In this document: positions 1-64,000 of the stretch, piece by piece | Position numbering within the stretch: position 1 is the stretch's first letter | How the letters are laid out: every line of letters begins with the position of its first letter | Sequence record: OZ346182.1 | Strand: one strand, 5' to 3' | From: a phage | DNA length: 64,000 nucleotides | Made by a program: the position numbers and the translations under genes | Notes under the pieces: generated by a model | Told to the model about the DNA's origin: nothing | Database searches by the model: none | Seen by the model: only the letters and a program-made list of their open reading frames with translations

Positions 1-629
1 AAGATTGCACAGGCAGTAAGTGACTCTACAGACCTTAACAAAATCTATCCAGTGGGTATTGTGACGTGGTTTAACAGTAATGTTAACCCTAATACAGCAC
101 TGCCTGGTCTAACTTGGACGTATCTGAACAATGGTGTTGGTAGAACTATCAGAATTGCAGCAGCAAACGGTTCAGATGTTGCTACAACTGGTGGTTCAGA
201 CTCTGTGACGTTAGCTGTTGGGAACTTGCCTTCACACACTCACAGTTTTTCTGCGACTACCTCATCGTTTGACTACGGAACAAAAAACACTAACACGACT
301 GGTGCTCACACACACACTCTGTAAGTGGCTCTACTTCATCTGCTGGTAACCACAACCATTCCATTTCGTGGATTGGTCAGAACTCTACACACTACTCTGG
401 TGGTGGTGGTGGTAAAATCGGTACAGGTCCGGGTTACACTGATGCTGCTGGTGCGCACACCCACTCTGTAAGTGGTACTGCTGGTTCTGCTGGTAACCAC
501 GCTCACAGTGTTGGTATTGGTGCTCACAGTCATACAGTTAGTGGTAACACTGGTGGTACAGGTTCTGGTTCCGCATTTAGTGTTACTAACCAGTTCTATA
601 AGTTAATGGCTTGGGTAAGAACTGCTTAA
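1..629 (+). CDS. tail fibre protein, C-terminal part (5' end outside window); reading frame changes at a (CA)5 tract near 307-317
   Basis: Frame 1 open from nt 1 to stop 322-324 with tail-collar-like motif GGSDSVTLAVGNLPSHTHSF; frame 3 continues to stop 627-629 with repeated H-x-H motifs (NHNHS, GAHTHSV, NHAHSV, AHSHTV). Confidence 0.6.
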
Positions 630-708
630 TCCCTTGTTGACTGATTGTTAAGATGGTGTTAATATTCTTTATGGGTATTCTCACCATCTTGGCTGATGAG
701 GTGATTAA

Positions 709-906
709 ATGCCTACAATCCTAGCAATTCTTCTAAAAAATCTAGGTAGCTTCTTCTGGAAACTCATTTTATCCCTTCTAAGTGAATACATGATTGAGAA
801 AGTGTTCTTTAAGCTTGCAAGATACCTTGCGAGTAAAACAGACACACCTATTGATGATGAGTTCGTAGATAACTTAGAAAAAGCTTTTAAGGGGGAGAAT
901 AAATGA
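709..906 (+). CDS. hypothetical small hydrophobic protein
   Basis: 65 aa ORF with hydrophobic N-terminus. Confidence 0.35.
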   Translation: MPTILAILLKNLGSFFWKLILSLLSEYMIEKVFFKLARYLASKTDTPIDDEFVDNLEKAFKGENK

Positions 907-1274
907 AGTGGCTAGAGGAAGCTTTTAAAAACAATATTGGTGCAATTGTTGTTGGTATTTTTAGTGTTATTGGGATGTATACCACTATGCAAGTTTCAAG
1001 TGGTAAGCAAGAAGTGTCTGTCACAACAAAGTTACAGCAGCTAGATAATTATTCCAAAAGTAACTATTCAGCTATTCGTGATTTACAGTCTGACATGAGA
1101 CTGATTCAGCTAGGGATGGAGAACCAGAAAGTTCAGTTAGAGAATGTTAAGGGTGAAAACGCAAAACTCACCAAAACTCTTGATAAATTCTCTGACAGTG
1201 TGAACAATCTGGCTCAATCAGTATCAGCCCTCCAAGCTATTACTGAAAAGAACACAAAGAATACTGAAAAATAA
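903..1274 (+). CDS. hypothetical protein, N-terminal TM segment plus coiled-coil
   Basis: 123 aa ORF; hydrophobic stretch IGAIVVGIFSVIGMY then heptad-rich region. Confidence 0.4.
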   Translation: MKWLEEAFKNNIGAIVVGIFSVIGMYTTMQVSSGKQEVSVTTKLQQLDNYSKSNYSAIRDLQSDMRLIQLGMENQKVQLENVKGENAKLTKTLDKFSDSVNNLAQSVSALQAITEKNTKNTEK

Positions 1275-1280
1275 AGTTTA

Positions 1281-1308
1281 AGGCTCCTTTTTACGGGAGC
1301 CTTTTTTG
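1281..1308. terminator. rho-independent terminator between convergent genes
   Basis: GGCTCC-TTTTTAC-GGGAGCC followed by TTTTTT. Confidence 0.6.
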
Positions 1309-1310
1309 TT

Positions 1311-2210
1311 TTACTTACCTACTGACAAAGGTGCTTCAATCTTTCCTGCATGTTGGTAGTTGCTAATACCACCAATAAAATCACTTGCGGTAAGGTGTTT
1401 TAGGTCACTTAGTGTGTTAAGCTGCACACCAATCTCAAAAGTAGGTGCATGGAACTCTTTATTGTTCATCAGTTCATAAACCTGCTTCATATGGTTCTGA
1501 TAAATCTGAGTATCTCCAAAGACACCTATCAAGTATCGTGGAGTATACCCAGTCATCTTGCAAAGAACTTCCAGAATAAAGCCATAGGATGCAATGTTAA
1601 ACGGAAGTCCTAAAAAGGTGTCTACAGAACGTTGATACCATTGTAAATCAACTTCACCCTCATTAGTAATGTAAATCTGAAACAGAACATGACAAGGTGC
1701 TAAAGCCATCGAGTTGGCTGCAATATCTGCTGCATTCCAAGCATTAACAAGCATGTAACGGTCTGTGATATCACCTTTCATCTTCGTTACTAAGGTCTCT
1801 AACTGGTCTACAACACAACCATTATGACCTTCAAAGTTTCTCCACTGAACCCCGTAGATTCTTCCACCTGCATCTTCTAACCAGTCTTGCTCAGAGGAAT
1901 AGCTAGAGCTTAACCAGCGTTTAAAATCATCTGACCAGATAGTCCAACGTTCCCCATCATTTTCACCCCAAGTACGGTAACGGAGTTCACCAAGTTTATT
2001 CTCACCGTTCAGGAACCATAAAGCTTCCCCAATAACTTGCCGTGTAAACACCTGTTTAGATGTTAAGAGTGGGAAACCAGTACGCATATCAAAACGAAAT
2101 TTTGGTGGAGCAAAAGCAGAGATAACATCTCCAGTTCGTGTAGTACGCAGTTCACCAACTGATAAAACATGGTTCAGGATATTTTTGTAGCTTGTATCTG
2201 CTTGTGACAT
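1311..2210 (-). CDS. thyA: thymidylate synthase
   Basis: 299 aa; motifs LAPCHVLFQIY and GLPFNIASYGFIL typical of ThyA. Confidence 0.95.
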   Translation of the reverse strand: MSQADTSYKNILNHVLSVGELRTTRTGDVISAFAPPKFRFDMRTGFPLLTSKQVFTRQVIGEALWFLNGENKLGELRYRTWGENDGERWTIWSDDFKRWLSSSYSSEQDWLEDAGGRIYGVQWRNFEGHNGCVVDQLETLVTKMKGDITDRYMLVNAWNAADIAANSMALAPCHVLFQIYITNEGEVDLQWYQRSVDTFLGLPFNIASYGFILEVLCKMTGYTPRYLIGVFGDTQIYQNHMKQVYELMNNKEFHAPTFEIGVQLNTLSDLKHLTASDFIGGISNYQHAGKIEAPLSVGK

Positions 2211-2211
2211 A

Positions 2212-2757
2212 TTAAAAGTGCCCTTTTACTTGTGGAACATAAATTTCAAAGGTTGCTTTACCATCCTCTGATGGTTTTGACTGTACCTTTGTAAATACAC
2301 GGTTATCATACAGCTTCTCAAAGAAGTTTTCAAAAGGTAAATGCACAGTGGCCTCTTCAGTAACTTTATGGAAAACAGTATGGAACACCACACTAGCATA
2401 TGGTAAAGCGTTGACAAGGATACCTGCACCACCAATTACAAAGATATCTTCATCAATAGAGCTATCAAGATACTTCAAAAATGCTCCAAATGACTCTTTA
2501 CTGGCTTTAGCATACATTACATCATCTTTGCCAAAGTCTATGCCTAAGTATGGTACAGAATTTGTTAAGATGAGGTTTGCACGTTCTGGTAAAGGTTTAC
2601 TACCCAGAGTCTTAAAAGTCTCATTACCCATGACTACTAAGTTATTTTTAGTGAGTCTCTTAAACTCTTGCATGTCCTGTTTATGTCGAGGCCACGGCAT
2701 ACCAGTCGGTGTACCAAATTCACCGTTTTCACCACTTGCAAATATTAGTTTAATCAT
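2212..2757 (-). CDS. folA: dihydrofolate reductase
   Basis: 181 aa; N-terminal MIKLIFA...GMPW and VMGNETFKTL typical of DHFR; adjacent to thyA. Confidence 0.9.
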   Translation of the reverse strand: MIKLIFASGENGEFGTPTGMPWPRHKQDMQEFKRLTKNNLVVMGNETFKTLGSKPLPERANLILTNSVPYLGIDFGKDDVMYAKASKESFGAFLKYLDSSIDEDIFVIGGAGILVNALPYASVVFHTVFHKVTEEATVHLPFENFFEKLYDNRVFTKVQSKPSEDGKATFEIYVPQVKGHF

Positions 2758-3014
2758 TTTGTAAACCCTTTCTTAATGAACCAGTTGATGACACTCTTCA
2801 CAAATTTACTACGATGGTAGATAAAATGTGGAGAGGGTTGGTATGAACCATAAGCCCAGAAAGCGATAATTTCATTACACCCTGTGCATCGGGTACTTTC
2901 TTCAGCAATATGACCGTTGACTATTTCATTTACCTCACCTTGTAAGTCTGTACACCCACAATGTGGACAACGGATAGGTGTTCCATCAGACTCATAGCAG
3001 TGTTCAATTTTCAT
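2754..3014 (-). CDS. hypothetical Cys-rich (zinc-ribbon-like) protein
   Basis: 86 aa; CPHCGC and CTGC pairs. Confidence 0.4.
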   Translation of the reverse strand: MKIEHCYESDGTPIRCPHCGCTDLQGEVNEIVNGHIAEESTRCTGCNEIIAFWAYGSYQPSPHFIYHRSKFVKSVINWFIKKGFTK

Positions 3015-3530
3015 CTATTTAACCTCAAAAACTGGCTCAAGAACCAATATAAAGTCTACACAGTCATCTTCTTCATCCAGAACACCATCAAAGTTCTTAG
3101 GAACGAAGTCGAAGAGGCTCATAACAAAACAGTCAGAAGTGACCCTGATAGTTCCTCCCATGTTCTCTACAGTTAACACTGTACGACTTTCTTTTACCTC
3201 CCTCAGAAGATTACCCACAAAGTCATCCAAGAAGTGCTTCATCAGTGACTTAAAACCTTTAGGGTAATCTGTACCAGAGTATGTTTCAATCTGGGGAACA
3301 AGCTTAACATTTATACTAGTCTTTGTTAAGAATGTATTAGAGAACATACTATCAGGTAACTTACAAACAGTCTTTCCAGTACCTTCATGTTCAATCTCAA
3401 CAAAACCAGCTTCATCGCCACATGTAACTATTTTAAAAGATGCTTCATTCTCATACTGTGAAGCCATAAACTTTTTAAGCATCACTTTAAGGAAGTCTGC
3501 ATGAGCATCTTGTAAGAAGATATCAATCAT
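3015..3530 (-). CDS. hypothetical protein
   Basis: 171 aa ORF, no recognised motif. Confidence 0.4.
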   Translation of the reverse strand: MIDIFLQDAHADFLKVMLKKFMASQYENEASFKIVTCGDEAGFVEIEHEGTGKTVCKLPDSMFSNTFLTKTSINVKLVPQIETYSGTDYPKGFKSLMKHFLDDFVGNLLREVKESRTVLTVENMGGTIRVTSDCFVMSLFDFVPKNFDGVLDEEDDCVDFILVLEPVFEVK

Positions 3531-3543
3531 AGTTAATCACCTA

Positions 3544-3903
3544 TTATGGGAACAAGCACTTAATGTCATCGTTTTTGAAAACAAAACTTGTGTAGTTATG
3601 ACCATCAACATCCAGCCAAACAGCCTGAACATCTACACCATCAAGATTCTGGTAAAGTTCTTTGATGAAGTGGTCTTTCACAATCTGACTGCTAGTTGTT
3701 TCCAGCTTAATGTTCGAGATTGCTGAACCTACAGCCATATAGCCCATGACACGTTTCTTCTCAGTATGCTTAATCTTACCATCTTTGTAAGCCATAATGA
3801 GATTGGAAAGAATCTTTACACCATAATACTTTTCAAGGTGAGTAGGTACACCATAAAAGCCTAATGCGAAGTTTTCAGAGTGGATAATGTTTTCACGTTT
3901 CAT
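3544..3903 (-). CDS. hypothetical protein
   Basis: 119 aa ORF. Confidence 0.4.
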   Translation of the reverse strand: MKRENIIHSENFALGFYGVPTHLEKYYGVKILSNLIMAYKDGKIKHTEKKRVMGYMAVGSAISNIKLETTSSQIVKDHFIKELYQNLDGVDVQAVWLDVDGHNYTSFVFKNDDIKCLFP

Positions 3904-3904
3904 A

Positions 3905-4234
3905 TTAATCTGCCAGCCTTAAATTAAAATTAACACCAAATTTTTCGCATACTTCCAACATATACTCAAGCGAGACATTACCAGTGAGGTGGACTATGTT
4001 GGATACACGAGCTTGAGAGATACCACAAATTTTAGCAACTTGCTCTTGAGAAAGACCTCTGGATTTAATCTCTCTCTTAAAACGATGTGCAACGAAATCT
4101 CTCATTTCGTCTACATCCATTGGACAAATATAACTCTCCATTTCAGCCTCTCTGTCAGCCTCCCAATCATCTTGTGGAGCATAAGGGTCAAAAACCTCAT
4201 TCATCTTTCTTCTTCCGTTTGCGTGAAGTGTCAA
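3905..4234 (-). CDS. helix-turn-helix (XRE-like) DNA-binding protein
   Basis: C-terminal LSQEQVAKICGISQARVSNI resembles HTH_3 motif. Confidence 0.45.
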   Translation of the reverse strand: MTLHANGRRKMNEVFDPYAPQDDWEADREAEMESYICPMDVDEMRDFVAHRFKREIKSRGLSQEQVAKICGISQARVSNIVHLTGNVSLEYMLEVCEKFGVNFNLRLAD

Positions 4235-4409
4235 TCAATGAATCTATGTTTGTAGCCCTAACCTTTTCACGTTCATCATTAAGATAATCGTCAAGAGCCT
4301 TTTCAATCTGTGAATCATCTTGACAGATAACTGTAAAGACTGTAAAGCCATCTGTATCGTCAATTATCTTGCCATAACCACTTCTGGGATGTAACTTTTT
4401 AAGAGCCAT
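4197..4409 (-). CDS. hypothetical protein
   Basis: 70 aa ORF, overlaps neighbour by about 38 nt. Confidence 0.3.
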   Translation of the reverse strand: MALKKLHPRSGYGKIIDDTDGFTVFTVICQDDSQIEKALDDYLNDEREKVRATNIDSLIDTSRKRKKKDE

Positions 4410-4410
4410 A

Positions 4411-4794
4411 TCAAATACCTGTGCAGCTTCTGTTTTCTAAGAAATACTCAACACCATACATAGCTTTTTGCATCAAATCCTCTTTAAACTGGATACGATG
4501 ATTTAGCATAGCCTGTACATCAATATTATCAGGGTGCTTCTCTTTAATGTTTGCAGATTGCAAGAAATACTCTGCAAGAACACGATACTGATAGTCAGTT
4601 ACTTTATCAGTCATCTCTGTTAAAGACTCTTCAGAGATTGGTTTAAGTAACTCACCATTAGCCAGAGCAACACCTTTAACAATCTGACAAGTATCTTCTG
4701 GAACACCTGATAAGTCCACATTTGGGAGTTCTGTTGCATTGACTGGTAAATTCATTGCCATAACCATTGCAGCAGCTAATAAAATCTTTTTCAT
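4411..4794 (-). CDS. hypothetical secreted protein
   Basis: N-terminal signal-peptide-like MKKILLAAAMVMAMNLPVNA. Confidence 0.45.
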   Translation of the reverse strand: MKKILLAAAMVMAMNLPVNATELPNVDLSGVPEDTCQIVKGVALANGELLKPISEESLTEMTDKVTDYQYRVLAEYFLQSANIKEKHPDNIDVQAMLNHRIQFKEDLMQKAMYGVEYFLENRSCTGI

Positions 4795-4839
4795 AATGAC
4801 CTCAAAGTTATATTAAATTTTGTATTACATTGAGTATAA

Positions 4840-4886
4840 AAATAAGCTATAATACCTGACTTGTCAACAGATTTTATAGCTTATTT
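4840..4886. repeat. perfect 13 bp inverted repeat (AAATAAGCTATAA ... TTATAGCTTATTT) with 21 nt spacer
   Basis: Read directly; lies in a 430 bp ORF-poor gap. Confidence 0.6.
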
Positions 4887-5227
4887 GGCAGATTTTTTAT
4901 AAGGCTACTGCCATCCTTCCATACCAGACCACACCATGCCAAACCAGACTTCACATCACCTTACCGTGCAATACATTACTTAAAAACCCTCTTAAAAGGG
5001 TCTTAAGTGATGCTGGTGAGTACCCGTTGGTTTATGCTGCTCAGTATACTCACCAAATTTTCTATGTCAACAACTTTTTATATAAAAGTCCTGATAGCTA
5101 TATGTGTTACAAAACAGAAGATTGTGAACAAGACACCCATTGCAAAGGATGTGTTCAAAAGCTTACTTGTGATGTAAGACAACACAAAGATAACTAATGC
5201 AAATAGTATGATTATGCTTAGCATAGT

Positions 5228-6331
5228 TTACTCATAATCCCTAATAACTAGCCCGACAGGGAACTGTAAAGAACCCTTACGAGTCATCTTCTGGAACTGA
5301 ACCGTTAGAGGCTTCCCGATAAACTCTTCAGGATGCTCAGCAAGATACTGTTTCTTCTCATGAGTAGTCTTCCATGAGACATCTACAAAGACGTTAGGAA
5401 GAGTCTCTACAACGAACTTACCATGACCACGTTTATCAGTCTTTACACCAGTAACTTTAAACTCTTCAGTGTGCATCTTCTTGTGCTTAATCAAGAAGTA
5501 TGAACGGTGACCACACTCATAGAAAGATTCTTCAGAGATTGAACGGTACATTGCACCTTCAAACTTAGCTTCAACCCACTTATCATGAGCTTCATCAAAT
5601 TCTTCCCAAGAATTTACACGACGAGACTTAACAGGAACAACTTTACAGCCATCTCTAAAGTCATTCAATGGTGAAGTCTCAATAATATCTCTACGCTCAG
5701 GCCACGTCTTAGTGCTGTCACAGATATCGTACCAGTAAAACTTGAGTAAATGTCGGTCAGGATTGTCTTCATTTTTAATCATGGAGACAATATCTTCTAA
5801 GTCCCACCCATGAGCATAAATCTCACCATCAAATTCATCAACATCTTTATGGAGCCTCAACATTGCCATAATGTCAGGTATTAGCTCAGTAGGAATTTTA
5901 TAAATAGTGTTCTCACGAGAATATGCTGTAAATACACTGCCAATACTCAAGTGTCTTGAAATTCTACAACGGACACCATCAAGTTTTGGTTGAGCATCAG
6001 CAGGGAACTTCAGATACTTTGCATGGCTAACCTTTGCAGCATCATGAGCAAGCTGTACACCTACCTTCTCAGTATTCTGTGCAGACTCTTTTGTGTAAGC
6101 ATAACCTTTGCGGTCTACTTGCTTTTTATACTTAGCAGCAACTTCAAAGAGAGCTTGCTGTTCAGCATTACGCTCATTCTTTTTACCGATGTTCTTAGGC
6201 TCTGCTGTGTACTCTTCAAACATCATCTTGCCATTTTCTTTACCATAGGTTGTAATAACTTTGTTACCTATAGCACCGCATGACCAGATGTTGAAGGAAC
6301 CGTCTTTATTTTGTTTGTATAGTGTTGTCAT
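5228..6331 (-). CDS. ATP-dependent DNA ligase
   Basis: 367 aa; adenylation motif KLDGVRC (KxDGxR). Confidence 0.85.
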   Translation of the reverse strand: MTTLYKQNKDGSFNIWSCGAIGNKVITTYGKENGKMMFEEYTAEPKNIGKKNERNAEQQALFEVAAKYKKQVDRKGYAYTKESAQNTEKVGVQLAHDAAKVSHAKYLKFPADAQPKLDGVRCRISRHLSIGSVFTAYSRENTIYKIPTELIPDIMAMLRLHKDVDEFDGEIYAHGWDLEDIVSMIKNEDNPDRHLLKFYWYDICDSTKTWPERRDIIETSPLNDFRDGCKVVPVKSRRVNSWEEFDEAHDKWVEAKFEGAMYRSISEESFYECGHRSYFLIKHKKMHTEEFKVTGVKTDKRGHGKFVVETLPNVFVDVSWKTTHEKKQYLAEHPEEFIGKPLTVQFQKMTRKGSLQFPVGLVIRDYE

Positions 6332-6633
6332 TTTCTCTTACCACCAATCTCTACGTCGATAACCTGAACATCACCAGCAACATCAAACTTATGAATGATG
6401 CTTTCCACAGTGTAAGTCCAACCATCAATGCGAACCAACTCACCTTCTCGTGGGACGATTGGATTACGTTGAGCTATGGTTGTAGTGGAGTGAACAACAT
6501 CATAACGATAGATATAGTTTACTAATACTTCCATCGTGAAAACCTCACTCAATAACCGTAGTATGTGATTGACCATTTTTGCCATAGCTATAAGATGTTG
6601 TTGTTTGAGAGTTTGGGCATCTGACAACAACAA
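6328..6633 (-). CDS. hypothetical protein (start uncertain)
   Basis: 101 aa ORF; overlaps next gene unless an internal start is used. Confidence 0.3.
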   Translation of the reverse strand: MLLSDAQTLKQQHLIAMAKMVNHILRLLSEVFTMEVLVNYIYRYDVVHSTTTIAQRNPIVPREGELVRIDGWTYTVESIIHKFDVAGDVQVIDVEIGGKRK

Positions 6634-6802
6634 TATCTCTGCTTATAGCATCACCATTGAGTTTGTAGATTTTGCAGTCTTGCATCTCTGGAGGGAGGCT
6701 GTAAGAAGCATCTTTGTTTTCATAAGATGGGTTGCAGCCAGCCAGAAAAATTACTCCAAGTGCAACCATTGCTTTCACACAACTCTTAACCTTATTGTTC
6801 AC
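6545..6802 (-). CDS. putative lipoprotein
   Basis: Signal peptide ending in lipobox-like LAGC. Confidence 0.45.
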   Translation of the reverse strand: MNNKVKSCVKAMVALGVIFLAGCNPSYENKDASYSLPPEMQDCKIYKLNGDAISRDIVVVRCPNSQTTTSYSYGKNGQSHTTVIE

Positions 6803-6934
6803 GATAGTCTACCTCTCTGTATGTTTTTAAATAGTGAGTGATGAGTTCTGGTAATTCACTACGTTTAACGTTTGAACGAAGAAGTGTCCAGTCAAAACCC
6901 TTACCAACCCTTCCCCAGAGACTGTACATTTTCT

Positions 6935-7168
6935 TCATAGCAACTCCAGAATATCAATACGTTCGCCTTTGAGTACTCCAGTACGGTCTTTTGCAATCTT
7001 ACCGTCAACGATAAGGATGTGTGTAGACCTTAAAGCGTCGTTGTTAAAGGTTTTTACGAACTTGCTAGGCATGACTACAATGGACATCTCCTGAATTAAC
7101 TCTGGAGTGTAGCAGTTATCATGAAGTTGCTGAATAACGTCTGCAAGTGTCATTTTTGATGTCTCCAA
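6935..7168 (-). CDS. hypothetical protein
   Basis: 77 aa ORF. Confidence 0.35.
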   Translation of the reverse strand: METSKMTLADVIQQLHDNCYTPELIQEMSIVVMPSKFVKTFNNDALRSTHILIVDGKIAKDRTGVLKGERIDILELL

Positions 7169-7359
7169 TATTCAATATCTACAAGTTCTTGTGCAATGCT
7201 TTTCAGATTACCTTTCAAGAAAACCTTCTCAGAACCTGAAAGAGATGAATTGTCAATTAACCTGTTCATTCTCTCAAACAACTTCTGCTTACGATTTTTG
7301 ATAGTCTCCTTTGAAGCACCTTTCATCATCGCTGCATGGGTTCTTCCACGATGGCTCAT
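7150..7359 (-). CDS. hypothetical basic protein
   Basis: 69 aa ORF, Lys/Arg-rich. Confidence 0.35.
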   Translation of the reverse strand: MSHRGRTHAAMMKGASKETIKNRKQKLFERMNRLIDNSSLSGSEKVFLKGNLKSIAQELVDIEYWRHQK

Positions 7360-7410
7360 AAGCCCTCCTATATAAGATATAGTATAAGGTACTCTTCCAT
7401 GAGCACCTTG

Positions 7411-7944
7411 TCAACTTAGTTTTGCAAACTCTCCGTGGAGTTTAATAGCAGCTTCACAGTAAGCTTTATGGGCTTCTTCAGGTGTGTCATGGTGACCTAA
7501 AAACATCTTCTTACCTTTATAACTTATCTGTGCGACCCACTTACCAGACTTCTTCTTAAGACTTACACCCTTGTACCCAGATTTATTGGTGACCGGTTTA
7601 CCTTTATTCCAAGCACTTTGAAAATCATCTGCTTCCCTTAAGTTTACAATCCTGTTGTCAAGTGAGTCTCCGTTGATATGGTCAATGATACCTTTTGGCA
7701 TCTTGCCATACACGTAAAGCCATGCGAGTCTGTGTGCTTTATGTGCTTTCTTGTCAAAATAGATACTAACCTGTTTATGACCACTTGAATCAGTCTGGAT
7801 ATTACCTGCCACCTTTCCTGCATAATTACTGTTAAAAACACTAACAGCTCTTGATTTACCTTCTCTACGAAGCCAAGTAAAGACCCCTGTTTCGGGGTCA
7901 TAGTGCAGCAGCTCCTTTAAACGTTTTTGTAAAATTAAATCCAT
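7411..7944 (-). mobile_element. HNH homing endonuclease with AP2-like DNA-binding domain
   Basis: 177 aa; HINGDSLDNRIVNL HNH-like core and C-terminal SGYKGVS...GKWVAQISY...HHDTPEEA AP2-like; shares a 30 nt identical 5' segment with the gene at 17783. Confidence 0.75.
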
Positions 7945-7947
7945 TAA

Positions 7948-8507
7948 TCAATGTACCTCATACCAGCTCTTACCAACCTTTGCTGTACCAGTTACAAGTG
8001 TTTCTTTCCTCAAACCTAAGTTTTTTGAAGCTTGTCCATACATCCAGTCAGCAATTGCTTTCATATCATGTGTCATACCCTCTGGACATTCCCAACTATT
8101 TTCATCGTGATATGCCAGAAGTAACCTTGCTCCGATAGCTGGTTTTCGAGCATTCAGTTTTGTCAGGCCATCTTCACAGGCTTTTCTTGCTGCTAGGTTG
8201 ATGGCCTCATTCTGAATCTGTGCTTCCGAACTCATCAGGAGGTAGTTCAGTAGTTTATGTGGAGATTTGCACCATATCCATGCTCCAGCGACCCTGATAT
8301 AACCACCTTTAGCAATTGAAGAATTCTTCCCAAAAACCTCTTCCAGAGCCTTTTTAGACGCCTTAAAATCGGCTTCTAAGCTATCAAGTAACTTCTTAAT
8401 CTTTGGCAGACGCATATAGTAAGTTTGTTTAGTCAATGCACCTTCTTCCGTAGATGATGCCTTGATAGTTTTTGCAAACTTCTCGTCTCCAGCCCCGAAC
8501 AATACAT
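7948..8507 (-). CDS. DNA polymerase (family A), exon 2 / C-terminal part
   Basis: Begins FGAGDEKFAKT (second half of Pol A motif B) and contains LLAYHDENSWE (motif C); upstream boundary approximate. Confidence 0.8.
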
Positions 8508-8777
8508 CTGGTCAATACACTCGCAAGGTGTACCAGTTCTCTTATGAACTTCTCCGCATTTCTACGGAGTGTCGGACTATATCACGTAGCAGTGGTGCTA
8601 CCGTTGCACTTGGGATGGTCATTAGCTTACCACCCTACTCTACTCAGTTCATACGTTAAGTATGCTTTTCGATAGTCTCTGAACGTTCCTCTTAAGAGGC
8701 TTCGCTGCTGATTACCATATCTTTACAGACTTAGGCTTCCAGCAATTCACAACGTTTTACATGCGCCACTGACGCAT
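8508..8777 (-). ncRNA. putative group I intron interrupting DNA polymerase motif B (boundaries +/-10 nt)
   Basis: In-frame stops between exons; minus-strand elements GUUCAGAGACUAUCG (R-like) and GUGAUAUAGUCCGACA (S-like) with GACUA/UAGUC P7 pairing. Confidence 0.65.
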
Positions 8778-10944
8778 AAATGCCATTTTTGGCTTTCTTA
8801 CGACCTTTTGTAATCTCGTGGAGAAGTTCCTCATCCTGTGTCTCCCTACAACGAACAATGTCTTCTTCCTTGTTCAGACCAAAGTAAATACTATTCAGTG
8901 TATGTGCATCAGTACCTGTGTAGACTTCATAGAGGTCATTCTCAGCATCATAACGCAGATACTTGTCAGTTTCTGGGTTAAGATACTTGTCAAGATGCTT
9001 GCAGTAGTATCTACCATCATCTTGCTTAGTGAACTCAACTGACTCTTTACCCTCAGTTACCGCTTTAGTGAAGTCTTCATCACCCATAAAGTTACAAAGA
9101 AGAACTAGCTGGGCTGAGTTTTGGTCTACAGAGACAACGTTAGTACCTTCTTCACAAATCCACACCTCCCTCATAGGTGCTCCATAGACAGCAGCACCAG
9201 ACGGTACGTTTACAATACCATATTGTGTCATACGTCCAGTTGAAGTACCAAACACCATTGCACCAGCACTAAGGCGACCATCAGGACGAATCTGGTTCAA
9301 CCAACCTTTTTCATCATCTTTTGAGTTCTCAATAGTTCTACGTCGGTGCATCAAAGTATAGTACTTAGCAATCTTCTGTCCAAGCTCACCTTCAATCGTA
9401 TCATAAGATGATTCAGTAAGTTTTGGTGAAGTACGGATTAAGCAAGGCTCAAGCAAATCTGTGTATTTCTTCACAGACCAGTTATGCTCAATGTACTGGA
9501 CACCTTCATGCTCAACATAGCTCAAACCACACCGCTCAACCATTTCCTGCCACTTAGGATGCTTTGTAATCATCTTTTTATTGTCTTTGAAACGACAAAC
9601 TTTGATAGGGCGACCATCTGAGTCTTTCTTGTAATTCCAGTCATCTGGAATCCAACCAACTGATTTCAAGTAGTCTTTAACAACTGCTACCTGAGTCATA
9701 CGAGAAACTTCAAACTCAATTGGTGTATATGGTGCATCAATCAAACCTGTGTAGCGACTTGACTCAAGTTCAAAGTGGTTAACAACGTGGCTGTTATAGT
9801 ACTTCACAGTTTTGACTGTTTTTACTGGCTTCCAGTCTTTGCATTTCTTACCAATCTTTGCGTTCAACTCATTGCAAATTGCACGAGCATCCTTCATTGC
9901 TACAAAACCTTCCTTGTACTCTTCACCAGTTACAGAGTTGGTTGGTGTATAGCAATTCCTTTTTTCAATGTTAAAAATCTTTGTAGTTGGCTTACCAAAT
10001 GGTTTGATTTCGTATGTCTGCATCTCACCATTACGTACCTGCTGACGATACTTTGTCTTAGGGTACTTGGTAATTCTTTTCAGTCCATCTGCATGACCAA
10101 ATGTTTCAACATACTCATTCCAAGCTTTTGCAAACTCTTCTCCAGTGACTTTACCTTTGGTCTTAATAGTTGGAGGAAGATGTGGTTCAACCTCTGAAGC
10201 AAGCTCATTAGTCAACTTGTCAAGTTCCTTTACATGGAACTCCATAAGCTCTTTATCAGCTTTCCAACCATTAATAGCTTGTTGACTCATCCAGAAAGAT
10301 GTTTCTTTAGCTCGCATGTAGGTTTCATAAGTGTCTATGCCACACTTCTTAAGCTTGAGATACTCATTATCAAGTGCCCGTTTAGTTTTGGCGTTAATAC
10401 GGATATCTTCTACAACACGAGTGAAGATTTCTGCATTCCACACACCCCAATGTTCAATCTCTGGTTTACGAACACCAACACGAGCACCCCATGCAGCCAA
10501 GCCATGAGCACCTTTATAACCCTTTGGAGTTGGTCTATCCATCCACTGAACACGAGACTGGATAAGAGAATCCTGAAAGAAATTACTCCACGGCTTACAC
10601 TTTGGATTATCAAAGTTCCATAAATCCGGTGCAATGTGATTGAAAACCCACCAGTCATAACCTAGACCATTATGAATGCAAAGACGTTTTGCCTTTAACG
10701 CAAACTCAACACCTTCACGTAAGCCACCCTTAATGTACTTGGTATACTTGTGACCGAGGATAGGCTCATCTGTAAAGACCCATACAGGCGGCTCTTTATC
10801 GTCAGATTTATAGTCTGCGAAAGCCATTACGTGCACTTTAGTGAACTCAAGGAGTAAACCATCAGTTTCTGTATCACCAACTAAATGTAAGTTTTTAAAA
10901 TCTACGTTTTCCATTTTTACTCCCTCTAAAATCATTAACCTCAT
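8778..10944 (-). CDS. DNA polymerase (family A), exon 1 with 3'-5' exonuclease domain
   Basis: N-terminal DTETDGL exo motif; VDQNSAQLVLL motif A-like; ends RKKAKNGIY (first half of motif B) before the intervening sequence. Confidence 0.85.
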
Positions 10945-10974
10945 ACATTACTGCAAAAAATTATAAAAAGCAAG

Positions 10975-11003
10975 TTGACAATGCACTTGACAAGGTGTTA
11001 ATC
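10975..11003 (+). promoter_or_regulatory. promoter-like element with tandem TTGACA (GTTGACAATGCACTTGACAAGGTG)
   Basis: In divergent intergenic region; near-identical element at 56448. Confidence 0.3.
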
Positions 11004-11171
11004 TTTGCGAAGTGGGTTTTTACTTAAAAGGTTACTTAACAGTTTAACTATACAGATACTTTAAAACTCTTAAAAGATTATTTAATAGCTTTTAAAAAGC
11101 TTTAAAATATAACGTATAGAATACGTTAAGATAAAAGATTAAAACTTAATAGTTACTTAAAAGAGGCTTAC

Positions 11172-11594
11172 ATGCAGAAAATGTTTGTTCACCCAGACAT
11201 AGCTGACTTTGTTAGAGCTTTGCAGAAGTTGGAAGAACTTGACATTGCTGCTCAACGGGAATATGCTCACCATCACAGGAGAATGGTTGATATACAACAT
11301 GAAATAGAGTTGTCTGAAAACTATGAAGATGACTTAAAATGCTCTGTATTTGAGCATATGAAAGATGTTGCTACAGCTAGACGTAAAGCTAAAGACACAG
11401 TTGCTTTACTAGATTCTCTTAAAAAGAGGTTGCAAAGTGGTACAGACCTGTGTAATCTAGCGTCACTGATTAACGATGTTGAAACTTCTTGGGATAGGCA
11501 CTATTATCCACGTTCTGAAAAGACACTTGACTTTTCTTCATCAGAAAACTTAAAATGTTCTAGAAAGAAACTTAACCAACTGAGAGAGAAATAA
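11172..11594 (+). CDS. hypothetical protein
   Basis: 140 aa ORF. Confidence 0.4.
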   Translation: MQKMFVHPDIADFVRALQKLEELDIAAQREYAHHHRRMVDIQHEIELSENYEDDLKCSVFEHMKDVATARRKAKDTVALLDSLKKRLQSGTDLCNLASLINDVETSWDRHYYPRSEKTLDFSSSENLKCSRKKLNQLREK

Positions 11595-11595
11595 T

Positions 11596-12396
11596 ATGAA
11601 TATCGATGTAGAAAAGATGCTTGAAGAGAAAGGTATTGATGAAGCATTTTTAATCAATGCCGTAGAAAGCATGGCTATGATTCTTCGTGGCAACAACTAC
11701 ACAGAAAAGTTTATGCCTGCAAGCTATAACTTGCCTGAAGACAAGTCTGATAACGGTGCTTTTGCAGAACAGGTTAATATGATGTTGACAGACACTACAC
11801 TTGCTCTGGCATCTATTGCGGTTGGTGTTGATGCACTTGCTGAGTTCATTTTTTATGAAATGCAAAAGAATGACTATATCAGGATGTCAGACGAAGATAA
11901 GGAACTGTTGCTGACTAAGGACACTGATTTCATTATTGATACGCTTATCTCATCAACGAGTGCTGTTATGGCTGTTCTTGAGAAGCGTATGGAAGAGAAA
12001 CTTTCACGATATGAAAAACTTGATTGGGGCGTAGAAGAATTAAACCCACGAATCAAAGAGATTATCCAGCAAACTAAAGAGTCTTTGGAAGAAGCTGTTG
12101 AAAATGACTCTGTAGCTGACATTGAACCACTTCAGGTGAAAGTTGCACTGATGATTCCAGCTATATCTACGATGATGAATATCGTTGCACTAATCCAACT
12201 GTCACAGATGATGGGTGTGAGTATTGAGTTCATTGAGGAAATGACTGGTGGCGTTAGTATGCAAGCAATCAATGATGTTTTGGTGAACATTGGTGCTTCA
12301 ATCATTGAAGAGAAACTACGCATTAACTTCGGTGATGATTTTGTGAAGCAAATCTCAGCTATGGCTGAAAAAGAGTCTGCTGAGCAACTGCACTAA
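11596..12396 (+). CDS. hypothetical acidic protein
   Basis: 266 aa ORF. Confidence 0.4.
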   Translation: MNIDVEKMLEEKGIDEAFLINAVESMAMILRGNNYTEKFMPASYNLPEDKSDNGAFAEQVNMMLTDTTLALASIAVGVDALAEFIFYEMQKNDYIRMSDEDKELLLTKDTDFIIDTLISSTSAVMAVLEKRMEEKLSRYEKLDWGVEELNPRIKEIIQQTKESLEEAVENDSVADIEPLQVKVALMIPAISTMMNIVALIQLSQMMGVSIEFIEEMTGGVSMQAINDVLVNIGASIIEEKLRINFGDDFVKQISAMAEKESAEQLH

Positions 12397-12457
12397 GTCT
12401 TTATAAATCTTACAAGCCTCCTTAGTTGGGGGCTTTTTAGTAATTAAGGGAGATAAA

Positions 12458-13201
12458 ATGAGTAATATTATCGCATTTACTGGAAAGGCACGTTCTGGAA
12501 AAGACACCTCATGTTCTATTGTGAAGAACATCTTAGAGGATGAGTATGGCTACAATGTTGCTGTAATGGCCTTTGCAGACAACCTTAAACTATCTGCATC
12601 AAAGATATTTGACTTGACTTGGAATGACCTGTACGGTGAAACTAAAGAGACTCCGCAGGTATTTGACTTATCATATCATGAACTGATGTTTAAAGTTACG
12701 GAAGCTATGGAGTTCACCTTCAGGGATGAACGTTACCATATGGACTTCAAGCTTATGTCAGAGTTAACCGGACGATTAATCATGGAGCTTAAGAAGGTTG
12801 CTAAACCGACTCTATTGACACGTCTGGGGTTTAGTAAAAAGTATAAATTCTCATCAAGACAAATTCAACAGATTTGGGGTACTGAAGTTGTCCGTAAAGT
12901 AATGGGCGACAAGTTCTGGTCTAAAGACCTTGAAAAAAGAATGGTTAGATTCCATGAAATGTGCTCACTTAGAAACCAATATGGTTTTGTCTTAATCAGT
13001 GATTTAAGATTTGACTCTGAAGCTGAATGGCTGAGTAGATTTGCACACCAAACTATTGAAGTAAAAAGAGACAATGTGGACAAAGTTTCATCACATGTTT
13101 CAGAAAATGGGATTTCTACAAAATATGAGCGTGACATTATTCATAATAATGGTACTCTTGCAGACCTTGAGAACAAGCTAAGAGCCATCATTAAAGTTTA
13201 A
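12458..13201 (+). CDS. deoxynucleoside monophosphate kinase-like P-loop kinase
   Basis: N-terminal IAFTGKARSGKDTS resembles T4 gp1 dNMP kinase P-loop. Confidence 0.6.
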   Translation: MSNIIAFTGKARSGKDTSCSIVKNILEDEYGYNVAVMAFADNLKLSASKIFDLTWNDLYGETKETPQVFDLSYHELMFKVTEAMEFTFRDERYHMDFKLMSELTGRLIMELKKVAKPTLLTRLGFSKKYKFSSRQIQQIWGTEVVRKVMGDKFWSKDLEKRMVRFHEMCSLRNQYGFVLISDLRFDSEAEWLSRFAHQTIEVKRDNVDKVSSHVSENGISTKYERDIIHNNGTLADLENKLRAIIKV

Positions 13202-13209
13202 AAGAGAGA

Positions 13210-13410
13210 ATGAAGATGAGAGTAAAAGACAATTTTAAAGTTATTGACCACCGTTTAGTGGAACTCTCATCTCTTTCCAATGAGGTAATGATTGAACGTC
13301 TTAAGAGAGTTGAATCACGAAGGAAAGAGATTGCAGATGAAATTCATGAACTGGACAAGATTGAAAATGGATTGAAGGCAGAACTACAACGAAGAGGTGC
13401 TAATGTCTAA
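13210..13410 (+). CDS. hypothetical small coiled-coil protein
   Basis: 66 aa ORF. Confidence 0.3.
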   Translation: MKMRVKDNFKVIDHRLVELSSLSNEVMIERLKRVESRRKEIADEIHELDKIENGLKAELQRRGANV

Positions 13411-15388
13411 AGGTCGTAAATTGAAAGAGGCTGGTCAGTTTGTTGGTCATTGCGCATGTCCACGTTGTGGTTCATCAGATGCTGGTTCAATCTATCATCA
13501 TGACGATGATTCTTATTCAATGACTTGCTTTAGTTGTAACAAAGGTTTCCCAGAGTGGGATTTTGATAAAGGACAAATCGTGAGCACTTATTCTACTGGT
13601 TCAGACAATAAAAACCGTACTTTCCGTGGAATGGATTTAGACGATGTAAAAGAAAACCTTGAAGCAATGGACTTAAAGGATAGGAAGATTCCTGCAAAAG
13701 TCCTTGAACGCTTAGGTATCAAGGTTGACATTGACAGTGACGGTGAAATTGATGCGCACTTCTATCCAACTTACAAACGTAATGAAGATGGTAAGCTAGA
13801 ACATGTTGGCTACCGTGTTCGTCACCGTTACCCAGAAGACCATCCAAAAGAGCACCTACGTGGTAAGCTAAAAGACTTTTCTGGTGGTGTTGGAGACATT
13901 AAAGGTGAACTAGCAATGTTCGGTTCATGGATTGCTCCAGAAGGTGGTAACCGTCTATTCATCTGGGAAGGTGAGATGGAATGTGCGACAGCAATCTATA
14001 TGACTTCTCTTGCGATTAAGGACAAGTCTCGTCGTAAGAATTACTGTCACGTATCTGTTCCATCAGGTGCAAACATTAAGTCTATCAAAGACAACTATCA
14101 GTACATCACATCATTTGATGAGATTTACTTGTGCTTTGATAACGATGAAGCAGGTGCTAAAGCTACCAAAGAGGCTGCTGGTATCCTACCTATTGAGAAG
14201 GTTCGCTTATTCCAGTATCCAGAAGGCGTAAAAGACCTTAACGAGTGGTGGACAAAGTTCTATAAAGAGAAAGATACAGTTCTGGAAGGATTTAAGCAGC
14301 GTATCTACAATGCACCTCGTTACTGTCCTGCTGGTATCAAGAACTTTGCAGATGGTTTTGAGGCAATGAAGAATCGTGGTCAGATTCCATTGATTCCTTT
14401 CCCAGAATCTTTCGGAGATTTGAACAGGCTGACTTATGGTGGTTATGGTCTAGGTGAGATTACAACTATTGCAGCCCCATCTTCAGTAGGTAAGTCAGCT
14501 TACACTCGTGAGATGATTTACTCAGCTTGGAAAGAAACTGATTATAATATCGGTGTAATTCCTGTAGAAGATACCTATGAAGAGTTGATGGAGATGCTCT
14601 GTGCAATCCACTTAAGCAAGCAGATTTCTGAGATTCCTTATGATGAACGAGATTGGGATGAATTAAAGGGAGCACACGCCGAGCTTTCAAAAGGTCGTCG
14701 CATCAATATCGTTGACCATCAAGGGGCAATTGACCAAGATAACCTGCTGGAGTTTGTTGACTATCTTGTTAATAGCTTAGACTGTAAGATTATCATTCTT
14801 GACCCTATTACGTTGGCTCTGTCACGTTCAGATACGGATGAAGAGGAAGTTTTATCTGAGCTATTGCGTCGTTGCAAACGCTACCAGTATGCACAGGTAA
14901 ACGTCTGTCACGTTCGTAAGAGTGCAGGTGGTCAGAAAGCTAACTCTGAAGGTGGAGATATCTCTGAAGAGGACATTAAAGGTTCTGGTGCGTATTTCCA
15001 GATTTCCATGAACAACATTCTGTTAATGCGTAACAAGGTTGACCCAGACCCTGTTAAGAAAAACTTGACAAAAATTAAGTTAACTAAGTGTCGTCGTCAT
15101 GGCAAGTCAACAGGTATTGCTGGTCATACTTGGTACAATCCAGACACAGGACGTCTTATCAAAGCTTCTGGATGTGGTGTTGACATTGATGGTGCAGCAG
15201 AAAATATTCGTCAACAGTTTGGTATTGGTGAAGCCGAAGACCATTATGACGACTCTTTGCCTCATTATGAGGATGAAGTGTTTGACCGTGAGACTGGTGA
15301 AGTCTATACTGAAGAACAGCGTCAAAGCTCAACGATTCCACCTGTATTAAGTGAGGATGCAGATGACTGCCCGTTTGAAACTGAGTGA
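13397..15388 (+). CDS. DNA primase-helicase (zinc ribbon, TOPRIM, DnaB-like helicase)
   Basis: CPRCGSSD...C..C zinc ribbon; EGEMECAT and DNDEAG TOPRIM motifs; Walker A APSSVGKSAYT. Confidence 0.9.
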   Translation: MLMSKGRKLKEAGQFVGHCACPRCGSSDAGSIYHHDDDSYSMTCFSCNKGFPEWDFDKGQIVSTYSTGSDNKNRTFRGMDLDDVKENLEAMDLKDRKIPAKVLERLGIKVDIDSDGEIDAHFYPTYKRNEDGKLEHVGYRVRHRYPEDHPKEHLRGKLKDFSGGVGDIKGELAMFGSWIAPEGGNRLFIWEGEMECATAIYMTSLAIKDKSRRKNYCHVSVPSGANIKSIKDNYQYITSFDEIYLCFDNDEAGAKATKEAAGILPIEKVRLFQYPEGVKDLNEWWTKFYKEKDTVLEGFKQRIYNAPRYCPAGIKNFADGFEAMKNRGQIPLIPFPESFGDLNRLTYGGYGLGEITTIAAPSSVGKSAYTREMIYSAWKETDYNIGVIPVEDTYEELMEMLCAIHLSKQISEIPYDERDWDELKGAHAELSKGRRINIVDHQGAIDQDNLLEFVDYLVNSLDCKIIILDPITLALSRSDTDEEEVLSELLRRCKRYQYAQVNVCHVRKSAGGQKANSEGGDISEEDIKGSGAYFQISMNNILLMRNKVDPDPVKKNLTKIKLTKCRRHGKSTGIAGHTWYNPDTGRLIKASGCGVDIDGAAENIRQQFGIGEAEDHYDDSLPHYEDEVFDRETGEVYTEEQRQSSTIPPVLSEDADDCPFETE

Positions 15389-15640
15389 TAGTTATAAAAG
15401 AGAGGGATTCATACCCTTCTTTCAAGAAAAAAGTTTAAATGAATTTCAGGAAGAGTGTTTGACAAAGATTGATAGGTTCTATAGAATGCTCTACATGAAA
15501 TGTGATGGAGGTGTTGAGGTAGAAGAAAAGTTCCATCATAGTATTATCACAGTCACTATTACTATACCTGAACATAATATTGGTTGGCTGTTTATAATGA
15601 AAGAAAATGTGTTTGAATATCAAGTATATCGGAGAATATC

Positions 15641-15790
15641 ATGAAACACTCTAAAGCATTTGAAAAAGTTTTTGGGGATTCCTTAAAAGCCACTGCTGGA
15701 AAACCAGCAAAATACTATGAAGAGAAGCGTGTAAGAACTGGAAAAACTGCACGTAAAGCAGCTTCTAAAGATAAGCACAACTTCCAGTAA
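15641..15790 (+). CDS. hypothetical small basic protein (49 aa)
   Basis: ATG at 15641 with GGAGA 5 nt upstream; not in ORF track (shorter than 60 aa). Confidence 0.3.
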   Translation: MKHSKAFEKVFGDSLKATAGKPAKYYEEKRVRTGKTARKAASKDKHNFQ

Positions 15791-15862
15791 TTAGTATTTG
15801 ACAATAGAGTATCAACAAATTAGAATTGGTACTCTTCATAAATTGAGATAGAGGTTTAAATA

Positions 15863-16720
15863 ATGTCTAAAGTTGTTAAAATGAAAGCTCCGGTAGAGAA
15901 GTACAACGGTACTGAACGTCAAACTCTGCGTTACCTGCTGAAAGATGTCTGGTTTTATTACCTGAACACTTCACCACGTCCGGGAAAAGGTAAGTCTATT
16001 GATAAGAAATTCCCAGGAAAAGATTGTAACTACAGCGTATCAATTCTGGCAGAAGACGGTAACAAACTGTTTAAAGAGTTTACTAAGTCTAAGAAAAATC
16101 CAGAAGGCTGGGATAAAGTTACTACTGAAGCAGTTGATGCAGATGACTTCGAAGAGAAGTTTGGTTGTAAACCACCTTTTGAAGCAGACACTTACTACAT
16201 CTTGAAAGTAAGTCGTGCAGCAGCTTATAAAGATGGTGCTGTATGGACAGCTAAACAGTCATTCCCTGTAATGCTGATTGAAGAAGTAAATGGTAAGCGT
16301 GTAGCTGTTAAGCAGCCGATGAAGAAAATCAAAGCTCAAGCATCTGATAAACATGAAGATGACAAGAACTATGATGTAATTCATCCAGATATTGCAGTTG
16401 GCAACGGTTCTTTTGGTAGTGTGATTCTTTCTACTCACTTCTACACTTTTGAGAACAATGTTCTGACAAAACCTATTCAGGAACAGTTTATCATTGACAC
16501 TCTTGTACCTTACACTGGTGGTAACGGTGCTAATGGTGAGCCTGAACTGGATGAAGATGAACTGGCTATGCTTGGTCTTGATGGTGTTGAAGATAACGGT
16601 GAAATCACTGAAGAAGACGCAACAGACCATAAACCTTCGAATGCTTCTGATGATGGTGATGATGAAGATTTACCAGACCCAGATGACGAAGAAGATGAAG
16701 ACTTCGATACAGAAGACTAA
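15863..16720 (+). CDS. putative ssDNA-binding protein with acidic C-terminal tail
   Basis: 285 aa; highly acidic C-terminus (DDEDLPDPDDEEDEDFDTED); sits between primase-helicase and flap endonuclease. Confidence 0.4.
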   Translation: MSKVVKMKAPVEKYNGTERQTLRYLLKDVWFYYLNTSPRPGKGKSIDKKFPGKDCNYSVSILAEDGNKLFKEFTKSKKNPEGWDKVTTEAVDADDFEEKFGCKPPFEADTYYILKVSRAAAYKDGAVWTAKQSFPVMLIEEVNGKRVAVKQPMKKIKAQASDKHEDDKNYDVIHPDIAVGNGSFGSVILSTHFYTFENNVLTKPIQEQFIIDTLVPYTGGNGANGEPELDEDELAMLGLDGVEDNGEITEEDATDHKPSNASDDGDDEDLPDPDDEEDEDFDTED

Positions 16721-16737
16721 TCTCTAAAAGTTACTTT

Positions 16738-16766
16738 AAAGCCCTGTACTTAGTATGGGGCTTTTT
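16738..16766 (+). terminator. rho-independent terminator
   Basis: AAAGCCC-loop-GGGGCTTTTT. Confidence 0.5.
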
Positions 16767-16782
16767 CATATGGAGAGCCATA

Positions 16783-17829
16783 ATGGAGAAGTACACATTA
16801 ACAAAACTTCCCGATTCAGTTACACATGTTTTTATTGACTCTGACAGTATTGCCTATAAAGGTGCTTGTGTAGTTGAGAAAGCAAAGTATAAATATGTCA
16901 ATAAACTCACAGCAGAAGAATCTGAACCATTTGATAATGCGAAAGATGCTGCAAGATGGTTAGCAGACCAGAGAATCCTTGTGGAAGAACTTGGCCTGAC
17001 ATTTGATGAAGATGAATGGGAAAGACAGACTTGGAAAGAAGCTAAGAGTGAAAAAGAAGCTATCATGGCTACTCAACAGGTTCTTCAGGAATGGCTTAAG
17101 GTTGTTGGTAAAGAGAGAATTTGGGTAGGTTATCTAACAGAGAAAGGTGTGCATAAGCATAAAGACATTAAAGGTCTTGAGCACCAATATCAAGGTAACC
17201 GTAAAGATGCTGTCACACCAACACACTTAGTTGCTTGTCGTGAGTATCTTCTGTCAAGACCAGAGTTCAAACTAATTCTTGATGGATTTGAAGCCGATTC
17301 TATCGTTATTGCTAAAGCTGAAAAGATGGGTAAAAAGGCTGCCTTGATGAGTATTGATAAAGACCTTCGTCAAGCTGAAGGGACTTACTGCATTGATATG
17401 ACCTATGAAAAGTCACCTTTGATTTTCATTGCTGACAACAACGTAGGTGAAATTTGGGATTGCCCAATAAAATCGACACCAAAAGCTAAGAAGACAGTTG
17501 GGGTAGGTTTTAAATTTCTTTGTTACCAAGCTGTGGCTGGTGATAATGCTGATAATTATTTTGGTTTAAAGGGCGTTGGTAAGGCTACTGTAATGAAAGC
17601 ACTTGAAGGTAAAACCACCTACAAAGAGTGTCTTGATGCAATTTATGAGCTTTATGCTAAGAAAGAGTCATACACTTATGTCTCGTGGGATGGTCAAACA
17701 ATTACCAGAACACCTTTAGAGTTAATGCAGCAACACTTTTTCTTAGCTTATCAGGAAAGAAACAAGAAAGACGATTTTACTTTTGATAAGTATGGGTGGA
17801 CACCAAATGTTAACTCAACAAACTCTTAA
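16783..17829 (+). CDS. 5'-3' exonuclease / flap endonuclease (T4 RNase H-like)
   Basis: HVFIDSDSIAYKG, LILDGFEADSIVIA, MSIDKDLRQ and AGDNADNYFGLKGVGK motifs. Confidence 0.8.
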   Translation: MEKYTLTKLPDSVTHVFIDSDSIAYKGACVVEKAKYKYVNKLTAEESEPFDNAKDAARWLADQRILVEELGLTFDEDEWERQTWKEAKSEKEAIMATQQVLQEWLKVVGKERIWVGYLTEKGVHKHKDIKGLEHQYQGNRKDAVTPTHLVACREYLLSRPEFKLILDGFEADSIVIAKAEKMGKKAALMSIDKDLRQAEGTYCIDMTYEKSPLIFIADNNVGEIWDCPIKSTPKAKKTVGVGFKFLCYQAVAGDNADNYFGLKGVGKATVMKALEGKTTYKECLDAIYELYAKKESYTYVSWDGQTITRTPLELMQQHFFLAYQERNKKDDFTFDKYGWTPNVNSTNS

Positions 17830-18298
17830 AGAGTACCTACATTATGACCCCGAAACAGGGGTCTTTACTTGGATTAAGAAATCTGCTAGACACACAAAAA
17901 TTGGCTCTGTTGCAGGTACAAACTTAAGAGGGTATACCAGAATTTATTTGTTTGGTAAGGGCTATTATGCACATACCCTAGCCGTTCTGTATATGGATGG
18001 ATACCTACCTGAGTGTGTTGACCATAAAAATCATGTAACACTAGACAATCGCTGGGTAAATCTTAGGGCATGTACGTTATCAGAGAACCAATGTAATAGG
18101 TTGCTCAATAAGAACAATAAATCAGGTGTTAAAGGTGTGTACTACAAAAAACAGTATGGTAAGTGGTCTACACAGATAACTTTTAAGAAGAGGGTTTACT
18201 TCTTCGGCAACTATGACACTATTGATGAAGCAGCAGAGGTTGTAAATAGGGAACGTCAACGTTTACACAAAGAGTTTGCTAATAAAGGTGATGAATGA
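17783..18298 (+). mobile_element. HNH homing endonuclease with AP2-like domain (paralog of 7411-7944)
   Basis: HYDPETGVFTW...VDHKNHVTLDNRWVNL...SGVKGV...GKWSTQITF; shares identical 30 nt segment with the 7411 gene. Confidence 0.75.
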
Positions 18299-18795
18299 GA
18301 AAAATAAAAGGTTTTGGCAATTGCCCTGAATATGGACATTGGGTTTCACTATGTGGTGAAGTTGACCCAGCAAAGCACTTTGGTTTTGTCTACCTAGTGT
18401 ACTGCAAAAAGACTGGACAGTACTATTTGGGTAAAAAACAGCTTAACAGTGTGACCAAAAGAAAAGTTGCTGGGAAGACTCGGAAGAAGATAGTCACTAA
18501 GGAAAGTGATTGGATGACTTATGAGACTTCTTCTGAGTATATTAAAAAAGATATTGAAAGCTTTGGAAAAGAATTTTTTGACTTTTACATTATTCAGACC
18601 TACTACACAAAAGGTGGCCTAGTCTATGGTGAAGCAAACCTTCAACATAAATTCGATGTAATGACAAAAAGGATTGACTCGAAGCTCAGACTCTTCTACA
18701 ATGCCAATATTGCAGCAATTAAGTTTATTACTAAAGAAACTTATGAAGATGCTGAAAAAAGAATCCATAAGGTAATGAAAGCAAACTGTGCTTGA
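18295..18795 (+). mobile_element. GIY-YIG family homing endonuclease-like protein
   Basis: FGFVYLVYCKKTGQYYLGKK matches GIY-(x10)-YIG motif. Confidence 0.65.
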
Positions 18796-18801
18796 TAACT
18801 A

Positions 18802-19047
18802 TTGAGAGAGAATAAAATGTTTAACAAAAGTAAAGCTGTGAGTCATGTAGCAAAGGTTGACAGCAAGATTGAAGAACTTGAGCGCATTCTTGCAAATGCC
18901 AGAGAGTCAATAATTAAAGAAGTTGAAGCTGTTGAATCTCAAATGCAACACCTAATGCTTAAACGTCAAGAGTTACGTGAGCATCTGGAATATATTGAAA
19001 CACGAGAGCTAAAGGTTAACAGATTTTTAAGGAGTCCAAATGTTTAA
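18802..19047 (+). CDS. hypothetical coiled-coil protein
   Basis: 81 aa ORF. Confidence 0.35.
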   Translation: MRENKMFNKSKAVSHVAKVDSKIEELERILANARESIIKEVEAVESQMQHLMLKRQELREHLEYIETRELKVNRFLRSPNV

Positions 19048-19795
19048 CTCAAGAGAAGCAGTAAAAAACTGGAATCTTCGTTGTGGAAACACTCAAAAGC
19101 AACCTTACAGTGATGAGTATTGGGAATCTTTAAAATCCCAGTCTCTGTGTATGCTTGAAGAAGCAAAAGAGCTTGTAAAAGCAATTGAAGAGAAAGACCC
19201 CATTGAGACACTGGATGCTCAGGCAGATTTGCAATATGTTCTTGATGGTCTGATTTATCTGTCACAACATGACCATAACGGTGCTATGAAAGCTGTTTGC
19301 CATAATAATGACCTGAAATACACAGATAACTATGAAGAAGCTTTAAAACGTCTTGCAGATATTGAAAAGCGTACTGGTCAAGAGTGTATTATCAGAATGT
19401 CAGTAGTTGATGGTAAAGAGTGGTATGCAATTGTTCGTGCAGCAGATGGGAAGATTATGAAGCAATCAAATCTCCCTAAAGTACAGCTTGGTGAATACAT
19501 TGTAGAACTTGAAAGCCAAGAACTTTTTGTGGTAGTATCTGAGACATGCGTTATCTGCAAAGGTATTGTATGTAGCTTAAAGGATTTGGGTGTAGATGGT
19601 TTTGTAGAAGTTAATCCAATTACCTCTAAAGCAGATAAAGATTTCTGTAAAGAGAATGGACTATGGATTGCAGATATTGTCTACTATGATGGTGAGCAGT
19701 TCCATGTAACCTCATACCCGAAACTGAATTATGATGCTAATAACCTGAAGTGCTGGTTAAAAGGGGTTGGTTATAATGGATTCACAGAACATTAA
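19040..19795 (+). CDS. hypothetical protein with MazG-like N-terminal region
   Basis: EEAKELVKAIEEKDPIETLDAQADLQYVLDGLIY resembles MazG/HisE-type NTP pyrophosphohydrolase helix pair (weak). Confidence 0.35.
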   Translation: MFNSREAVKNWNLRCGNTQKQPYSDEYWESLKSQSLCMLEEAKELVKAIEEKDPIETLDAQADLQYVLDGLIYLSQHDHNGAMKAVCHNNDLKYTDNYEEALKRLADIEKRTGQECIIRMSVVDGKEWYAIVRAADGKIMKQSNLPKVQLGEYIVELESQELFVVVSETCVICKGIVCSLKDLGVDGFVEVNPITSKADKDFCKENGLWIADIVYYDGEQFHVTSYPKLNYDANNLKCWLKGVGYNGFTEH

Positions 19796-20099
19796 TAAAG
19801 AGGGTGTGGCTCAGAAGAGCCACTTCTCAAACTACAATATTTCTATGACGGTGTTTATGAATGACCCGTTACTAGAAAAATATGGTGAGACTCCAGATAC
19901 ACTTCTGGACAATGAACAAGTTTTAAAAGCAGTCCTGTACAAATATGGGATTGATATTGAGAAAGAGTATTCTTTTGAAATCTGCCAACACAGAAATACT
20001 TTTGGGAAAGTTGTAATGGCTCCACTCTTCATGGGTGTAGAAAGGACTGACTATGGTTGGTTATATCTAAAAAGAAACTTGGAGAAATACCGTGTCTAA
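19767..20099 (+). CDS. hypothetical protein
   Basis: 110 aa ORF. Confidence 0.3.
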   Translation: MVIMDSQNINKEGVAQKSHFSNYNISMTVFMNDPLLEKYGETPDTLLDNEQVLKAVLYKYGIDIEKEYSFEICQHRNTFGKVVMAPLFMGVERTDYGWLYLKRNLEKYRV

Positions 20100-20427
20100 A
20101 ACAAAAAAGCTATCTTATGATGACATTATCTCAGGTGCTAAGTTAGGTGTTGACAGTATCGGACAAGATATCAAGCACGGAGACACAGTCATGTACTGTG
20201 ATGACCGAAGAGGAAGAAGTGCAATCTTGTTTGGAAGGATTGTTTGCAAGATGCGAGGTAATTACGTTGTTGCAGACATGGATGTGAACGTTACACAAAA
20301 ACTTGAAACAATTATGGATGATAATACACCATCATGGTTCCTAAATTGTATGCACACCTCGTCAGTCACAAAAGTAAGTGATAAGTTTTACGATATGTGG
20401 CAGAATGAGCAAATTTTCAAGATTTAA
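20092..20427 (+). CDS. hypothetical protein
   Basis: 111 aa ORF. Confidence 0.35.
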   Translation: MSKTKKLSYDDIISGAKLGVDSIGQDIKHGDTVMYCDDRRGRSAILFGRIVCKMRGNYVVADMDVNVTQKLETIMDDNTPSWFLNCMHTSSVTKVSDKFYDMWQNEQIFKI

Positions 20428-20432
20428 ACTAT

Positions 20433-20457
20433 GGAGCCTCTTCGGAGGCTCTTTTCA
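20433..20457 (+). terminator. rho-independent terminator
   Basis: GGAGCCTC-TTCG-GAGGCTC-TTTTC. Confidence 0.6.
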
Positions 20458-20473
20458 TCTGTAGGATTCAAAA

Positions 20474-22708
20474 ATGATTAAGACAATTAAAAAATCAAAC
20501 GGTACAGTAGTAAGCTTTGACCCAGAAAGACTGAATAAGTGGGCATCATGGGCAGATAAACGTGGGATTATCTGGTCAGAAGTCACTATGGAAGCCATGA
20601 AACGTGTCTATGAGGGTTGCACTACAAAAGAGATGCACCAAGCCATGATTGATGTTTGTGTTGATAAACAAACTCAAGAGTACTCAGATATGGCTGGACG
20701 ACTGCTTTTGGGTATTATCTACAAAGAAGCCTTTGGAGGCTTTACTAAGGTTCCTACGCTGGTTACCTTCGTTAAAAATATGGAGAGAGCAGGACTTTGG
20801 GAGAAGATGGACTATTCACAGGAAGAGCTTGAATATCTGCAAGGTTACATCGTACACTCAAAAGATATCTCTTACGGCTATGCAGTCTTGAAACAGTTCA
20901 GAGACAAGTATGGTATCCGTGATATTAAAACTGGAAGACTTTTTGAGTCACCACAATTTATGTTTATGGGTATGGCTATGAAAGCCTTTGAGAAGCAACC
21001 AAAGCACCGTAGACTGCAAGATGTTATCAAGCTGTACACTTACCTATCCGACCTGAAGATTAACGCTCCTACGCCTTATTTAAATGGTTTAAGAGCAACT
21101 AAATCAGGTTATGCGTCATGCTGTTTGATTAAGGCAAATGATACTGCTGAGTCTCTCGGTATTGCTGCAAAGGTTGCTTATGATATGACCACAAAGCAAG
21201 CTGGTATTGGTATGCTGATGGAGACACGTACTATTGGTGATGGTATCCGTCAAAACACTATTGAGCACATGGGTAAACTACCTTATTACAAGCTTGTACG
21301 TTCATCTGTAGAGGCAAACAAACAGAAGAGCCGTGGTGGTTCAGCTAATAACTTCTACACCGCTCTAGACCCGCAGATTGAAGACTTACTGCGTTTGAAG
21401 CACCCTACAACGGTTCCTTCTAAACGTATTAATGAGATGGACTACTCATTCGGCACAAACGATTATTTCTGGCAGTGTGTTCAGTATGATACAGATTGGT
21501 TGCTATTCTCGTACAAAGATGCACCAAAACTCTATGACATGTTCTACACAGCATCTGCTGATGAGTTTGCTATGGCAGTTGGTCACGCAGTACACTCAGG
21601 AGTTAAGCACAGACGAGTTAAGGCTCGTGAAATTGCTAAGCTGTTTATTCAACAGCGTTATGCTACAGGACGTGTGTATCCATTCTTCACTAACAATGCA
21701 AACACACATACACCATTTAAAGAGCCTTTGAAGATGTCAAATCTTTGTATGGAAATTGTGTTGCCAGTGTATGGTTTTGAGAAAGAGACAGACCTTTACA
21801 GAGACGATGCTGTGAAAGAGGATGGTGAGGTGGCTCTTTGCTTCCTAGCTAGTTTGGTTGCAGGGAGAATTTCAGAAGATGAATACGCTGACGTTGCTTA
21901 TTATGCTCTTGCAATGGTTGACTCCGTTATTGACCTTATGGATTATCCGTATCCGTCGATGCGTAACCATGTTCAGAAGCGTCGTTCTGTTGGGATTGGC
22001 CTTACAAATGTGGCTCATTACCTTGCGAAGAACTACGTGAACTACTCTTCACGAGCAGGTAAAACGAAACTTCATGAACTTGCAGAGATGCACTCTTACT
22101 ATCTGCATGAAGCTTCTCTGAGACTTGCTAAAGAGCGTGGTGTTCCAGAGTACATGAAGTTCACTAAGTATCCTGAAGGCTGGGTTCCTCCAAAGACAGC
22201 TAACAAGAAGATTGATGAAAAGCATGATGCAAAACTACGATATGATTGGGATGACTTAGCACAACGTATCAAAGAAAATGGTGGAATCCGAAACTCTGTA
22301 TTAGAAGCTTACATGCCTAATGAGAGTTCTTCACTAGCAACTAATACGACAAACGGCTTGTACCCAATTCGTGACTTTATTTTAACTAAAAAGTCTGCAA
22401 CTGGTAACGTACTGTTTATTGTTCCAGATTATGAAGAGTTGAAGTATGTCTATGAAATTGCTTGGAATATTGACACCTTTGATATGATTGATTGTTATGC
22501 AATTGTTCAAAAGTTCACTGGTCAAGCTATCTCTTCAGACTTCTATGTTGACTATGCAAAGTCTAAGAAGGTATCATTGGCTCAAGCTCTGAAGTACATG
22601 ATTTATGCCAACTCGGTAGGTATGAAAACAATGTACTACCTTAACAGTCGCATTGGTGTAGGTAAATCTGCACTGCAAGATGCTTATTGCGAGGGTTGTG
22701 GTGTTTAG
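20474..22708 (+). CDS. nrdA: ribonucleotide reductase class Ia large subunit
   Basis: 744 aa; ATP-cone N-terminus; NLCMEIV active-site motif; C-terminal CEGCG. Confidence 0.95.
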   Translation: MIKTIKKSNGTVVSFDPERLNKWASWADKRGIIWSEVTMEAMKRVYEGCTTKEMHQAMIDVCVDKQTQEYSDMAGRLLLGIIYKEAFGGFTKVPTLVTFVKNMERAGLWEKMDYSQEELEYLQGYIVHSKDISYGYAVLKQFRDKYGIRDIKTGRLFESPQFMFMGMAMKAFEKQPKHRRLQDVIKLYTYLSDLKINAPTPYLNGLRATKSGYASCCLIKANDTAESLGIAAKVAYDMTTKQAGIGMLMETRTIGDGIRQNTIEHMGKLPYYKLVRSSVEANKQKSRGGSANNFYTALDPQIEDLLRLKHPTTVPSKRINEMDYSFGTNDYFWQCVQYDTDWLLFSYKDAPKLYDMFYTASADEFAMAVGHAVHSGVKHRRVKAREIAKLFIQQRYATGRVYPFFTNNANTHTPFKEPLKMSNLCMEIVLPVYGFEKETDLYRDDAVKEDGEVALCFLASLVAGRISEDEYADVAYYALAMVDSVIDLMDYPYPSMRNHVQKRRSVGIGLTNVAHYLAKNYVNYSSRAGKTKLHELAEMHSYYLHEASLRLAKERGVPEYMKFTKYPEGWVPPKTANKKIDEKHDAKLRYDWDDLAQRIKENGGIRNSVLEAYMPNESSSLATNTTNGLYPIRDFILTKKSATGNVLFIVPDYEELKYVYEIAWNIDTFDMIDCYAIVQKFTGQAISSDFYVDYAKSKKVSLAQALKYMIYANSVGMKTMYYLNSRIGVGKSALQDAYCEGCGV

Positions 22709-22763
22709 TTTTAACAACTATGAGGGTCGTAAAAGACCCTCTAAAAATAACTTTGGAGAGACC

Positions 22764-23021
22764 ATGAAAGATTTAATAGAAAAACATGAGCGACCTATAT
22801 ACTTGCTCCACAAGCCTCGGAAAACGATGTACTATGTGAGTAGCACAGACATGATGATAAAACAAAATGATGACTCATGGGTTGCTGGTATCTCTTACAT
22901 CTCTACAGCAGATGGTAAAATCTATGCAAGACCTTATGAGATGTTTAACAAAGAAAATTGGGAAGTTTTAGACAGAAAACAAGCCTTAGAAATGATAAAG
23001 AAAGGAGAAATCACACTATGA
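22764..23021 (+). CDS. hypothetical protein
   Basis: ATG at 22764 within ORF 22680-23021. Confidence 0.3.
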   Translation: MKDLIEKHERPIYLLHKPRKTMYYVSSTDMMIKQNDDSWVAGISYISTADGKIYARPYEMFNKENWEVLDRKQALEMIKKGEITL

Positions 23022-24091
23022 TTAACCAGCACCCAATCTTTTTAGGTGGTGAGAGAAAAACTTTTGACTCACTTAATAAACACTACCCAAAAATCTTTGA
23101 GCTTTATAAGCAACAAAAAGCACAAGACTGGTCAGAAGATGAGTTCCCTTTTGAACAATCACGTCTTGATTTTGAGAGTGTCCCAGCATCAATGTCAGGT
23201 GTAATGCTTGAGATTCTTAAGTGGCAGTGGGAAGCAGATACCCAAGTTGCTAAGAGCTTGGCATTTGCCTTTGCACCATTTATCTCTGATGACATCTATG
23301 CAACTGCAATTATGAAGCAGTCTGAGATTGAAAACCTACATGCTCTTACTTACTCAGAGATTGTAAGGCAATGTATTAAAAACCCTGAAACAATCTTAGA
23401 TGAGATTAACCAGAATGTTGCTGTGCAAGACCGATTAAAAACTGTGAATCGTGTTCTTGAAGAATTACTGGATGAAGGTATAAACTATCGTCTGAATTAT
23501 GTTCGTGATTCACTTCTGGACAAAGACCCTTTACACTTCCATAAAGTGATTCTGAAAGGGCTGTTTGCAGTGACTGCACTTGAAGGTATATCTTTTATGG
23601 CATCATTTGCATGTACTTTTGCACTTGATGCTCAAGATAAATTTCAGGGTATTGCTCAAGCTGTCCAGAAAATTATGCTTGATGAAATCCTTCACACTAA
23701 AATTGATATTGAAGTTTTAAAAGAAACTTTAAGAGATGATGAGTGGCAGAAAGCTTTTCAACAGATTCTTCCAGAGATTAAAGTAATCTTAGATGAAGTA
23801 GTTGAAAGTGAAGAGAAATGGTCGTATTATATCTTCTCCGAAGGACGTGCTGTAGTTGGCTTAAATACAAAGCTTCTTCATGAGTGGGTTTACTATAATG
23901 CTGCCCCACTGTATGATATGTTTGGCATTCCCAGAGATTTTGTAGCTCCTAAAGAACCACCTTTGAAGTACATGATTAAGAAGATGGAAATTGATAAAGA
24001 GCAGAATGCTAATCAGGAGCAACAGAACGGTGCGTACCTATTGAATACTGTTGTAGATGATTTGAATAGTGGATTTTTAGAGGTTCCTTAA
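23018..24091 (+). CDS. nrdB: ribonucleotide reductase class Ia small subunit
   Basis: ATG 23018 after AAAGGAGAAA; ALEGISFMASFA di-iron/tyrosyl region. Confidence 0.9.
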   Translation: MINQHPIFLGGERKTFDSLNKHYPKIFELYKQQKAQDWSEDEFPFEQSRLDFESVPASMSGVMLEILKWQWEADTQVAKSLAFAFAPFISDDIYATAIMKQSEIENLHALTYSEIVRQCIKNPETILDEINQNVAVQDRLKTVNRVLEELLDEGINYRLNYVRDSLLDKDPLHFHKVILKGLFAVTALEGISFMASFACTFALDAQDKFQGIAQAVQKIMLDEILHTKIDIEVLKETLRDDEWQKAFQQILPEIKVILDEVVESEEKWSYYIFSEGRAVVGLNTKLLHEWVYYNAAPLYDMFGIPRDFVAPKEPPLKYMIKKMEIDKEQNANQEQQNGAYLLNTVVDDLNSGFLEVP

Positions 24092-24333
24092 TGACTTATG
24101 TAATTTACTCCAAAACTGGATGCCCTCAGTGTGAGACTGCAAAGAATTTTGCAAAAGCTCGTGGTATTGACCATGTTGTGAGAATGTTAGGGCAGGATTA
24201 TGAACTGTCAGACCTGATGGATATTGCACAGATGCCAGTCCGTCAGATGCCATTCATCATGAAAACCGATGGACAAAACCTAAAACCTGTTGGGACGCTA
24301 CAGAATTTTATGGCAGAGGTGAATAATGCTTAA
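24091..24333 (+). CDS. glutaredoxin-like redoxin (NrdH-like)
   Basis: 80 aa; YSKTGCPQCETAK CxxC motif; directly after nrdB. Confidence 0.75.
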   Translation: MTYVIYSKTGCPQCETAKNFAKARGIDHVVRMLGQDYELSDLMDIAQMPVRQMPFIMKTDGQNLKPVGTLQNFMAEVNNA

Positions 24334-24532
24334 ACGCATTTGGGAAGGTTTGGTTGTTGATGCACCAGCTATTGTGATTGGTATGCTTATTGTTAACCTA
24401 TTTACTGACTTTGAACAAGGTTCATTGTTTGGAGCCATGTTACTATGGGTTATCTTCGAAATATTAGAGATACAGCTAGGCATCACTGAAAAACTAAGAG
24501 AAATCTTTGCGAAGTTTTCTAAAAAGATTTAA
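24326..24532 (+). CDS. hypothetical small membrane protein
   Basis: 68 aa, hydrophobic. Confidence 0.3.
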   Translation: MLKRIWEGLVVDAPAIVIGMLIVNLFTDFEQGSLFGAMLLWVIFEILEIQLGITEKLREIFAKFSKKI

Positions 24533-24537
24533 AATGA

Positions 24538-24563
24538 AAGGGTCTCTTCGGAGACCTTTTTAG
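24538..24563 (+). terminator. rho-independent terminator
   Basis: AAAGGGTCTC-TTCG-GAGACCTTTTT. Confidence 0.6.
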
Positions 24564-24580
24564 CATGTAAAGGGGCAATA

Positions 24581-25777
24581 ATGAACAAAGTACAGATTAT
24601 TAAAAAGAATGGCTCACTTGAAGAACCTGATATCAAAAAAGTTTTAGCAGCAGTCACAAAGTCAGCTAACAGAGTTGGTTATAAAGAGCTTCCACCAGAT
24701 GTTACTCAAGCTCTTGAGTCAGCATTTATGAGGATTCTGGTAAAGTCCACTAAGCAGAATAATTTGCTAATTTCGGTAAATGATATTCACAGTATTGTTG
24801 AGGGTGCTTTGGCAGAAGTCAATCACGAGATTTATGAGTCTTACTCAACATATAGAAATTACCGTAAAGAGGTTGCTCAAAATTGGGATGAACTCTACCA
24901 GAAGACCAAAGATACACTCTTCTTAGGCGACCGAGAAAACGCTAATTTTGACAGCAGTTTAATTTCTACAAAAGGCTCAATTATTCGTGGTTACCTGACT
25001 AAAGAAATCTTTAAACAGTACCATTTAACACCAGAGGAACTTGAAGCCATTGAAAAAGGATTTATCTATATCCATGATTTAAGAGACCTAATTTTTGGTG
25101 GTATCAACTGTTGCCTGTTTGACATTGGTAAAGTCCTGAAAGGTGGCTTTGAAATGTCTGGCATTGAATATTGTGAACCGAAGTCTGTGCTGTCAGCCTT
25201 ACAGGTTATTGGTGATGTAGTTCTTTCAGCAACTGCACAGCAATTTGGTGGCTTTACTTTAGCAGAGATTGATAAGGTACTTGTACCGTATGCTAAGAAG
25301 TCTCTACGTTACCATGCTGAAAAAGCAACAGCTTATGGTATTCCTAAAGAACATTACCACAACTATGTCATGGAGCAGCTACAGATTGAATTAACTCAAG
25401 GTTTTCAGTCTCTTGAAATGAAGCTCAATACTGTGCCTTGTAGCCGTGGTGATTTTGCATTCACAACTTTGACATTCGGGTTACTTGACTCAGATATGTC
25501 TAATGAAGATAACCGACTGCAATACATGATTGCGAGCACTCTCCTAGATGTTCGTATGAATGGACAAGGTAAGAGCAAGAAACCTGTTGTATTCCCTAAA
25601 CTGGTTTATATTTATGACCAGAAGAGACACAATGAGAATATCTGTCAAGGCCACCTGTACAGTAAAGCTATTGAGTGTTGCTCTAAAGCTATGTATCCAG
25701 ATTTCTTAAGTGTATCTGGACATGGTGCTGTAGCAGAGGCTTTTGAGCGTTCTGGCAAGGTAATTTCCCCGATGGGT
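24581..25777 (+). CDS. nrdD: anaerobic ribonucleotide reductase NrdD, exon 1
   Basis: ATP-cone N-terminus; exon ends ...VISPMG (GGU) immediately before the intron. Confidence 0.9.
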
Positions 25778-26093
25778 TAACAAGCTCTATAGCTCATCTA
25801 AAACGTGCCTAAACAGGGAAACTCTACAGATGTAGACAATCCTGTGCTAAATGATGTACGATGTAAGAAACTATACAACATAGGAGTCTTACATGCCAAA
25901 TAACTTCGAATATGAGTTTGAATACATCTAAATGCCGAACGACTAACCGTGATGAATGTAGCGGTGTAGGGTCAAGCGACTCGAAATGGTACGCTACTTA
26001 GAAATAAGTAGAAGATATAGTCTGGACTTACTGGCGACAGTAAGCAGCTTGAATAAAGCGGGGTAAGCTTAGCGAACTTACTTGAACAACAAG
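25778..26093 (+). ncRNA. group I intron in nrdD (316 nt, no ORF)
   Basis: Exon 1 ends in U, intron ends in G; splicing restores conserved PMG-CRAFL; contains AAACAGGGAAACUCUACAGAUGUAGACAAUCCUGUGCUAAAUG (very like T4 td intron), R-like GAACGACUAA and S-like AAGAUAUAGUCU. Confidence 0.85.
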
Positions 26094-27041
26094 TGTAGAG
26101 CATTTTTATCACCATACCATAACGAACATGGTGAAGAGTTTTATGTAGGTCGTGCTAACATTGGTGCTGTATCTTTGAACTTACCAATGATTTATCAGTA
26201 CACCAAAGAGAATGGCTTAGATTTCTGGAAAGAGCTTGATAAGTACCTAGAAATGATTCGCAGCTTCCACAAGAAACGTTACGAAATGATTGCTAATATG
26301 CCAGCAAGTTCTAACCCTCTTGCATTCACACAGGGTGGTCTGTACAAAGGGAATAAGAAACCTACTGACAAGGTTGGCTGGGATATCGTGAAGTCCTTCA
26401 CAGCTTCTTTTGGGGTTACTGCGCTTGATGAGCTATCTGTTCTTGCTGAAGGTAAACGACTCCATGAAGTTGGAAGCTGTAGTTTTGCATATGATGTTCT
26501 GGCATACATTAACATGAAAACTGAAGAGTTTAAGAACGAAGATGGCTTCTTGTATGCGGTATATGGCACTCCAGCAGAATCACTTTGTGGAACTCAGTTA
26601 AAACAGTTCAGAGATATGTTTGGCGTTATTAAAGGTGTCTCTGACAAGGAATACTTTACAAACAGTTTCCATATGAATGTTGCAGCAGACATCTCACCAT
26701 TTGAGAAGCAGGACTTAGAAGAGCCATTCTTCCATATCTGTAGAGGTGGTAGAATCCAGTATGTAAGGGTAGCTAACCCAGAAAACTTAACAGCACTTAA
26801 AAGTTGTATTACAAGAGGGATGTTGAAAGGTTTCTATCAGGGGCTTAACTTTGACTTAGCAATCTGTGAACATTGTGGTAACAGACCAAAGGCTGATGTT
26901 GAAGAATGTGAGGTTTGCCATTCACATGATATCTCTGTGATTAACAGGGTGTGCGGGTACTTGTCATTCACAAAAATTAAAGGTCAGTCTCGAATGAATG
27001 ACGCTAAGATGGCAGAAATTAAGGATAGGGTTTCTATGTAA
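26094..27041 (+). CDS. nrdD: anaerobic ribonucleotide reductase NrdD, exon 2
   Basis: Begins CRAFLSPY; glycyl-radical motif RVCGYL; zinc ribbon CEHCG...CEVC. Confidence 0.9.
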   Translation, partial: CRAFLSPYHNEHGEEFYVGRANIGAVSLNLPMIYQYTKENGLDFWKELDKYLEMIRSFHKKRYEMIANMPASSNPLAFTQGGLYKGNKKPTDKVGWDIVKSFTASFGVTALDELSVLAEGKRLHEVGSCSFAYDVLAYINMKTEEFKNEDGFLYAVYGTPAESLCGTQLKQFRDMFGVIKGVSDKEYFTNSFHMNVAADISPFEKQDLEEPFFHICRGGRIQYVRVANPENLTALKSCITRGMLKGFYQGLNFDLAICEHCGNRPKADVEECEVCHSHDISVINRVCGYLSFTKIKGQSRMNDAKMAEIKDRVSM

Positions 27042-27052
27042 AACTTGACAAG

Positions 27053-27439
27053 GTGGTGTGGGTCTTGATAGGCTTACATCACCTTTTTATTTGGAGTTAC
27101 ATTATGGACTTGTGGCTTTATGTAGCAGTTTGTGGGATTGTATGTCTGATAATCTTATTTATTCTTGGAATAATGCGATTTAGAGACATCATACAGTCAG
27201 ATTTTTTGCCTGAGTTTACCATGATAGTTGGAGTTATTACACTTTGTGTCTTGGCTGTGTTCTATTCATACAAAACTGTGATATGGATGGAGGCAAACAA
27301 TTGTGTAAAAACTCATCAGCATCGTGAGGTTACTCATTCTGTGAGTGTACTTAGTGGTAGCACCACTATACTTGTCCCACAAACTTCTGTAGAGTATCTT
27401 TACACATGTGATAATGGTAAAACTATATGGTGGAATTAA
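27053..27439 (+). CDS. hypothetical membrane protein
   Basis: 128 aa, two predicted TM segments. Confidence 0.35.
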   Translation: MVWVLIGLHHLFIWSYIMDLWLYVAVCGIVCLIILFILGIMRFRDIIQSDFLPEFTMIVGVITLCVLAVFYSYKTVIWMEANNCVKTHQHREVTHSVSVLSGSTTILVPQTSVEYLYTCDNGKTIWWN

Positions 27440-27642
27440 CAATGACAACACTCTTAAAAGTATTGATACCCATACTACATATAGCAGTCTTCTTTTTTGG
27501 TGTTAGTGTTATGGTATGGGGATTTTCAGACCCACAATGGAGTTTCTCATATCATGGTCAGATGGATTTATGGTCATGCTTCAAACCATTTTTAGGGTTA
27601 GCTATAGCATTCAGTGCATTACCAACTAAGGTGAAATTATGA
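27427..27642 (+). CDS. hypothetical small membrane protein
   Basis: 71 aa, hydrophobic. Confidence 0.3.
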   Translation: MVELTMTTLLKVLIPILHIAVFFFGVSVMVWGFSDPQWSFSYHGQMDLWSCFKPFLGLAIAFSALPTKVKL

Positions 27643-28034
27643 TTAAGTTGAACCAAAAACAGTTAGAGTGGCTTAAAGATTACGCCTCAGAGTGTGGCTC
27701 TTGCGAAAAGAATCACGTAAAATACTCAACATTCCATACAACCTTCACATTGTATATTGGCGACAACGTTCTAAGTGATTCCGTAGAAGATGGTGTACCG
27801 TTGCCTAATGAATTGCTTGACAAATTAGCTGTAGTCACTGGAACTTGGTCTGAAGAAGACGGTCATGAATTATCTGACAATGTTGTCTTCTACAGTCTTG
27901 AAAATATTATGAATCCAGAGTACATTATGCTAATGACTTGTGCACAAGATTGTGTGCCATTGCAAAACTTCATTAAAGAGCACTGTGAAGAATTTATTAC
28001 TAAACAGGTTCCCTGTCAGGTAGTGTTTGAATGA
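27639..28034 (+). CDS. hypothetical Cys-containing protein
   Basis: 131 aa ORF. Confidence 0.35.
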   Translation: MIKLNQKQLEWLKDYASECGSCEKNHVKYSTFHTTFTLYIGDNVLSDSVEDGVPLPNELLDKLAVVTGTWSEEDGHELSDNVVFYSLENIMNPEYIMLMTCAQDCVPLQNFIKEHCEEFITKQVPCQVVFE

Positions 28035-28093
28035 GTAAAACAATTCGAAGAAAAGGTTTAAAGAGCGATTAAATAAATTGGTGAGGTAACTAG

Positions 28094-28579
28094 ATGAATT
28101 ACATGGAGATTAGACCATTCGATACATCTAATGGTGAAGGGGTTCGTGTAAGCCTCTTCGTAGCTGGTTGTAAGCATCACTGTGAAGGCTGCTTTAACAG
28201 GGAGTCTTGGAAGTTTAATGCTGGTAAAGTATTTACTTATGCAAACTTCTACGGCATCATTAAGTTAATGGATGATGATGCTGTCAGTGGGCTGTCAATA
28301 CTTGGTGGAGAACCTCTGGATGATAGAAATATTCAAGAGGTTACCAACATATGCAAACGTATTAAAACCGTTTACCCAGAAAAATCTATCTGGCTCTGGA
28401 CAGGTTTTCAGTTACACGAAAAAATTCACCTAGATGTGATGAAATATGTTGACGTGGTGATTGATGGTAAGTATGATTCATCTAAACCAACAGTTAAACC
28501 ATATCGTGGTTCTGATAACCAAAACCTCTGGAGAAAAGAGTATGGATGGCAAGGCGATTGTCAATGGCGAGCAGAGTGA
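28094..28579 (+). CDS. nrdG: anaerobic ribonucleotide reductase activating protein (radical SAM)
   Basis: VAGCKHHCEGCFN = CxxxCxxC radical-SAM cluster motif. Confidence 0.85.
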   Translation: MNYMEIRPFDTSNGEGVRVSLFVAGCKHHCEGCFNRESWKFNAGKVFTYANFYGIIKLMDDDAVSGLSILGGEPLDDRNIQEVTNICKRIKTVYPEKSIWLWTGFQLHEKIHLDVMKYVDVVIDGKYDSSKPTVKPYRGSDNQNLWRKEYGWQGDCQWRAE

Positions 28580-28817
28580 TTATTCTGGCAAATGGACTTA
28601 CGACATCAACAAGTTAGATGCTTGGATGATTTATACGAGAGAAAAATTTGGTGCAAGTTCATTATGTGCTCTTGCAACGATGGTGAAGAACGTTACCTTT
28701 GACATTCATGACTCAGATAAGTTTGGAGACTTCTACAGGATTCAAAACATCAGAGAAGGCATGACTCCAATTGGTATCACTGAAGAAGAACTTCATAAGT
28801 TCTGTATTAAACTTTAA
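28543..28817 (+). CDS. hypothetical protein
   Basis: Internal ATG of ORF 28461-28817 with AAAAGAG upstream. Confidence 0.3.
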
Positions 28818-29098
28818 TGAGAGAGACTAAAATGGGAATTTTAGGTAATATGAAAGCTGGCTTCTTGAAGGCACTGGCAAAAGCAGCAGCAATCATTTCT
28901 ATGACTGGAAAGCAGGTTGGTGTAGATGCTTCAGCAGTTGCACAAGTTCTTACAAGCCAAATTGAACAGCAACCTTACATCTACGTAGGCCGTGGCAAAG
29001 GTGGTAAAAAACAAGCACATCGACCAACTGGTGCAGCAGCAATTAAACGTGCAGCTAAAAAAGCTCGTAACCGTAAACGTAATAAGAAGGCTAAATAA
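28817..29098 (+). CDS. hypothetical protein with basic C-terminal tail
   Basis: 93 aa; C-terminus KRAAKKARNRKRNKKAK. Confidence 0.35.
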   Translation: MRETKMGILGNMKAGFLKALAKAAAIISMTGKQVGVDASAVAQVLTSQIEQQPYIYVGRGKGGKKQAHRPTGAAAIKRAAKKARNRKRNKKAK

Positions 29099-29100
29099 TC

Positions 29101-29421
29101 ATGAGCAAAGTTTATAACACTCGCAAATTACAGATTTTCGTACTGTGCCAGTTTATGGCTAAAGAATACAACTTCTACTATTGCGGCACAGGTTTTATTA
29201 GCGACGATGATGGTTCATACCTACCATTCAAAGAAGCTGTAAAACTCTTTAATGAAGAGAAAAGCTCTAAGAAAGATATTGAAAAGGTTAAGCTAACTTA
29301 CAGTAAGAAAGATAAGAAGATTATCTGCCTAGATAACTTTGTAAAAGTTACTGGAGAAGCAAAAGAGTTTATGGATGAGAGTGAGATTTCATTCACAAGC
29401 ATCTTGAAAGTAGCTCAGTAA
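29101..29421 (+). CDS. hypothetical protein
   Basis: 106 aa ORF. Confidence 0.35.
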   Translation: MSKVYNTRKLQIFVLCQFMAKEYNFYYCGTGFISDDDGSYLPFKEAVKLFNEEKSSKKDIEKVKLTYSKKDKKIICLDNFVKVTGEAKEFMDESEISFTSILKVAQ

Positions 29422-29433
29422 ACAGATACTATA

Positions 29434-29463
29434 AGGGAACTGTAAAGGTTCCCTTTTTATTTT
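29434..29463 (+). terminator. rho-independent terminator
   Basis: AGGGAAC-TGTAAAG-GTTCCCT-TTTTATTTT. Confidence 0.6.
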
Positions 29464-29585
29464 GGAGATGATATGTATCTGTCAAACCTAAAACGTTCTG
29501 CTGCAATGTCAGTGTTAAGACTTAGCTTTGAGGAACGTCAAGAGTTCATTGACTCCACCAATACGACCCCTCAAACTCCAATCAC

Positions 29586-29858
29586 ATGATTCTCTGGAAT
29601 CGTGAAAGTACTCGTGAAAGAGTACTATTCCGTTATTACCCACACTACACTATAGATAACCTGTATGAATGTTTTGTTGTGAAGAACACCATTGCAGTGC
29701 TCAATAAGCTTTGTAGATACACAGGTAGTCAATCCTTCACATTAGGCCACCACAAACCTGTTACAAAAGGTGGTGAACATCACTGTGCAAACTGGTTTAT
29801 TCAGACTAAAGCTGATAACCAGAAGCAAGGAGATAACCTTTTAAGTGCCCTAAGATGA
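29586..29858 (+). mobile_element. small HNH endonuclease-like protein (start uncertain, possible frameshift with upstream 38-codon ORF at 29473)
   Basis: GHHKPVTKGGEHHCANWFIQTKADNQKQGDN resembles HNH core. Confidence 0.45.
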
Positions 29859-29978
29859 CCTATGAAGAGCAAGAGAGATATATCAAAAATAATATGCCAG
29901 ATGTGCTTGACAACAACTATACAGATTTGGCAATATCTCTCCTGTTGAAGTTCGAGACAGTTTATAGGGCAACTTATA

Positions 29979-30257
29979 ATGGCTAAAGAAAAGTGGGAGA
30001 TTTTACCATTAGTCAGTGAAGGAGGTAATGGTTGTGAAATGTACATGATACGTGGTCATGTTCCAGAGCCAATTGCACTTGAGATGGTAAACAACTTTAC
30101 AGATGGTTCTTACAAAGACTTAGGCGAACCAACTGTCAAGCAACAATGGGTTAAACCTGTACCAGACAGCACAGGTAACTGTAGTGTACTTTATCACGTT
30201 GTAGACCCTGCAAAATGCAAATCTGCAATGGCAGTAACAAACGTAACTTTTGATTGA
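29979..30257 (+). CDS. hypothetical protein
   Basis: 92 aa ORF. Confidence 0.35.
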   Translation: MAKEKWEILPLVSEGGNGCEMYMIRGHVPEPIALEMVNNFTDGSYKDLGEPTVKQQWVKPVPDSTGNCSVLYHVVDPAKCKSAMAVTNVTFD

Positions 30258-31150
30258 GAGAGAAAACTATGAAAACTGTTATTGAAGCCGTCATCACCGC
30301 TCAAGAGAAATTCTTCCACACAGAAAAATTTAATATCATTCAATTCCCATCTGGAGAAATTGGTGGAAACTTCTCTGAAGATTTTGTTAAGTTTACTGAG
30401 CGTAATGCCGGTAAGATTGATAATGTTATAATTACTGTACAGGGATATGACAAAGATACACTGTTTGCATTAGCTTTGGCTAAGGATGCCGTTGACAGTC
30501 TTGTTCCCCAGAAATCAGCGATGAAAACCGTTGTTTTCGGGTTCTTACCAAATGCTCGATATGACCGCCACATGTTCAAAGGTGATGCAGCAGCACTGAA
30601 AGTCTTTGCCAACCTAGTTAATGCAATGGGTTTTGATGCAGTATGTGCTCTTGACCCTCATAGTAATGTTGCAGAAAACTTATTTAAGTGCTTTCAAAGC
30701 ATGAAGCAAAAAGATGTGGCAGTACACTTTGCAAGTGACCCACGCATTGATTTCTTGGTAGCCCCAGATGCAGGTGCAGCTAAGAAGACTGAAGATACCG
30801 CTAAAGAGGTGGATAAACCGTATATCACAATGTCTAAGGTGCGCAATCTTAAGACTGGAGAAATCACTGGTATGCGAATCCTAGACGATGTTGATTTGAC
30901 CGATAAAACTGTCATGATTCTTGATGATATCTGTGATGGTGGTCGAACCTTCGTAGAGGCAGCTAAACACCTACGTGAAGCAGGTGCAAAACGTGTGGAA
31001 CTCTATGTAACTCATGGTATTTTCTCTAAAGGTGTTGAAAACTTACTTGACAACGGTATTGACCATATCTACACTACAAACACCTTAGGTGAAGCTAAAG
31101 ACCGTGGCTTAACACATTACGCCCAAGTTACTGTAGCAACCATTGATTGA
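30254..31150 (+). CDS. prs: ribose-phosphate pyrophosphokinase (PRPP synthetase)
   Basis: 298 aa; PRPP-binding motif VMILDDICDGGRT. Confidence 0.85.
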   Translation: MREKTMKTVIEAVITAQEKFFHTEKFNIIQFPSGEIGGNFSEDFVKFTERNAGKIDNVIITVQGYDKDTLFALALAKDAVDSLVPQKSAMKTVVFGFLPNARYDRHMFKGDAAALKVFANLVNAMGFDAVCALDPHSNVAENLFKCFQSMKQKDVAVHFASDPRIDFLVAPDAGAAKKTEDTAKEVDKPYITMSKVRNLKTGEITGMRILDDVDLTDKTVMILDDICDGGRTFVEAAKHLREAGAKRVELYVTHGIFSKGVENLLDNGIDHIYTTNTLGEAKDRGLTHYAQVTVATID

Positions 31151-31199
31151 AACTTTATATGGGCTTGAAAGCCCCACTTTGAGAGAGAGAGATTAAAAG

Positions 31200-32981
31200 A
31201 TGACTAAATCACTTTACGCAGTACCAGCAGGTCTTAATGCAGATGCTTACAAGGCATCACATATATATCAGTATCCAGATGCTACGCAATATCTTATGTT
31301 GAACCTGACACCACGTAGTGATAAATGGTTTAACAGCCCTTTGGCAATTGACGGTGTAGTGGCTTTTGGTATTCAACGTTTCGTTAAAGATTACTTGATA
31401 GACCACTGGAACGCCACTTTCTTTGAACGTGATAAAAAAGAAGCCATTGATGAAATCTTAGAAGTCATGAATGGTGTTCTGGGTAAAGATGCTATCGGTC
31501 GAGAGCACTGGGAAGCACTTCACGACTTAGGTTATCTACCAGTTGAAGTATACGCTGTAGAAGAAGGTACAGTTGTCCCTATGCGCGTCCCAATGATTGT
31601 CTTCCAGAACACTGTTTCAGGCTTCCATTGGGTAGCGGGGTATCTGGAAGATGCTTTCTCTGCTGAGATTTGGAAGGCTTGTACCATTGCAACTATTGCA
31701 TTGCACTACAAACGTATCTGTAAGAAGTGGGCTGACCTTACTTGTGACAACGACTTGCATTTGCCTTATCAGTGCCATGACTTTGCTATGCGTGGTATGT
31801 CCGGCTTTACTGATGACGCATTTAACGCTGTAGGCCACTTAACCAGCTTTAAAGGAACTGATAGCTTCCCTGCTGTGTATACGGCTAAACGAATCTATGG
31901 ACAGTCCTACCCAATCTCTGATATTGGTAGCTCTGTACCAGCCACTGAGCACTCTGTAATGTGTGCAAACATTGCTTGGGAAGGTGGTAATGAGTTGATT
32001 GAAGAAGAAAGACGCTTTAAAGGTGAGTTACAAACCTTCCGTCGTTTCTTAACAGAAACTTACCCAACTGGTATTGCAAGTGTTGTTTCAGACACTTATA
32101 ACTTCTGGAGAACTGTGTCAGAAATTTTACCAGCACTTCGTAAAGAAATTATGGAACGTGATGGCAAACTGGTAATTCGTCCTGACTCTGGAGACCCTGT
32201 ACATATTGTCACAGGTTATAAAGCAATCCACTTAGAATGTGCTAAAAAGGCTTATTACGAGCACCTAAGCAAGCTGGAAGCCAGTGACACAATGTTGAAT
32301 GCTGTTCTGAACATGAAGCTTGAAAATATCAACTATGGTATTGCTGGATGGCTACTGTCAGAAGGCTACGAAATGGTTGTTGACAGAGAAGACTTTGAAG
32401 TTGCTGATACAGTGATGTTGAAAAATGCTTATATGGTTGGTTCTGCAAACGTTGTAACACGTCCTGTAGCTGAGATTGATGGAGCTATTAAGACACTGTA
32501 CAACATCTTCGGAGGGACTATTAACTCTAAAGGGTTTAAGGTACTGGATGAGCACATCGGCCTTATCTATGGTGACTCTATCACGCTGGAACGTGCAAAC
32601 GAAATCCTGAAGCGTCTGTATGAAATGGGTTTTGCAAGCTCTAACGTAGTGTTTGGTGTAGGCTCTTACACTTACCAGTACATGACTCGTGACACCTTTG
32701 CATTTGCTGTCAAAGCAACTCTTGCAAGCATTGGTGGTAAAGAGATTATGCTTGCAAAAGACCCTAAAACAGATAGTGGTGTTAAGAAATCTGCCTTTGG
32801 TGGTGTAGCACCTATGTGGGATGGTGATAAGCTGAAAGCTGTAGATGGCTATGGATTCCAGAGTTTTGCAGATGTACTTGACCACCAAGCTTGTGCTTTA
32901 CGTTTAGTCTTTAGCGACTCTGAGCAGTTCGGTTATACAACTCTTGGAGATATTCGAAATAATATTGACAAGCAGCTTTAA
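31200..32981 (+). CDS. nadV: nicotinamide phosphoribosyltransferase (NadV/NAMPT-like)
   Basis: N-terminal LNADAYKASHIYQYP matches the NAMPT DSYKxTHxxQYP signature. Confidence 0.8.
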   Translation: MTKSLYAVPAGLNADAYKASHIYQYPDATQYLMLNLTPRSDKWFNSPLAIDGVVAFGIQRFVKDYLIDHWNATFFERDKKEAIDEILEVMNGVLGKDAIGREHWEALHDLGYLPVEVYAVEEGTVVPMRVPMIVFQNTVSGFHWVAGYLEDAFSAEIWKACTIATIALHYKRICKKWADLTCDNDLHLPYQCHDFAMRGMSGFTDDAFNAVGHLTSFKGTDSFPAVYTAKRIYGQSYPISDIGSSVPATEHSVMCANIAWEGGNELIEEERRFKGELQTFRRFLTETYPTGIASVVSDTYNFWRTVSEILPALRKEIMERDGKLVIRPDSGDPVHIVTGYKAIHLECAKKAYYEHLSKLEASDTMLNAVLNMKLENINYGIAGWLLSEGYEMVVDREDFEVADTVMLKNAYMVGSANVVTRPVAEIDGAIKTLYNIFGGTINSKGFKVLDEHIGLIYGDSITLERANEILKRLYEMGFASSNVVFGVGSYTYQYMTRDTFAFAVKATLASIGGKEIMLAKDPKTDSGVKKSAFGGVAPMWDGDKLKAVDGYGFQSFADVLDHQACALRLVFSDSEQFGYTTLGDIRNNIDKQL

Positions 32982-32994
32982 AAGTATATGATAA

Positions 32995-33020
32995 GAGGCT
33001 CCTACGGGAGCCTTTTTAAT
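32995..33020 (+). terminator. rho-independent terminator
   Basis: GGCTCC-TACG-GGAGCC-TTTTTAATTT. Confidence 0.6.
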
Positions 33021-33034
33021 TTCTGGAGAAGACT

Positions 33035-33370
33035 ATGAAAATCAAAGAAATGAACATCAACATTGTCTTAGAAGAACGTTGGGAGAACATCAAGAAGCCT
33101 GAAGATGGTAAAAAGTTCCTTAACAAAATTTTAGTAGCAGCTAAAGAAGAACTGACTGGCAAGATTGCAGCAGCAATCACAATAAAAATCTGTGTAAAAG
33201 GTCTTCCACAACATCACCAATTTGCACTTGACGAGTTTAAAGAAAGCTTCTACAATCCAAACAAACAGATGCTTGAAAGTAACTTTGCAGTGTCTACAAG
33301 TATCGTCCATGACAGAAGCTTTATCCTTTACAAGAATATGAGAGGTGAGTCATGCAAGCATATTGGATAG
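33035..33370 (+). CDS. hypothetical protein
   Basis: 111 aa ORF. Confidence 0.35.
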   Translation: MKIKEMNINIVLEERWENIKKPEDGKKFLNKILVAAKEELTGKIAAAITIKICVKGLPQHHQFALDEFKESFYNPNKQMLESNFAVSTSIVHDRSFILYKNMRGESCKHIG

Positions 33371-33528
33371 AAATTTTACTGTCACTTGGTAGTGTAGCAG
33401 TATTTGTTTACCTTCTTTGCAAGTACTATGCAGAGCACAAGAAGTGTGATTACTGCAACGGGGAAGGGTACACAAGAGCAGGCTGTTGCCCTATGTGTGG
33501 TGGTTCTGGTAAAATGTTTAATAAGTAA
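33352..33528 (+). CDS. small membrane-anchored zinc-finger protein (58 aa)
   Basis: Hydrophobic N-terminus then CDYCNGEG...CPMCGGSG (two CxxCxGxG repeats); not in ORF track. Confidence 0.35.
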   Translation: MQAYWIEILLSLGSVAVFVYLLCKYYAEHKKCDYCNGEGYTRAGCCPMCGGSGKMFNK

Positions 33529-33556
33529 TTTAACAGTAAACTAAGAGGAAAGTATT

Positions 33557-35923
33557 ATGCGCATGGTAAATGACCACGCAGAAGTGATTAAGAGTTCAAC
33601 TTCTTTAGAGACGTCTCAAGCACAGATTACAATGACACCTGAGATGTTCAGCCTTTTGAGTTCTGGTGTATACACCTTTAAAGAAAGGGCAGTGATTCGC
33701 GAACTGTCATGTAACGCAGTAGATGCTCAGAAAGAAGCTGGAAAAGAGAACATCCCATTCCATGTGCATTTACCTACTCGTTTTGAGCCTTACTTCGAAG
33801 TTCGTGATTTTGGAACTGGATTGACTCATGATAAAGTTATGAGTTTGTACCTAAACTATGGAGCTTCTACGAAGAATGACTCTAATGACTACATTGGTGC
33901 AATGGGTATCGGCTCAAAGTCACCATTTGCAATTGCTCAGTCATTCACAGTATCTAGCTATGTTGACGGTGTTGTTAATAAATACTCTGTTTATCTTGAG
34001 AATGGTATCCCTCAAGTAACTAAGCTGACAACTAACCCAACAAAAGAACCTAATGGTTTGGCTGTACGTGTGGCAGTTGCTGACCACCGTATCTCAAAGT
34101 TCTTTGAAGAAGCTGGAAATGTGTACTCATACTTCACTGTAAAACCAGAAAGTAATATTGAGTACGACGATGTATTAGCAGATATGAACGTCATTGCCCG
34201 TGAAGAAGGTGTTTATGATGCCATGATTCATAAGCAAAGCTGGCGTTCTAGTGGTAACAGGACAGAGTTTAATGTGGTGATGGGTAATATTGCCTATCCA
34301 GTGAACATGGAAGCATTACTTGGTGATGATTTCTTCAAAGTCTTGCCAGAGTTTTTCCGTAGGAGCGTAGACCTTGTAAACATCTACATGCCTATTGGTT
34401 CAGTTGCTATAGCAGCTTCTCGTGAAGCATTGCAGATGAATGATACGACAAAAAATGTTATCATCGAGGCTACCAAAAAGATAACTGAAGCAATTACAAA
34501 GGATGTTATCAAGAAAGTTAATAGTCAACCTACACTTATGGATGCTGCACAGGCTTATGCTGAGTTACGTTTGAACTCACGAGAGATGTTTAATGCTGTG
34601 TGTCCAAAGCTAGAGTGGGGAGGCGTTAAGCTTGATTCTCTGGAAGAAGAATTACTAAACATTCGTCGTGGAATTATCTACGCAGAAGACGGCTCAGTCA
34701 TTTATGAACGTGACGGCAAAGGTAATATTAAGGTTGATAGGAATGGGAACAATATCCCTAAAGTAGATTATCTTTATGACCCAGTTGCTTATGTCAAGTT
34801 CAACTCTTTAGAGAGTAAGATTCGTGCAACATCACTTTCCTACACTCAAGAGGCAAGTATGTTCAATATCTTTGGCGCAATGCGTAAAAGCCAAATTGAA
34901 CAGTTTTTGTTTGTTATAAATGACCGTCGAAATAAAAACGGTACTGAGAAGACTGTAGGACGCAACCAAATCTTGCGTGGTGCATGTCGAGACTATGCCA
35001 GTGAATCAAGTCTGTTTCACAGATACAATGGTATTGTCTTTGTATTCTCTACAGAGAAAGAGCTAGACGACTTAATCAATCTGCACAAACTTGATAAAAG
35101 CTTGTTAAAGATTGTGAAGATGTCTGATAAGGAACATCATTATCAGCGTAAAGAAGCTGTAAGAGGCGTTGTAAAACTTTGGAAAGCTGTTCCAGCAGAA
35201 GGTGTAGCTTCCTATAAAGAGGTTTCAGAGGACTTTGATACAATTGAAGAACCTCAGCTTTACATTAAGGCAGTCGGTGACACAGTTGATGGTGAATGTT
35301 TTTGCTCATCTCCAGAAGATGTAGCTAAGTCAGTTGCTAATGTTACAGGTAAGACAGTCTATGTTTTCCGAAAAGCAAATTGGAAAAAGATACCAGAAGA
35401 CTGGATTGAAGTAGATGAGAAACTCTTGAACGACAGCTTAACTGATGTTCATTGGATTAATCATAACAGGTATATGACACGTATCTATATGAATGGTGTC
35501 CTCGACCTTACAAGCAGTTGGATTATTGCCAGAAACTTTACGTTCAATAACAGGAAGATTTCTCGTGGCTATTGTTATTCACGGGATACAAACAAAACTA
35601 TCTTCTTAGAAGGTAATGAAGATGCTGTAGAGGCAATGTTTGGTAAAATCCAATACGTTGCTGCGCCTTTTGCATACACTTACACTATTAGTGTGTTGCA
35701 AGATTTAAAAAGCTGTCTTGATAATGATACAAAGCTGTACAAGAAAATTAAGAAAGCTGGTGACCGTATGGTCATCAAGGTGACAAACTACCTTTCAAAA
35801 AGAAAACAAGAAAACTTCTTGCTTTCTCATTTAGATTGGAATAAAGTGTCACCCATCGAAGTGAGTAAGTTCTTAGGCTTTGATGTGAAGTGTGTTCCAG
35901 AAGGGACTACAATTTACGATTAA
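33557..35923 (+). CDS. rIIA-like protein
   Basis: 788 aa; N-terminal AVIRELSCNAVDAQKEAG resembles the GHKL-type ATPase motif of rIIA; followed by rIIB-like gene. Confidence 0.65.
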   Translation: MRMVNDHAEVIKSSTSLETSQAQITMTPEMFSLLSSGVYTFKERAVIRELSCNAVDAQKEAGKENIPFHVHLPTRFEPYFEVRDFGTGLTHDKVMSLYLNYGASTKNDSNDYIGAMGIGSKSPFAIAQSFTVSSYVDGVVNKYSVYLENGIPQVTKLTTNPTKEPNGLAVRVAVADHRISKFFEEAGNVYSYFTVKPESNIEYDDVLADMNVIAREEGVYDAMIHKQSWRSSGNRTEFNVVMGNIAYPVNMEALLGDDFFKVLPEFFRRSVDLVNIYMPIGSVAIAASREALQMNDTTKNVIIEATKKITEAITKDVIKKVNSQPTLMDAAQAYAELRLNSREMFNAVCPKLEWGGVKLDSLEEELLNIRRGIIYAEDGSVIYERDGKGNIKVDRNGNNIPKVDYLYDPVAYVKFNSLESKIRATSLSYTQEASMFNIFGAMRKSQIEQFLFVINDRRNKNGTEKTVGRNQILRGACRDYASESSLFHRYNGIVFVFSTEKELDDLINLHKLDKSLLKIVKMSDKEHHYQRKEAVRGVVKLWKAVPAEGVASYKEVSEDFDTIEEPQLYIKAVGDTVDGECFCSSPEDVAKSVANVTGKTVYVFRKANWKKIPEDWIEVDEKLLNDSLTDVHWINHNRYMTRIYMNGVLDLTSSWIIARNFTFNNRKISRGYCYSRDTNKTIFLEGNEDAVEAMFGKIQYVAAPFAYTYTISVLQDLKSCLDNDTKLYKKIKKAGDRMVIKVTNYLSKRKQENFLLSHLDWNKVSPIEVSKFLGFDVKCVPEGTTIYD

Positions 35924-36002
35924 AGTGTTTGACAAGGGGCTTCAAAGCCCCTTAGAATAGCCTTACAAAATGATTTATTAACTAACAAGAGAGAGTAATA
36001 AG

Positions 36003-37112
36003 ATGACTACTAAAACTAAAGCACAGATTGACGCAGAAATTTACGAACTGGTTAAAGAAGGTAAGCTGACTAAAACAGCTATTGCACAGAAGTTCAATAC
36101 TTCAACCCGTTCAGTTGGTCGTGCTGTAGAGCGTCATGAAGCAACCTTAAAAGGTAAGAAGAAGGTGACTTCTACACCAGCTAAGAAGACCCTAAAGCAA
36201 GTTGCTAAGTCAGTTAAAAAGAAAGCTGGCAAACCAGTTGAAAAGGCCGTTAAAGATGCTGTACAGAAAGCCCCAGTAAATAAACTGCATGAAGCTATGC
36301 AGAAAGATGACAAGATTGAGTACATGATTACTGGTGACTCTGTAATTATGACTTACGGTTCAGAATCTGAAATTGTTGAGTCTACTCATCCGAACTATCA
36401 AGAAATTGTAGTCCATGTTGTGAAAGGTGAGTTCAAGAAAGCATTTGAACTAATGAACATTCGTAAGTCTATCGAAAACTTCACTCAGGGTGCTATCACA
36501 ATCAAAGGCGATAAGCTCTTCTACGGTGCTGTTGAGATGCGTTCTACTCTGGTTGACCGTATTCTTCACATGATGAAGACTGGAGATAAGGGTTTTGAAC
36601 GCCTTGTGATGTTCTTCGAAAAACTGATGGAAAACCCATCTAAAGATTCTGTAGAACAACTTTGGGGATTCGTATCTCACCTTGATGTTGAAATTGATGA
36701 AGAAGGCTACATCATTGGTTGGAAGAAAGTCTCTACTCATGAAGGCAAGCTGGTTGACTCCCACACCTACAGAGTACCTAATGATTTGGGTAACATTGTA
36801 GAAATGCCACGTTGGATGGTTGATAATAACCGTAACGTGACTTGCTCTCAGGGTCTTCACGTTGGTGCTTGGGATTATGTTCGTTGCTTCTCAGGTGATA
36901 CAATCCTGAAGGTTCGTGTCCATCCACGAGATGTTGTATCTGTTCCAACTGATTACAACGATATGAAGATGCGTTCGTCTCGTTATGAAGTTGCAGCAAT
37001 CGTTGATAATCAACGTAAAGTGCTGAAAGAATGGGATGGCAAGACTGAAGCTTTGCATGTCATCGTTGGCACTGCTGGTGAACTAATCTCCCAACGTAAA
37101 CGTGAAATCTAA
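36003..37112 (+). CDS. rIIB-like protein (by position and size)
   Basis: 369 aa, Lys-rich N-terminus; immediately downstream of rIIA-like gene. Confidence 0.45.
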   Translation: MTTKTKAQIDAEIYELVKEGKLTKTAIAQKFNTSTRSVGRAVERHEATLKGKKKVTSTPAKKTLKQVAKSVKKKAGKPVEKAVKDAVQKAPVNKLHEAMQKDDKIEYMITGDSVIMTYGSESEIVESTHPNYQEIVVHVVKGEFKKAFELMNIRKSIENFTQGAITIKGDKLFYGAVEMRSTLVDRILHMMKTGDKGFERLVMFFEKLMENPSKDSVEQLWGFVSHLDVEIDEEGYIIGWKKVSTHEGKLVDSHTYRVPNDLGNIVEMPRWMVDNNRNVTCSQGLHVGAWDYVRCFSGDTILKVRVHPRDVVSVPTDYNDMKMRSSRYEVAAIVDNQRKVLKEWDGKTEALHVIVGTAGELISQRKREI

Positions 37113-37128
37113 TAAGTAATTTCTTAAA

Positions 37129-37155
37129 AGGCTGCTTCGGCGGCCTTTTTTATTT
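37129..37155 (+). terminator. rho-independent terminator
   Basis: AAAGGCTGC-TTCG-GCGGCCTTTTTT. Confidence 0.6.
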
Positions 37156-37212
37156 GTATTTTGTGCAGAGTGCTGTATAATTGTTGTCACGATAAACTAA
37201 ACAGGAGAACCA

Positions 37213-37761
37213 ATGAAGAAATTGATTCTAGGTTTGTGCTTAATGTTTACAGCACACTTATCTTATGCAGTTGACTGCCCAGAGCTATCAATTAGCCAAA
37301 AAGTAAACATGTTAAAAGCTTACCAGTATGGTGAGAATAACATGGGTAAAGGTTGGGGTATCACTCTAGCTGCTATAGCCTTACAAGAGTCAGAGTTAGG
37401 TCTGAAGGTAGAGAATAAAAAGACACATGACTATGGTATTTTCCAGAATCACTTGAAGACTGTTGTAAAGCGTAACAAAATCAGTCCTAATGTGGCTAAA
37501 AAGAAACTCTTAAAAGATTTTGATTATGCTGCGAAGGAAACGCACAAAGAACTTGAGTTTTGGACAAAGGTGCATGGTCAGCCAAAGTCAAAGAAGGCTT
37601 TACAAAAAGTTTTAGCATCTTATAATGCTGGGTATTCGTACAGAATCCCTAAAGCTAAGAAATATTCTCAAGATGTCTATAACAATATGAAAGTAATTGC
37701 TCAATGTGAATTTGCAACAAACATTTCTAAGGTAAACCATGAAAAAATTAAGAAAGTCTGA
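37213..37761 (+). CDS. secreted lytic transglycosylase-like protein
   Basis: Signal peptide MKKLILGLCLMFTAHLSYA; ALQESELG and DYGIFQNH resemble SLT-domain motifs. Confidence 0.45.
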   Translation: MKKLILGLCLMFTAHLSYAVDCPELSISQKVNMLKAYQYGENNMGKGWGITLAAIALQESELGLKVENKKTHDYGIFQNHLKTVVKRNKISPNVAKKKLLKDFDYAAKETHKELEFWTKVHGQPKSKKALQKVLASYNAGYSYRIPKAKKYSQDVYNNMKVIAQCEFATNISKVNHEKIKKV

Positions 37762-38434
37762 TGAAGTACTGTGTCATGCTTATGACTTACATCCTCATGA
37801 GTTGGGTCTTGATTCCTGTGTATGGACTCCAGAACAGTGTAGAGACTTTGAAGACACCGCAAGAGAAGTTGTATGTTCACTTGAAGAGTTCCACACATCA
37901 GAACCAATTGTGAACGTTGTGGACAAAGAGACTGGGCAATCCATAGGTGTAAAACGTGATAGCTTAGTCATAGTCAACAAAGACCTTGTAGAGAAAGGTA
38001 ATCTTATCTTAGCAGATATTGATGGAGTTCTTACAAATTTTAATCACGAAGATTGTTCAACGGAATTGACTGATGGTTCATTTTCACAGTACACTAATCT
38101 TCTTGATTCTGTAAGAGCAAAACCAACGTATGTTTTCAATATCATTGATGCAATTGCTAATCATGCTGCCGTTGGACTCTTGACAGCGAGAGGCGAATCT
38201 CAGAGAATACCCACTGAGATGTTTTTAAGGCATAACACAGAGCATAACTACATGCTTTTTATGCGTGGTTTTGGTACTAACTCTATAAGTGCAGAAAGTT
38301 TGAAAGTGAGGATGATTCAGTCTTGCATTCTGCCTTACTTTAATATAGTATGTTTTATAGAAGATACAGAGAAGAATGTGCAGAAGGTGAACAGAATCCT
38401 TCCACACATCAAAACCATGTTAGTTAAACATTGA
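37739..38434 (+). CDS. hypothetical protein
   Basis: 231 aa ORF. Confidence 0.35.
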   Translation: MKKLRKSDEVLCHAYDLHPHELGLDSCVWTPEQCRDFEDTAREVVCSLEEFHTSEPIVNVVDKETGQSIGVKRDSLVIVNKDLVEKGNLILADIDGVLTNFNHEDCSTELTDGSFSQYTNLLDSVRAKPTYVFNIIDAIANHAAVGLLTARGESQRIPTEMFLRHNTEHNYMLFMRGFGTNSISAESLKVRMIQSCILPYFNIVCFIEDTEKNVQKVNRILPHIKTMLVKH

Positions 38435-38444
38435 GAGAAAACTT

Positions 38445-38909
38445 ATGAACAATATCATTACGGTAGCACTGGACGTTACGGCAAACAAATCTGAAGTAGT
38501 TCGTAACATTATCAAGAGCAACTTTGAGGGTAAAATCTTCCGTGCTGTCAATGTAAAAGCAGACGGCAACATCCGAGAGTATCGTGCTCTTTTGAATGTT
38601 AAGAAACACGTAAAAGGTTCTGGTTCAACGACAGCACACAAAGAAAACCTGATGACCATCTATGATATGGGGATGGCTTCAGAATTAGGTGCTGAAGGTA
38701 TCGTTAAAGAAGGTGCTCCGTATCGCTCTTTCAATCTGGAAACTGCTCTCATGCTTTCCTTTACAAGTGGTTCTAAAACAACTACTTATCTCTTTACTGA
38801 TGCTGCAACGGTATCTGCTATCAAGGATAGCACTGTCAAAGCTGGGGTAGCTGCTGCTGCAAAAGCTTCTTCGATGGCTGCAAATGTCCTTGCTAAAGTC
38901 CTCGGTTAA
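38445..38909 (+). CDS. hypothetical protein
   Basis: 154 aa ORF. Confidence 0.35.
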   Translation: MNNIITVALDVTANKSEVVRNIIKSNFEGKIFRAVNVKADGNIREYRALLNVKKHVKGSGSTTAHKENLMTIYDMGMASELGAEGIVKEGAPYRSFNLETALMLSFTSGSKTTTYLFTDAATVSAIKDSTVKAGVAAAAKASSMAANVLAKVLG

Positions 38910-38920
38910 GGTTAAGATAC

Positions 38921-38946
38921 AGGCTCCTTCGGGAGCCTTTTTCATT
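38921..38946 (+). terminator. rho-independent terminator
   Basis: CAGGCTCC-TTCG-GGAGCC-TTTTTCATTT. Confidence 0.6.
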
Positions 38947-38961
38947 TCAGGAGATTGTTAA

Positions 38962-39309
38962 ATGACATTTAAAGAGTTCTGTCAAGCTACTTTCATAATT
39001 GTTTTCTTAGTTGGGGCAGGTGTCTGGGGAGGATACTCTTACAGAGACTACCAAGTTGCTGAAGCTGAGTTAAGCAATGAGAAACTAATAAGTGTTGCTA
39101 AAGATGCTTATCAGGAAGGTTTAGCCACACTCAGCACCAATTACAAAAATGATTTGAAAGATGTGCTTGCTAAGAATAAGCATACAAAAGAGGTACTAAC
39201 ATATGAAAAAACTAAGCCAGAGTTTTATAATGTTTGTGTTACTGATAATTATGTCAGGGTGTTCAACCAACAAAGTGAACAGTACATTCAAAAACTCCCA
39301 AGTAAGTGA
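38962..39309 (+). CDS. putative i-spanin-like protein (N-terminal TM)
   Basis: TM segment ATFIIVFLVGAGVWGGY; 3' end overlapped out of frame by a lipoprotein gene. Confidence 0.35.
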   Translation: MTFKEFCQATFIIVFLVGAGVWGGYSYRDYQVAEAELSNEKLISVAKDAYQEGLATLSTNYKNDLKDVLAKNKHTKEVLTYEKTKPEFYNVCVTDNYVRVFNQQSEQYIQKLPSK

Positions 39310-39472
39310 GAGTGACAAGTACACTCAAGATGAGTCAAGATTCACTGTCAAAGGTAATACCGGTAGTGATGTGGCAGCAGCCCTTGAGTTTTACCGTGAT
39401 GGATTCTACCAGTGTACAATCAAAGCTAATAACCTTATTGATATGATTTTATTAGGAAACAAACAGCAATGA
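39203..39472 (+). CDS. putative o-spanin-like lipoprotein
   Basis: MKKLSQSFIMFVLLIIMSGC signal peptide with lipobox; start embedded in preceding gene. Confidence 0.4.
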   Translation: MKKLSQSFIMFVLLIIMSGCSTNKVNSTFKNSQVSESDKYTQDESRFTVKGNTGSDVAAALEFYRDGFYQCTIKANNLIDMILLGNKQQ

Positions 39473-39738
39473 CAGAGAATGAAGATACTTTTTACGTAGA
39501 AGGTTACTTACTGTTACCACGACCAAAAGAAACTTATATGCGGGTTGATTTCTCACCAACCATTATGGATAACGTGATGTGTCATATCTTTATGCAAGGT
39601 GTCACAGCACAGCTTAAGCACGTTGATAAAGAGTGCAAAATAAAGGTTGACACTCATCCAGAAATCAAAGAGAATCACTACACATGGTTCTTACCAGACT
39701 CTAAAGAAATCTTAGCAGTTCTTAAAACGAGGAAGTAA
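39469..39738 (+). CDS. hypothetical protein
   Basis: 89 aa ORF. Confidence 0.35.
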   Translation: MTENEDTFYVEGYLLLPRPKETYMRVDFSPTIMDNVMCHIFMQGVTAQLKHVDKECKIKVDTHPEIKENHYTWFLPDSKEILAVLKTRK

Positions 39739-39740
39739 CT

Positions 39741-40067
39741 ATGCAGATTAATGGAAGAGATTTTGTAGCCGTTTACTACGAGAAAGATAAAGAGGTTGGT
39801 GTAGCACAAGTAACTTACGGCAATGGTAAGTGGCTATATGGAACAATCGCAGTAGTAGGAACAAGAAGTGATACAAAAACTTTTAAAGATTGTGTTGACC
39901 TTCTTGAAGAATCCATCCACAATCATTGGTGTCTGATATGGATGACTGACAATGAAGTGATGGAACGTTTCAAAAAGATTGATATCAACATAGACAGCAT
40001 TGAGCATGTTGACTTGTATGAACTGACTGAGAAGGTAAATTATGAAAGTAATTCTAGCCAGAGATAA
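39741..40067 (+). CDS. hypothetical protein
   Basis: 108 aa ORF. Confidence 0.35.
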   Translation: MQINGRDFVAVYYEKDKEVGVAQVTYGNGKWLYGTIAVVGTRSDTKTFKDCVDLLEESIHNHWCLIWMTDNEVMERFKKIDINIDSIEHVDLYELTEKVNYESNSSQR

Positions 40068-40269
40068 AAAGACACGGAAAATTATCCGGTCAGCAGTATT
40101 TATTGGAAGAAATGAAGTGATTCCTTTTACAGCAAATGATGTGATAGTCTACAGGAAAAAATTAGCATTCAGTTATTGCTTACGTGGCTTTATCTCCCAG
40201 CCATTAGAAGATTTTAAAAATCGTTGTGGTAAAGGCATCATCATTCAAGAGGCAATTATTCATGGCTGA
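40042..40269 (+). CDS. hypothetical protein
   Basis: 75 aa ORF. Confidence 0.3.
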   Translation: MKVILARDKKTRKIIRSAVFIGRNEVIPFTANDVIVYRKKLAFSYCLRGFISQPLEDFKNRCGKGIIIQEAIIHG

Positions 40270-40462
40270 CTTCTGTAAAGATTGTTCTATCGAAATGTTC
40301 GGACGTGATACAGGTGACTTAAAAGGTCTTATCACTGAAGATGACTTTAAAGCTGGTTATGCAATGCCAGTAATCTGTGAAGGTTGTGGGTGCATCTGGG
40401 TAGACCACGAAGGGCAGCGTGTAAAACCTTCAGAAGATAAAGAATCTTGGGAGAGATGTTAA
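40262..40462 (+). CDS. hypothetical Cys-containing protein
   Basis: ATG 40262 within ORF 40226-40462; CKDC...CEGCGC. Confidence 0.3.
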   Translation: MADFCKDCSIEMFGRDTGDLKGLITEDDFKAGYAMPVICEGCGCIWVDHEGQRVKPSEDKESWERC

Positions 40463-49285: not shown

Positions 49286-49370
49286 GTTAAGAAGGATAGA
49301 TATTTTGTTCACATATGCTGGTGACCCAGAGGTTGGGACAACCGATGGAATTTTATAAAAATTAAAAAGC
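49286..49370. repeat. right arm of ~85 bp inverted repeat
   Basis: Reverse complement of 48126-48210 apart from one T-run length difference. Confidence 0.75.
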
Positions 49371-49398
49371 CCCCAATTAAGGAGGCTCTTAAGATATT

Positions 49399-50004
49399 TT
49401 AAATCAGACTTTCTAAAACTGTTTTTAGTGATGACTTGGTTGTCTGATAAAAATGAGTGAATCCGTTGTTGTTATCGAATATCTGCATCATAACAGCATC
49501 TCCCTTGATTGGGTACACTCGGATATCATAGTGAAACCCATTAAAGACAGCAGAACCATTACAGAATACACTAAAATCACTTGCTGAGATATACTCTTCA
49601 TGACCTGTGATTTTTATACAGACACCTTTACTCGGTCTCTTAGGGTTGATATCTTCCATAATAGACATACTCTGTCCACCAAGAGATACCATAGTGACCA
49701 CTTTACGGTTCTTCTGTCTGAAGTACATTTTAACCTTCTGCAAGGTGTCTTCATAGAACGGATAAGACTTCTCTACAAAGATTCCTTCAAGTGGCTCTTT
49801 ACCGTTTACAATACCTCTGGTATGGCGTACTGAGAAGATAAGTTGCTCTAGCAGGTCAAGGCTTTCTTCGGATAGTGCTTCCCGAATATCGCTCCAGTCA
49901 AGTACTAGGTAGTTACCTTCAACTTCTTTTAAGTTATCTTTTTCCATAGCTATCACACCATTATCGTAAAACTTGGTAGGCTGGTACTGCAAACTTGTTG
50001 CCAT
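49399..50004 (-). CDS. hypothetical protein
   Basis: 201 aa ORF. Confidence 0.4.
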   Translation of the reverse strand: MATSLQYQPTKFYDNGVIAMEKDNLKEVEGNYLVLDWSDIREALSEESLDLLEQLIFSVRHTRGIVNGKEPLEGIFVEKSYPFYEDTLQKVKMYFRQKNRKVVTMVSLGGQSMSIMEDINPKRPSKGVCIKITGHEEYISASDFSVFCNGSAVFNGFHYDIRVYPIKGDAVMMQIFDNNNGFTHFYQTTKSSLKTVLESLI

Positions 50005-50425
50005 TGTTCTTAATAAGGTCTTCTTCTGTTACTAAGAATGTAATCCCACATAAGTGCGTATAGTGGCTATCATACTCAAATATTTTAAGTAAGTATTTAC
50101 CATCATGATAAACAGATTCTACTACACCTTTTGCAACAATCTTTCCAGTCTTGAAATCTTTAAGAGGGTATGTATTACCGACTCTAGGGACTGTTTTCAT
50201 CTCAGGCTCTTTTAGCTTATCACCAGCTTCTACATCACCTAGCAAGTGAGAACTTTCAAAAGCTACATATTGCATATAAGCCTCTGAGCATTCCCAGATA
50301 AAACAATGTACAAGAGCCTTAGCAGCATGTCTTGAACAATTCAACTTATCACAAATCTCTTTGTACATTTCATCTTTAGTTGAGTTGTCAAGCATTGCTT
50401 TTTGAACGACTTCTTTAATTTTCAT
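49961..50425 (-). CDS. hypothetical protein
   Basis: 154 aa ORF. Confidence 0.4.
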   Translation of the reverse strand: MKIKEVVQKAMLDNSTKDEMYKEICDKLNCSRHAAKALVHCFIWECSEAYMQYVAFESSHLLGDVEAGDKLKEPEMKTVPRVGNTYPLKDFKTGKIVAKGVVESVYHDGKYLLKIFEYDSHYTHLCGITFLVTEEDLIKNNGNKFAVPAYQVLR

Positions 50426-50477
50426 TTCGCTACCTTCTAAGTTTCTACAAAGGGGCTATCAAGTAACCCCTAAGTTA

Positions 50478-50702
50478 TTACTCAGACTTTTCAGTCTTCT
50501 TGTCGGATTTCTTACTAGTCTTCTTCTCAGCTTTCTGTTCAGGCTCCTTCTCAGAAGTTGCCTTAATAACCATATCAAGAAGCTCTGATAAGTCACTCTT
50601 CAGCAAAGTAACAGGCTGCTCGTTGTAGAAGTTTTTGTCAAGATAAACTTTGAACTCTTCTATAGAAGGAAATCCAAAAATTGGTACAGGTGTCTTAATC
50701 AT
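50478..50702 (-). CDS. hypothetical protein with Lys-rich C-terminus
   Basis: 74 aa ORF. Confidence 0.35.
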   Translation of the reverse strand: MIKTPVPIFGFPSIEEFKVYLDKNFYNEQPVTLLKSDLSELLDMVIKATSEKEPEQKAEKKTSKKSDKKTEKSE

Positions 50703-50778
50703 TGTTTAGTCTCTCCATAGGCATCTTTTAAGATTGCCTTGTTAATCATTTCAGCGATTGCAAAACGAACACATACAG

Positions 50779-51312
50779 CTATAATTGTAGGTTGCATTCT
50801 TTACTTACCTCTTCAAGTTTAACTTCAGAGTCCTTAAGTCGTTTCTTATGAACTCTGAATCTTAGTAGTGAGATTATGATACCAGCTAAAGGAACAGCAT
50901 ACAAGTACCAAACATCATATACCTTTGCAGTAATCTGTGTAATAGTCAAGTCTTGAGCTATGTAGCTGATTGCTGATACGGCTAGTAATGTTGCTAAGAA
51001 GAAAACCAGTATCATGGCAATATTCAGACAACCTCTGGCATGGTATTCATGCTTAATGCACTTATTCTTCTCTTCAACAACACTGTTGTAGTCATTTGTA
51101 AAGTCTCTGTAGAAAGCTTTCAAGTATTCTTGAGTGTAGCCTTCAAAGCAACCTGTACCGTACCAGTAATCACCACCAAAATGTGCTATGATACCGGTAT
51201 CTCCATTTGGTTTTGTTACTCTTAGGGAGACATGATGACCAGTCTTCTGGTAATCTATTTTGTATCTTTCTTCGTAAATCATTTCCCAACCCCTCTCAAT
51301 CGTTTGTTCCAT
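50779..51312 (-). CDS. hypothetical membrane protein (two C-terminal TM segments)
   Basis: 177 aa; hydrophobic stretches near C-terminus. Confidence 0.4.
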   Translation of the reverse strand: MEQTIERGWEMIYEERYKIDYQKTGHHVSLRVTKPNGDTGIIAHFGGDYWYGTGCFEGYTQEYLKAFYRDFTNDYNSVVEEKNKCIKHEYHARGCLNIAMILVFFLATLLAVSAISYIAQDLTITQITAKVYDVWYLYAVPLAGIIISLLRFRVHKKRLKDSEVKLEEVSKECNLQL

Positions 51313-51497
51313 TCAAGGTCAACAAATCTTTGCAGAACTTTCCCTCTAGGTGTTACGCCTTTTAAATCTGCATCATAGCAATGGTAAAAATCGCCTTCAG
51401 CGTACTTACCATAGCATTTTCTGATATTCTGGCTTCTGCGATACTGTTCTAACAGGGAAAGTTTGTAGTAATCTTCAACTGTAGTTAACTTTTTCAT
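51279..51497 (-). CDS. hypothetical protein
   Basis: 72 aa ORF. Confidence 0.3.
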   Translation of the reverse strand: MKKLTTVEDYYKLSLLEQYRRSQNIRKCYGKYAEGDFYHCYDADLKGVTPRGKVLQRFVDLEWNKRLRGVGK

Positions 51498-51580
51498 TCT
51501 TTTACCATGTCTCTTCTCTAGAAACTAAAAAGGGAACTACCTCTCGATAGCTCCCATCATAATCAGTTTTGTATACTCGG

Positions 51581-52162
51581 TCAAGAGTATTTTTTAGGCA
51601 GTAATGCACTGCGCTTGTTACTCTCTTCACTCAATAGTGCAATGAAATCATCACTTTTACCTTTCCACGGGCTGAATGAAGGGATGTGTTCACGGATAGC
51701 ATCAATCACTGTTTTAAGTGCTGTGTTCTTCATCCACCAATCAGAATCTGCTGATGCTACCACGTAGTATCCACCATCATCAGTTAAAATTGGCTCTGAA
51801 ATACATGGTGAAATCAAAGTGGTGATGATTGAACCATTGTTCATGTAATATGTGCGCTTAATAACCTTTTCAAGAAGCTTGTGAAGGTCACCAAACAGTG
51901 TTACAAGTTCTTTGTGGTCGATGTCTTTTTCTAGGCTTGCTCGGTACTTCAATAGTGCAGCATCAACCTCTCTGTCATTAAACTTGAAGTACTGGACTTC
52001 ATCAACAAGGCAGACACTAATGTTATTAACATTCATAGTCAACTTGCAAACTTTTGCAGGGGAATTGATACTCGGTTGAAAAAGTGCAACACACCCTTCA
52101 ATGTTTCCAAAATGTTGGACTAATGTTACTTGTGGAATGATATCCTGTTGCTCTTCGGACAT
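51581..52162 (-). CDS. hypothetical protein
   Basis: 193 aa ORF. Confidence 0.4.
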   Translation of the reverse strand: MSEEQQDIIPQVTLVQHFGNIEGCVALFQPSINSPAKVCKLTMNVNNISVCLVDEVQYFKFNDREVDAALLKYRASLEKDIDHKELVTLFGDLHKLLEKVIKRTYYMNNGSIITTLISPCISEPILTDDGGYYVVASADSDWWMKNTALKTVIDAIREHIPSFSPWKGKSDDFIALLSEESNKRSALLPKKYS

Positions 52163-52506
52163 TACAGTTTCCTCATTAAATACTTTTTAAGTTGTGTGTT
52201 AGGTTTCTCAAAAACTTCTATAGAAGATATCTTGACAGCTTCACCACGCATACCTGTATGTTTGAATATGTAATACTCTAACATCCCTATGTACTTTGCT
52301 GGTAAGTCATATTTGACATACACCGTCACAGAATCTTCAAACTCAACAACCTTTGTACCATCTTTGTAGTTGAACTCTTTAGGATGGTTGTAGTTGTCTA
52401 TATCGTACATTAAAAAGAGTCTTTTACGTTGTAAGTCAAGCTTATTTGTTAAAGACTCTTTGATATCTGAGAAGTTTTTGTACACTGTGACATGGAGCTT
52501 ACTCAT
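52162..52506 (-). CDS. hypothetical protein
   Basis: 114 aa ORF. Confidence 0.4.
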   Translation of the reverse strand: MSKLHVTVYKNFSDIKESLTNKLDLQRKRLFLMYDIDNYNHPKEFNYKDGTKVVEFEDSVTVYVKYDLPAKYIGMLEYYIFKHTGMRGEAVKISSIEVFEKPNTQLKKYLMRKL

Positions 52507-52792
52507 CGTTAAACTCTCTGACGAAGAAATAGTTGACTTTATTATTACCTACCATAAGGTCAAAGCAGGTATTTTCAAAAGGCTTGTTGTAGGCATCGTA
52601 TGCAGTGTACGTATCAGCTACTTGTTTAGTGTTGAGCTTTTTACTTGATGGGTTTAAGAGGCCACCATACAGCTTCTTGATAGCCTCTTCTACAACAGAC
52701 CAGATGATTTCGTCAGTAATTTCTTCGTACAGGTCAAGTTCACGCTCTAGTGAGAAGTCACAAATAGGGAAAACAACCTGTACTTTACTCAT
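52499..52792 (-). CDS. hypothetical protein
   Basis: 97 aa ORF. Confidence 0.4.
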   Translation of the reverse strand: MSKVQVVFPICDFSLERELDLYEEITDEIIWSVVEEAIKKLYGGLLNPSSKKLNTKQVADTYTAYDAYNKPFENTCFDLMVGNNKVNYFFVREFNDE

Positions 52793-53181
52793 TAACGAAT
52801 AACCTGTGAGACTTGAATTGCTTCAGTTACAGACAAATCACCAACTTTCTCTTCTTTGATAAAAGTGAAGGTGAGTTCAACAGGCTCTTGCTCTTCTTGC
52901 TCAACTGGAATACCGTTAAGCTCATCACGGATTGATTGAGTTGTCCAATCTTCCCCACCATCTGGATAATGGATTGCATAAAGTGGGAACTCCATGTCAT
53001 ACCAACCAAATACAGGGCAGCCATCTGCATCATCTCGCATCCTACGTAGTGTGCTACCTGAGCCTGTAAAACGAAGGCTGATATTACCATTACACTCAAA
53101 AATTACTGCATCAGCAAGACCAGCGTCTTCACGGCCATCATGGCCAAAAGTGTCAACTTTTACTTGAATCTCTTTATTCAT
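52792..53181 (-). CDS. hypothetical protein
   Basis: 129 aa ORF. Confidence 0.4.
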   Translation of the reverse strand: MNKEIQVKVDTFGHDGREDAGLADAVIFECNGNISLRFTGSGSTLRRMRDDADGCPVFGWYDMEFPLYAIHYPDGGEDWTTQSIRDELNGIPVEQEEQEPVELTFTFIKEEKVGDLSVTEAIQVSQVIR

Positions 53182-53572
53182 AGAAACCTCTCTCTGCTTG
53201 TTCGATTTTTGCTCTTAAAGCTTCGCAATGTTGTAAATGATAGTTAGCTTCTTGTTCATGTGTTGCTAACTGCCTTTCCAGAACAGTTTTATAATAACTT
53301 GCAAGTTGCTCTTTTGTCAATGGGTGCTCTGAAATAATATCAAGTCCACTTTCACCGAGAGGGTTGAATTGTCCATGTTCGTTGACATTGTAAGTCTCAA
53401 ACTTGAACAGGCCATTGTTCACAGACTCAATAGGTGACAGTTCAACAAGCTCTACAGTAAACCGTGTATATACCTTGTCACCTCTTGAAACCACATTGTT
53501 CCCGACAATGCGTACAAGCGAGCCATTACGAGTGTACTTAAAAGTCCCAAAGTCACTAGCCCAAAGTTTCAT
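53174..53572 (-). CDS. hypothetical protein
   Basis: 132 aa ORF. Confidence 0.4.
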   Translation of the reverse strand: MKLWASDFGTFKYTRNGSLVRIVGNNVVSRGDKVYTRFTVELVELSPIESVNNGLFKFETYNVNEHGQFNPLGESGLDIISEHPLTKEQLASYYKTVLERQLATHEQEANYHLQHCEALRAKIEQAERGFYE

Positions 53573-53589
53573 AGTTTTCTCCTTAGAAA

Positions 53590-53615
53590 ATAAAAAAGGC
53601 TCCCGAAGGAGCCTA
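53590..53615 (-). terminator. rho-independent terminator (minus strand)
   Basis: Minus strand reads GGCTCC-TTCG-GGAGCC-TTTTTTATTTTC. Confidence 0.6.
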
Positions 53616-53623
53616 TGAAGATA

Positions 53624-54088
53624 TTACTTTGGGTATACACTGTCAAGATAAATGTCAGCTTCCATTCTACGTCTGTTTTTCAGTCCGTTTGAAGTGACCT
53701 TCTTACCTTTGACTGTAACCTTGTTCCACCACTGCATAGCTTCTGCACAACCCACCTTATTACCAGCATTGTGGCGCTTGATAAATGTGGAATCCTGCAT
53801 AGCTGTGATACCAATGTTGTATGTTTCACTTACAAGTGCGTCAAACTCATTCTGAGAAGTTGGAACATTGACGGCTTTGTTCACTGCTGCAACAAACTTT
53901 TCAACATCTGCGAGAAGATACTGTTCAGCTTGTTCAGCGGTAATCTTCATACCCATCTTAACAGGTTTTCCGTCAATACGGATTGTCCCATACCCGATTG
54001 TTGGGATTCCGGCAGAATCTTCGTAAGCCTCTAACTTCAGACCTTCAAAGAACTTAATAGCTTCTAAACCTTTTCTTGAGAGTTGCAT
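53624..54088 (-). CDS. lysozyme (GH24, T4-lysozyme-like)
   Basis: 154 aa; EGLKLEAYEDSAGIPTIGYG catalytic-region motif. Confidence 0.85.
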   Translation of the reverse strand: MQLSRKGLEAIKFFEGLKLEAYEDSAGIPTIGYGTIRIDGKPVKMGMKITAEQAEQYLLADVEKFVAAVNKAVNVPTSQNEFDALVSETYNIGITAMQDSTFIKRHNAGNKVGCAEAMQWWNKVTVKGKKVTSNGLKNRRRMEADIYLDSVYPK

Positions 54089-54972
54089 TATGCCTCCCCT
54101 GCTGGATTAACTGTAACTGTTGCTGCATTAGATGTTACAGAGCCACCTGCGCCAGTAACTACACAGGTGTAGCTTCCTGAATCAGCAGCGGTTGCTCCTT
54201 CTTTGGTGTAGGTTGCAGTAGTTGCATCGAGGATGTCTTCCTCATCTTTCTTCCACTGATAACCTGTTGCACCTGTTGCCACAACATTCAACGTTAAGGT
54301 CTCACCTTCATTGATTTCTTGATTGGTTGGCTGTTGAGTGATGACAGGAAGTGCATTCACAGTCACTGTTGCTGCATCTGAGGTAACACTTGTTCCACCC
54401 TCTCCAGATACAACACAAGTGTATGAACCAGCATCAGAAGGTGCTACTGACTGTTTTGTGTAAGTTGCAGAATTGGCACTAGGGATGTCCTCACCATCCT
54501 TCTTCCACTGATATCCAGTGGCGTTAGTTGCTAGAATGCTTAGAGTAAGTGTGCCACCCTCATTGACTGTTTGACCTGTCGGTTGCTGAGTAATTGCTGG
54601 TGGCTTAATAGCATCCTTCAACTTAGCATTCAACATTGAGAACGGCTTAACTCTTGCCAACCATTCACAGTAAATTGTGTCAACATCTTTACCATTGATG
54701 ATTGCATACTGCAAATCCATGAAGAAATCAGCAGTTCTCATCTGTGCACCAACACTGTAAAGCAATTCATCACTAAATGGAACTTTGTAGTCTGGTTTGT
54801 AGTCAAACTTCTCAACTTCTGCAATATCAGCTTCAGGCCAATATGAACTATAGGTAAGTGGTAAAATAGCCTCTTGATATGTTCTAAAATCATACCTCTT
54901 ACCAGCCTTTACATTTGCAATGAAACCCTTCACAAACTCTTTGAAGTCTGGGTAAGTCTTTGCTTTAATCAT
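54088..54972 (-). CDS. protein with two C-terminal Ig-like domains
   Basis: Two repeats with YQWKKDGEDI...SGSYTCVV pattern; N-terminal 130 aa paralogous to next gene. Confidence 0.55.
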   Translation of the reverse strand: MIKAKTYPDFKEFVKGFIANVKAGKRYDFRTYQEAILPLTYSSYWPEADIAEVEKFDYKPDYKVPFSDELLYSVGAQMRTADFFMDLQYAIINGKDVDTIYCEWLARVKPFSMLNAKLKDAIKPPAITQQPTGQTVNEGGTLTLSILATNATGYQWKKDGEDIPSANSATYTKQSVAPSDAGSYTCVVSGEGGTSVTSDAATVTVNALPVITQQPTNQEINEGETLTLNVVATGATGYQWKKDEEDILDATTATYTKEGATAADSGSYTCVVTGAGGSVTSNAATVTVNPAGEA

Positions 54973-55340
54973 TTCTTTTTAGCCTCTAAATGTGCGTTTA
55001 GTCTAAAATAACCTTTGTGATGCGGAGATACATCACCAACAACAATACCTTTAACCTTATAGCCTTTACCAATTACATACTGGATATCCATAAGGAATCT
55101 TCCAAGTCCAACAATATGGAACATTGGATATAATAGGTTCTCAGAATCTGGAATATTGATTTCAGGTTTGTAGGTGCATTGTTCGATTGTTGGTGTAATA
55201 TCTTCTTCAGGCCATTTGCTGAGTCTCCATGTCAAAGGTGTTGGGATAACATCATTAAGGTTGTACCTTTCACCATTTTGCACGGAATTGATATAGGATT
55301 GTAGGAAGCAATAAAAGTCTTTTGCACTCTTAGCTTTCAT
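54969..55340 (-). CDS. hypothetical protein, paralog of the N-terminal domain of the Ig-like protein
   Basis: MKAKSAKDFY...RFLMDIQYVIGKG vs MIKAKTYPDF...DFFMDLQYAIINGKD. Confidence 0.45.
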   Translation of the reverse strand: MKAKSAKDFYCFLQSYINSVQNGERYNLNDVIPTPLTWRLSKWPEEDITPTIEQCTYKPEINIPDSENLLYPMFHIVGLGRFLMDIQYVIGKGYKVKGIVVGDVSPHHKGYFRLNAHLEAKKK

Positions 55341-55387
55341 TAAATATCCTTATAAATAGTTAAAGGGGCATCAGCCCCTATTCACAC

Positions 55388-55978
55388 TTAAGCTTTGGTC
55401 TTAAGTAGGTTCTTAAGTTTTTTAAGATTCATACTCTCATCAAACTTAAAACCAAATCCATTGACATAATCAATGAACTCGGATTTCTTACTAAGTGACA
55501 ATGCGTAACTCATATCAAAGTTCTTACTTGTTTCTGCGTCTGGACTAGAGTTCACATCAAATGAAATTTCTGTAGGCTCTTGCTTACTTTTTCTCATATT
55601 ATCAACCAACAAACATGTATAGTTTGCTGGATAGAAGTTTACACTACCATCAACGTAGCTGTACTTATTATTATGGATAAGGTTGGAAAATACCTTAAGG
55701 AATGTTTCTGAGTCGTGGCAAACAAGTTTGAATTGGCTGCTCTCTCCAAGCGCAACTAATGAGTACGGACTTTCACTATCAAAGTCATAATTTAGATTCG
55801 ATGCCGTCACTGTTACACGCATCAAGTTATTAGCAATAGTCTTCTGTTTAAAAGAATTTTGAACATAGTGAAGACCTCTATCACACTGATTGACTAGCTC
55901 TTTAAGCAGGTCATTTGCATATGGTGAATTAATTGATACAGAGCCATCACTATTGTAATTAAAACTTACTGTTAACAT
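55388..55978 (-). CDS. hypothetical protein
   Basis: 196 aa ORF. Confidence 0.4.
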   Translation of the reverse strand: MLTVSFNYNSDGSVSINSPYANDLLKELVNQCDRGLHYVQNSFKQKTIANNLMRVTVTASNLNYDFDSESPYSLVALGESSQFKLVCHDSETFLKVFSNLIHNNKYSYVDGSVNFYPANYTCLLVDNMRKSKQEPTEISFDVNSSPDAETSKNFDMSYALSLSKKSEFIDYVNGFGFKFDESMNLKKLKNLLKTKA

Positions 55979-56205
55979 TTTTCAGTTCTCCTGCGATTTA
56001 TAATTTTGCTGCAATAGAGAAACGAAGTAAACTCACTGGAAGAAACTACTAAGTGTTGTTCACTAGATTGAGCCATTGCCCTGAAATACATTCCAGTCAA
56101 AGCATCATAGTGACTATTCTTTCCAATTGAGGTTATATAGCCATGACTCTTTGCAGTTTGATATAAATCTATAATATCTGCGATTTCTAATTGGGAACTA
56201 CACAT
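55972..56205 (-). CDS. hypothetical protein
   Basis: 77 aa ORF. Confidence 0.3.
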   Translation of the reverse strand: MCSSQLEIADIIDLYQTAKSHGYITSIGKNSHYDALTGMYFRAMAQSSEQHLVVSSSEFTSFLYCSKIINRRRTEKC

Positions 56206-56369
56206 AGATAATCCTCTTGTCTTCTGTAATTTTGAAAGAACAGGTACAGACCAATTTCAGAGGATGAATAGTAGAGTAACTCTACCCTTTTTGATTCCTT
56301 ACAGTGATTGGTATTTTTACCTTTCTTCGGGTTGTTTGATTTTCTCATTAAGTCTCCTTTGTAGAACAA
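56187..56369 (-). CDS. hypothetical small basic protein
   Basis: 60 aa ORF. Confidence 0.3.
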   Translation of the reverse strand: MFYKGDLMRKSNNPKKGKNTNHCKESKRVELLYYSSSEIGLYLFFQNYRRQEDYLCVVPN

Positions 56370-56447
56370 GGCAGACCTACAGCTTTAAGTAAGATGGTAC
56401 AGTAATCCATACAACAAGTCAAGAACTATTGCAAGTTAAAAAAGTTG

Positions 56448-56488
56448 TTGACAAAGTACTTGACAAGGTGTAGGCTTATAAATACTTA
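56448..56488 (+). promoter_or_regulatory. promoter-like element with tandem TTGACA (GTTGACAAAGTACTTGACAAGGTG)
   Basis: Near-identical to element at 10975; divergent intergenic region. Confidence 0.3.
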
Positions 56489-56597
56489 GAAGATAACTTA
56501 AAAGGTTCCTCTAAAAAGGCTATTTAAACAGATATCTTTCTGGATATCTATCTTTTATCTTAAAAGCCTTTTAAGAGGTCTTATAAGAGGCATACCA

Positions 56598-56969
56598 ATG
56601 AAAAACAGAACAAACAAAGGCCAGTTTAAAAAAGGCCAGTCTGGAAACCCATCTGGAAGACCAAAAGGCTCTCGTAACAAAAGTTCACTCGTAAAAGCTC
56701 AACTGACCATTGATAATTCTGCTGAGTTCGCTGCAAAGCTGTTTGAGGCGATTGTTACAAGGGACGCGGCTAAGCTTGCAGAGTTCGGGTTAAACACAGA
56801 TGACGTAACCATCAAGAGTATGATTGAGGTCGGTAAAACTATCTTTACTCACTCAGCAGGTGAGATGAAAGCACTTGCAGCAGACACTAAGAAGACTCCT
56901 GATAATGGTGGTCAACAACAGACAGATAACAAACCAACGTTCTCTGCTGTAGCGACTCTCAAAAAATAA
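56598..56969 (+). CDS. hypothetical protein with N-terminal GQSGNPSGRPKGSRNK motif
   Basis: 123 aa; basic Gly/Pro-rich N-terminus. Confidence 0.4.
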   Translation: MKNRTNKGQFKKGQSGNPSGRPKGSRNKSSLVKAQLTIDNSAEFAAKLFEAIVTRDAAKLAEFGLNTDDVTIKSMIEVGKTIFTHSAGEMKALAADTKKTPDNGGQQQTDNKPTFSAVATLKK

Positions 56970-57050
56970 TCTTAAAAGATGTTGACAGACTCTACAAAGT
57001 TGCTCTAAAGTCTGTCACATCAAACAACAAATGAGAGAAGAGAGTAAAAT

Positions 57051-58466
57051 ATGAGCGAGTTATTTAAACATGCGCACCTTCATGCAGGTCGAACTGAAAA
57101 TGGTGCTGTAAACCATACTTCATCAATGTCTGCTCTGGTAGACTTCTACAAAGCCGCTGGCTCAAGCCGTAGCAATGTAGAAGTCTTACCAGACCTGTTC
57201 TACAAAGCTTTGCGTGAGGATGTTGATGTTGCAGTTCGTATTTTACTGCATATGCGAGATGTACGAGAGGGTATGGGTGAGCGTAAAGCCTTCCGAACTG
57301 TTTTACTTCAAGCAATTGAAGATAAGGTTTTAGAACCTACACAGGTTCTTCGCATTATGGATAAGATTGCAGAACTTGGTCGTTTTGATGACTTCAAAAT
57401 CTTCGTAGGTACTCGTTTTGAGACAGATGCCTTCAAACATTTAGAAGCAGCATTACTAGACCCTGCAACAGCAGGTTTGGCAGCTAAGTGGTTACCACGA
57501 GTCAAACCACGTCATAAGCAGTTTGTAAAACGTTTCTGCAAGTTTGCCAACTTGAGTGAGAAAGAGTACCGCACACTGTTGTCTGCACTATCTGATACAG
57601 TTGAGCAAAAAATCTCTGCTAATGAGTTTGGTAAGATTGACTACAGTAAGATTCCTTCACTTGCTGCTGCACGTTACCAAAAACTGTTTAACCGTAAAGA
57701 TGGAGAGCGTTACAAAGCTTACATCGAGTCCTTATCAAAAGGTGAGACTAAGATTAACGCTGGTGCTGTTTACCCATACGATGTGATTAAATCTGTCAAG
57801 TATGGTAATGCAGATGTTGCTAATGAGCAGTGGAAAGCACTACCAAACTGGATGGCAGAAGGTGAAAACATCTTGTGTATGTCTGATGTATCAAGTTCAA
57901 TGTCTTGGGTGAATTTTGGCTCCATTACTGCTCTGGATATTGGTGTATCACTTGCCTTGTATGTAGCAGAACGCAATACAGGTTGCTTTAAGAATGAGTT
58001 AATGGTTTATTCAACAAACCCTCACTTCATCGAACTGAGTGGTGATTTACGAAACCGTCATCGTCAGGTGATGCGACACGTTGAATATGGCTCAACTAAC
58101 TTACAAGCAGCTTTTGACCGCATTCTTGAAACAGGTAAAAGAAACAACTTGACTCAGAAAGATATGCCAAGTAAGCTTATCATCTTCTCCGATATGGAGT
58201 TCAATCAGGTTGATGGAGCTAACGGTCGTACAAACTTTGAAGCAATTCAGAGTAAGTACAAAAAAGCTGGATATGAGATGCCACAACTGGTATTCTGGTA
58301 CTTAGCAAACCGTAATGGTACTTGCGAAGTATCTGTTAAGGATAACGGTGTAGCAATGTTATCAGGGTTCTCTCCAGCCACTTTAAAAGCTCTGCTTGGT
58401 GGTGAGAAGTTTGACCCAATCAGTGTAATGCTCAAAGCAGTAATGATTGACCGTTATATCTGGTAA
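57051..58466 (+). CDS. von Willebrand factor A (vWA) domain protein with long helical N-terminal region (TROVE/Ro60-like architecture suspected)
   Basis: 471 aa; C-terminal MIDAS-like ILCMSDVSSSMS (DxSxS) and LIIFSDMEF; about 270 aa N-terminal region without recognised motif. Confidence 0.5.
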   Translation: MSELFKHAHLHAGRTENGAVNHTSSMSALVDFYKAAGSSRSNVEVLPDLFYKALREDVDVAVRILLHMRDVREGMGERKAFRTVLLQAIEDKVLEPTQVLRIMDKIAELGRFDDFKIFVGTRFETDAFKHLEAALLDPATAGLAAKWLPRVKPRHKQFVKRFCKFANLSEKEYRTLLSALSDTVEQKISANEFGKIDYSKIPSLAAARYQKLFNRKDGERYKAYIESLSKGETKINAGAVYPYDVIKSVKYGNADVANEQWKALPNWMAEGENILCMSDVSSSMSWVNFGSITALDIGVSLALYVAERNTGCFKNELMVYSTNPHFIELSGDLRNRHRQVMRHVEYGSTNLQAAFDRILETGKRNNLTQKDMPSKLIIFSDMEFNQVDGANGRTNFEAIQSKYKKAGYEMPQLVFWYLANRNGTCEVSVKDNGVAMLSGFSPATLKALLGGEKFDPISVMLKAVMIDRYIW

Positions 58467-58484
58467 AAAGTTTTAAAAAGGGTA

Positions 58485-58513
58485 TTGACAATGTGTTTAA
58501 TACCCTTTAATAT
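58485..58513 (+). promoter_or_regulatory. sigma70-like promoter TTGACA-17-TAATAT embedded in inverted repeat AAGGGTATT/AATACCCTT
   Basis: Read directly; upstream of tRNA array. Confidence 0.5.
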
Positions 58514-58631
58514 GTTCTACATAGTAGCGAAATGAGAGCTTTTCTAAGATACTGAAAAATATTTTAAAAAAGTTCTTGACAATCACTAAAAAATAATGTT
58601 AAAGTGGTTACATAGAGTTTGAAAAGTTTAT

Positions 58632-58708
58632 CTCTGTTTAGCTCAGCTTGGTAGAGCGTTCCGTTTGGGGCGGTAAGGCCGGAGGTTCAAGTCCTCCAAC
58701 AGAGACCA
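58632..58708 (+). tRNA. tRNA-Pro (anticodon UGG)
   Basis: Cloverleaf with GGTTCAAGTCC T-arm, anticodon loop TTTGGGG, CCA encoded. Confidence 0.7.
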
Positions 58709-58715
58709 AATTAAT

Positions 58716-64000: not shown

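Follow-up and report, generated by a model that had tools for sequence, protein, structure and literature searches.

Cryo-EM of the Felixounavirus Bas63 (JohannRWettstein) identified gp27, the orthologue of the gene studied here, as the long tail fibre (LTF) (PMC12609058). The tip of this fibre is composed of a collar, a needle of HxH motifs, and a head, and the chain doubles back to give a six-stranded needle (PMC12609058). The T4 gp37 tip (PDB 2XGF) is homologous by sequence. Repeats that set the frame of such genes are described for Campylobacter phages, whose receptor-binding genes contain hypermutable polyG tracts according to the account in PMC10877375 (citing Sorensen et al. 2021, Cell Rep 35:109214). 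These tracts are long and conserved, and both ON and OFF lengths are found inside a single stock as well as among stocks. In laboratory lambda, compared with Ur-lambda, the side tail fibre gene stf is split by a frameshift (PMC12617516); this lesion has been verified experimentally and the fibre is dispensable.

Identity of the gene and layout of its two frames

The window, by which we mean the whole stretch of 64,000 nucleotides analysed, is a segment of a Felixounavirus (FelixO1-like, Ounavirinae) with ca. 95–97% identity to many Escherichia, Salmonella, and Shigella phages. Its positions 1–629 form the 3′ end of an LTF gene, the 5′ end of which is located outside the window. The homologous stretch of phages fjerdesal, tootiki, and Barry lies at the end of a single 2352-nt (783-aa) coding sequence annotated as 'tail fibers protein', and the identity to fjerdesal, Barry, and allfine is 94–100%. 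The gene order of the relatives is STF gene, LTF gene, small ORF, and holin gene, followed by td and frd on the opposite strand; past the LTF gene, the order in the window (small ORF, holin, thymidylate synthase, dihydrofolate reductase) is that of fjerdesal, tootiki, and Barry. Pfam assigns gp37_trimer, gp37_C, and Gp10_C to the fjerdesal LTF, residues 652–762 of which match the receptor-binding tip of T4 gp37 (PDB 2XGF) with an E value of 7e-16. Once repaired as described below, the window translation contains six HxH motifs with a head segment between motifs 3 and 4. The repeated HxH motifs and the homology to T4 gp37 indicate a tip of the collar–needle–head type. Judged by sequence homology and synteny, the gene is assigned to the Felixounavirus LTF/T4 gp37-tip family, the integrity of its ORF excepted. 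Unlike gp27 of Bas63 and the other members, it has in the window record a frame that is broken inside HxH motif 2.

The original prediction had located a frame change in the tail-fibre gene at the CA run 307–317, and all of its coordinates hold. The features of the region are the following.

1–321, + strand: frame-1 part of the LTF gene, with the shaft end, the collar region, and HxH motifs 1 (SHTHS) and 2 (AHTH)
291–293, + strand: TAA, the last upstream stop in frame 3, which bounds the interval 294–321
294–629, + strand: frame-3 continuation of the LTF gene, with HxH motif 3, the small head domain (ISWIGQNSTHYSGGGGGKIGTGPGYT), the returning-strand HxH motifs 4–6, and the C-terminus
307–317, + strand: (CA)5C run CACACACACAC, site of the frame change, one CA (2 nt) longer than in the closest in-frame alleles, which have (CA)4C
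322–324, + strand: premature TAA in frame 1, two codons past the CA run

With the fjerdesal LTF as tblastn query, residues 576–682 align to positions 1–321 in frame 1, and residues 677–783 align to positions 306–626 in frame 3, the latter with 94.4% identity and zero stops. Frame 1 ends with GNLPSHTHSFSATTSSFDYGTKNTNTTGAHTHTL (NTTGAHTHTL), followed by the TAA at 322–324. Frame 3 is open from 294 to the TAA at 627–629; it reads HDWCSHTHSVSGSTSSAGNHNHS and, via SHTHSVSGSTSSAGNHNHSISWIGQ, runs to the terminal KLMAWVRTA. The interval 294–321 is the only one in which a change of frame could yield a full-length product. Across the junction, the His-x-His motif is read as H-T-H in both frames, as had been pointed out from the sequence. 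The junction peptide of the full-length LTF is TGAHTHSVSGSTSSAGNHNHSISWIGQ, and the C-terminus as written is TGAHTHTL.

The two ORF-like segments in different frames might be taken for two separate genes, one for the fibre shaft and one for a tip or adhesin. All homologues have one gene here, which agrees with the placing of the frame change inside a single tail-fibre gene in the original prediction. The distal segment has no ribosome-binding context, and its frame contains no ATG, GTG, or TTG start before a Met five codons from the end; the program-made ORF list has no frame-3 ORF for it. Two genes are almost certainly not encoded here, and an independent distal gene or re-initiation is ruled out by a frame 3 that lacks a start codon.

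The break occurs inside the second of the six HxH motifs of the T4-gp37-like needle. The product as written (ca. 684 aa) ends with GAHTHTL, is ca. 100 residues short, and lacks the head domain together with HxH motifs 3–6, of which the last three belong to the returning strands. By analogy with the T4 and Bas63 structures, neither the six-stranded needle nor the receptor-binding head would be able to form after this truncation. The 107 distal codons themselves contain no stop and are 94% identical in amino acids to fjerdesal; 8 synonymous and 4–5 non-synonymous differences separate them from fjerdesal and Barry. The undamaged distal frame means that decay has either not taken place or not had time to do so.

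One CA unit found in the window alone

Alignments with homologues place a 2-nt insertion exactly inside the CA run, which is (CA)5C in the window and (CA)4C in fjerdesal and Barry. Hence, it is no accident that the frame breaks at the repeat, as one cause accounts for both. One CA unit has been gained, which is in line with the slipped-strand gain or loss that had been named as the mechanism. When one unit is deleted, the frame is continuous to the stop at 627–629 and matches the 3′ end of the 783-aa gene of the relatives. (CA)5C occurs a single time in the 64-kb window; dinucleotide shuffles gave an expectation of 0.06, and at least one occurrence in 5 of 100 shuffles.

All 34 phage records that fully cover a 70-nt query spanning the run align to it over 68 nt, and the repaired 68-mer aligns without gaps to the same 34 records, with 68/68 identity (100%) to allfine. 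Two IMG/VR contigs are in frame; of the metagenome pattern matches, two are true homologues and likewise in frame. The holin of the window also occurs on ten contigs from ENA, NCBI, or Logan, in each of which the fibre gene is called as one ORF of 785–856 aa, and the insertion is absent from all seven of them whose DNA aligned over the tract. In total, the CA insertion was found in 0 of ca. 50 homologues, comprising the 34 phage records and the contigs from IMG/VR, metagenomes, ENA, and Logan. Contigs of IMG/VR, metagenomes, and genomes were also scanned with a pattern that left the tract length free, and neither a (CA)5 allele nor a copy of the window came up. Exact-protein look-ups of four neighbouring proteins found relatives only (nataliec and Logan ERR6002105); neither the window's td protein nor its 171-aa protein is on record. 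A single uninterrupted ORF is thus missing in the window record only, where the 2-nt insertion at 307–317 leads to the TAA at 322–324.

Over bases 1–306, the nucleotide sequence is that of fjerdesal and Barry, and over the 77 bases after the run (309–385) it is that of allfine and tootiki. The best-matching donor switches within 229–328, with fjerdesal/Barry before and allfine/tootiki after. This mosaic junction, which could stem from recombination in nature or from a chimeric assembly, extends across the CA run and may be connected with the gain of the unit. We also looked for a compensating indel and found none in the window, given the identity of bases 1–306 to fjerdesal and a stop two codons past the run.

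The His-x-His peptide is conserved among relatives and its DNA is not. The relatives write the motif as CAC-GCT-CAC, CAC-ACT-CAC, CAC-ACC-CAC, CAT-ACT-CAC, or CAT-ACC-CAT, and many homologues are without any CA run. The run exists because the His-Thr-His codons happen to be CAC-ACA-CAC. By this sequence comparison, it is a by-product of one codon choice and not a selected element, and since many homologues lack it, no conserved slippery site or contingency tract is present at this position.

As with the polyG tracts of Campylobacter phages, a simple repeat is located within a receptor-binding protein gene and its length sets the frame. By that precedent, slipped-strand mispairing at the CA run could toggle the receptor-binding tip ON and OFF, one unit being sufficient to switch the frame. 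Compared with the polyG tracts, however, the CA run is short, interrupted by synonymous and Thr/Ala codon variants in many relatives, and out of frame in one record. Its ON state has four units (five here), and dinucleotide repeats at simple-sequence contingency loci need more than four units to become hypermutable. Recurrent ON and OFF lengths were not seen, as the ca. 50 sequences include a single OFF allele. Moreover, the tract is located 87% into the gene, so that the OFF state would be a long tipless fibre and not a clean switch. Phase variation is therefore very unlikely.

Recoding was considered in the interval 294–321. Ribosomes might shift by +2 (equivalent to −1) on CAC-ACA-CAC-AC, either programmed or leaky, as a P-site tRNA-His on CAC 313–315 can re-pair perfectly with CAC 315–317 and continue as AHTH-SVSG to a full-length fibre. 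The phage encodes tRNA-His(GTG) and tRNA-Thr(TGT), and the RNA downstream (318–420) folds modestly better than its shuffles (z = −2.29; 5 of 200 shuffles were as stable). This downstream sequence, and hence the fold, is nevertheless common to the in-frame relatives, and the two-frame layout occurs in no homologue, all of which have a single ORF, so nothing has selected for recoding. There is no X_XXY_YYZ heptamer in 294–321, which leaves only the non-canonical +2 re-pairing on CAC/ACA. Hops of +2 are rare and inefficient. A virion needs 18 LTF chains, as inferred from six trimeric fibres (PMC12609058), and an inefficient hop would have to supply them. A canonical −1 shift at the textbook heptamer A_AAA_AAC (282–288) was rejected because it runs directly into the frame-3 TAA at 291–293. 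Recoding of this kind is highly improbable. Of the three readings in the original prediction, the indel is the one that the homologues support; phase variation and a programmed frameshift found no such support, and even taken together we regard them as improbable.

Error in the record or mutation in the phage

The lesion is very probably a non-programmed, one-off indel, whether an artefact or a real mutation. A short (CA)4C run would have gained one CA by a single, unselected 2-nt insertion. A sequencing or assembly indel had been among the readings offered, and it stands; a one-off mutation of the phage, which had not been named separately, is supported as well.

For an error of sequencing, polishing, or assembly in the deposited consensus, we see about an even chance. 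The error may have arisen at the junction of two co-assembled strain variants, and the phage would then really make a normal single-chain LTF of ca. 783 aa with a T4-gp37-like collar–needle–head tip. Consensus sequences from 454, Ion Torrent, and Nanopore have indel errors at homopolymers and short tandem repeats, and known errors appear as isolated length errors at short repeats in otherwise conserved ORFs, as here. An artefact is favoured because the insertion is unique among the ca. 50 homologues, because the distal 107-codon frame is intact, because the lost part is the functional tip and a chain truncated after motif 2 would be unable to build the needle, and because the window has two more unique deletions, both in C runs and of the kind that errors produce. 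We tentatively infer that the lesion sits in the record rather than in the phage DNA.

The two C-run deletions were found when every annotated fjerdesal protein of the region was compared with the window, known structural differences being set aside. Besides the LTF gene, one further gene is broken, the homologue of fjerdesal_64/bas63_0077 (171 aa, VOG1451, hypothetical). It occupies 29473–29986, where two 1-nt deletions unique to the window, at 29557 (CCC>CC) and 29851 (CCCC>CCC), divide it among three frames. The best 40 of 217 relatives are all longer than the window here and have the gene intact, and by their annotation Bas63 and MET-P1-301 contain an intact 516-nt coding sequence. The independent Logan contig ERR6002105 is identical to the window over 28271–29767 except for the deleted C of the CCC run at 29556/29557. 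The ATGs with which the fragments of the gene begin overlap the stops before them (29586 and 29855).

Repeat-length lesions that break conserved ORFs of the window are consequently located at 316, 29557, and 29851. In a three-way comparison, 12 clean indels are unique to the window, three of them breaking a coding sequence, and 12 are unique to fjerdesal, all of them intergenic or in frame by annotated CDS coordinates. As a control, the fjerdesal proteins were compared with the tootiki genome, which showed no frame-broken genes. That 64 kb should contain three coding lesions, all of them unselected and at short repeats, suggests consensus errors.

Other observations count against an artefact. 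The gain of a whole dinucleotide unit is a classic product of real polymerase slippage; it is atypical for Illumina or flow-chemistry error, and less typical of consensus errors than a homopolymer miscount. A second dinucleotide run, the intergenic (GA)6 at 31181–31192 just upstream of the nicotinamide phosphoribosyltransferase start, is truly polymorphic in length among relatives. It is (GA)4 in fjerdesal and tootiki and (GA)5 in one Logan contig, so real dinucleotide slippage occurs in the lineage. The argument from an error-prone record is also weakened, as two of the three frameshifts are in one gene of a non-essential region; by a rough estimate, two of three random errors would be placed in one 516-nt gene with a probability of ca. 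2%. Intergenic unique indels are no commoner in the window than in fjerdesal. Unique indels as a gauge of sequence quality hence give a partial answer, with three CDS-breaking lesions on one side, and normal intergenic counts and the clustering of two lesions on the other. The account of Bas63 in PMC11482910 describes the region with the 171-aa gene as uniformly non-essential, and the clustering fits real pseudogenisation.

A genuine null mutation is accordingly a serious candidate, to which we assign somewhat less than an even chance. Slippage would have added the CA in the phage DNA, be it that of a lab stock, a minority variant in the consensus, or an environmental genome, and the LTF would lack its receptor-binding head. 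At a dinucleotide run, mutation is expected to proceed by slippage, the length polymorphism at 31181–31192 is a real instance of it in the lineage, and the two frameshifts clustered in one gene resemble real decay. The second fibre, STF (382 aa, Gp10_C), has the same type of HxH tip and could in principle sustain adsorption, and Bas63 particles fall into classes with zero to six fibres attached (PMC12609058). The stf gene of lambda provides a precedent. There as here, a fibre gene is split by one small indel, its counterparts in wild relatives are intact, and the distal part is recognisable in another frame. The lambda lesion is known from experiment, whereas that of the LTF gene is known from a sequence record. 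Against a null mutation, 0 of the ca. 50 relatives share the insertion and the distal 107 codons have suffered no further damage. Without its needle and head, the LTF should no longer function, and such a phage would be selected against if growth on its propagation host requires the LTF. On essentiality in Bas63, the statements in PMC11482910 are at the level of regions, with no value for the LTF gene.

Were (CA)5 real and the phage infectious, infection would have to proceed via low-level +2 re-pairing on CAC-ACA-CAC-AC or by STF alone, a combination that we consider very doubtful. If STF alone sufficed, the phage would be a natural LTF-tipless Felixounavirus with altered host range. More generally, a real lesion would mean that the LTF receptor-binding tip has been knocked out in nature, in a genus used in Salmonella and E. 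coli typing and biocontrol, and could show whether the short fibre alone supports infection, which would be a modest and unsurprising finding. The biology of the lesion is ordinary. For annotation, we recommend that the two ORF fragments be merged into one LTF gene and marked as a suspected frameshift, and that neither two proteins nor a recoding or phase-variation site be recorded here.

Other features of the window

Past the LTF gene, a 65-aa ORF (709–906), to which Pfam assigns Phage_PM2_Gpl in relatives, shares 4 nt with the start of the holin gene. It is missing or truncated in the annotation of several GenBank records. An apparent 1-nt deletion at 900 was considered as a further lesion and rejected, as it is natural variation with respect to fjerdesal and common to three contigs (L010, L018, and L019).

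Two genes of the window are interrupted by group I introns (Rfam RF00028). The first intron (61.7 bits; 8552–8834, − strand) splits the DNA polymerase gene into exons at ca. 10935–8773 and 8505–7951, which are followed by an ORF resembling an HNH-type homing endonuclease (7423–7938, − strand). The polymerase gene has the same split layout in tootiki and is uninterrupted in fjerdesal. The second intron (54.6 bits; 25663–26044, + strand) is in the anaerobic ribonucleotide reductase gene nrdD, with exons at ca. 24581–25789 and 26094–27038. It is absent in fjerdesal and tootiki, and recalls the nrdD intron of T4.

An 87-nt inverted repeat with 99% identity (48128–48214 and 49281–49367) flanks a repeat-rich non-coding region of 1066 nt, located at the switch between divergent gene blocks. 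An inner 32-nt inverted repeat (48443–48474 and 48635–48666) is made by two 23-nt insertions that are absent in fjerdesal. Toward the end of the window, 25 tRNA genes including tRNA-His(GTG) and tRNA-Thr(TGT) are located at 58632–63556, an array typical of Felixounavirus. The small fjerdesal coding sequence 'hyp15', which overlaps tRNAs, looks spurious.

Follow-up and report, generated by a model that had tools for sequence, protein, structure and literature searches.

The locus described here raises the question of whether a phage family A DNA polymerase that is encoded in two pieces represents two genes or one gene interrupted by an intron. It lies in a 64,000-nucleotide stretch of phage DNA (sequence record OZ346182.1), called the window below, and all coordinates are those of the window unless another locus is named. 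The source is a Felixounavirus, one of the Felix O1-like myoviruses that infect Escherichia coli and Salmonella. Its polymerase region, 7900..11000, is 96 to 97% identical to that of many Felixounavirus genomes, with phage REP5 as the closest match (97.2% identity).

The polymerase is spread over two minus-strand ORFs, 8731..10944 and 7948..8502. The upstream ORF reads to ...GRKKAKNGIY, continues for 14 more codons (ASVAHVKRCELLEA) and ends at a stop at 8731-8733, and the downstream ORF begins at a purely mechanical TTG start (MFGAGDEK). Several stops are found in the exon-1 frame within the stretch between them. An initial annotation, made by eye from the letters and the ORF list, had noted the two ORFs with their RKKAKNGIY and FGAGDEK ends and the in-frame stops, all of which are present in the sequence, and had proposed a group I intron inside polymerase motif B. 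We conclude, with high confidence and on the basis of modeling and sequence comparison, that the segment 8505..8771 is very probably a group I intron, ORF-less, IA2-like and self-splicing, within the family A DNA polymerase gene.

Intron detection and boundaries

A scan of the whole 64-kb window with the Rfam group I intron model (RF00028) gave a match at 8552..8834 on the minus strand with 61.7 bits, where the gathering score is 50 (E = 3e-13), so that the match is real and not due to chance. Its 5' limit at 8834 is not the intron boundary, since the alignment forces P1 and P2 into the exon. We rejected that placement, 8834..8790, as a misalignment; the true P1 falls in a stretch that the Rfam alignment treats as a 27-nt insertion. 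P1 and P10 were consequently located by manual folding and comparison with homologues.

The intron so delimited is 267 nt long on the minus strand, running from C8771 (CAGUGG...) to a terminal G at 8505 (...CCAGAUG). Exon 1, 8772..10944 (minus strand), is supported by the ORF list, the annotation of relatives and a Pfam DNA_pol_A match on the spliced protein, and it ends ...AAA AAU GGC AUU UAU GCG U. Exon 2, 7948..8504 (minus strand), is supported by the ORF list and by comparison with intron-less relatives and homologues; it begins UA UUG UUC GGG GCU GGA..., which completes Leu-Leu-Phe-Gly-Ala-Gly. Excision of 8505..8771 leaves a single ORF with the junction GCG U/UA UUG UUC (A-L-L-F), in which the polymerase reads KNGIYALLFGAGDEK across the join KNGIY-ALL-FGAGDEK. 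In both length and residues, this product matches the intron-less genes of ULIM9, HY02 and bumzen. More distantly, three residues separate the Y from F/Y-G in all 12 of 12 uninterrupted database homologues, down to approximately 30% identity, and those above approximately 60% identity mostly have exactly KNGIYALLFGAGDE.

The longest ORF starts at 10944 (MRLMILEGVK), 10 codons upstream of the Met annotated in relatives. That Met, at 10914 (MENVDFK), is the start in relatives and agrees with the N termini of homologues, and within the window interval 10914..10944 (minus strand) it is probably the true start. The spliced polymerase is 899 residues long from the start annotated in relatives and 909 residues from the longest ORF, with a predicted mass of approximately 103 kDa (the two ORFs by themselves would give polypeptides of approximately 81 and 21 kDa). 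The Pfam DNA_pol_A domain spans residues 713 to 907 of the spliced protein, a region that can be aligned to T7 gene 5 with 33% identity.

Secondary structure and covariation

The fold has 15 helices, and in a helix-by-helix script all of them, including the P7 pseudoknot, P1 and P10, consist of 100% standard pairs; coordinates below are on the minus strand. The P1 hairpin (8760..8778) pairs the exon sequence UAUGCGU (8778-8772) with the guide sequence GCGCAUG (8766-8760) in 7 of 7 standard pairs, and U8772, with which exon 1 ends at the 5' splice site, stands opposite G8766 as the U·G wobble of this 7-bp helix. P10 is formed by CAGUG in the P1 loop (8771-8767) and the first bases of the 3' exon, UAUUG (8504-8500), again with all five pairs standard. 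The two helices are contiguous on the guide sequence, the P10 strand lying immediately 5' of the P1 strand.

The P3 domain extends over 8602..8754 and is closed by a 7-bp P3 (8754-8748/8608-8602). P4 has 6 bp (8744-39/8711-06), P5 has 3 bp (8736-34/8716-14), P5a has 4 bp and a GUAA loop (8730-27/8722-19), P6 has 3 bp (8705-03/8685-83), the third of which was added after comparison with the intron of phage ZQ2, and P6a has 4 bp (8699-96/8691-88). The initial annotation had pointed to R-like and S-like elements, and these are found as GUUCAGAGACUAUCG at 8684..8670 and GUGAUAUAGUCCGACA at 8585..8570. Their cores pair as the 5-bp P7 pseudoknot, in which GACUA of the R element (8677-8673) is the 5' strand and UAGUC of the S element (8579-8575) is the 3' strand. 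Between P7 and P3 lie P7.1, with 5 bp (8664-60/8654-50), and P7.2, with 7 bp (8635-29/8619-13). The P8-P9.2 region, 8515..8601, contains P8 with 6 bp (8601-8596/8591-86), P9 with 7 bp and a GAAA loop (8569-63/8558-52), P9.1 with 5 bp (8550-46/8539-35) and P9.2 with 6 bp (8533-28/8520-15). P2 is absent from the fold.

P7.1 and P7.2 together are the mark of subgroup IA, and with both present and no P2 the modeled fold is IA2-like. A G-U-A linker between P7.1 and P7.2 has been quoted as a criterion for IA2 (PMC3428280); in the linker here, AACUGAGUAGAGUA, GUA appears two times, but the stretch exceeds a simple GUA junction in length.

Covariation supports this fold, as judged from the sequences of two variants. 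The intron of phage EC106, 83% identical, has the same P1 and P10 pairs as the window and changes one P8 pair from C-G to U-A. The intron of ZQ2, 73% identical and scoring 91.8 bits with Rfam, is altered on both sides at three pairs of P3 and changes a U-A of P5a to C-G, the third P6 pair from G-C to C-G and a U·G of P9 to G-C; its P8 is wholly different yet perfectly paired. Most of the covariation support comes from ZQ2, the one more distant intron, because the copies in Felixounavirus genomes vary little. A MAFFT alignment of eight related introns misaligned P7.1-P8 in the distant ones, so the helix script was applied to each sequence separately, and the ZQ2 comparison covers the helices other than P7.1 and P7.2, for which the string matches were wrong.

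Proposed splicing pathway

The fold, the boundaries and the colinearity with intron-less genes are shown here, and we infer from the sequence that the RNA is catalytic. Both polymerase ORFs would be transcribed as one pre-mRNA, and the intron RNA would fold into P1-P10. An external guanosine would attack after U8772, the U of the P1 U·G pair, and the freed 5' exon would then attack after the terminal G8505 while P10 holds the 3' exon. The ligated mRNA would encode a single polymerase with motif B intact (RKKAKNGIY-ALL-FGAGDEK). The predicted ligated junction is ...GGCAUUUAUGCGU/UAUUGUUCGGG..., the predicted spliced RNA across it is GGCATTTATGCGT/TATTGTTCGGGGCT, and the predicted junction-spanning peptide is NGIYALLFGAGDEK. 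With the intron at 8505..8771, a cDNA would be expected to read GCAUUUAUGCGUUAUUGUUC, contrary to what a splice at 8508..8777 would give.

Alternative explanations

The latter boundaries are those of the initial annotation, which had placed the intron at 8508..8777 (270 nt) and, with the exact splice point flagged as unfixed, offered GIY/VLFGAG as a candidate join. Such an excision is also in frame, its last exon base, U8778, lies opposite G8760, and its last intron base is a G (G8508). Its product, however, lacks one residue in comparison with every uninterrupted homologue; when aligned to it, ULIM9, HY02 and bumzen show 3 extra nt, an extra codon at the junction. Moreover, the exon upstream of U8778 faces the guide sequence with a U-U, one pair and three mismatches, so that no P1 forms, and there is no adjoining P10. 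We rejected this junction, being one codon short of all homologues and lacking P1, and consider it highly improbable. Relative to the supported 8505..8771 and GIY-ALL-FGAG, the proposed ends were off by 6 nt (5') and 3 nt (3') and the join was one codon short. The proposal of a group I intron inside motif B itself held up, given the RF00028 match, the P1-P10 fold, the U·G at the 5' splice site, the terminal G and the colinear product. Of the checks that the initial annotation had suggested, the scan with group I models returned a match above the curated threshold, and the alignment with intron-less polymerases showed a colinear spliced product and fixed the boundary at one codon more.

It might also be supposed that the intervening RNA no longer splices and that each ORF yields a subunit of its own, the two then assembling. 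Most GenBank records do carry two separate "DNA polymerase" CDSs, and no splicing experiment (RT-PCR or in vitro self-splicing) for any Felixounavirus intron was found in the searchable literature. The break, though, separates the two aromatic residues of motif B within the O-helix; exon 2 lacks an ATG and has just a mechanical TTG, which no Shine-Dalgarno sequence precedes; and no promoter-like or terminator-like site occurs between the exons. Every ribozyme helix is intact and maintained by compensatory change, and the intron is 97 to 99% conserved across many genomes whose exons are more diverged. A genuinely split polymerase is thus unlikely, and we give it only a very small probability. 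A sequencing or assembly artefact, or an intein, is more remote still, to the point of being negligible, and nothing was found in favor of either: the same insertion, in three length forms, is present in about 100 independently sequenced genomes, and in the exon frame the insertion runs into a stop 14 codons in and into others beyond it, so that it cannot be an intein.

Insertion site in motif B

The residues of motif B are R754, K758, F762 and Y766 in E. coli Pol I and R518, K522, Y526 and Y530 in T7. We numbered the insertion site by our own alignment of RKKAKNGIYALLFG to motif B of these two enzymes. On that basis the intron would interrupt a Leu codon of the O-helix after its first base, the equivalent residues being approximately Leu764 in E. 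coli Pol I and Phe528 in T7 gp5; the uninterrupted site in intron-less genomes reads AAGAGCAAAAATGGCATCTACGCCCTGTTATTTGGAGCC. The published intron sites in phage Pol A genes are 674 (SPO1, SP82, Bastille and Pf-WMP3), 676 (phiL7) and 881 (PhiI and W31) (PMC3428280), and by our numbering the site at approximately 764 is different from all of these. Among 60 tblastn matches sampled across a total of 1,242, with the multi-intron polymerases of Bastillevirinae and Twortvirinae set aside, a split at codon ~764 was seen only in Felixounavirus genomes and in no other genus.

Distribution and forms of the intron

The polymerase region is matched by 263 phage records, and at least 80% of the intron is present in 97 records. 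Felix O1 and many others are precisely without it, and the intron-less state of Felix O1 agrees with the 2010 genome paper for that phage, which reported introns to be absent (PMC3185647).

Three length forms are found. In the longest, approximately 800 nt, an ORF occupies the loop of a 12-bp P6a stem, and the C-terminal part of its product matches Pfam Endonuclease_7 (E = 1e-19); carriers include VpaE1, JH2, EC6, FSL SP-012 and others. The 311-nt form, in EC106 and garuso, keeps the long 12-bp P6a stem and has lost the ORF by a deletion whose endpoints lie at a short CCTAA repeat. The minimal form, 267 to 268 nt with a 4-bp P6a, is that of the window, REP5, Meda and many others. In sequence, this looks like a stepwise series from a full ORF-bearing intron to a minimal one by way of a decaying endonuclease gene. 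The endonuclease gene of the VpaE1 intron is frameshifted into two overlapping frames (2638..3098 of the extracted locus), and the corresponding stretch in EC106, where the gene is deleted, is 3054..3188 of its own locus. An intact version is found in JH2 and BPS15Q2.

The exons next to the intron carry a signature of their own. Compared over 240 nt on each side, the intron-less ULIM9 and the window are almost identical except for approximately 12 differences, all within -23 to +14 of the insertion site, most of them silent and one changing Ala to Ser. Conversely, the intron-containing VpaE1 and EC106 have exons heavily diverged from the window further out, and near the intron VpaE1 shows no differences within 30 nt upstream and 15 nt downstream, and EC106 only 2 within 15 nt on each side. 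Because the exon differences are confined to the vicinity of the site and the flanks of intron-containing genes are alike, the intron appears to move between polymerase backgrounds together with approximately 37 nt of exon, 23 nt upstream and 14 nt downstream, so that the travelling unit in the window would be 8491..8794 (minus strand). Such a pattern, judged from sequence, is the homing signature that short co-conversion tracts would be expected to give; the co-travelling exon bases are also those required for P1 and P10.

With presence/absence polymorphism among close relatives and travelling flanking tracts both observed, we infer a history of homing. The intron is an optional mobile element in Felixounavirus, and the window holds a minimal derivative without a homing endonuclease gene, there being no ORF in this copy. 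Further spread of the copy would therefore depend on ordinary recombination or on an endonuclease provided in trans.

The records of Campylobacter phages A132 and A126 and Staphylococcus phage SA1 contain Felixounavirus polymerase sequence at 89 to 97% identity, which points to mislabelled, contaminated or chimeric entries.

Relation to known introns

An intron nearly identical to this one has already been reported for the sister phage Meda, and introns of its kind are very well known. The 2019 announcement of Meda mentions a polymerase intron in one sentence (PMC6486253). That intron is 99.6% identical to ours over the full 267 nt, lies in the same gene and genus, and is likewise without an endonuclease ORF. 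The announcement does not go into its class, fold or boundaries, analyse the insertion site or test splicing. The Meda GenBank record likewise calls the element an intron and joins the two polymerase pieces as one CDS, whereas two polymerase genes are the annotation in most other Felixounavirus records. For SPJ41, "two introns" are listed among the noncoding RNAs (PMC9951933). A comparative analysis of the genus from 2021 makes no mention of the intron and attributes a role in repair to the endonuclease VII encoded within it (PMC8300805). The 2010 statement of absence, the "two introns" of SPJ41 and the Meda sentence were all that we found in the literature on introns in Felix O1, Felixounavirus, Ounavirinae or VpaE1.

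The T7-like coliphages PhiI and W31 have IA2 introns in their gene 5 polymerase (Bonocora and Shub 2004, as summarised in PMC3428280). They resemble the present case in the enterobacterial host, the family A polymerase and the IA2-type fold, and their homing endonuclease ORF occupies P6a, as it does in the Felixounavirus form that bears an ORF. In that summary their site is 881, numbered as in E. coli Pol I, and their product is an HNH enzyme (I-TslI for W31); the window intron is at approximately 764, and the ORF-bearing Felixounavirus introns encode an Endonuclease_7-type protein instead. IA2 introns in conserved finger-domain codons of Pol A are also present in SPO1, SP82 and Bastille (I-HmuI, I-HmuII and I-BasI), in cyanophage Pf-WMP3 (I-PfoP3I) and in Xanthomonas phage phiL7. 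That of Pf-WMP3, like ours, has no P2, has P7.1/P7.2 and has a short P10 (PMC3428280). These five lie at sites 674 and 676 rather than 764, all with HNH nicking endonucleases, and their splicing and cleavage have been demonstrated by experiment. A series comprising a full ORF form and shorter deletion derivatives, as in our forms of approximately 800, 311 and 267 to 268 nt, was described for the intron of another phage group in a 2000 study, which, as cited in PMC11878797, concerns another host gene, other phages and another endonuclease.

Outside these polymerases, a ribozyme relative is found in an RNA polymerase gene of the Gamaleyavirus ZQ2 (NC_070874), with 73% identity over 78% of the intron and the same core. 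It differs in gene, in phage family, in having a P2 and in carrying an HNH-AP2 ORF in its 3' part, not in P6a. In vB_EcoP-ZQ2, an N4-like podovirus, the intron lies at approximately 470..1420 of the extracted locus and contains the HNH_3 and AP2 ORF; in the record, which annotates no intron, two CDSs are labelled "RNA polymerase" and the HNH gene stands apart. Further relatives occur in endolysin genes (Staphylococcus Sextaecvirus), a terminase gene (a Vibrio phage) and polymerase genes (Flavobacterium phages). None of these proved to be at the same Pol A site: the Staphylococcus phage matches that cover the guide-sequence region lie in endolysin genes, the Vibrio and ZQ2 relatives are in terminase and RNA polymerase, and the polymerase of Flavobacterium FpV21 is split elsewhere, with no motif-B sequence at the break. 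Vibrio phage 1.193.O has three group I introns (75 to 84 bits) within approximately 1.4 kb (2282..3650 of the extracted locus), and the terminase-like gene that contains them is annotated as three CDSs.

The neighboring HNH-AP2 gene and homing

As the initial annotation had recognized, an HNH-AP2 homing endonuclease gene lies outside the intron, just downstream of the polymerase. This free-standing gene, 7411..7944 (minus strand), has HNH_3 (E = 9e-15) and AP2 (E = 1e-12) domains by Pfam; it starts 3 nt past the polymerase stop and is approximately 560 nt downstream of the insertion site. Collaborative homing would have the HNH-AP2 enzyme cut the intron-less site and so mobilise an ORF-less intron, as F-CphI does for the cyanophage psbA intron. 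The position of the gene invites this reading, as does the homologous HNH-AP2 ORF inside the ZQ2 intron (33% identity, E = 3e-19), although by sequence that homology would indicate no more than that endonucleases of this family are found in either setting. In a spread sample of relatives, we found no association of the intron with the downstream gene. Intron and HNH gene occur together in the window, REP7, SPJ41 and others, and the HNH gene without the intron in Felix O1, bumzen, HY02, ULIM9, SP116 and others; an ORF-bearing intron is found without the HNH gene in VpaE1, EC6, Tribble and others, and with it in VSe11 and FG1m. Felix O1, ULIM9, HY02 and bumzen, with an HNH gene beside an intron-less polymerase, would cut themselves, and the many genomes with this pairing argue against the insertion site as the target of the HNH-AP2 enzyme. 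In the F-CphI type the endonuclease goes with the intron-containing allele, in which the intron shields the genome against the enzyme that it encodes, whereas here HNH-AP2 is common beside intron-less polymerase genes; the intron family, besides, has its own Endonuclease_7-type ORF. We therefore consider collaborative homing by the HNH-AP2 enzyme improbable.

Another suggestion, tentative and on balance still doubtful, is that codon 764 of motif B is a separate and hitherto uncharacterised homing site of family A polymerases, served by the Endonuclease_7-type enzyme. In mixed infections that enzyme, provided in trans by ORF-bearing sister phages (or, less probably, the HNH-AP2 enzyme), would go on spreading the ORF-less copy of the window, and the silent tract of approximately 37 nt would decide whether a site can be cleaved. 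If this were true, homing at codon 764 would use an Endonuclease_7-type enzyme and not the HNH enzymes known at 674, 676 and 881.

Other features of the window

A second group I intron, with its Rfam match at 25663..26044 on the plus strand (54.6 bits, E = 4e-11), splits the gene for the large subunit of anaerobic ribonucleotide reductase (nrdD). It is flanked by the ORFs 24581..25780 and 26082..27041 and has no inner ORF of at least 60 residues. In Meda, an HNH endonuclease is reported to interrupt nrdD (PMC6486253). The window also contains 24 Rfam tRNA matches at 58632..63553 on the plus strand, two of which, at 60215 and 60536, are barely above threshold (31 to 32 bits). A tRNA cluster is typical of Felix O1-like genomes.

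Significance

The value of these results is mostly practical, and none of them will surprise a specialist. The locus is correctly modeled as a single polymerase gene interrupted by a 267-nt intron, as opposed to the two genes usually annotated, and the exact junction, ...GCG U/UA UUG..., allows annotators to write the joined CDS in phages that are popular for biocontrol and therapy. By our numbering, the position inside the O-helix would be the fourth intron site documented for phage Pol A genes, and it agrees with the rule, already known, that mobile introns occupy the codons that are most conserved. The ORF-containing, ORF-deleted and minimal forms, together with intron-less relatives, occur in easily crossed phages of E. 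coli and Salmonella and would offer a natural series for the life cycle of the intron and its endonuclease.

Follow-up and report, generated by a model that had tools for sequence, protein, structure and literature searches.

A T4-like group I intron without its homing endonuclease gene in the anaerobic ribonucleotide reductase gene nrdD of a Felix O1-like phage

The anaerobic ribonucleotide reductase gene nrdD is interrupted by a 316-nt insert at positions 25778-26093 of the phage DNA analyzed here (sequence record OZ346182.1; the whole stretch of 64,000 nt is called the window). Every computational test that we applied supports reading this insert as an IA2 group I intron without an endonuclease gene, spliced after U25777 and G26093. 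We hold with high confidence that it is a mobile T4-like IA2 intron which has lost its homing endonuclease gene and still splices nrdD. The case is built on the boundaries of the intron, its covarying fold, the complementarity of its guide to both exons, the deletion that removed the endonuclease gene, and an exon tract linked to the presence of the intron.

RESULTS

An nrdD gene in two exons

Megablast of positions 25400-26500 against a phage collection matched 311 records at identities of no more than 98.5%, nearly all of them from Felix O1-like myoviruses with Salmonella, E. coli, Shigella, and Citrobacter as hosts, and identified the window as a Felix O1-like phage (Ounavirinae, Felixounavirus). 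The gene order, which is the same in annotated relatives, runs from an nrdB-like gene through a glutaredoxin gene, a small membrane protein gene, nrdD, and three small ORFs to nrdG, which is intact by Pfam. The parts of the locus needed here are the following:

22958..24091: NrdB-type small subunit of a class Ia reductase, just upstream of nrdD
24581..25777, plus strand: nrdD exon 1, 399 codons, ending ...ISPMG (ORF; Pfam ATP-cone; NRDD profile 1-250)
25778..26093, plus strand: group I (IA2-type) intron, 316 nt, first bases an in-frame UAA, last base omega-G26093 (RF00028; intron-less alleles; covariation)
26094..27041, plus strand: nrdD exon 2, 315 codons and a stop (Pfam NRDD profile 264-560; Gly_radical; T4 NrdD residue 290 onward)

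Exon 1 encodes the ATP-cone and the first half of the NrdD barrel, and exon 2 opens with the Cys-loop cysteine codon UGU and holds the glycyl-radical domain; the intron sits immediately before the codon of this catalytic cysteine. In glycyl radical enzymes, the essential cysteine is carried on the Cys loop between two half-barrels (PMC13450708).

The original prediction had placed a 316-nt intron inside nrdD at exactly these coordinates, and intron-less alleles fix both of its ends. The bases at 25777 and 26093 are T and G; an in-frame TAA (25778-25780) directly follows ...VISPMG, and the sequence from 26094, TGT AGA GCA TTT TTA, encodes CRAFL. Joining U25777 to 26094 gives an in-frame CDS for a 714-aa NrdD and restores the motif PMG-CRAFL, as had been foreseen from the letters of the window; the joined protein aligns with three solved NrdD structures, including that of T4, with no gap across the junction (query, ISPMGCRAFLS; T4 1h78, VSPMGCRSFLS; 9d3x, APMGCRSFLQ). 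With a caret marking the point of joining, the predicted ligated junction is ...CCGAUGGGU^UGUAGAGCA..., or ...AUGGGU^UGUAGAG... as RNA. A 600-nt query across the spliced junction retrieved 243 records, many of which match it as a single ungapped 600-nt piece and are thus intron-less alleles; in the intron-less phage ekra, for example, ...CCGATGGGT^TGCAGAGCC... reads ATGGGT^TGC at the predicted junction, with no indel.

A covariance-model search had been proposed as a check on the group I core, and it returned Rfam family RF00028 at 54.6 bits, just 4.6 bits over the gathering score of 50 (E = 4.3e-11 for the whole window and 5.4e-13 in a local search). The core alignment is sound for P3, P4, P5, P6, P7, P8, and P9. 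We rejected the ends that Rfam reports (25663..26044), as the model's P1/P2 had to be fitted to exon 1 sequence and nothing beyond P9 is aligned. As a separate observation, the DNA polymerase gene has an intron of 267 nt, with boundaries set by an intron-less allele.

A guide that pairs with both exons

Near its 5' end, the intron contains one segment that is complementary to the sequences on either side of the splice junction:

25784..25798, plus strand: internal guide, intron nt 7-21, with the P10 strand GCUCUAUA (25784-25791) abutting the P1 strand, or IGS, GCUCAUC (25792-25798) (exon complementarity and covariation)

P1 comprises 7 bp between the end of exon 1, GAUGGGU (25771-25777), and GCUCAUC (intron nt 15-21), including a U25777.G25792 wobble; P10 comprises 8 bp between GCUCUAUA (intron nt 7-14) and UGUAGAGC at the start of the 3' exon (26094-26101). 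Full pairing with either guide segment occurs at just 2 of the 2138 positions of the spliced CDS. P1 and P10 were computed sequence by sequence, as the MAFFT alignment of nine homologues misplaces the 3' exon and parts of P5, P7.2, and P8. In phage HMD-6, P1 pairs exon CAUGGGU with IGS GCUCAUG, a G-C to C-G swap relative to the window; in Vibrio phage F95, P10 pairs the 3' exon UGCCGAUC with GAUUGGCA, a completely different guide that is still complementary; and in Aeromonas phage 4L372XY, where the intron lies in the terminase gene, P10 is UACAAU/AUUGUA. The terminal G is present in all nine homologous introns. The U at position +3 of exon 2, which P10 requires, is found in 10 of 10 intron-bearing alleles and is lacking in five of six intron-less ones (SP22 keeps the T).

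A covarying IA2 fold

The elements of the fold are listed below, all on the plus strand and, unless another basis is given in parentheses, identified from the Rfam alignment, RNAalifold, and pair counts:

25804-09: P3 5' strand, CGUGCC
25813-18 / 25840-45: P4, ACAGGG/UCCUGU
25823-27 / 25832-36: P5, UCUAC/GUAGA
25846-47 and 25853-58: P6 (GC) and P6a 5' strand (GAUGUA), in the 5' core half (25804..25858)
25923..26044: 3' core half, with P6a' (UACAUC) and P6' (GC)
25941-45 / 26018-22: P7 GACUA and P7' UAGUC (conservation and covariance model)
Between P7 and P3': P7.1, ACCG/CGGU, and P7.2, GGGUC/GACUC (covariation)
25988-93: P3', GGUACG
Within 25923..26044: P8, CUACUUA/UAAGUAG, and J8/7, AAGAUA
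26027-44: P9, CUUACUG/CAGUAAG
26045..26093: peripheral 3' domain with P9.1, GCUU/AAGC (26047-59), P9.2, GUAAG/CUUAC (26063-81), and tail UUGAACAACAAG (RNAalifold and pair counts)

The pairing of GACUA with UAGUC that the original prediction recognized as R-like and S-like core elements (25941-25945 and 26018-26022) is aligned by Rfam as P7, which makes the group I pseudoknot with P3; there is no P2. In the Michel and Westhof classification, P7.1/P7.2 between P7 and P3', together with a P9.1/P9.2 domain, define subgroup IA2; by its own P7.1/P7.2 and P9.1/P9.2, the window intron belongs to this T4-like subgroup.

Covariation was measured in a small set of nine homologues representing about six independent lineages (the window, RPN213, Si3, HMD-6, navn, SD2, F95, the T4-type td intron from RB6, and 4L372XY), aligned with the P6a loop trimmed and short exon flanks kept. 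Given no prior structure, RNAalifold returned P1, P3, P4, P5, P6/P6a, P7.1, P8, P9, P9.1, and P9.2, with 32 of 69 pairs compensatory; the structure tested was this result plus the P7 pseudoknot and three P7.2 pairs. Standard pairs filled 97.3% of 623 cells, against 34-42% when the 3' partners were slid by 1-3 columns, double-sided changes were seen at 33 of 70 pairs against 2-9 in the slid controls, and the covariation score was 0.485 against no more than 0.099 in the slid controls, a contrast that is inflated by the partial derivation of the tested structure from the same alignment. Shuffled alignments scored no more than 0.19, and none of 500 shuffles reached the observed value. Compensatory pairs number three to four each in P3, P8, and P9, three in P9.1, and four in P9.2, and P7.2 covaries as well (GGGUGU/ACACUC in HMD-6, GGACAC/GUGUUC in 4L372XY). 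P7 is invariant (GACUA/UAGUC in 9/9 homologues), and its support is conservation and the covariance model. Folded by itself, the window intron has a minimum free energy of -88.2 kcal/mol (z = -3.27) with the same helices.

A deleted HNH endonuclease gene

The loop of P6a holds the remains of a gene:

25859..25922, plus strand: P6a loop with HNH gene remains (comparison with Si3 and Meda)
25861-67 / 25888-94, plus strand: hairpin AUGUAAG/CUUACAU in the P6a loop
25882-86, plus strand: Shine-Dalgarno AGGAG in the P6a loop
25893..25931, plus strand: 12-codon relic ORF, MPNNFEYEFEYI and a stop, extending into the P6a 3' strand (leftover HNH gene)

The intron had been described from the sequence as ORF-less. 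It does lack an endonuclease gene, but the 12-codon relic of a deleted one persists. In many relatives, the 316 nt of the window are spread across 742 nt. The 426 nt added in Si3 fall inside the P6a loop, where they fill out the relic to an ORF of 154 aa with an HNH_3 domain (Pfam); the same is true of Meda and others. This HNH-bearing form (Si3, Meda, Mushroom, JH2, UAB_Phi87, and others) shares with the window the insertion site, a ribozyme 98-99.7% identical, and the linked 54-nt 3'-exon haplotype described below, and differs in its length of 742 nt and its intact 154-aa HNH ORF, the window copy being without the 426 nt. The ORF-less state of the window intron is thus derived, by deletion of the HNH gene. 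The deletion is in frame, with its junction at ATGCCAAA^TAACTTCG, and leaves the AGGAG, the ATG (25893), the first 2 2/3 codons, and the last nine codons and stop of the gene; the junction was taken straight from the sequences with a script, as MAFFT misplaces the long gap.

All four 316-nt alleles examined (window, REP11, EC6, and S19cd) have the identical junction, from which we conclude that the deletion arose once. The relic is gathering substitutions: REP11 has no Shine-Dalgarno, and S19cd has several changes. The 292-nt intron of RPN213 has a different deletion, from which the Shine-Dalgarno and ATG are gone too, and so represents an independent loss of the endonuclease gene. In EC106, a +1 frameshift cuts the HNH protein to 90 aa. 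In ST11, a 322-nt deletion leaves the intron TAA and takes out the Cys codon; either nrdD is dead in this phage or the record was assembled wrongly. About 94 of 243 Felixounavirus records carry the intron, counted as records with at least 80% of it, and an evenly spaced sample of 60 of the 243 contained about 34 intron-less alleles, 15 with the HNH gene, 8 of the 316-nt form, 1 of the RPN213 type, and 1 of the ST11 type. Among intron-bearing Felixounaviruses, identity in the ribozyme parts is 98-100%.

A short exon tract linked to the intron

The flanks of the intron were compared over 300 nt per exon side in 16 alleles, 10 with the intron and 6 without it, and one short stretch of exon 2 separates the two classes:

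26094..26147, plus strand: 54-nt 3'-exon tract, haplotype linked to intron presence (between-class divergence)

Within the 16-allele panel, none of the 90 variable sites of the 5' exon separates the classes, and no class-separating site is found at +55..+300 of the 3' exon. At +1..+54, there are 19 variable sites, of which 5, all at +18..+54, discriminate the classes perfectly. Between-class divergence is 22.8% at +1..+54, compared with 3.6% at +55..+300 and 6.8% in the 5' exon; the Fisher P value for the tract, 5e-6, overstates independence, since the phylogeny of the sample is uncontrolled. The changes in the tract are mostly synonymous, and one residue differs, being His in alleles with the intron and Phe or Leu in those without it.

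Presence/absence polymorphism at one precise site and a linked flank haplotype, which together mark a mobile intron, are both found here. We regard the 54-nt stretch as a putative co-conversion tract, HNH recognition region, or both: a short exon tract tied to the intron, on backbones that are otherwise unstructured, is what co-conversion in endonuclease-driven homing produces. The tract could instead reflect shared ancestry of a recombinant block, not endonuclease-driven co-conversion. The window copy itself, having no intact endonuclease gene, is not autonomously mobile, though the intron family is.

The same intron at the same codons in other phages

A homologous intron, whose P6a loop likewise holds a homologous HNH gene, interrupts nrdD between the same Gly and Cys codons in HMD-6 and navn (Vequintavirus-like), SD2 (Justusliebigvirus), and Vibrio phage F95. 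Their ribozymes are about 71-79% identical to that of the window in alignable parts; unlike the window, these phages belong to unrelated lineages, their guides are fitted to other exons, and their HNH ORF is kept. HNH proteins at these same-site introns are 49% and 40% identical to that of Si3 over the full length, and the C-terminal HNH motif common to all of them is still encoded by the relic in the window. Intron and endonuclease gene have thus travelled together between phages of unrelated lineages, and to a single exact site. The loci of HMD-6, navn, SD2, and F95 gave no Rfam match at the gathering threshold, and a gathering-threshold scan was rejected as a census of HNH-bearing copies, as it misses ORF-bearing introns. 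Additional, different introns occupy other nrdD sites in navn and F95, which makes nrdD an intron hotspot.

DISCUSSION

Proposed mechanism and alternative explanations

In the mechanism that we propose, nrdD would be transcribed as a single pre-mRNA, and translation of exon 1 would halt at UAA, the first three bases of the intron. The intron would fold into its P3-P9 core with the P7.1/P7.2 and P9.1/P9.2 extensions, and the guide (nt 7-21) would pair with the last 7 nt of exon 1 as P1 and the first 8 nt of exon 2 as P10. A free guanosine in P7 would attack after U25777, and the freed 3'-OH of exon 1 would attack after G26093 and ligate the exons, giving Pro-Met-Gly followed by Cys-Arg-Ala in the 714-aa NrdD. 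Judged from the sequence, self-splicing of the window intron is very likely, and we infer that the intron is catalytic. The ancestral intron would have carried the HNH endonuclease gene in its P6a loop; in a mixed infection, the HNH enzyme would cut intron-less nrdD, and the intron with about 54 nt of downstream exon would be copied into it (homing). HNH cleavage and homing in this family are likewise what we infer from the alleles. A single 426-nt in-frame deletion in the lineage of the window phage would then have removed the HNH gene and left the intron a passive passenger that must splice. With the target site interrupted and the 3' flank altered, the intron probably also protects its genome from the endonuclease of related phages.

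The intron might instead be a decayed, non-splicing remnant in a non-functional nrdD, with the phage relying on its class Ia reductase. The endonuclease gene is already gone, the Rfam score is barely above threshold, and the 322-nt deletion of ST11 would mean that nrdD can apparently be lost, unless that record is misassembled. Every core helix is nonetheless intact in the window, both exons are long open frames with full Pfam NRDD coverage, and nrdG is intact; the ribozyme is kept at 98-100% identity while the relic ORF decays, a pattern of purifying selection on the RNA and not on the ORF remnant; and the U at +3 that P10 requires is present in all intron-bearing alleles and lacking in five of the six intron-less ones. 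We consider a dead intron very unlikely. It seems to us extremely unlikely that there is no splicing and that an active enzyme is put together from separately translated halves. Most GenBank records do annotate two nrdD CDSs, and split yet functional phage ribonucleotide reductase genes are on record (PMC3653736); NrdA of Aeromonas phage Aeh1, split by the free-standing endonuclease gene mobE, is reported to assemble in this way. Exon 2, however, has no plausible start of its own. The sole in-frame start before the Cys codon is TTG 26082, in the tail of the intron and with no Shine-Dalgarno, and the annotated second CDS starts at least 27 codons downstream and loses the catalytic cysteine. The break would also fall at the tip of a buried Cys loop between the half-barrels (PMC13450708), and a free-standing insertion needs no complete, covarying ribozyme with guides to both exons.

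There is next to no chance, in our assessment, that the same intron is spliced at other sites, with its 3' end at G26044, where the Rfam alignment ends after P9, or at another nearby G. Joining 25777 to 26045 would add 49 nt and break the frame, which shows the coordinates of the original prediction to be right and those of Rfam wrong. Intron-less alleles set 26094 as the first exon base, P10 pairs 26094-26101, and the region from 26045 to 26093 (P9.1/P9.2) is conserved, covarying, and homologous to the 3' domain of the td intron. The reading that we prefer is a T4-like intron of a mobile family that has lost its endonuclease gene and still splices nrdD.

Previous reports and significance

The genome paper on Felix O1 reports no introns (PMC3185647), and that type phage is presumably intron-less. 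A "split nrdD" with a homing endonuclease gene was noted in UAB_Phi87, HB-2014, and JH2, citing Moreno Switt 2013 (PMC4837284), and in the Meda announcement nrdD is said to be interrupted by an HNH gene, and the DNA polymerase gene to have "another intron," one that lacks such a gene (PMC6486253). In GenBank, nrdD of Meda is a joined CDS, the HNH protein of EC106 is labelled "Phage intron," and most records show two nrdD fragments. The interruption has thus already been recognized in passing as an intron in the genus Felixounavirus, and its kind has been known since the work on T4; the literature that we searched holds no structural analysis, splicing experiment, or explicit description of an ORF-less allele for the Felixounavirus nrdD intron.

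For annotation, nrdD in the window and in about 90 Felixounavirus genomes should be one joined CDS (714 aa) rather than two "NrdD-like" fragments separated by hypothetical proteins. Rfam detects the ORF-less copies and misses the HNH-bearing ones, and its boundaries are wrong even where it matches. Within this one genus, the life cycle of a homing endonuclease gene at a single site can be followed in a compact natural series, from the empty site through an intact and a frameshifted gene to two independent deletions, and the site is flanked by a 54-nt co-conversion or target tract with sharp limits. The intron and endonuclease unit occurs in four unrelated groups of phages at the codon of the catalytic cysteine, which adds to the pattern that mobile introns target the most conserved codons of ribonucleotide reductases. 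The allele series, the tract, the targeting of the Cys codon, and the guide shared with T4 all fit existing theory, and our understanding of group I introns is unchanged.

Comparison with the T4 nrdD and td introns

The T4 nrdD (sunY) intron is known to self-splice. The T4 nrdD CDS is a two-piece join enclosing I-TevII, and its reconstructed junction, ...UUAUGAGU^UAACGUAAG... (AFQAYE^YEVNT), falls between codons 179 and 180 (E179 and Y180), at about residue 280 of the window protein. The window site aligns between G289 and C290 of T4, residue 290 being computed from tblastn coordinates, and so lies downstream of the T4 site, by about 110 codons counted in T4 or 120 counted in the window; Cys290 of T4 NrdD is the thiyl-radical cysteine. 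These positions refute the idea that the window intron might share its place in the gene with the T4 nrdD intron, and the alternative offered with it, that nrdD was targeted independently, fits the difference in sites.

The T4 nrdD intron shares with the window its host gene, the absence of P2, the P7.1 loop GAUGAAUGUA, and the UAAC start, and blastn finds 82% identity over nt 14-75 and 77% over nt 152-262 (window numbering). Its IGS is GCUCAUG, compared with GCUCAUC in the window, and its 5' exon ends in UAUGAGU, compared with GAUGGGU. It differs in length (1033 nt versus 316 nt) and in its endonuclease, the GIY-YIG enzyme I-TevII encoded 3' of the core, whereas the window family has an HNH gene in the P6a loop. 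The shared guide GCUCAU fits AUGAGU at the T4 site as it fits AUGGGU at the window site. One reading, to which we give little credence, is that the Cys-loop family and the T4 nrdD intron are one ribozyme that moved between sites by IGS-guided reverse splicing, not by an endonuclease, and that each lineage then gained its own endonuclease cassette (GIY-YIG in the 3' domain, HNH in P6a). That both targets fit the shared guide would, speculatively, be compatible with a site move needing guide complementarity. If this reading were true, the endonuclease-less copy would persist as an immunity allele against HNH-armed relatives in co-infection; competition between intron endonucleases has been shown for PhiPA3 and PhiKZ (PMC11620839).

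The original prediction had pointed to the T4 td intron (I-TevI, IA2) as the relative. The likeness to its 5' region is real, with 82% identity over intron nt 32-75, but the T4 nrdD ribozyme, which had not been named as a relative, is at least as close, and td is rejected as the closest T4 intron on the blastn comparison of the cores and the shared guide. The td intron has in common with the window the core and the P9/P9.1/P9.2 domain (71% identity over nt 152-311), an ORF in the P6 loop (in the window, its remains), a UAA after the 5' splice site, and a 5' exon ending in GGGU. It differs in its host gene, which encodes thymidylate synthase, in having a P2 hairpin, in its P7.1 (UCCC/GGGA with a short loop), and in carrying a GIY-YIG endonuclease.

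A second group I intron in the DNA polymerase gene

The group I intron in nrdD is not the only one in this genome, as the family A DNA polymerase gene, encoded on the minus strand, is interrupted within motif B by a second, likewise ORF-less element, identified by its match to the Rfam group I intron model (RF00028) and by comparison with an intron-less allele. The features at this locus are as follows:

8505..8771, minus strand: group I intron in the DNA polymerase gene, ORF-less, 267 nt
7411..7944, minus strand: free-standing ORF of 177 aa with HNH_3 and AP2 domain matches

An Rfam scan of the window scored the intron at 61.7 bits against RF00028, with the match spanning 8552..8834. Splice sites are predicted after U8772 and after G8505, with P1 formed by AUGCGU/GCGCAU, and the predicted exon junction, KNGIYALLFGAGD, is the same as that in the intron-less allele of phage ph2-2. 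Presence of the intron varies within the genus, the same query spanning 771 nt versus 503 nt. A polymerase intron without an HNH gene is mentioned for phage Meda (PMC6486253), and the intron in the window corresponds to it. The 177-aa ORF lies directly downstream of polymerase exon 2 and is probably a free-standing homing endonuclease beside the intron-bearing gene.

Variation in and around nrdD in related phages

Two phages that share the nrdD intron site of the window each carry an additional nrdD intron of a different sequence type:

approximately 881-1146 of the navn locus: extra nrdD intron
approximately 725-1883 of the Vibrio phage F95 locus: extra nrdD intron

Neither uses the shared site: one insertion point follows ...NG close to window residue 290, and the other follows ...QFG close to residue 227. 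Counting also the T4 site and the Cys-loop site, which directly precedes the codon for the catalytic cysteine, introns occupy no fewer than four positions in phage nrdD. In Salmonella phage ST11 (MF370225; locus 1795-1810), nrdD has a 322-nt deletion. The initial TAA of the intron is left, but the remainder of the intron is gone, as are the 9 nt that open exon 2, among them the codon for the catalytic cysteine; either the gene has been inactivated or the deletion is an assembly artefact.

Salmonella phage Si3 has an additional homing-endonuclease-like ORF with a NUMOD3 motif between nrdD and nrdG (3498..4055 of its locus); this ORF is absent from the window, where the interval holds three small ORFs. 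The nrdD-region database matches include several records labelled as Campylobacter phages (A132, A126, A13b, A110a) or as Staphylococcus phage SA1 in which the nrdD sequence is of the Felixounavirus or Vequintavirus-like type, at 93-99% identity; this suggests that these entries are mislabelled or chimeric.

Comparison with known phages

The window also contains a tRNA cluster identified with Rfam:

58632..63553, plus strand: 24 clustered tRNA genes

This is ordinary for the Felix O1-like group; 22 tRNAs are reported for Felix O1 (PMC3185647).

A relative of the window's nrdD intron splits the large terminase gene of Aeromonas phage 4L372XY:

1895..2194 of the 4L372XY locus: ORF-less intron, 300 nt

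Its P10 guide, AUUGUA, fits its own 3' exon. The two introns have the same P7.1 loop, whereas P2 is present only in that of 4L372XY.

Follow-up and report, generated by a model that had tools for sequence, protein, structure and literature searches.

A phage genome that carries, side by side, a gene resembling prs and a gene resembling nadV raises the question of which compound the two products make together, and of whether they can make it on their own. The first-pass annotation of the stretch analysed here (64,000 nt of sequence record OZ346182.1, hereafter the window) had taken the pair for a PRPP synthetase and an NMN-forming enzyme, whose pathway the host or another gene might finish. The same Pfam-based prs/Nampt reading was the starting point of Osterman et al., who refuted it (bioRxiv 10.1101/2024.02.11.579819) in the work that discovered NAD+ reconstitution pathway 1 (NARP1) in the Bas63 gp79-80 operon (bioRxiv 10.1101/2024.02.11.579819). 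We find, with little room for doubt, that the gene pair is the NARP1 operon of a Felixounavirus. It is an already known system and brings no new biology.

The locus and its relatives

The two genes, adps and namat, are intact, adjacent open reading frames in the same orientation, 49 nt apart, as the first-pass annotation had described them, and the DDICDGGRT and nadV-type N-terminal motifs that it had pointed out are both there (Table 1). The adps frame also opens at a TTG (30254..31150) that overlaps the upstream gene's stop; judged from the letters, translation more probably begins at the ATG at 30269, which has GAGAGAGAAAACT before it and is the start annotated in Bas63. Some relatives hold an HNH endonuclease gene of about 470 bp in the compared stretch, and their adps-namat gap is wider by the same amount.

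The window belongs to a Felixounavirus genome and is collinear with positions 22422..87100 of coliphage Bas63 (JohannRWettstein), at about 82-96% nucleotide identity. Its closest relative is phage momo (98.7% nucleotide identity), which figures in published supplementary tables with a Namat marked 'Adps-associated' and an Adps whose cluster has the Bas63 protein as its representative. With Bas63 the window shares genus, gene order, spacing, the lengths of both proteins, their clamp and catalytic residues, and the flanking genes (the gp77 and gp78 homologues and rIIA); it differs in that Bas63 gene 81, directly 3' of namat, is missing, and in that the upstream gp77 homologue carries two apparent 1-nt deletions, within 29474..29986. 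Adps departs from Bas63 gp79 by three substitutions (I9V, V88I, A285G) and Namat from gp80 by twelve (A19S, S20G, I22V, D27S, Q30E, L34F, V295I, N367D, N378S, I441T, A537S, Q563P). None of these 15 substitutions, which we call conservative, falls on a catalytic or clamp residue, and we infer from the sequences that the window proteins would act like gp79 and gp80.

The gp77 homologue, the gp78 homologue, adps and namat make up a probable transcription unit, as read from the sequence (Table 1). The small gp78 homologue, which has no Pfam match, is probably co-transcribed with adps and namat. The association of the two enzymes extends to other phages: among 80 IMG/VR loci with a Namat relative, 77 have an upstream flank and could be assessed, and a Prs-family gene lies within 4.4 kb in all 77, mostly abutting, so that the pairing cannot be put down to chance.

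Table 1. Features of the adps-namat locus and of the Macro-domain gene (positions in the window)
Feature	Coordinates	Strand	Remarks
Terminator-like hairpin	29433..29455	+	Upstream edge of probable transcription unit; predicted, consensus match only
Bas63 gp78 homologue	29979..30257	+	92 aa; phrog_4726 (unknown function); stop overlaps adps TTG
adps	30269..31150	+	293 aa, Prs-like; predicted ADP-ribose pyrophosphate synthetase; 290/293 identical to Bas63 gp79
Adps catalytic hairpin K190-V-R192	30836..30844	+	K190 aligned with SPbetaL1 K162 and ICP1 K185
Adps donor ('PP') loop DDICDGGRT	30923..30949	+	Residues 219-227; quoted in the first-pass annotation
adps-namat spacer	31151..31199	+	49 nt; small hairpin (GGGCTTGAAAGCCC) and ribosome-binding-like run GAGAGAGAGAG, as read from the sequence
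namat	31200..32981	+	593 aa, Nampt-like; predicted nicotinamide ADP-ribose transferase; 581/593 identical to Bas63 gp80
Namat N-terminal motif DAYKASHIYQYP	31242..31277		Residues 15-26
Namat selectivity-clamp loop (SCL) SDKWFNSPLA	31317..31346	+	S40-D41-K42-W43
Namat lineage-specific insertion	32217..32480	+	88 residues, Y340-D427, between RPDSGDP and FGG segment
Namat selectivity-clamp helix (SCH) motif GSYTYQYMTRD	32661..32693	+	G488-D498, includes Y490 and Y494
Terminator-like hairpin	32993..33016	+	10-bp stem then T run; 12 nt past namat stop; predicted, consensus match only
Macro-domain protein, Bas63 gp95 homologue	40463..41248		Annotated 'putative phosphatase'; 7.5 kb downstream of the pair (about 15 ORFs)

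Adps is not a canonical Prs

Domain searches place the two proteins in the expected superfamilies: Pfam finds Pribosyltran and Pribosyl_synth in Adps, and NAPRTase and NAMPT_N in Namat, while PHROGs assigns them to phrog_619 (E 1.7e-99) and phrog_448 (E 3.8e-202), respectively. A search of PDB sequences with Adps returned canonical Prs entries only (best E 1.6e-18) and, in the PDB copy used, matched none of the Adps structures of Vibrio phage ICP1. We rejected Adps as a canonical Prs. The Pribosyltran_N domain (PF13793), which scores 179.5 bits in E. coli Prs, is absent from Adps at E <= 0.01, and Adps falls below every NCBIfam Prs equivalog cut-off (best score 114 bits, where 296 would be required); the one model that it does pass, at 139 bits for a threshold of 113, is TIGR01251, which covers a broad subfamily. 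Moreover, Adps stops where the Adps of Vibrio phage ICP1 stops, E. coli Prs running about 20 residues further, and in the alignment it is devoid of the C-terminal alpha11-alpha12 module of Prs. The loss of this module has been described as a defining signature of Adps (PMC13586617). E. coli Prs, 28% identical to the window Adps, thus differs from it both in its Pribosyltran_N signature and in its C-terminal regulatory or filament module.

The residues of the active site tell a similar story. The structure of ICP1 Adps has been solved in apo, substrate and product states (PMC13586617), and we mapped its residues by alignment to the ICP1 gene from GenBank. F26, R97, H131, D167 and K190 of Adps align with F18, R87, H121, D161 and K185 of ICP1, and D219, D220, I221, C222, D223, T227 and F228 with D212-D216, S220 and F221. 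The DDICD stretch is identical in the two proteins, and the counterpart of the whole loop in E. coli Prs is DDMIDTGGT. The window protein therefore resembles ICP1 Adps in its acceptor groove, donor-loop residues, catalytic lysine and absent alpha11-alpha12, but at 31% identity two ligand contacts are not kept in their columns: ICP1 F92 faces M102 (with F103 adjacent) and F223 faces E230. The lysine is critical in both characterised enzymes, since activity is abolished by K162A in SPbetaL1 Adps (bioRxiv 10.1101/2024.02.11.579819) and by K185A in ICP1 Adps (PMC13586617).

Overall identity is of little help here. Adps shares 31-33% of its residues with the SPbetaL1 and ICP1 enzymes, both biochemically characterised, and the pairwise values of 32% to SPbetaL1 Adps and 28% to E. 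coli Prs cannot by themselves split Adps from Prs, so our call rests on the near-identity to Bas63, the family signatures, the gene linkage and the failed Prs equivalogs. By analogy with the characterised enzymes, we infer that the acceptor of Adps would be ADP-ribose, not ribose-5-phosphate.

Namat carries an adenine clamp

Namat is 47% identical to the Namat of Bacillus phage SPbetaL1, of which crystal structures are available (PMC12774641); in the PDB it is matched best by 9w5w and 9w5x (E ~5e-129), whose residue numbering is that of the published SPbetaL1 Namat. In the pairwise alignment D15, Y17, F195, R198, D221, H251, R327 and D329 are invariant, their SPbetaL1 counterparts being D13, Y15, F189, R192, D215, the catalytic His, R306 and D308, and these core residues, together with G458-D459, align with NAD+-contacting residues of the SPbetaL1 enzyme. 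The two systems are also alike in their organisation as a two-gene Adps-Namat operon, in the catalytic lysine of Adps (K162, here K190) and in a conserved SCH motif.

Namat differs from its SPbetaL1 homologue in the SCL and in two insertions. It has been shown that a Lys or Tyr as third SCL residue leaves adenine stacking to the fourth residue, Bas63 being an example (PMC12774641), and that the stacking residue is otherwise a third-residue Arg (PMC12774641). The SCL of the window Namat is longer than that of SPbetaL1 and has K42/W43 in place of R40. The insertions comprise 15 residues after the catalytic His and 88 residues after RPDSGDP; the latter is missing in SPbetaL1 Namat, and the corresponding segment is 49 to 120 residues long in related loci. 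The SCH motif, of the GS[YF] type, occurs in 80/80 related IMG/VR loci, whereas Xanthomonas Nampt reads GGALLQKVDRD at this position, without the aromatic clamp residues. In other respects the window pair resembles E. coli Prs and the human and Xanthomonas Nampts, with the same folds and the same presumed succession of a pyrophosphoryl transfer from ATP and a displacement of pyrophosphate by nicotinamide.

A two-enzyme route to NAD+

The pathway that we propose would begin with the defence itself. SIR2-HerA, DSR1, DSR2, type I Thoeris and SEFIR are among the many bacterial systems that break NAD+ down to ADP-ribose and nicotinamide. Adps would then act on the terminal ribose of ADP-ribose, placing the beta-gamma pyrophosphate of ATP on its 1'' hydroxyl; this would give ADP-ribose pyrophosphate (ADPR-PP) and AMP. 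Namat would let nicotinamide displace the pyrophosphate of ADPR-PP, in a Nampt-type reaction that yields NAD+ directly. An adenine-binding clamp formed by K42/W43 and Y490/Y494 would make Namat favour ADPR-PP over PRPP. NMN would not be an intermediate, nor would an adenylyltransferase step be needed.

This scheme leans on biochemistry from distant homologues. The Bas63 proteins were kept from in vitro assay by the poor purification of gp79 (bioRxiv 10.1101/2024.02.11.579819); reactions in vitro and structures come from the SPbetaL1 and ICP1 proteins only (bioRxiv 10.1101/2024.02.11.579819; PMC12774641; PMC13586617), and the enzymology would extend to the window proteins through homologues that are 31-33% (Adps) and 47% (Namat) identical. 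The purified SPbetaL1 enzymes convert ADPR and ATP to ADPR-PP, and ADPR-PP and nicotinamide to NAD+ (bioRxiv 10.1101/2024.02.11.579819).

Could the pair nonetheless be a true PRPP synthetase and nicotinamide phosphoribosyltransferase, making NMN that the host NadR, the PncC route or another phage gene turns into NAD+? The Pfam labels Pribosyl_synth and NAPRTase/NAMPT_N, the GenBank names prs and nadV, and the scores above threshold for TIGR01251 and, with Namat, for NF006629 (471 bits against a cut-off of 405) would all fit. Furthermore, SPbetaL1 Namat in vitro accepts PRPP and yields NMN if ADPR-PP is absent (bioRxiv 10.1101/2024.02.11.579819; PMC12774641), so a minor NMN side flux is possible. 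However, when given both donors Namat produced NAD+ only (bioRxiv 10.1101/2024.02.11.579819), and SPbetaL1 Adps, active on ADPR, gave no product in a Prs-type assay (bioRxiv 10.1101/2024.02.11.579819). The adenine clamp of Namat points the same way, as do the two Prs features that Adps lacks, the C-terminal module and the signature of the N-terminal domain. In vivo, Bas63 protection was kept in a host deleted for pncC and nadR (bioRxiv 10.1101/2024.02.11.579819), and NMN is for this reason not the intermediate. For Bas63 this explanation is already largely refuted, and we consider it very improbable for the window. The identification of a PRPP synthetase and an NMN-forming enzyme is overturned by the Bas63 and SPbetaL1 work, on proteins 99%/98% identical and homologous, respectively, to those of the window.

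The role of the module against NAD-depleting defences, which the first-pass annotation had also proposed, is supported by the Bas63 deletions. Without genes 79-80, Bas63 plates about 20-fold less efficiently on SIR2-HerA (bioRxiv 10.1101/2024.02.11.579819); the two genes partly preserve NAD+ (bioRxiv 10.1101/2024.02.11.579819), and ADPR-PP (m/z 720.010) was seen only with wild-type Bas63 plus the defence (bioRxiv 10.1101/2024.02.11.579819). An independent genome-wide Bas63 screen found plating losses of 10^4-10^6 on Sir2-HerA for delta-g79 or delta-g80, restored by complementation.

The neighbourhood of the pair could suggest instead a housekeeping role, independent of immunity, in which it would serve phage DNA synthesis by enlarging the pools of PRPP and pyridine nucleotides: nrdA, nrdB, nrdD and nrdG lie just upstream, and thymidylate synthase and DHFR genes are found elsewhere in the window. 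Yet ADPR-PP appears only when the defence is present, and the delta-g79 and delta-g80 phenotypes of the genome-wide screen are those on defence-carrying hosts. In addition, type II Thoeris, which does not deplete NAD+, is not abolished by co-expressed SPbetaL1 NARP1 (bioRxiv 10.1101/2024.02.11.579819). We give such a role scarcely any credit.

No missing adenylyltransferase

The first-pass annotation had recognised no NMNAT in the window, and our motif and domain searches bear this out. A six-frame regular-expression search of the window gave no GxFxPxHxGH or Nudix box, and HxGH matches only in open frames of at most 55 codons. A Pfam scan of 117 window ORFs in three sets (for the first set the best 25 of 35 families, where matches weaker than about E 6e-4 could escape) gave no CTP_transf_like or NUDIX match and no PnuC or NadR homologue, and the remainder of the Bas63 genome has no annotated NMNAT, Nudix, PnuC or NadR gene. 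The idea that the host or another gene must complete the pathway finds no support: the two-enzyme NARP1 pathway ends in NAD+, and therefore there is no missing step and no NMNAT gap.

The same searches bear on a NARP2-type arrangement as in Vibrio phage KVP40, where Nampt would use host PRPP to make NMN and a phage NMNAT/Nudix enzyme would convert it to NAD+, the Prs-like gene merely boosting PRPP. NARP2 phages do exist, the window does encode a Nampt-family protein, and KVP40 NARP2 serves the same purpose with a homologous Nampt-fold enzyme. But its route, by NadV and the bifunctional NMNAT/Nudix protein NatV, runs via PRPP and NMN and requires an adenylyltransferase, which was found neither in the window (117 ORFs, one of the three sets limited to the best 25 of 35 families) nor in the Bas63 annotation. 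According to the published analysis, Nmnat is encoded by 94% of phages with a KVP40-type Nampt, these Nampts make up a clade of their own and come without Adps partners, and the two pathways were found together in no phage; besides, the clamp motif of the window protein is of the Namat type, not the Nampt type. Its probability seems to us close to nil. NARP3, which consists of a PnuC-like transporter and a NadR-like bifunctional enzyme (PMC13464706), was rejected, as no PnuC or NadR domains were found among the 117 ORFs within the limits of the Pfam scan given above.

Annotation and prediction

The NARP1 assignment has practical consequences. The pair predicts resistance to NAD+ depletion of the SIR2, TIR and SEFIR types, not necessarily of the aRES type, which is of use for phage therapy and host-range prediction. 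It also calls for caution in annotation: Pfam, NCBIfam and most GenBank records label such pairs prs and nadV or NAPRTase, and a sequence-only reader or pipeline will therefore deduce a pathway with a missing NMNAT. NARP1 can be called from sequence by the GS[YF]xYQ[YF]xTRD motif of Namat, the DDICD-type loop and truncated C-terminus of Adps, and the adjacency of the genes.

A Macro-domain protein outside the operon

Some NARP1 systems include Adpp, a Macro-domain ADPR-1''-phosphate phosphatase; in this NARP1-AP variant the gene order in Vibrio phage Gary is Adps-Adpp-Namat (bioRxiv 10.64898/2026.01.28.702374). The definition places Adpp at most two genes from Adps or Namat (bioRxiv 10.64898/2026.01.28.702374), and the sole Macro-domain gene of the window lies about 15 ORFs away, outside the operon. 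Felixounaviruses are absent from the published NARP1-AP list (bioRxiv 10.64898/2026.01.28.702374). A homologue of Bas63 gp107 (45424..45966), put down as weakly Tpt1-like, showed no sequence similarity to any solved structure.

The window nevertheless resembles Gary in encoding the same two core enzymes and a Macro homologue of Adpp. This protein is 27% identical to Gary Adpp (pairwise E 2e-13) and has an extra C-terminal domain of 100 residues. It is conceivable, though rather doubtful, that Felixounaviruses run NARP1-AP in trans, the Macro protein freeing ADPR from ADPR-1''-phosphate or other conjugates and feeding it to Adps. If this were so, protection would reach aRES-type defences, and the share of NARP1 phages with Adpp, published as 15%, would be an underestimate.

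Identity and genomic origin of the gene pair

The two plus-strand genes, both intact in the ORF reading of the window, are NARP1 (NAD+ reconstitution pathway 1), an already known system of which this pair is in effect the type example. They encode a Prs-like ADP-ribose pyrophosphate synthetase (Adps) and a Nampt-like nicotinamide ADP-ribose transferase (Namat). As the first-pass annotation had noticed, the genes are adjacent and carry the motifs DDICDGGRT (residues 219-227 of Adps) and DAYKASHIYQYP (residues 15-26 of Namat). The adps ORF opens upstream at TTG 30254, overlapping the stop codon of the preceding gene; the ATG at 30269, which GAGAGAGAAAACT precedes, is the likelier start, and Bas63 (Escherichia phage JohannRWettstein) is annotated likewise. 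Pfam recognizes Pribosyltran and Pribosyl_synth in Adps and NAPRTase and NAMPT_N in Namat, and PHROGs places them in phrog_619 (E 1.7e-99) and phrog_448 (E 3.8e-202), respectively.

Coordinates of the gene pair and of other features of the window
Feature	Coordinates	Strand	Size	Remarks
nrdD, split by intron	24581..25780 and 26082..27041			anaerobic ribonucleotide reductase gene
Group I intron	25663..26044	+		Rfam RF00028, 54.6 bits, E 6.7e-13; inside nrdD
Terminator-like hairpin	29433..29455			consensus match only
Bas63 gene 77 homologue	29474..29986	+		two single-base deletions
adps	30269..31150	+	293 aa	ATG start
adps-namat spacer	31151..31199		49 nt	uninterrupted; small hairpin
namat	31200..32981	+	593 aa	
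Namat insertion	32217..32480	+	88 residues (340-427)	between RPDSGDP and FGG segment
Terminator-like hairpin	32993..33016			consensus match only
Junction lacking Bas63 gene 81	33033..33037			
Macro-domain protein	40463..41248	+	261 aa	PF01661, E 1e-7, N-terminal
25-tRNA gene cluster	58632..63556	+		small ORFs interspersed

The whole window runs collinear with Bas63 (MZ501086) from 22422 through the genome end and over the first 222 nt of that genome, the nucleotide identity being about 82-96%. It thus spans practically all of the non-structural half of a Felixounavirus genome; the rest of Bas63 is its structural module. Adps matches Bas63 gp79 at 290 of 293 residues and Namat matches gp80 at 581 of 593. 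A megablast of 30000..33100 returned 259 phage records, nearly all from Felixounavirus (Escherichia, Salmonella and Shigella phages), with phage momo on top (98.7%). The supplementary tables of published NARP1 work mark the momo Namat as 'Adps-associated' and place the momo Adps in a cluster represented by the Bas63 protein. GenBank GU169904.1 (Staphylococcus phage SA1, 147 kb) also holds this Felixounavirus segment, 95% identical across the full 3.1 kb, which suggests a mixed or chimeric assembly; its Adps was entered in the published NARP1 table as Staphylococcus phage SA1.

Chemistry of the pathway

NARP1 was discovered by Osterman et al. in the operon of Bas63 genes 79-80, starting from the hypothesis, which they then refuted, that Prs makes PRPP, Nampt makes NMN and the host finishes (bioRxiv 10.1101/2024.02.11.579819). 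Bas63 lacking both genes plated about 20-fold worse on SIR2-HerA and did not preserve NAD+, and ADPR-pyrophosphate was seen only with wild-type phage plus defence. Purified Adps of the Bacillus phage SPbetaL1 gave no product in a Prs-type assay and turned ADPR plus ATP into ADPR-PP, from which purified SPbetaL1 Namat made NAD+ with nicotinamide; given both PRPP and ADPR-PP, Namat yielded NAD+ as sole product (same preprint). A knockout screen across the Bas63 genome, carried out independently, recorded plating losses of 10^4-10^6 on Sir2-HerA for delta-g79 or delta-g80, regained by complementation. Judged by these Bas63 and SPbetaL1 experiments, the purpose first proposed for the pair, restoring NAD+ against defence, stands, and the chemistry through PRPP and NMN falls.

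So does the gap that had been perceived in the pathway, because NARP1 ends in NAD+ after two steps. The observation behind it was correct: no real ORF of the window carries an NMNAT or Nudix signature, and Pfam found no CTP_transf_like, NUDIX, PnuC or NadR in the 117 ORFs (for the first set, among the best 25 of 35 families). These negative results, together with the structural nature of the remaining Bas63 genome, thus exclude NARP2 (the Nampt and NMNAT route of Vibrio phage KVP40) and NARP3 (the PnuC and NadR route). An IMG/VR scan for relatives of the window Namat gave 80 loci, every one with a GS[YF]-type clamp motif, and a Prs-family gene lay nearby in all 77 with upstream flank.

Residues distinguishing Adps and Namat from Prs and Nampt

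We aligned the window Adps with those of Vibrio phage ICP1, SPbetaL1 and ABurr and with E. coli Prs. K190 corresponds to ICP1 K185 and SPbetaL1 K162, both essential by mutation. Among the acceptor and donor residues named from the ICP1 structures (PMC13586617), R87, H121, D161 and D212-D216 correspond to R97, H131, D167, D219, D220, I221, C222 and D223, and S220 and F221 align with T227 and F228, whereas the contacts F92 and F223 are unconserved at their aligned columns. These matches identify DDICDGGRT as the Adps donor loop. The window protein ends where ICP1 Adps does, about 20 residues short of E. coli Prs; absence of the alpha11-alpha12 module that closes the Prs C-terminus has been called a defining Adps signature (PMC13586617). 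A canonical Prs can be ruled out, since Pfam finds no Pribosyltran_N in the window Adps (179.5 bits in E. coli Prs) and the protein falls below every NCBIfam Prs equivalog cut-off.

The PDB entries that Namat matches best, 9w5w and 9w5x (E about 5e-129), are numbered as in the published SPbetaL1 Namat. All NAD+-contacting core residues of SPbetaL1 Namat are kept in the alignment (D15, Y17, F195, R198, D221, H251, R327, D329, G458-D459). The selectivity clamp defined on Namat (PMC12774641) is found as GSYTYQYMTRD (G488-D498, including Y490 and Y494), where Xanthomonas Nampt has GGALLQKVDRD. Another clamp element, a variable loop giving a further stacking residue, is S40-D41-K42-W43, the same Lys-then-stacker arrangement as described for Bas63 in that paper. 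The window Namat differs from the SPbetaL1 enzyme by an extended clamp loop, by 15 residues inserted behind the catalytic His, and by the 88-residue insertion that the crystallised protein lacks. This last site is an insertion hotspot, the segment ranging from 49 to 120 residues in related phage Namats; several marine or metagenomic lineages carry there a different recurrent module with NRYDKQYYF. PDB 9ke8/9keo may lie at the divide between Namat-type and Nampt-type enzymes.

Curated models still give both proteins (30269..32981) wrong names. Indeed, misleading names persist in records because Namat passes the equivalog model NF006629 'nicotinate phosphoribosyltransferase' and Adps passes TIGR01251, a broad subfamily model and the only one it satisfies; no Adps- or Namat-specific model matched among NCBIfam or Pfam.

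A distant Macro-domain protein

In 15% of NARP1 phages the Macro-domain ADPR-1''-phosphate phosphatase Adpp lies within two genes of the operon, and with Adpp (NARP1-AP) NARP1 overcomes aRES defence (Osterman et al. 2026, bioRxiv 10.64898/2026.01.28.702374). The sole Macro domain found by Pfam in the window belongs to the homologue of gp95 of Bas63, a protein whose annotation reads 'putative phosphatase'; the gene lies 7.5 kb from the operon. The Macro domain shares 27% identity over its full length with Adpp from Vibrio phage Gary, a validated one (pairwise E 2e-13), and 29% with ABurr gp179, the Adpp equivalent, which, unlike the window gene, sits between adps and namat. Homologues lie within 6 kb of NARP1 in 12 of the 80 related loci, several within the operon. 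The published NARP1-AP list contains no Felixounavirus. A specific link is disfavoured by the spread of the family, which turns up in 2536 phage records, T4-like phages included. Among curated matches, DarG and TARG1-type macrodomains rank best; in place of the GGDW of Adpp proteins the window protein reads GGLDP, and it carries an extra C-terminal domain of about 100 residues. We consider it unlikely that the protein acts as Adpp in trans; it could supply NARP1, undo ADP-ribosylation, or do both.

Neighbourhood of the operon

The two terminator-like hairpins, known from consensus matches only, probably bracket a four-gene unit of the gp77 and gp78 homologues, adps and namat. Bas63 gene 77 is a reported counter to retron Ec67 (PhageMaP screen). 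Relative to Bas63, its homologue here has single-base deletions near 29555 and 29850, one of them within a C run, and is broken by them across three frames (with ORFs at 29586..29858 and 29855..29986): a pseudogene, or else a sequencing error. In Bas63 the namat terminator is directly followed by gene 81 (345 bp, hypothetical), which the window lacks, and the junction is a variable slot beside the anti-defence operon.

The adps-namat spacer is about 470 bp longer in some Felixounavirus relatives (loci L010, L011, L012, L016, L029 and L030). The annotations of LinBro, ekra and ECML-1 place an HNH homing endonuclease inside the compared stretch, which is extended there by a similar length. The nrdD intron of the window has no homing-endonuclease ORF, whereas that of Bas63 has bas63_0068. 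The tRNA gene cluster is as in Bas63.
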